Part shown: positions 1 to 19,162 of the stretch, in pieces
Layout: each line of letters begins with the position of its first letter
How positions within the stretch are numbered: position 1 is the stretch's first letter
Source of the DNA: Candidatus Micrarchaeia archaeon
Lineage (GTDB): Archaea; Micrarchaeota; Micrarchaeia; Micrarchaeales; CABMGC01
Assembly (NCBI GenBank): GCA_049966395.1
Contig: JBMFUT010000015.1
Coordinates: forward strand, 1 to 19,162
Length of the DNA: 19,162 nucleotides
Direction of reading: 5' to 3'
Notes under the pieces: generated by a model
Seen by the model: only the letters and a program-made list of their open reading frames with translations
What the model was told of the DNA's origin: nothing
Databases searched by the model: none
Translations under genes and position numbers: made by a program

Positions 1-1
1 T

Positions 2-2356
2 AATTACCATGGTAATTTCTATCCTATAGGACCCGCAATGAGCTTAGCGCTCAACGTTAGCACTTCTTCGTCTAGCGACAAGTTGTATGTCTGCCAGGGC
101 TCTGACAATGTTCTTACCGGCTTTTCGCCTGACTATGTTTATAATACAAGCATGTCTGTAAATTACAATGATACAATAGACATAAAATTCGGCAATTACA
201 TCAATGGCATTTACAATCCAAACCTCGCTGACGAGCTCCTAATTACTAGGATGAATGTGGAAAATTACACCAAGCTATTTGGAGGCAATTCCCCATACAG
301 CTGTTATACTTCCAACTATAGCGTAAGCAACAAAGTAAACAACAACGCTCAAAGCAACGTATGCGCCTACATGCCTTCGGTTAAGTACATGAGCGGCCCC
401 GTGTACACTCTTGCTAATCCATTCAAGTACTTGGAAAACCTAGGCTCAGACAACTTCCTGACTTTGGAAGGATACTACGGATCAGAATTTGGAGGGCAGC
501 ACTCGCCCGGCTACAGCAACTCTACTATAAACAGCACAATAAGCTCTAATCTTACCCGCACTGAAAACGCGTTCAGCAACAATGCCACTGTGAACGTGTC
601 CACGCTGCAATCGGAAGGGCTGCTGCTCAACCAACAACATCTTACCAGCGCTATATCTGGATATGTAATGGTGCCTTACACCTACACTTACACTATAACG
701 CAGCAGAGGAACAACTTCGTGCTCATAAGCTCAAATACTCCGACAGGTGAAAGCTGCCCGAGCCCGAGCAGCCTTGACTACGGCCCAGTTACTACTACAC
801 AAACATATTACACTTACGCGCTAGTCGATGGCAGTTCTAACCAGCTTGTTGCTCCGGTAGAAGGGGGCGCGACTTACCTGCAATATCTATACAACAGTAA
901 GTACTATGTGCCAAACCTTTCAGACCTAGGGCTCATAATACCTCCTCAGATACTTTACAACCTCAGGAACAACAGGCTTTTCGGCTACTCGTCAGTTTCG
1001 CTTTGGACGCCTCCTTATTGGACCCCCCTCAATCCTCCTCAGGAACTGCCAGAATACATAGACTGGGGCCTGGCTCTGAATGCAACTGATGCATTTGACT
1101 ATGGTATAAGCATATACAATCAGAGCTTCGGCGGAGGCACTTACCCTGCGTATGAAAACATATACTCTAGCAACATAGGGCCTTTGTACGGCCAGAGCGC
1201 TCTAAGCAAAATATATACCTCTTTCTTCCTCGCAGACAACATACAATACTTCTCCAGCCAACCGATATTGCCTAACTTTGCAGCGCTGTTTGATTGGTAT
1301 AAGGAGGAAGCGTACCTTGGTCAATTGTATACAACACTCAACTCCACGAATTATGGCGCATACAACTTGCTAGGGTTCAAAAGATTGATTTACATGTTCA
1401 ACGACAGGTTCAACAACACCATATACATGCCGCTAGACGCAGACATAGCCAATATTACTACAATCAACCTGAAGGTCACTCCCGTGGTGAAAGAGAGCAA
1501 TGCAAACTTTACCAAAATAACAATAAATGGCACCGTTGGATATTACACTTACTTTGGTCAGAAGTTCACGCCGCTGCAGGGAGGTCATATTTACTTGTAC
1601 TATGGCAGCGACATAAACTTTGTTGGTTACAACGCGCTGCAGTATCCTGCAAACGCGACACTGTGCGAATACGGCAGCAACGCGATAACGCAAAGCAGCA
1701 ACTGCATTCTTTCTAACCCTATATGGACTGGGCTCCAGGCAAATGCAAACGTCACTACTTACGCGCCCTCTTTCAATGCCAGTGGGGAGTGTTCAATGCC
1801 TTCCAATTCGCTCTTGACGCCTGTAAACTCGATTTACACTCTGTGCAACATATACGCCAGCAATAAATTCGGATTGTCGCAGTTCTGCCCTCCAACTGGA
1901 GTGGGCAAACAGCAATTCTGCCTTCCTCTGTTCTCTAACGGCACTGGAATATGCACGTCGCAGATAGGATTGATTAACATATCTACCACAAACAGCTACG
2001 GCAATTTTTCTTACACCACAAATGCTTGTGGCATACAGCAGAACATACCGATAATTGCGAAATTCTACGGTTTGCCTCCGCCAGAGCCAATATATTCAAA
2101 TGTCATACTTCTTGGGCAAAGCGCGCTTGATCCTTATGACGCGTCGCAGTATGTTTCTTACAATGTCGAGATGATCAACTACACTTGGTCGCCGGCAGAG
2201 GCAGCATCAACAATAGACATAGGAATGGTGCTTCTCTCCTTCGGCAGCATCGAGGAGCTTTCGATATTTGCTTCGGTGGCGCTCGCCGCGGCAATACTGC
2301 TGGCGCAGATGTATTTGTCCTCCAAGAAAAGGATTGGCAATGACCGCAATGCCTGA
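2..2356 (+). CDS. Large Cys-rich, probably glycosylated surface protein with C-terminal membrane anchor (5'-truncated by window edge)
   Basis: The frame is open from position 2 (NYHGNFYPIGPA precedes Met at 38), so the true start is probably upstream of the window. Rich in Y/N/S/T, few charged residues, many N-X-S/T sequons, clustered Cys in the C-terminal third. Ends in a hydrophobic segment (LSIFASVALAAAILLAQMYL) followed by a basic tail (KKR). Confidence 0.8.
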   Translation, partial: NYHGNFYPIGPAMSLALNVSTSSSSDKLYVCQGSDNVLTGFSPDYVYNTSMSVNYNDTIDIKFGNYINGIYNPNLADELLITRMNVENYTKLFGGNSPYSCYTSNYSVSNKVNNNAQSNVCAYMPSVKYMSGPVYTLANPFKYLENLGSDNFLTLEGYYGSEFGGQHSPGYSNSTINSTISSNLTRTENAFSNNATVNVSTLQSEGLLLNQQHLTSAISGYVMVPYTYTYTITQQRNNFVLISSNTPTGESCPSPSSLDYGPVTTTQTYYTYALVDGSSNQLVAPVEGGATYLQYLYNSKYYVPNLSDLGLIIPPQILYNLRNNRLFGYSSVSLWTPPYWTPLNPPQELPEYIDWGLALNATDAFDYGISIYNQSFGGGTYPAYENIYSSNIGPLYGQSALSKIYTSFFLADNIQYFSSQPILPNFAALFDWYKEEAYLGQLYTTLNSTNYGAYNLLGFKRLIYMFNDRFNNTIYMPLDADIANITTINLKVTPVVKESNANFTKITINGTVGYYTYFGQKFTPLQGGHIYLYYGSDINFVGYNALQYPANATLCEYGSNAITQSSNCILSNPIWTGLQANANVTTYAPSFNASGECSMPSNSLLTPVNSIYTLCNIYASNKFGLSQFCPPTGVGKQQFCLPLFSNGTGICTSQIGLINISTTNSYGNFSYTTNACGIQQNIPIIAKFYGLPPPEPIYSNVILLGQSALDPYDASQYVSYNVEMINYTWSPAEAASTIDIGMVLLSFGSIEELSIFASVALAAAILLAQMYLSSKKRIGNDRNA

Positions 2357-2363
2357 AAAGTAA

Positions 2364-2687
2364 TCACACTTTGTATACTGCGCTCCCTTGCTCCACTTTC
2401 CATTTGAGCTTTATCCCTACGTCGTCGCCTGCCTCGGCTGACTGGACGTCGTTCCTGTTTATCTGCATGCTTTCGACCTTTTGCCTTATGGATGCGCTTT
2501 CATCTCCGATTTCTATTGTGTCGCCGATTGAGAGCTCCCCTTCAAGCCTTATTGCTGCAACACCCAGCTTGTCATAGAAGCGCTCGACAACACCTATGCG
2601 AACTTTTTCTTGCACGTGGTGCTGGGAAGATGATCTTGCCTCCCTGGCTTCCAAATCAGACATTACGTCATCGAGATCGATGCCCAT
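2364..2687 (-). CDS. Small EF-Tu domain II-like beta-barrel protein ('translation elongation factor-like protein')
   Basis: 107 aa. The pattern IGVVERFYDKLGVAAIRLEGELSIGDTIEI...QKVESMQINRNDVQSAEAGDDVGIKL...VYKV matches the stand-alone translation-factor barrel / U32 C-terminal-like family. BRE/TATA-like GCAAAAATGCTTTAAG lies ~22 nt upstream on the minus strand. Confidence 0.75.
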   Translation of the reverse strand: MGIDLDDVMSDLEAREARSSSQHHVQEKVRIGVVERFYDKLGVAAIRLEGELSIGDTIEIGDESASIRQKVESMQINRNDVQSAEAGDDVGIKLKWKVEQGSAVYKV

Positions 2688-2730
2688 GATTACACATCGC
2701 AGATAATGCTTAAAGCATTTTTGCCATTTT

Positions 2731-3081
2731 TCAGACTTTGTTGCTCAGCGAATATTCTAGTATAGAAAGCGATATCACCAAAGACGTACCGGATGCAAGA
2801 AGACCTGCAATGCTCATAGAAATTGTGCTGTATCCTACGCCTGCTGCCGAAAAAAATGCCAGTGATAGACTTGAATAGGTGCCAATTCCAAATCGCTCCT
2901 TTCTCGCTGCATTCTTCGCTGATATCAGCAGCGAGACTTTTTTTGTTGCTTCATTTTCTCTGAAGAGGTGCAACCTGCCCAAATCAGATACAAGTATATC
3001 GCTGCTATTTGCAGAATGCCCTTTCTCTTCAGCTGCAGGGCGGAGCGCTTGAAAAATAGGGCTAGTTTTTTGGAATTCCAT
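2731..3081 (-). CDS. Hypothetical membrane protein (about two C-terminal hydrophobic helices)
   Basis: ORF fills the gap between genes. ATG at 3081 (MEFQKT...) is preferred over the TTG at 3126, which lies in AT-rich promoter DNA. The C-terminal ~45 aa are hydrophobic and G/S/A-rich. Confidence 0.55.
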   Translation of the reverse strand: MEFQKTSPIFQALRPAAEEKGHSANSSDILVSDLGRLHLFRENEATKKVSLLISAKNAARKERFGIGTYSSLSLAFFSAAGVGYSTISMSIAGLLASGTSLVISLSILEYSLSNKV

Positions 3082-3149
3082 TGCTATACTATTGCATGGA
3101 AAAAAAATTTTAATATTTCTTAGCAAAAGTATTGCAAATCTCTGGCGCT

Positions 3150-3170
3150 TGCGAAATGTATTTATAGATA
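3150..3170 (+). promoter_or_regulatory. Putative BRE/TATA promoter of rpl15e-acyP-pcc1
   Basis: CGAAA followed by TATTTATA in the AT-rich divergent intergenic region; SD-like GGTG at 3247-3250 before ATG 3256. Confidence 0.45.
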
Positions 3171-3255
3171 TTGCAGTGCTATATTAGAATGCTTGCACGG
3201 TTGCGCTGCTTGTTTATGCCGCCTTGCAATTGCTTTGATTTACACTGGTGTAGAT

Positions 3256-3822
3256 ATGGGAGCTTACAAGTATATCAGCAAGACGTTTCAGGAAGAGTAC
3301 AAAGGGCGTTCCTCTGAGCTCAGGGGAAGGCTTGTAACATGGCGCTCAGAGCCTTCTGTGAACAGGATAGCAAGGCCGACCAACATAGCGAGGGCAAGGG
3401 AACTTGGGTACAAGGCAAAACCAGGAGTGGTAGTGGCCAGAGTAAGGATAAGGAGAGGGCTCTCTATGAAACAGAAGCCACGCGGAGGCAGGAAGCCTTC
3501 CAAGAGCGGCAGGTATTTTGCCTACCGCAAGTCGGAGCAGGCGATAGCCGAGGAACGCGCCGCAAGGGCCTTCAGCAACTGCGAAGCGCTTAATTCTTAT
3601 TTTGTCGGCGAAGATGGAAATTACAAATTCTACGAAGTCATACTCGTAGATAGGTCGCACCCATCCATTTCAAGCAGCAAGGAATATTCTGCAATGCTTT
3701 CGCAACGGGGCCGCGCATACAGGGGGCTAACTTCTTCAGGCAGAAAGCACAGGGGAATAATGCACAAGGGATTCGGCACTAACAAGAACAGGCCGAGCAT
3801 CAGGTCAAATACAAGGCAGTAA
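3256..3822 (+). CDS. rpl15e: 50S ribosomal protein eL15 (L15e)
   Basis: MGAYKYI start, RIARPTNIARARELGYKAKPG, RGGRKP, IAEERAAR, LNSYFVGEDGNYKFYEVILVD, RGRAYRGLTSSGRKHRG. ATG 3256 has an SD; the TTG at 3193 in the ORF track is too far upstream. Confidence 0.97.
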   Translation: MGAYKYISKTFQEEYKGRSSELRGRLVTWRSEPSVNRIARPTNIARARELGYKAKPGVVVARVRIRRGLSMKQKPRGGRKPSKSGRYFAYRKSEQAIAEERAARAFSNCEALNSYFVGEDGNYKFYEVILVDRSHPSISSSKEYSAMLSQRGRAYRGLTSSGRKHRGIMHKGFGTNKNRPSIRSNTRQ

Positions 3823-3824
3823 GC

Positions 3825-4112
3825 ATGCGCGCGACCATCATAGTGAAAGGCAAGGTCCAGGGCGTCGGATACAGATGGTTTGTTAGGCAAAGCGCAAAAG
3901 GTATAGGCATAAAATGCGCGGCGCGAAACCTCAAAGACGGTTCCGTTGAGATTTTCGCAGAGGGCGAAAAGGACAGCATAAATGGCATTGTTTCGCTGCT
4001 TAAAAATAGAAAGCCGCCAGCCGCGTCTGTTGATTCTATTGAAGTCTACGAGGAGGGAAGCAATAATTACAGAGGGCCTTTTGACAACGGCGCCGACGAG
4101 GTGGTGGTTTGA
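3825..4112 (+). CDS. acyP: Acylphosphatase
   Basis: GKVQGVGYRWF phosphate-binding loop with catalytic Arg, and ARNLKDGSVE with catalytic Asn; 95 aa. Confidence 0.93.
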   Translation: MRATIIVKGKVQGVGYRWFVRQSAKGIGIKCAARNLKDGSVEIFAEGEKDSINGIVSLLKNRKPPAASVDSIEVYEEGSNNYRGPFDNGADEVVV

Positions 4113-4363
4113 TTGATACAGAGAGGAAGGCGGCGCGCTTTGAGGCAAACATAAATATTTATATAGATAAACGTGCAAAGGATTACACGTTGCTCTTTGA
4201 CAAGGTGAAATACAAAAGGAGCGGCGCCGACGTGAAGGTCGACGGCGGAAGGATATCTATCAAGATATCGGCGAGAGACGCCACGGCGCTTTTTGCCACG
4301 ATAAACAGTGTAATGAAACAATTCGCGATAATATCGAAAACCGAGAAGCTGCTGGAGCAGTAG
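4109..4363 (+). CDS. pcc1: KEOPS complex subunit Pcc1-like protein
   Basis: 84 aa; RS...VKVDGGRISIKISARDATALFATINSVMKQF fits the Pcc1 pattern (RS..v......l.i.i.A.D..aLRA..Ns). The TTG start overlaps the acyP stop (TTGA), with SD GAGGTG upstream. Confidence 0.72.
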   Translation: MIDTERKAARFEANINIYIDKRAKDYTLLFDKVKYKRSGADVKVDGGRISIKISARDATALFATINSVMKQFAIISKTEKLLEQ

Positions 4364-4377
4364 CAATATATAAATAT
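4364..4377 (+). promoter_or_regulatory. Putative TATA box of the rpl3 (S10-like) operon
   Basis: TATATAAATA starting at 4367, ~75 nt upstream of the rpl3 ATG. Confidence 0.5.
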
Positions 4378-4448
4378 TTTCAGCCATAATCAAAAATACT
4401 TTCTCCACAATCAAGGGAAACACAGCTAAAAGCAAAAAGGTAAGTACA

Positions 4449-5414
4449 ATGAGAAGAGGTTCGCTAGAGTACTGGCCACACAGGAGAGCACAAAGACAAA
4501 TGCCAAGAGTGAGGTCTTGGCCTAGCATAGCCGAGCAGTTGCCTGAGGGCATTGTTGGAGTAAAGGTTGGTATGACGCACGTCGCCATGATTGACAATTC
4601 CGAAGGGCCTTCGAAGGGAAGCGAAATTGTTAGGGGCGCAACTGTCGTCGAAATACCTAAGATTTATTTCTACGGTATCAGGCTGTATGACAAGGGCTAC
4701 GCAGGATACAGAAAAACGTCTAAAGATATTTACGCTAAGCAGCAGATAGGCTCTTTGCACTTCAAGGAGTCTAAGAATGCAGTTGAAAGCATAAGCAACA
4801 TTAAGGAGGAGCTGCCTAAGTATTCTGATCTTACTGCACTTATGTTTGCAGATCTTTCAACGCTTCATACAGGAAACAAAAAGATAATGAGGTTCGAAGT
4901 TGGGATAGGCGGAAAAGACATCGAGGAAAAATTTGCAACTGCAGAAAAGTTCTTCGGGAAGCAGGTAAAGGTTTCAGACTTATTCAAGGGAGGCGAGCTT
5001 GTAGACGTCACGGCAATAACGAAGGGCAGGGGATGGGCAGGCGTTATAAAGAGGTACGGAGTTGCAAGGTTGGCAAGGAAAGCAACTAATAAGATAAGGC
5101 ACGTAGGTACACTTGGCCCTTGGCATCCTCCAAAGGTGCTTTATACTGTGCCGCAGGCGGGCCACATGGGTTACAACTACAGAACCGAGACAAACAAGAG
5201 AATACTTAAGATAGGTTCGGAATCAGAGAGCAGCGCAATAAACGTGAAGGGAGGATTCACGAACTATGGAGAAGTGCACGGCGATTACATTATCGTTGAG
5301 GGATCTCTGCCAGGCGTTGCAAAGCGCATCGTGAGGATAAGGAAGGCGCTGAGAAGCAGAGCGCAGCCGAAGGATGTGCAGCTTACATACGTGTCTTTGA
5401 AATCTAAGGGATGA
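4449..5414 (+). CDS. rpl3: 50S ribosomal protein uL3
   Basis: RRGSLEYWPHRRA, GVKVGMTHV, VDVTAITKGRGWAGVIKRYG, RHVGTLGPWHP, TVPQAGHMGYNYRTETNKRI, GGFTNYG. Confidence 0.98.
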   Translation: MRRGSLEYWPHRRAQRQMPRVRSWPSIAEQLPEGIVGVKVGMTHVAMIDNSEGPSKGSEIVRGATVVEIPKIYFYGIRLYDKGYAGYRKTSKDIYAKQQIGSLHFKESKNAVESISNIKEELPKYSDLTALMFADLSTLHTGNKKIMRFEVGIGGKDIEEKFATAEKFFGKQVKVSDLFKGGELVDVTAITKGRGWAGVIKRYGVARLARKATNKIRHVGTLGPWHPPKVLYTVPQAGHMGYNYRTETNKRILKIGSESESSAINVKGGFTNYGEVHGDYIIVEGSLPGVAKRIVRIRKALRSRAQPKDVQLTYVSLKSKG

Positions 5415-6205
5415 TTATGCAGGTAGACATTTGCAAGATAGACGGCACTGCAATTGGAAAGGCTGAGCTTCCGCAAGCGTTCAGCAAGGGTTTCCATGAG
5501 CATCTTGTCAGAAGGGCGCTCCTCGCGGAGCAGAGCCTGAAATACCAGCCGCAGGGCCACTATGTGCTTGCAGGAATGCAGACAACAGCTGCGTATATAG
5601 GAAGAATGAACAGCTACAGGACAGGCAGGCACATGGGCATTGCAATCAGGCCGAGGCAAAAGCTGGGCGGAGGAGCTATGGGTGACGTTAGAAGGATACC
5701 TTCGAGTGTAAAAGGCAGAAGGGCGCACCCTCATACTGTTAACAAAAAAATTGCTGAACTCATAAATGCAAAGGAATACAGGGAAGCGCTAAAATCTGCA
5801 ATATCTGGCGCCGTTAGCTCTGAGGTAAGGGAAAGAATAGGAAGGGAAATGCCTATAATTGTAGAGGACAAAATAGAGAGCATAGTAAAGACCAAGGAGC
5901 TTGTCAATGTGCTTTACGCTCTTGGGCTAGGGAATGATTTGGAGAAATCGCACAAGCCAAAACTGAGGAAAGGGCTTACTGCTTCAAAGTCAAGAATAAG
6001 GAAGTTCAGGAAAAGCGTGCTTATAGTAGCCAAGGATGCTTCAAAGCTTGAGATTGCCGGAGCCAACATACCCGGAGTTGACGTTTGCAGCGTTTCTGAA
6101 CTGAGCGTAGTGAAACTTGCACCAGGCGCGGCTCCTAGGCCGATGATCTGGAGCGAAGCCGCAATCAAGGAATTAGATTCGGCAATAGGAAAGAGGAGGT
6201 TGTAA
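5411..6205 (+). CDS. rpl4: 50S ribosomal protein uL4
   Basis: LVRRA, AGMQTTA, KGRRAHP, INAKE, ANIPGVDV, LAPGAAPRPMIWSE. ATGA overlap with rpl3; alternative start at 5417. Confidence 0.96.
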   Translation: MIMQVDICKIDGTAIGKAELPQAFSKGFHEHLVRRALLAEQSLKYQPQGHYVLAGMQTTAAYIGRMNSYRTGRHMGIAIRPRQKLGGGAMGDVRRIPSSVKGRRAHPHTVNKKIAELINAKEYREALKSAISGAVSSEVRERIGREMPIIVEDKIESIVKTKELVNVLYALGLGNDLEKSHKPKLRKGLTASKSRIRKFRKSVLIVAKDASKLEIAGANIPGVDVCSVSELSVVKLAPGAAPRPMIWSEAAIKELDSAIGKRRL

Positions 6206-6206
6206 A

Positions 6207-6458
6207 ATGAAGGTTCTCATGTATCCAGTGTCTACGGAAAAAGCAATAAACATGATAAACAAGGATAATATTATCACTTTTGTCGTTGATTCAAGGGCCA
6301 AGAAGACTGAGATTGTGAAAGACTTCGAATCCACTTTCGGAGTCAAGGTAAAGGACATATCTACTATGGTCTCGCCGCAGAATACAAAGAAGGCATTCAT
6401 AAGGCTGGCCCCAGAATACAAGGCTACTGACATAGCAATAAAGCTCAAACTGGTGTAA
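6207..6458 (+). CDS. rpl23: 50S ribosomal protein uL23
   Basis: YPVSTEKA, ITFVVDSRAKKTEI, FGVKV, KKAFIRL; expected position in the operon. Confidence 0.97.
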   Translation: MKVLMYPVSTEKAINMINKDNIITFVVDSRAKKTEIVKDFESTFGVKVKDISTMVSPQNTKKAFIRLAPEYKATDIAIKLKLV

Positions 6459-6460
6459 AG

Positions 6461-7177
6461 ATGGGAAAGAGGCTCAAGCAACAGAGGCGCGGAAAGGGCA
6501 GCAATGCATATACTAAGCCACCGCACTATTCAAAAGCGGATGTCGTTTTCGGAGCGCCGCACGAATCGACAGTTTATGGTGAGGTAATAGAGCTTGTTGA
6601 CGATCCAGGGCACACCGCTCCACTGATGAGAGTAAAGTATGAGGACATGAGCGAGAGGCTCCTCATTGCCCCTGAAGGAATAATGGTGGGCAACAAAATA
6701 GAGGACGGACCTAACGCTTCGATTGCCATAGGCAATATAATGCCACTGAGCGCAATACAGGACGGTAGCGCAATATACAATATTGAGATAACCCCAGGGG
6801 ATGGAGGAAAGATGGTTAGGGCGGCGGGTTCTTATGCTACAATAGTTTCCCACGTAGACAACAAAGTTACAGTCCTTTTGCCTTCGAAGCAGCAAATAGA
6901 TTTAGACGGAAGCTGCAGGGCCGAGATAGGCGTAGTGGCAGGCGGAGGAATGGAGCAGCAGCCGATAATGAAAGCCGGAAAGAATCACTATATAAAGCAC
7001 GCAATAAACGCCACGTGGCCAAAGAACAGGGGAGTAAAGTCCAACCCTGTAGACCATCCATTCGGAGGTAAGCAGCACCACAAGGGAACATCGTCAATGG
7101 TTTCGCGCAATGCACCGCCTGGCGCAAAGGTCGGCCACATAGCGGCGAGGCGTGTAGGAAGAAGAAAGAGAGGCTGA
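6461..7177 (+). CDS. rpl2: 50S ribosomal protein uL2
   Basis: MGKRLKQQRRGKG, DPG, PGDGGKMVRAAG, NPVDHPFGG, APPGAKVGHIAARRVGR. Confidence 0.98.
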   Translation: MGKRLKQQRRGKGSNAYTKPPHYSKADVVFGAPHESTVYGEVIELVDDPGHTAPLMRVKYEDMSERLLIAPEGIMVGNKIEDGPNASIAIGNIMPLSAIQDGSAIYNIEITPGDGGKMVRAAGSYATIVSHVDNKVTVLLPSKQQIDLDGSCRAEIGVVAGGGMEQQPIMKAGKNHYIKHAINATWPKNRGVKSNPVDHPFGGKQHHKGTSSMVSRNAPPGAKVGHIAARRVGRRKRG

Positions 7178-7181
7178 TTAA

Positions 7182-7574
7182 ATGGCAAGGGTATTCACAT
7201 TCAGGGGCAAAAGCATTGAAGAGTTGCAGGGCATGAGCATAGCCGACTTCGGCATGCTGCTTAAATCCAGGCAGCGCAGGGCGCTGCTCCGCATGGGCAT
7301 CGGCTACAAGAGCCTGATCAAGAAGGTTGAAAAGGCAAAGAAGAGCGGCTCCGAAAAGGTCATAAAGACCCATGCAAGGGAAGCCGTGATATTGCCAAGC
7401 TGGATAGGGATGAAGTTTGCAGTGCACAACGGCAAGGAGTTCAAGGAGATGCTCATAACTCCTGAAATGCTTGGCCACAGGCTAGGAGAATTCGCATTTA
7501 CTACTAAGAGAGTGTTGCACTCAGCGCCTGGCATCAGGGCGACGAGGGGCAGCAAGTTCCTCGCGGTGAAGTAA
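7182..7574 (+). CDS. rps19: 30S ribosomal protein uS19
   Basis: FTFRGKSIEEL, RQRR, IKTHAREAVILP, HNGKEF, EMLGHRLGEFAFT, PGIRATRGSKF. Confidence 0.98.
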   Translation: MARVFTFRGKSIEELQGMSIADFGMLLKSRQRRALLRMGIGYKSLIKKVEKAKKSGSEKVIKTHAREAVILPSWIGMKFAVHNGKEFKEMLITPEMLGHRLGEFAFTTKRVLHSAPGIRATRGSKFLAVK

Positions 7575-8251
7575 TGAAATATTCATTCAACATACAAAAG
7601 GAAGGAATTGTTCTTGCGCAGCGCTACGATATAGACGCAAGCTACAAGGACATGGGCGCGGTGTGCGACGCTATAAGATACCTGAAGGCGAATTACGCGC
7701 TCTCTCTCATAGACGACATAATAAACAAAGGCAGGCCCATACCTTACAGGAAGCACAACAAAGGCATGGGCTCAAGATCCGAACTTGGAGGCATGAAGGG
7801 CGCCTATCCTATAAAGGCCGCTAAAGAGGTAAGGAGGGTTCTTGTAAACGCCATTGCTAACGCAAACAGCAGGGGAATGCCTGGAGAGGAGATGTATGTT
7901 GTTCACGCCTTGGCCAACAAGACGAGAATAGAAAGGAGGCAGCCTTCGAGAGGCACGATTGCTTACGGAAGGGGAATGTACGGAAGGTCAGCACTGGCTT
8001 ATAGCGATTTGGAATACGCAAAAGTTGAGATAGGCCTTGCTGATGGAAGCGAAAAATGGCTTACGCATAACATGAAATATTTCATAAGGAAGCTGAACGC
8101 CAAGCGCGAGGCAGAGGAAGAAAAGGCAATTGAAGGCAAGCCGCGCAAGGGCAAGGCCACGCAGACCAAGCCAGCGAAAAGCGAGCCGCAGAATGTTGCC
8201 AAAAATGCCGAGGGCGCCACTGCTCAGCATGCCGAGAAGGTAGTCAAATGA
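7574..8251 (+). CDS. rpl22: 50S ribosomal protein uL22 with beta-hairpin insertion and C-terminal extension
   Basis: SYKDMGAVCDAIR, PIPYRKHNK, GAYPIKAA, NAIANA; lies between rps19 and rps3; TAATG overlap with rps19. Confidence 0.95.
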   Translation: MKYSFNIQKEGIVLAQRYDIDASYKDMGAVCDAIRYLKANYALSLIDDIINKGRPIPYRKHNKGMGSRSELGGMKGAYPIKAAKEVRRVLVNAIANANSRGMPGEEMYVVHALANKTRIERRQPSRGTIAYGRGMYGRSALAYSDLEYAKVEIGLADGSEKWLTHNMKYFIRKLNAKREAEEEKAIEGKPRKGKATQTKPAKSEPQNVAKNAEGATAQHAEKVVK

Positions 8252-8874
8252 CCGTAGAGAGAAAATTCATAGAGGATTCAACGATAAAGCTCAGGGTTTC
8301 AAAGTATCTAGAGAAGGCGCTGAGCAAGGCTGGCTTTTCTAGGGTAGAAATACAGAAGACGCCTATGCTTACAAGGATAACTGTTTACGTTACAAATCCA
8401 GGAAGGGTAATAGGAAGGGGAGGAGAAACCATAAACAGCCTTACTGATACGATAAAAACCAAGTTCCGCATAGACAATCCGCAGATAAGCGTGGCTGAAG
8501 TCACGAATCCTAAGCTAGAGCCCAGGCTCGTGGCCAGGTATGTCGCGCAATCATTGGAAAGAGGCGCCAACGCCAGAAGGCTGCTTCACATGGTCCTTAG
8601 AGATGTAATAACAAATGGCGCCCTGGGAGCGGAAATCATTGCTTCCGGAAAGCTTGCGGCAAAAGGCGCAAAGGCCAGGACAATAAAGGTGAGGCATGGC
8701 TATCTGCCAAAGGCTGGAGGAGTCACAAGCCTTGTGGACGAAGCGAAAATTGCGGCTTATCCGAGGTACGGCGCAATAGGCATAACAGTAAGAATAGTAC
8801 AGCCAGGAACCGTCTTCCCAGACAGGAAGATAAAGGAGATTGCGCTGCCTAAGAACATAGCTGCGGCAACATAG
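8248..8874 (+). CDS. rps3: 30S ribosomal protein uS3
   Basis: ERKFI, AGFSRVEIQKTP, KH motif PGRVIGRGG, GALGAEIIASGKL, GAIGITVRI. Confidence 0.98.
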   Translation: MTVERKFIEDSTIKLRVSKYLEKALSKAGFSRVEIQKTPMLTRITVYVTNPGRVIGRGGETINSLTDTIKTKFRIDNPQISVAEVTNPKLEPRLVARYVAQSLERGANARRLLHMVLRDVITNGALGAEIIASGKLAAKGAKARTIKVRHGYLPKAGGVTSLVDEAKIAAYPRYGAIGITVRIVQPGTVFPDRKIKEIALPKNIAAAT

Positions 8875-8901
8875 ATATTTATATGAGAATGGTGATATTT
8901 T

Positions 8902-9099
8902 ATGCACATGAAGGATTTGAATGCGCTTTCTAACGAGTCTCTCATAGCCAAGCTCAATGAAATCAGGCTAGACCTCGCGATAGAGAAGAGGAAGGTAGTT
9001 TCAACAGGTGTCGCGAGCAAAAAAGTTAAGACAAGAGAGATGAAGAGAACAATTGCGCAGATACAAACACTCCTAAAACAGAGAGGTGCCAAGTACTAA
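8902..9099 (+). CDS. rpl29: 50S ribosomal protein uL29
   Basis: 65 aa, KDLNALS...KLNEIRLDL...REMKRTIAQIQTLL; SD GGTGA upstream; follows rps3. Confidence 0.93.
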   Translation: MHMKDLNALSNESLIAKLNEIRLDLAIEKRKVVSTGVASKKVKTREMKRTIAQIQTLLKQRGAKY

Positions 9100-9404
9100 T
9101 GTCTGAAATTTGCCCCAGATGCGGTTTGCCTAAGGAACTCTGCGTATGCGACGTGCTTGACAGAGAGGCATCAAAGAAAATAAAGATATATACTGCTAAG
9201 AGGAAATTCAACAAGTTTGTCACAGTGGTAGAGGGCATGGCAGGCGACGAGCTTGAGAAGACGGCAAAGGAGCTCAAGCGCATACTCGCGTGTGGTGGCA
9301 CTTACAAGGACGGTTTCATAGAGCTGCAGGGGAGCCACAAGGAAGAGGTAAAAAAGGCACTGCTTGGGCTTGGATATTCTGAAGATAGCATAGACGTCGC
9401 TTGA
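9099..9404 (+). CDS. sui1: Translation initiation factor aIF1 / SUI1 homolog
   Basis: ICPRCGLPKELCVC N-terminal Zn-finger-like motif, KELKRILACGGTYKDGFIELQGSH; follows rpl29 as in other archaea. Confidence 0.96.
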   Translation: MSEICPRCGLPKELCVCDVLDREASKKIKIYTAKRKFNKFVTVVEGMAGDELEKTAKELKRILACGGTYKDGFIELQGSHKEEVKKALLGLGYSEDSIDVA

Positions 9405-9528
9405 AAGCAGCTATTCCTTTGGAATTGCAACAAAAATCAAAAAATTACCTTTTTTATTTACTTTTCAAAAGGTGACACAAAAAAGCAGCTAAGTCATCTA
9501 TATAATTGTCCATGCCGAAATCACTTTT

Positions 9529-9641
9529 GGATGCGGCACAGGGCGATGGCTTATACTAGTTCGTCACAAAGGCGCAATTTGTAAGACATCCACTCTCCAC
9601 CAATGTGCCTTTTGCTTGCCACACGCTGCCTGCGCCCATCC
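9529..9641 (+). ncRNA. Candidate structured non-coding RNA (rod-like hairpin, ~113 nt); strand uncertain
   Basis: Nested pairings GGATG/CATCC, GGCACAGG/CCTGCGCC (one mismatch), GCG/CGC, TGGC/GCCA and AAAGGCGCA/TGTGCCTTT. GC-richer than its flanks, TATATAA at 9499-9505 (~24 nt upstream) and a T-tract at 9650-9656. No family recognised. Confidence 0.35.
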
Positions 9642-9711
9642 TCAAACTGTTTTATTGGCTGCAATTAGACAGCACAGCTTCTTTGCAATCTATTTTGGAA
9701 TGCAAAGCCCG

Positions 9712-9729
9712 CACAAAAAGGTTAAAAAG
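9712..9729 (+). promoter_or_regulatory. Putative BRE/TATA promoter of the membrane protein-pheS-pheT operon
   Basis: CACAAAAAG-GTTAAAAAG, with the TATA-like part ~29 nt upstream of ATG 9757. Confidence 0.4.
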
Positions 9730-9756
9730 ATGCACAGCATAACTAATACTGGTTAG

Positions 9757-10527
9757 ATGAGGAGTGCGTTGATTGTTTCGCTCATCGTGCTGCTTGCGCT
9801 TGCTGTGCAGCCAGCGCATGCCTATTTCAACATGACATACTTAAATGTCACAGTGGTTCCGCAGCTCAATGGGAGCGCGTACGTTACCGAGACTTACTAT
9901 CTTTACATAACAGGGCCTTCAGTTTACCAGTACAATTCCTACAGACAGGCAATAAATTTCACCATAAGCAGCTGGCAGCAAGCGCTTGGAGTAAGCGGTC
10001 TCACTGAGCACATAATAAACCCGTCAAGCAGCCTATATGACTTCAAGTTCCTTCCTGGGCCCCCACAGTATTCAGGCACCACTGCAACTGCTGAGATTCT
10101 TATGAGCTACTATGTCAACAATGTCACCTCAATAAACGAGACAGCACCAAGGCGCTTCGAGTATTCTTTTAACAGCTATGTTTTCAACTTTGCGCACACC
10201 GCAAGCGGCACGGCCTTGCCAGCAAACACGAGACTCAACATAATAATACCCAAAGAGGCAAAGGTCGTTTCTGTATATCCTTTGCCGGACTATCCATCGA
10301 CCGGGTTCATAGGCAACTACACTGGCAAGACGGAGTTCTCTTGGTACAGTCAGGAGCCGCTGTCAAAGTTCGTTTTCATTTATATAGTGCCGCAGTCTCT
10401 CGGTGACGAGGTGCTGAGCTACTTTTCCAACCTTTACAATAGGTATTCTGTGCTTCTTTACGTGCTGCTTGCAATACTCGTAGTGGGGGTTGTTGCCTAC
10501 CTCTACTTTAAGGTAGTGAGGGTGTAA
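9757..10527 (+). CDS. Hypothetical secreted, C-terminally membrane-anchored glycoprotein
   Basis: Sec signal peptide MRSALIVSLIVLLALAVQPAHA|Y, seven N-X-S/T sequons, beta-rich ectodomain, C-terminal TM helix VLLYVLLAILVVGVVAYLYF plus KVVRV. Confidence 0.85.
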   Translation: MRSALIVSLIVLLALAVQPAHAYFNMTYLNVTVVPQLNGSAYVTETYYLYITGPSVYQYNSYRQAINFTISSWQQALGVSGLTEHIINPSSSLYDFKFLPGPPQYSGTTATAEILMSYYVNNVTSINETAPRRFEYSFNSYVFNFAHTASGTALPANTRLNIIIPKEAKVVSVYPLPDYPSTGFIGNYTGKTEFSWYSQEPLSKFVFIYIVPQSLGDEVLSYFSNLYNRYSVLLYVLLAILVVGVVAYLYFKVVRV

Positions 10528-10530
10528 TAG

Positions 10531-11994
10531 GTGCACAAATACGAAGTATTGCTGCTAAAAGAGCTTGCGAAAGGCAGTGCGCACAGCGTCGGCGAGCTTG
10601 CGTCGAGGGTCAAAATAAGCAAGGACTCGGCGCTGTGGGCGCTAGAAAGCCTGTCTAAACAAAAGTATGTTGAAATAGAGAGGAAGAGCGCAGAGAGCGC
10701 GGTCGTCACGGAAGAAGGCTTGTCATATTCAGACAAGGGAATGCCTGAAGAGCTGCTGCTTGAGCGCTTGGCAGAAGGGCATGCGCCAGCGAGCGAACTT
10801 AGGTCCAAAGAGGAAAGGATAGGAATGCAGTGGGCTAAGAGCAAAGGCTGGATAACCATAGAAAAGGGCATTGTAGCAATTACTGATGCTGGCATCGCTA
10901 TGCTTGGGAAGAGGTCGATAGAATCGAAGATCCTTTCAGAGCTCAAGGAGAATCCAGAAAATTACGCTGCATTAAGGGAGAAGTTTCCTAAGGAAATGGA
11001 AGAGCTCGCCAAGAGAAAGCTCTTAGAAGCCAAGAAAGCTGAAGTGATAACGCGCATAGAGATTACAGATATCGGAAGGAAAGCGGCAGAGAGCTCGGAA
11101 ATTGAAGATGAAATAGGAAGCGTGACAAGAAAGATGATAATAGAAAGAGGGTGGGAAGGAAAGAGTTTCAAGAGTTATGACGCCAGCATTGAAGTCGAAA
11201 GGGCAGCAATATCGAAGAGGCACCCGCTCAAGGGCATCATAGACAAGATAAAGGAGGCCTATGTTGGCATGGGCTTCAGGGAGGTAAGGGGGCCTGTGAT
11301 AGAGCCTGCGTTCTGGGTGTTCGACTTTCTTTTTGTTCCGCAGGACCACCCAGCAAGGGACAAGCAGGACACATTCTACCTTTCTGAACCTGAAACTATA
11401 GAAATAGAAGACAGGGAGCTGATAGAAAGAGTAAGGAAGGTGCACACTGCCTCTTGGAAAATAGACTGGAGCGAGAAAGTGGCAAGCAAAGCCGTACTCA
11501 GGACTCACACTACAAGCGTATCTGCGCACCAGATATATCAGATAGTCAATGATGGCAAATATTCTTTTCCTCTGAAGCTGTTTTCAGTCGGGAGGGTTTT
11601 CAGGAACGAAAATATAGACTACAAACACTCCACTGACTTTTACCAGACCGACGGGATAATTGTAGGGAAAAAGCTTACCCTTGCAAACCTTTTTGATACA
11701 ATAACAGGCATTTACGCTGCGCTTGGCATAAAGGTTAAATTCAAGCCTTCATATTTCCCGTTCGTGGAGCCTGGGGTTGAGGTAGACATATTTTACGAGC
11801 CAAAGAAGGAGTGGCTTGAATTGGGAGGCGCAGGCATAATCAGAAAAGAGATAATAGGAAACAGGGACCTTGACGTGCTTGCATGGGGCCTTGGCGTAGA
11901 GAGGATACTTCTTGCCAAGGATCCTTCTATAAACTCTATAATGGAGCTTTACGGGAGCAGCGCCGGATGGCTGAGGAATAGGAGAGTGATATAG
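10531..11994 (+). CDS. pheS: Phenylalanine--tRNA ligase alpha subunit (archaeal/eukaryal long form)
   Basis: FDFLFVPQDHPARDKQDTFYL, LRTHTT, GRVFRNE (motif 2), YFPFVEP, WLELGGAG, AWGLGVER (motif 3); GTG start. Confidence 0.98.
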   Translation: MHKYEVLLLKELAKGSAHSVGELASRVKISKDSALWALESLSKQKYVEIERKSAESAVVTEEGLSYSDKGMPEELLLERLAEGHAPASELRSKEERIGMQWAKSKGWITIEKGIVAITDAGIAMLGKRSIESKILSELKENPENYAALREKFPKEMEELAKRKLLEAKKAEVITRIEITDIGRKAAESSEIEDEIGSVTRKMIIERGWEGKSFKSYDASIEVERAAISKRHPLKGIIDKIKEAYVGMGFREVRGPVIEPAFWVFDFLFVPQDHPARDKQDTFYLSEPETIEIEDRELIERVRKVHTASWKIDWSEKVASKAVLRTHTTSVSAHQIYQIVNDGKYSFPLKLFSVGRVFRNENIDYKHSTDFYQTDGIIVGKKLTLANLFDTITGIYAALGIKVKFKPSYFPFVEPGVEVDIFYEPKKEWLELGGAGIIRKEIIGNRDLDVLAWGLGVERILLAKDPSINSIMELYGSSAGWLRNRRVI

Positions 11995-13625
11995 TGCCAA
12001 ACGTCGTTTTCGATAAGGACTACATTTACAAGCTCGTCGGGAAGAAGTTGACTGATGAAAGGCTTGCTGATCAGATAATGAAGATGGGGCTAGGCGTAGA
12101 AGCTAACGACGAAAAGTCCATAACAATAGAGGTCGACGCTAACAGGCCTGACCTTCTCGATCCTGTAGGCTTTACAAGGGCACTTAGAAACTTCATGCAC
12201 ATCAATAATAGTTTTAGGTACAAAGTGGAGAATGAAATCGCAGCAGAAGTGCACGTAGGAAAAGAAGCCGCCAAAGTCAGGCCTTACATATCCGCGCTTG
12301 TTGCAAAAGGGCTCAAGCTAGACGAGGAATCCCTCAGGCACCTGATAAACTTTACAGAAAAATTCTGCGACACTTTTGGAAGGGAAAGAAAGAAAATTGC
12401 AATAGGGCTTCACGATTTCAGCAAAGTAAAGCCACCTATTTACTATGACGCATTCCCCGACGAAGAATATGTCGCATTGGGAGGAGAAAGATTGAGATAT
12501 TCGCAGGTGCTGCAGAAGCACGAAAAGGGAATTAAGTACGGCAGCGTCATAGGCGCGGTGAAGGTTTTCCCGGCGATAAAGGACTCTGATGGCACTATGG
12601 CGCTCATACCAATTCTCAACTCAGAGCGCACTAGGATTACGGAAAAAACTAGCGATATATTCGTCGATATAACAGGGACTGAGAAATACTTCATAGGCAA
12701 GACTGCCGATCTCCTCGCTGCAATGTTCATAGACATGGGCGCCAAGGTATATCCAGTCAAGGTATATTATACAAAGAAGAAAGCGGTGGTTACGCCAGAG
12801 ATGGCAAAGAGGATCATCAGCGTGCCTCTGATAAACATGGAGCTGCAGATAGGGACTGCAATAGGATTCAACAACGTGATATCGCTTGCAAACAAAATGG
12901 GATACGAGGCCGCGTTAGTAGGAAGGAAGGTGCGCTTCTACGTGCCGCCGTACAGGCTCGATATATTAAACGAGCAAGACATAACTGAAGACATTGCCAT
13001 AGCCTACGGCTACGAGTACATAAAGCCTATACCGCTGTATTCCATACACCCTGGCGGCGTAGACCAGCTGACGCAACTTGAAAGGAAAATAGCTGCAATA
13101 ATGACAGGCATGGGCTTCGACGAAAATTCCAACCACTATCTAACAAACGAGAAAGTTAACTATGACTTGATGAGGCTTCCTGTCGACAGGGAAAGGGTAA
13201 GGATAAAAAATGCAAAGAGCATATCTATCACAATGGCAAGGACCTCTGTCCTCCCTTCGCTTCTGCAAAACTTAGGCAGTTCTTCTAATGATTCGATGCC
13301 GCAGAAGCTCTTCGAGTTTGACATAGTATTCTCAATTAGCAAAAGGAAACCTGTAGAAAGGTACAACCTCGGCGCCGTAATGGCGGCTCCTAAGGCCAAC
13401 TTCAACGACATAAAGGCAATAGCTGAAGCTGTGCTTCACGAACTTTACGGCAATTATTCTATAGAGCCATTCTCTTCAGGCAGCTTTATTGATGGCAGAT
13501 GCGCAAAAATAGTAGTTGAAGGCAAACAGATAGGAGTATTGGGAGAGATTCATCCAGAAGTGCTAGGCAACTTCGGAGTATATGAGTCAACGTTCGCATT
13601 TGAAATAGATGTTTTAGGTATGTAA
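11994..13625 (+). CDS. pheT: Phenylalanine--tRNA ligase beta subunit
   Basis: NRPDLL, VRPYI, GRERKKIAIGLHD, VPPYRLDILNEQDITEDIAIAYGY, RTSVLPSLL, GEIHPEVL; GTG start overlaps the pheS stop (TAGTG). Confidence 0.98.
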   Translation: MPNVVFDKDYIYKLVGKKLTDERLADQIMKMGLGVEANDEKSITIEVDANRPDLLDPVGFTRALRNFMHINNSFRYKVENEIAAEVHVGKEAAKVRPYISALVAKGLKLDEESLRHLINFTEKFCDTFGRERKKIAIGLHDFSKVKPPIYYDAFPDEEYVALGGERLRYSQVLQKHEKGIKYGSVIGAVKVFPAIKDSDGTMALIPILNSERTRITEKTSDIFVDITGTEKYFIGKTADLLAAMFIDMGAKVYPVKVYYTKKKAVVTPEMAKRIISVPLINMELQIGTAIGFNNVISLANKMGYEAALVGRKVRFYVPPYRLDILNEQDITEDIAIAYGYEYIKPIPLYSIHPGGVDQLTQLERKIAAIMTGMGFDENSNHYLTNEKVNYDLMRLPVDRERVRIKNAKSISITMARTSVLPSLLQNLGSSSNDSMPQKLFEFDIVFSISKRKPVERYNLGAVMAAPKANFNDIKAIAEAVLHELYGNYSIEPFSSGSFIDGRCAKIVVEGKQIGVLGEIHPEVLGNFGVYESTFAFEIDVLGM

Positions 13626-14126
13626 ATGCCCGCTATAGAAGTAAAGAAGCCTGCAATAGCTGAAACGGGTAGCACATTATACGCTTTTCTTCACAACGGC
13701 TCGCCAATGCTTGTTGAAATTGGCAGCGAAGGAATGGCATATTCTAAGGTTTTTGCAGGCAACGGAATGCTGTTTAACGCTGGAGTTGCGTATTCTGGAG
13801 ACGAGGAGTTGCATGACAAAGTTTGTCTGCTGCAGCAAGAGGACAAGGGCAAGATAGTGAACATTGACAGGCTTGTAATACACGATGCAGCGCTGCTGGC
13901 GTATGTCAAAGAGGAGATTCGCATCGTGTTTGCGGAGGGCAAAAATATATACGAGTCTGGGTTTTCTACGATGTTTGAAAAACCAGAGCTTGTGCTCTTT
14001 GACAATAGGTATGCAACATCTAGAAATATCAGGCTTGAAAGCAGCATCATACTGCACGTAGACCCCACAATGAAAGACGCATACAATGAAGAGATTAAAA
14101 AGCTGGCCAGACATTTTTTTAAATAG
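13626..14126 (+). CDS. Hypothetical protein (166 aa)
   Basis: ATG immediately follows the pheT stop codon; same strand, fills the gap to glyA, globular composition; no motif recognised. Confidence 0.7.
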   Translation: MPAIEVKKPAIAETGSTLYAFLHNGSPMLVEIGSEGMAYSKVFAGNGMLFNAGVAYSGDEELHDKVCLLQQEDKGKIVNIDRLVIHDAALLAYVKEEIRIVFAEGKNIYESGFSTMFEKPELVLFDNRYATSRNIRLESSIILHVDPTMKDAYNEEIKKLARHFFK

Positions 14127-14130
14127 CCTC

Positions 14131-14171
14131 TTTTGGCGCAGGCAGGACTGCCGTTCTGATTGCCTCCAAAA
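14131..14171 (+). terminator. Possible terminator-like hairpin ending the pheST operon
   Basis: TTTTGG/CCAAAA and AGGCAG/TTGCCT stems immediately after the stop at 14126 and before the glyA TATA box. Confidence 0.3.
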
Positions 14172-14183
14172 ATTCTTTTATAA
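14166..14183 (+). promoter_or_regulatory. Putative BRE/TATA promoter of glyA
   Basis: CCAAAAA followed by TTTTATAA (14176-14183), ~30 nt upstream of ATG 14213. Confidence 0.5.
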
Positions 14184-14212
14184 CTTGCCCTGCAATTAGT
14201 CTAGGTAATTTA

Positions 14213-15559
14213 ATGCGCGTCCTTAAGAATCTTGGAAAGACTGACAAAGAATTGTTAGGCATCATGAAAAAAGAGCTCAAAAGGCAGAGGGAAAGCCTTG
14301 AACTCATACCTTCCGAAAATTTCGCTAGCCTTGCTGTCATGGAAGCAGTAGGTTCAGTGTTGACTAACAAGTATTCTGAAGGATATCCTGGGAGAAGGTA
14401 TTATGGCGGCAACGAATTTGTGGACAGGATAGAAAACATTGCTATAGAAAGGGCGAAGGAGCTCTTCGGAGTCCCTTATGCCAACGTTCAGCCTTATTCC
14501 GGTTCGCCTGCAAACCTCGCAATATATGCGGCACTGTGCAATCCTGGGGATGTTGTAATGGGCATGAACCTTACAGACGGAGGCCATCTGACGCATGGTT
14601 GGAAGACAAGCATTACGGGGCAATATTTCAAGAGCGTGCCATACCATGTGAAGAGCGACGGCTACATAGACATCGACGAGGCAAGAAAAATTGCAGATGA
14701 GAGCAAACCGAAGATAATATGGATAGGGGCGACTGCCTACACTAGGGCGTTGCCTTTCAAGGAGTTCGCCGAGATTGCAGATGCTACGGGGGCTTATCTT
14801 GTGGCTGACGTATCTCACGTTGCAGGTCTGATAGTAGCTGGAGTACACGAGAGCCCGGCAAAATGCGCCGATGTAATAATGACGACCACGCACAAGACGC
14901 TCAGGGGGCCGAGGGGCGCGATAATAATGGTCACTGAGAAAGGCTTGAGAAAGGATCCAGAGCTAGCGAGCAAGATAGAAAAAGCAGTATTCCCTGGCTT
15001 GCAAGGCGGGCCGCATGATCATACTACGGCGGGCATAGCGGTGGCGCTGCTTGAGGCGTCGAAGCCAGAGTTCAAGGAGTATGGAGAGCAGATAGTGAAG
15101 AATGCCAAGGCCCTTTCAGAAGAGCTCAAGGCAAGGGGTTTCAAGCTTGTCACTGGCGGCACCGACAACCACATGATACTTGCTGATCTGACCCCGATAG
15201 GCAAGGGCATGGGGCTATATGCACAGGAGGCTTTGGACAAGGCTGGGATAATAGTTAACAAGAACACTATCCCTGGCGAGCCTTTTTCGCCATTCTATCC
15301 TAGCGGCATAAGGCTAGGCACTCCCGCCGTTACAACAAGGGGCATGAAGGAGCAGGAAATGAAACTCATAGGGAGTTATATTGCGGAAGTCGTTGGCGAG
15401 ATAAGGAATTACAGCATGCCTGAGGACAAGGAAACGCGGCAAGAATACATAGCAAAGTTCAGGAAGGAAATAGGCAAGAACAAGAACATAAAAAAGGTAA
15501 AAAAAGAAGTGGTTGCACTTTGCAAAAAGTTCCCCATATACGATGGCATTAGGATATAG
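14213..15559 (+). CDS. glyA: Serine hydroxymethyltransferase (bacterial type)
   Basis: LELIPSENF, NKYSEGYPGRRYYGG, GGHLTHG, PLP-lysine motif TTTHKTLRGPRG, FPGLQGGP, GGTDNH, SGIRLGTPAVTTRG. Confidence 0.98.
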   Translation: MRVLKNLGKTDKELLGIMKKELKRQRESLELIPSENFASLAVMEAVGSVLTNKYSEGYPGRRYYGGNEFVDRIENIAIERAKELFGVPYANVQPYSGSPANLAIYAALCNPGDVVMGMNLTDGGHLTHGWKTSITGQYFKSVPYHVKSDGYIDIDEARKIADESKPKIIWIGATAYTRALPFKEFAEIADATGAYLVADVSHVAGLIVAGVHESPAKCADVIMTTTHKTLRGPRGAIIMVTEKGLRKDPELASKIEKAVFPGLQGGPHDHTTAGIAVALLEASKPEFKEYGEQIVKNAKALSEELKARGFKLVTGGTDNHMILADLTPIGKGMGLYAQEALDKAGIIVNKNTIPGEPFSPFYPSGIRLGTPAVTTRGMKEQEMKLIGSYIAEVVGEIRNYSMPEDKETRQEYIAKFRKEIGKNKNIKKVKKEVVALCKKFPIYDGIRI

Positions 15560-17269
15560 TCAGATTTGTATGGCTTTCTTTTTCTGCGCTATTCTTATTT
15601 CTGCGTTAAGCCTCCCCAGCTTTGTTTCTGACATGTCGATGAAATTCATGTGCTTCGTGACAGAAGGGTGTACGCTGTTAACTTCATTATATACAAGCTG
15701 GACCATCTTTCTATAGTCGGGATGGCCGCTTGGGGTTGTGCGCAGCTCGCAGAAGTGATACAGCTGCCTGGCGTTAAGCCTGTAGTACCAGTGGAGATTG
15801 TAGCCGAAAGTGACGACATATTGCGCCTGGTAAGGCAGTTTCTCGTGCAGCTTTTCGTAGAGCTCACTGACTTCCTTCATCTTGCTTTTGTAATCGTCTG
15901 CTATACCTATTTCGTTGTATTCATTGCGCAGCTCATAGCCCAGCTTTGTAGAGAAATTCTGCCTTTCCTGGGTCCCTATTCTGTGCCTCTGAAGATCGCG
16001 GTATATGCCGACTCTCCCGGTGAAGTCGAACAAGTAATCCACATTCTCGAAGGCTCTTCCTGGCTTGTTGCGCCTGTTAGTTCTGTTGCCAACGTACATT
16101 GCAATTAGCATTTCCTTTTTTTCCGGGTCCATCTCCTCGGCTATCTTGTATGCAGCATCCATCGAGATGCCGTCGTTGTATTTGTAAACTAGGGCTGCGA
16201 CAATCTTTTTGCTAGCTTCTGCATCAGGATTTTGGAAGCCTTTTCCAGTGTAGTCTACAAGAGTCACCGCCTTTTTTGCGGGCGCTGCCTCCAAGCTTGA
16301 AATTTTGTATTCGCGCATCTGCTTCTCCCTGTTAGATAGCAACTCCTGATAGTATTGATCGTGCTTCTCTACTACCCTGTGTATCAATGAAGGCGCTACC
16401 TTGCTGAGCTCTTCGTAAATGTTGGCAGCTATCCATCTGCTCTCGCCAAGCTGCGATGCTAAAAGCTTGTTTAGCATGTTTTCATATGCTCTTGCATTTG
16501 CATTTATGCCCACGTGCGTCAGCGTTGCCATAGGTAGGTAGTCCCTCATGAAATCCAAGGCGTTTGCCTTTATTGCATTATCGTAGGCTTTTACCAGGTC
16601 GGTTTCGGTTATGCCGGTATCCTCTTCTATTTTTTTGCTTAATTCGCTTATTCTTAACTGATTATCGCCTATCCGGAAATACTGTGCATCTATAGGGTTC
16701 TCATCCCTAATGTACTTTATCATTTCTGGCGTGCCCCTGACATACGAATCGAAAAGCCCATTCATCAGTTCCAGATAGTCGTCGCTCAGATTTGATTGCA
16801 TTATGTCCGGATCCCTGTAGAACATATAGCTGCCATTTGGCAGCTTCTTGTCGAAGAACACATATCTTGTGGATTTTTCTATGAATGATGCGCCTATTCT
16901 CGAATCCTCAATTTCTTTTACGGCAAGGTTCGATATGTACTCGCACGATAGCGGCAAACCGCCTGACATTTCCTGTATAGAGTCGTCGCCGTAATCGGCA
17001 AGCCATGACAAAAAGAACTCGCGGCCCCTGTCCCTGTTTGGCAGGAATTCTTTAATGAATAGCTTCCTGCCTGTGTATATTGTCCTGCTGTATCTTGAAA
17101 GCAGCGCGCCAGATTGCTCGGGAGTGAGTTTTTCGGATAGCTTCCACGCATATACGTTCTTATCGACATTTGTGACGACTTTGTTTAGCTCTACAACCTC
17201 ATCTTCAGCAAATTCTTCTACTATAAAACCAGTATCGCCATCCCAAAATTTCAGTGCAACTCCGCCCAT
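15560..17269 (-). CDS. thyX: FAD-dependent thymidylate synthase, tandem two-domain type
   Basis: SRYSR, YGDDSIQE, EDSRIGASFIEKSTRY, RDYLP, NARA in the N-terminal domain; RDLQRHR, NARQLYHFCELRT, GHPDYR in the C-terminal domain. Start uncertain: ATG 17269 is preferred (GGGGT SD-like, AATAAAAA TATA-like upstream); alternatives are 17290, 17293 and 17299. Confidence 0.93.
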   Translation of the reverse strand: MGGVALKFWDGDTGFIVEEFAEDEVVELNKVVTNVDKNVYAWKLSEKLTPEQSGALLSRYSRTIYTGRKLFIKEFLPNRDRGREFFLSWLADYGDDSIQEMSGGLPLSCEYISNLAVKEIEDSRIGASFIEKSTRYVFFDKKLPNGSYMFYRDPDIMQSNLSDDYLELMNGLFDSYVRGTPEMIKYIRDENPIDAQYFRIGDNQLRISELSKKIEEDTGITETDLVKAYDNAIKANALDFMRDYLPMATLTHVGINANARAYENMLNKLLASQLGESRWIAANIYEELSKVAPSLIHRVVEKHDQYYQELLSNREKQMREYKISSLEAAPAKKAVTLVDYTGKGFQNPDAEASKKIVAALVYKYNDGISMDAAYKIAEEMDPEKKEMLIAMYVGNRTNRRNKPGRAFENVDYLFDFTGRVGIYRDLQRHRIGTQERQNFSTKLGYELRNEYNEIGIADDYKSKMKEVSELYEKLHEKLPYQAQYVVTFGYNLHWYYRLNARQLYHFCELRTTPSGHPDYRKMVQLVYNEVNSVHPSVTKHMNFIDMSETKLGRLNAEIRIAQKKKAIQI

Positions 17270-17485
17270 ATAACCCCGCTTGTTATACATCATCAACAAG
17301 ATTTTTTATTGCTTTGTTGCGCAGCTTGCGTTAAAGTAAAAGCCGATTATGATTTCGCAGTTAATGCAGGGTTAGGATACTGCTATAATTGCATTTAGGT
17401 TAGCTGTTATAGACCTAGCAGACAAGGTTATGGCGCTGTTAAAAAAAGAGCCAATTTAACTTTGCATATACAACCAAGAAACAAG

Positions 17486-17560
17486 TGCTCCGGTCGGGAT
17501 TTGAACCCGAGTCCCAGCCTCGAGAGGGCTGTATCCTTGACCGGACTAGACGATCGGAGC
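17486..17560 (-). tRNA. tRNA-Glu (anticodon CTC), no intron, CCA not encoded
   Basis: Reverse complement GCTCCGA-TC-GTCT-AGTCCGGTCAA-GGAT-A-CAGCC-CT-CTC-GA-GGCTG-GGAC-TCGGG-TTCAAAT-CCCGA-CCGGAGC-A folds as a cloverleaf. Confidence 0.96.
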
Positions 17561-17577
17561 ACGCTTTTCTATTATGC

Positions 17578-17593
17578 CGCAAAATAATAAATA
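17578..17593 (+). promoter_or_regulatory. BRE/TATA-like element CGCAAAATAATAAATA (copy 1) upstream of rfcL; may also serve the divergent tRNA-Glu
   Basis: Ends 28 nt before ATG 17621; an identical 16-mer occurs at 18860-18875. Confidence 0.55.
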
Positions 17594-17620
17594 ATGTACT
17601 GACTAATTAATAATGATCTT

Positions 17621-18844
17621 ATGCTCTGCGACAAATATGCGCCAACCACACTGAATAAGATAATAGGAAACCGCACCGCAATTGAAAAACTAGTAGATTT
17701 CGGGATAAGCTGGCAGAAAGGAGAGCGACCTCGACCAATAATAATATACGGGCCTAGCGGAGTGGGCAAGACTGCGGCTGCAAGGGCGCTGGCATATTCT
17801 AACGGCTTTGACCTTGTAGAGCTTGGAGCAAACGATTACAGGGATGCAAAGAGCATAGAAAAGATGCTTTTACCTGCAAGCAGGTCTGTAACGCTTTACA
17901 ACAATAGGCTTCTTATACTAATGGATGAGATAGACGAACTTTCAGGCAAATTCGACGCTGGCGCAGAAAAGGCCATACTTGCGCTGCTTAAAAATTCGAT
18001 GCAACCTATAATATTTATAGCAAACAACTTCTGGAGCCAGAAAATAGCTTTCCTAAGGGAGCACGTTGACAAGGTTGAATTCAAAAAAGTCCCTCCTGAC
18101 GAGATAGTTTCGCTGCTAAAATCCATAGCTGGGAAGGAAGGGATTGGCATCGATGACAAGACGATTGAAAGAATTGCGGCCAGCAGCAATGGCGACGTGA
18201 GGGGGGCTATAAACGACCTTGAGGCTATGGCTGGCGCAAAACCAGAGCTCATTGAGAATTTGGGCATAAGAAGCAGGAAGGTGGAAATATTCGGGGTGCT
18301 TGACGGCATACTGCTTTCGAAAAGCTTCTATACTGCTAAGGCGGCACTTGAAAATTCGGATGTTGAGCTAGAAATGGTGCTCAACTGGCTAGAGGAGAAT
18401 TTGCCAAAGAGATACTTATCAAGGCAAAGCCTCTCCAGAGCTTATGACGAGCTTGCATTGGCTAGCAGATTTTTGGAGAAGGCTAAAAGGACTAGCTACT
18501 ATGGTTACCTTAGGTATGTGAACGTGCTCTCCTCCAGTGGCGTATCTCTTGCGAGTGATGGCAACATCAGCATGATAAAGCCATATTCGTTCCCTGCAAA
18601 GGTGAAATACTTAAGCAGCACCAAGGACTACCGCTCGCTGCTGAATATCACTGCAACATCGCTTATAAGCATACTGCATACTGACAAGAGGAGCATAATT
18701 AGCACTTTCATGCCTATGCTTGCAACCATGATAAGAAAAGGCTTAGAAGAAGTAGGGAGCGATGAGACTTTTGAATTCATAGAGGCTAACTATCGCATAC
18801 CTAAGGAGGCTGCAGAGGTAATAGCGGGCATAAGGTCGCGATAA
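17621..18844 (+). CDS. rfcL: Replication factor C large subunit (clamp loader)
   Basis: DKYAP (RFC box II), Walker A GPSGVGKT, ELGANDYR, Walker B LILMDEID, PIIFIAN, GDVRGAINDLE, WLEENLP. Confidence 0.92.
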   Translation: MLCDKYAPTTLNKIIGNRTAIEKLVDFGISWQKGERPRPIIIYGPSGVGKTAAARALAYSNGFDLVELGANDYRDAKSIEKMLLPASRSVTLYNNRLLILMDEIDELSGKFDAGAEKAILALLKNSMQPIIFIANNFWSQKIAFLREHVDKVEFKKVPPDEIVSLLKSIAGKEGIGIDDKTIERIAASSNGDVRGAINDLEAMAGAKPELIENLGIRSRKVEIFGVLDGILLSKSFYTAKAALENSDVELEMVLNWLEENLPKRYLSRQSLSRAYDELALASRFLEKAKRTSYYGYLRYVNVLSSSGVSLASDGNISMIKPYSFPAKVKYLSSTKDYRSLLNITATSLISILHTDKRSIISTFMPMLATMIRKGLEEVGSDETFEFIEANYRIPKEAAEVIAGIRSR

Positions 18845-18859
18845 TTCAGATGATGCTTG

Positions 18860-18875
18860 CGCAAAATAATAAATA
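18860..18875 (+). promoter_or_regulatory. BRE/TATA-like element CGCAAAATAATAAATA (copy 2) upstream of tRNA-His
   Basis: Ends 25 nt before the tRNA 5' end; identical to 17578-17593. Confidence 0.6.
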
Positions 18876-18899
18876 GCAGATACATCATAATTGCATTGT

Positions 18900-18972
18900 G
18901 GCCTCGGTAGTGTAATGGCTCGCACGGAGGGCTGTGGACCCTCAAGACCGGGTCCGATTCCCGGCCCAGGCC
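18900..18972 (+). tRNA. tRNA-His (anticodon GTG) with encoded G-1 and C73, no intron
   Basis: G-GCCTCGG-TA-GTGT-AATGGCTC-GCAC-G-GAGGG-CT-GTG-GA-CCCTC-AAGA-CCGGG-TCCGATT-CCCGG-CCCAGGC-C folds as a cloverleaf. Confidence 0.93.
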
Positions 18973-19013
18973 CTTCTGCAGCAAGGTATTTATCTTTTTT
19001 TTAGCAGTTTATC

Positions 19014-19162
19014 ATGACGGGCATGCACAAGACAAAGAAGTCTTTGGGAAAAGCTTCATCAAAAGCGCAAAGCGCAATGGAATACCTTATGACATACGGA
19101 TGGGCAATTCTTATTATCGCAGTGGTTTTGGGCGCACTGTTCCAGTTGGGAGTTTTCAACCC
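19014..19162 (+). CDS. Class III signal peptide (type IV pilin-like) protein, 3'-truncated by window edge
   Basis: Not in the ORF track. Translates as MTGMHKTKKSLGKASSKA|QSAMEYLMTYGWAILIIAVVLGALFQLGVFNP: basic N-region, [KR][GA]|Q-x-[SA]-x-E cleavage motif and hydrophobic helix. Alternative start at 19023. Confidence 0.88.
   Translation, partial: MTGMHKTKKSLGKASSKAQSAMEYLMTYGWAILIIAVVLGALFQLGVFN

Follow-up and report, generated by a model that had tools for sequence, protein, structure and literature searches.

A lengthened uL22 tunnel hairpin and a linked 23S rRNA change in Micrarchaeota

The ribosomal protein uL22 of the Micrarchaeia genome studied here is a lineage-level, conserved variant, in which the beta-hairpin of the exit tunnel carries extra residues at its tip, and this lengthening is old and lineage-wide. 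The longer uL22 finger is accompanied by a linked change in the adjacent RNA, which suggests that the tunnel wall has been rebuilt. A uL22 variant with a linked rRNA change is apparently undescribed. The loop length of uL22 is reported to be well conserved, judged from 29 sequences with structures (PMC9307626). Among the titles and abstract openings that were searched, which included few subscription papers, no long uL22 hairpin and no such 23S changes were found for Micrarchaeota; supplementary alignments could show the loop. Two archaeal clades naturally carry G2505A, A2062U, and G2576U, at nucleotides that are elsewhere investigated as sites of resistance or engineering mutations, and the hairpins of 33, 43, and 45 aa provide a natural three-state comparison for the extent to which an upper tunnel tolerates rebuilding. 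Since a Micrarchaeota co-culture exists (PMC8975820), a ribosome structure is feasible.

The uL22 Gene and Its Tunnel Hairpin

The window, that is, the whole stretch of 19,162 nucleotides that was analysed, contains the features listed in Table 1.

Table 1: Positions of the uL22 and uL4 features in the window.
Feature	Position	Strand	Remarks
uL4 tunnel loop, the other wall of the constriction, 62 aa	5546..5731	+	14 aa longer than Haloarcula
uL22 gene	7574..8251	+	225 aa; S10-type operon, flanked by uS19 and uS3; fold agrees with known uL22 structures
Tunnel beta-hairpin segment H111-L155, 45 aa (canonical 35)	7904..8038	+	From alignment; model strands 108-122 and 144-156
12-aa insertion T128-S139	7955..7990	+	Directly follows the ancestral K/R-G tip; modelled extra strand pair 128-130/137-139, new tip 131-136
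9-bp repeat copy 1, Y131-G-R	7964..7972	+	W in 47/48 orthologs read; incidental
9-bp repeat copy 2, Y136-G-R	7979..7987	+	Exact match to copy 1
uL22 C-terminal tail past the canonical fold, outside the hairpin	8039..8248	+	Predicted helix 165-188 (AlphaFold)

The gene was identified as uL22 both by its operon position and by the fold of its product, which has the long beta-hairpin of uL22 and whose model matched solved uL22 structures (e.g., 9znf_AQ: Z 20.6, rmsd 1.9, 147 aligned). In an HMM search the ORF matched two families only, scoring 96.9 against a cut-off of 137 for NF003260 and 79.7 against 79.85 for TIGR01038, and the match ended at residue 133, inside the insertion. The protein has its operon position, its fold, and both hairpin stems in common with archaeal and eukaryotic uL22 (TIGR01038, NF003260; PDB 1s72_R, 9znf_AQ, and 6skf_BV), but differs from them in this truncated HMM match, in its long C-terminal tail, and in its hairpin segment of 45 instead of 35 aa.

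When the hairpins are placed in register, H111-L155 exceeds the 35-aa segment of Haloarcula (PDB 1s72_R) by 10 residues; a Desulfurococcales locus and the canonical representatives compared likewise have 35 aa. Relative to the 33-aa form of other Micrarchaeota, 12 residues are added directly after the K/R-G tip. The original prediction had read 32 hairpin residues from bases 7934-8029, had set a Haloarcula segment beside them for comparison, and had concluded that the hairpin is longer than usual. The reading is correct, the Haloarcula segment agrees with PDB 1s72_R, and canonical archaeal and eukaryotic uL22 proteins are indeed 10 aa shorter there. Both the alignment and the model place the extra residues at the tip, as predicted, although the proposed size of about 11 residues becomes 10 when measured against Haloarcula.

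The 9-bp Repeat

The insertion was initially thought to look like a tandem duplication, since YGR is encoded twice by an exact 9-bp direct repeat. The repeat is present in the sequence at both positions given in Table 1. At the first YGR position, however, same-family (f1) orthologs have W in 47 cases and Y in 1 (48 readable of 49), and the repeat is therefore incidental; the two ortholog 9-mers have only 2-7 of 9 bases in common. In the whole window, 5 exact 9-mer repeats occur with a spacing of 9-30, there are two longer exact 10-mers within the uL22 gene itself, and the probability of identical codons, given YGR twice, is P = 0.08 with the codon use of the window. The 9-bp repeat is thus a W-to-Y change combined with common codons and is not beyond chance. 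It is the one observation that favors a recent tandem duplication or an assembly artefact in this genome as the source of the insertion, an explanation that is extremely improbable given the long loop in 87/87 same-order genomes read and the W of the orthologs. A duplication particular to this genome was accordingly dropped; the tip may have been duplicated in the distant past, when the Micrarchaeales arose.

Bacterial mutants resistant to macrolides are reported to alter the same hairpin of uL22, near H35, A1614, G2505, and C2610 (a 3-aa insertion in D. radiodurans, PDB 4WFN; a 2-aa deletion in S. aureus; PMC6685948). Those alleles are short, occur at the strain level, and are selected, whereas the Micrarchaeota change is of 10-12 aa, is fixed in the order, is conserved, and comes with fixed rRNA changes. 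A change of the resistance type would be a recent, strain-limited duplication of adjacent sequence; the long loop is order-wide and the repeat is absent in orthologs.

Distribution of Hairpin Lengths

A uL22 protein was matched in 298 of the 301 genomes of the phylum, and the hairpin was read in 157. All 87 Micrarchaeales genomes read (families f1 and f2) have a hairpin of 42-49 aa: in f1 it measures 44-46 aa (50/50) and exactly 45 aa in 47 genomes, and in f2 it spans 42-49 aa (37/37). A second long-loop clade of Micrarchaeota, comprising 9 families, has a different loop of exactly 43 aa in 25/25 genomes, and the short-loop Micrarchaeota, comprising 18 families, have 33 or 34 aa in 45/45. The loop lengths mark the Micrarchaeota clades cleanly. 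Of another 20 genomes, 3 had a long-type and 15 a short-type loop, in each case the type predicted by the family, and 2 were unread. The K/R-G tip motif is retained in 86/87 Micrarchaeales, and a YG[KR] motif is found in the second long-loop clade as well (25/25), but the sequence of the tip differs among f1, f2, and the second clade.

Other hairpin lengths were observed elsewhere. The uL22 hairpins of P0036, P0125, and P0101 have 38, 42, and 47 aa, respectively, with a sequence unlike that of either long-loop clade, and could represent extra independent origins. Short hairpins of 31-32 aa occur across the phylum of G301 (30 loci; L157, L235-L263), and hairpins of 28-30 aa in other representatives (a subset of P0123-P0149). 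A 6-aa deletion in uL22 has been noted in passing for "all DPANN" (Forterre et al., bioRxiv 10.64898/2026.06.17.729505). Like the change described here it is an indel of uL22 in a region otherwise conserved in size, but it is a deletion, unlike the lengthening in Micrarchaeota, which the accessible part of that source does not mention. It probably corresponds to the forms of 29-30 aa, as we infer; the accessible part of the source gives no position.

Changes in the 23S rRNA

We aligned 39 full Micrarchaeota 23S genes with a 476-nt piece from the present genome, one DPANN outgroup gene, and one E. coli gene. The 476-nt piece, which belongs to the 3' part of the molecule and lies at the end of contig C8, was obtained by a pattern search and blastn after a full-length search came back empty. 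Positions follow the standard 23S numbering, checked against motifs, which equals the strain number plus one in domain V.

The H35 loop falls short of the Rfam archaeal consensus by 2-3 nt in 39/39 full Micrarchaeota 23S genes. It is short by 3 nt in 16/16 Micrarchaeales, 9/9 members of the second clade, and 9/14 short-loop genomes, and by 2 nt in the remaining 5 short-loop genomes. In addition, 1 nt is missing at 2609-2612 (near 2610) in 40/40 Micrarchaeota.

As conserved we counted the 955 positions at which E. coli and the outgroup agree with no less than 90% of the short-loop group. G2505A is the sole position of the 955 that is changed in both long-loop groups. A pattern search for A2505 matched 109/301 genomes, namely, the present one, 33/53 of f1, 44/75 of f2, and 31/35 of the second-clade families, and 0/137 of the short-loop families, the family labels of unread genomes being extrapolated from the members read; two of the 109 matches (G197 and G029) are unpublished genomes. 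A neutral pattern was then run on 55 unmatched long-family and 25 short-family genomes and gave 10 more with A, three exceptions, and 21 short-family genomes with G, after 5 chance matches outside an rRNA context had been dropped; the remainder gave no match. Position 2505 is thus A in 119/122 long-loop genomes with a readable site, including the one studied here, and G in 35/35 short-loop genomes (21 from the neutral pattern and 14 aligned). The long-loop genomes that lack A2505 are G183 (G), G252 (U), and G297 (G). In a blind check on G232, A2505 was seen first and the hairpin was then read as 43 aa. The third exception, G297, has a 43-aa loop and two different 23S fragments (on C29 and C66), both with G2505, and is possibly misbinned.

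Each long-loop group has further changes of its own in the vicinity: A2062U (15/16; the site is unassembled in the present genome), C2064U/G2446A, and C2507G in Micrarchaeales, and G2576U, C2579U, and U2613C in the second clade. Apparent substitutions of Micrarchaeales at strain positions 2252-2257 were rejected because they are a deletion, and changes of the second clade at 859-864 were set aside since they look like an alignment shift. In 16/16 Micrarchaeales 23S genes (L281-L284, L288-L298, and L300), the P-loop/H80 region (E. coli about 2245-2260) has 2 nt fewer than its counterpart in other Micrarchaeota. The stretch of four G in their tRNA-binding P-loop lacks one base, and in 9/16 it terminates in A, which is surprising for the catalytic core; the region is unassembled in the present genome. 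Since the rRNA of Micrarchaeales is also divergent in this other part of the catalytic centre, A2062U may be unrelated to uL22. Position 2503 is C and not A in the 14 short-loop genes, the 9 second-clade genes, and the outgroup (L264-L280, L285-L287, L299, and L301-L303), and mostly A in Micrarchaeales.

Another explanation would be defence: the extension together with G2505A and A2062U could occlude the site of tunnel-binding antibiotics or peptides made by neighbouring microbes. Archaea, however, already have G at 2058, as observed in the alignments, a base linked to archaeal macrolide insensitivity, and the long loop is fixed throughout the order, unlike strain-level resistance alleles. We regard a defensive role as very unlikely, even though bacteria are reported to become resistant to macrolides through uL22 hairpin indels and A2062U (PMC6685948, PMC7049736). 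In vitro, E. coli ribosomes accept substitutions at G2505 and A2062 (PMC7049736).

Evolutionary History

Protein trees, which were built from uL3, uL4, uL23, uL2, uS19, and uS3, leaving out uL22, and in which the outgroup rows had only some of the genes, group Micrarchaeales with the short-loop families and not with the 43-aa clade (SH-aLRT 99). In the 23S tree, Micrarchaeales are nested among short-loop rows with modest support. A sister relationship of the two long-loop clades was rejected with the proteins (p-AU 0.001; LG+G4, 22 rows) and with the 23S (p-AU 0.029; GTR, 21 rows, 2505 columns dropped). We read the long loop as gained twice, independently, because the two inserts are unlike each other in both sequence and register, and because the 23S tree nests Micrarchaeales among short-loop rows. 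On the protein tree, one ancestral gain followed by loss is equally parsimonious, and the YG[KR] motif of the second clade also speaks for caution here.

Predicted Structure and Constraint on the Tip

The protein was modelled in its free form by AlphaFold2 on a 76-row alignment (mean pLDDT 88; 81 and 71 over residues 121-140). In the model the stem (108-122 with 144-156) is retained, and it is followed by a further strand pair (128-130 with 137-139) and a tip (131-136), so that in the free protein the extra residues prolong the hairpin past the old tip.

The tip is strongly conserved in one family and not in the other. Residues 131-137 of f1 have a mean pairwise identity of 94% against 56% for residues 1-110 (50 genomes), whereas in f2 the tip is less conserved than the globular domain (44% against 55%) and the insert is variable (37% identity, 42-49 aa). 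The variable length and sequence in f2 are what would be expected of a tolerated, largely neutral loop, for which trimming of the rRNA left slack, insertions became fixed in small, fast-evolving symbiont populations, and G2505A was coincidence or drift. The hairpin also varies in length in other small archaea (31-32 aa in the G301 phylum and 29-30 aa in several representatives), the P-loop has drifted in Micrarchaeales, and the uL22 loop of E. coli is reported to be dispensable for a near-normal translation rate (PMC4937340). However, the length is fixed at 43 aa in 25/25 genomes of 9 families and at 45 aa in 47/50 of f1, conservation of the f1 tip exceeds that of the globular domain, and the 1 position of 955 that is common to both clades is located in the tunnel entrance. 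A neutral loop is therefore, in our judgment, rather unlikely.

A Proposed Rebuilding of the Upper Tunnel Wall

The reading that we prefer, and for which we see the chances as evenly balanced, is that the longer hairpin extends along the wall in the direction of the catalytic centre and takes the place of trimmed RNA. The history would have begun with a trimming of the Micrarchaeota 23S, by 2-3 nt in the H35 loop and by 1 nt at 2609-2612, which is seen in the sequences, and would have continued with a lengthening of the uL22 tip by 10-12 residues in two separate clades, both observed with G2505A. The added residues are modelled to prolong the hairpin. It would point to the catalytic centre, and about five extra residue pairs would carry its tip 15-20 Å further, along the wall and in the space vacated by the trimmed RNA, where the Gly/Arg/aromatic tip could pack on rRNA near 2505, 2058-2062, and 2609-2611. 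The outcome would be an upper tunnel lined by protein, with an altered chemistry, and not necessarily narrower.

In E. coli, the H35 base A752 forms a pair with U2609 next to uL22 K90, where the tunnel is narrowest (PMC3299997), and in S. aureus, G2505, C2610, H35, and the uL22 tip are reported to shift jointly, the tip lying 16 Å from the macrolide site (PMC6685948). By these two sources, the RNA lost from the H35 loop and near 2610 adjoins the uL22 tip, and the reach of about five residue pairs fits the distance of 16 Å. Insertions in uL22 of E. coli slow translation (PMC4937340), so a fixed insertion probably needs room. On the other side, the extension does not accompany the loss of rRNA everywhere: in 14/14 short-loop genomes aligned, the H35/2610 rRNA is trimmed and uL22 is not extended, and the gap thus need not be filled. 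Also weighing against a rebuilt wall, the correlation of G2505A with the loop comes from two origins only. The variable insert of f2, the three long-loop genomes that lack A2505, the divergence of Micrarchaeales rRNA in the P-loop region, and the tolerance of G2505 and A2062 to substitution in vitro weigh in the same direction.

Remodelling of the exit tunnel, as originally proposed, fits the tunnel-wall rRNA changes found in the same lineages. As to the narrowing, gating, or rerouting suggested with it as possible, the accompanying changes (the shorter H35 loop, the 1 nt lost near 2610, and A2062U) remove wall mass and point to compensation rather than to net narrowing. The same loss of mass argues against the idea that the added residues protrude into the lumen, where they would narrow or gate the constriction and sense nascent chains, and A2062U is reported to relieve the constriction and open the tunnel in E. 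coli (bioRxiv 10.64898/2026.06.01.729415). The tip sequence, moreover, varies between f1, f2, and the second clade. Gating would agree with the position of the insertion at the tip that forms the constriction, with the strong conservation of the f1 tip, with a uL4 loop that is long too, and with the importance of uL22 K90 for TnaC stalling (PMC3299997); on balance we consider it unlikely.

A rebuilt wall can be put in more specific terms, which we offer tentatively, as possible rather than probable: the tunnel's most conserved section was rebuilt independently in two lineages, and the hairpin reaches the site of macrolides and arrest peptides, replaces the H35-2609 bridge, and contacts A2505 (and U2062 in Micrarchaeales). 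If this were true, a naturally occurring ribosome would have protein at its tunnel entrance and would sense nascent chains in a different way. Side cavities of the tunnel are reported to be plugged by eL39, the N-terminus of uL24, and a second uL4 loop (PMC13338714), where likewise protein reshapes the tunnel wall. Unlike the uL22 extension, those plugs act 50-70 Å from the catalytic centre and are common to archaea and eukaryotes; the accessible part of that source covers six archaeal species and does not mention DPANN.

Neighbouring Tunnel Proteins and the Operon

In each of the three uL22 groups, every complete row has a uL4 loop of 62-63 aa. Compensation by the length of uL4 or uL23 was rejected, since the uL4 loop is of one length throughout and no corresponding indel occurs in uL23. 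The outgroup L059 has a long uL4 loop too, and the conserved tip sequence of this loop differs in each uL22 group.

The protein eL39 was found in 287/301 genomes, including 50/53 of f1 and 73/75 of f2. It was not found in the present genome, which is 89% complete and gave a weak tblastn match on contig C3, opposite a long unrelated ORF. Because eL39 is kept in the long-loop families, the possibility that the uL22 extension replaces it was rejected. The eL39 proteins of Micrarchaeales (L305-L311) have lower scores and an altered central motif compared with other families.

The S10-type operon ends after uL29 and a SUI1/YciH gene (window 8902-9404), and downstream of it lies an unannotated membrane-anchored ORF (9757-10527). 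Judged from reading their sequence, further ORFs after the operon resemble the two phenylalanyl-tRNA synthetase subunits. In the C-terminal tail of uL22, the helix is predicted confidently and its start is conserved in family f1. The uL22 tails of animals and fungi are reported to have separate origins, that of animals contacting Sec61 (PMC11186639).
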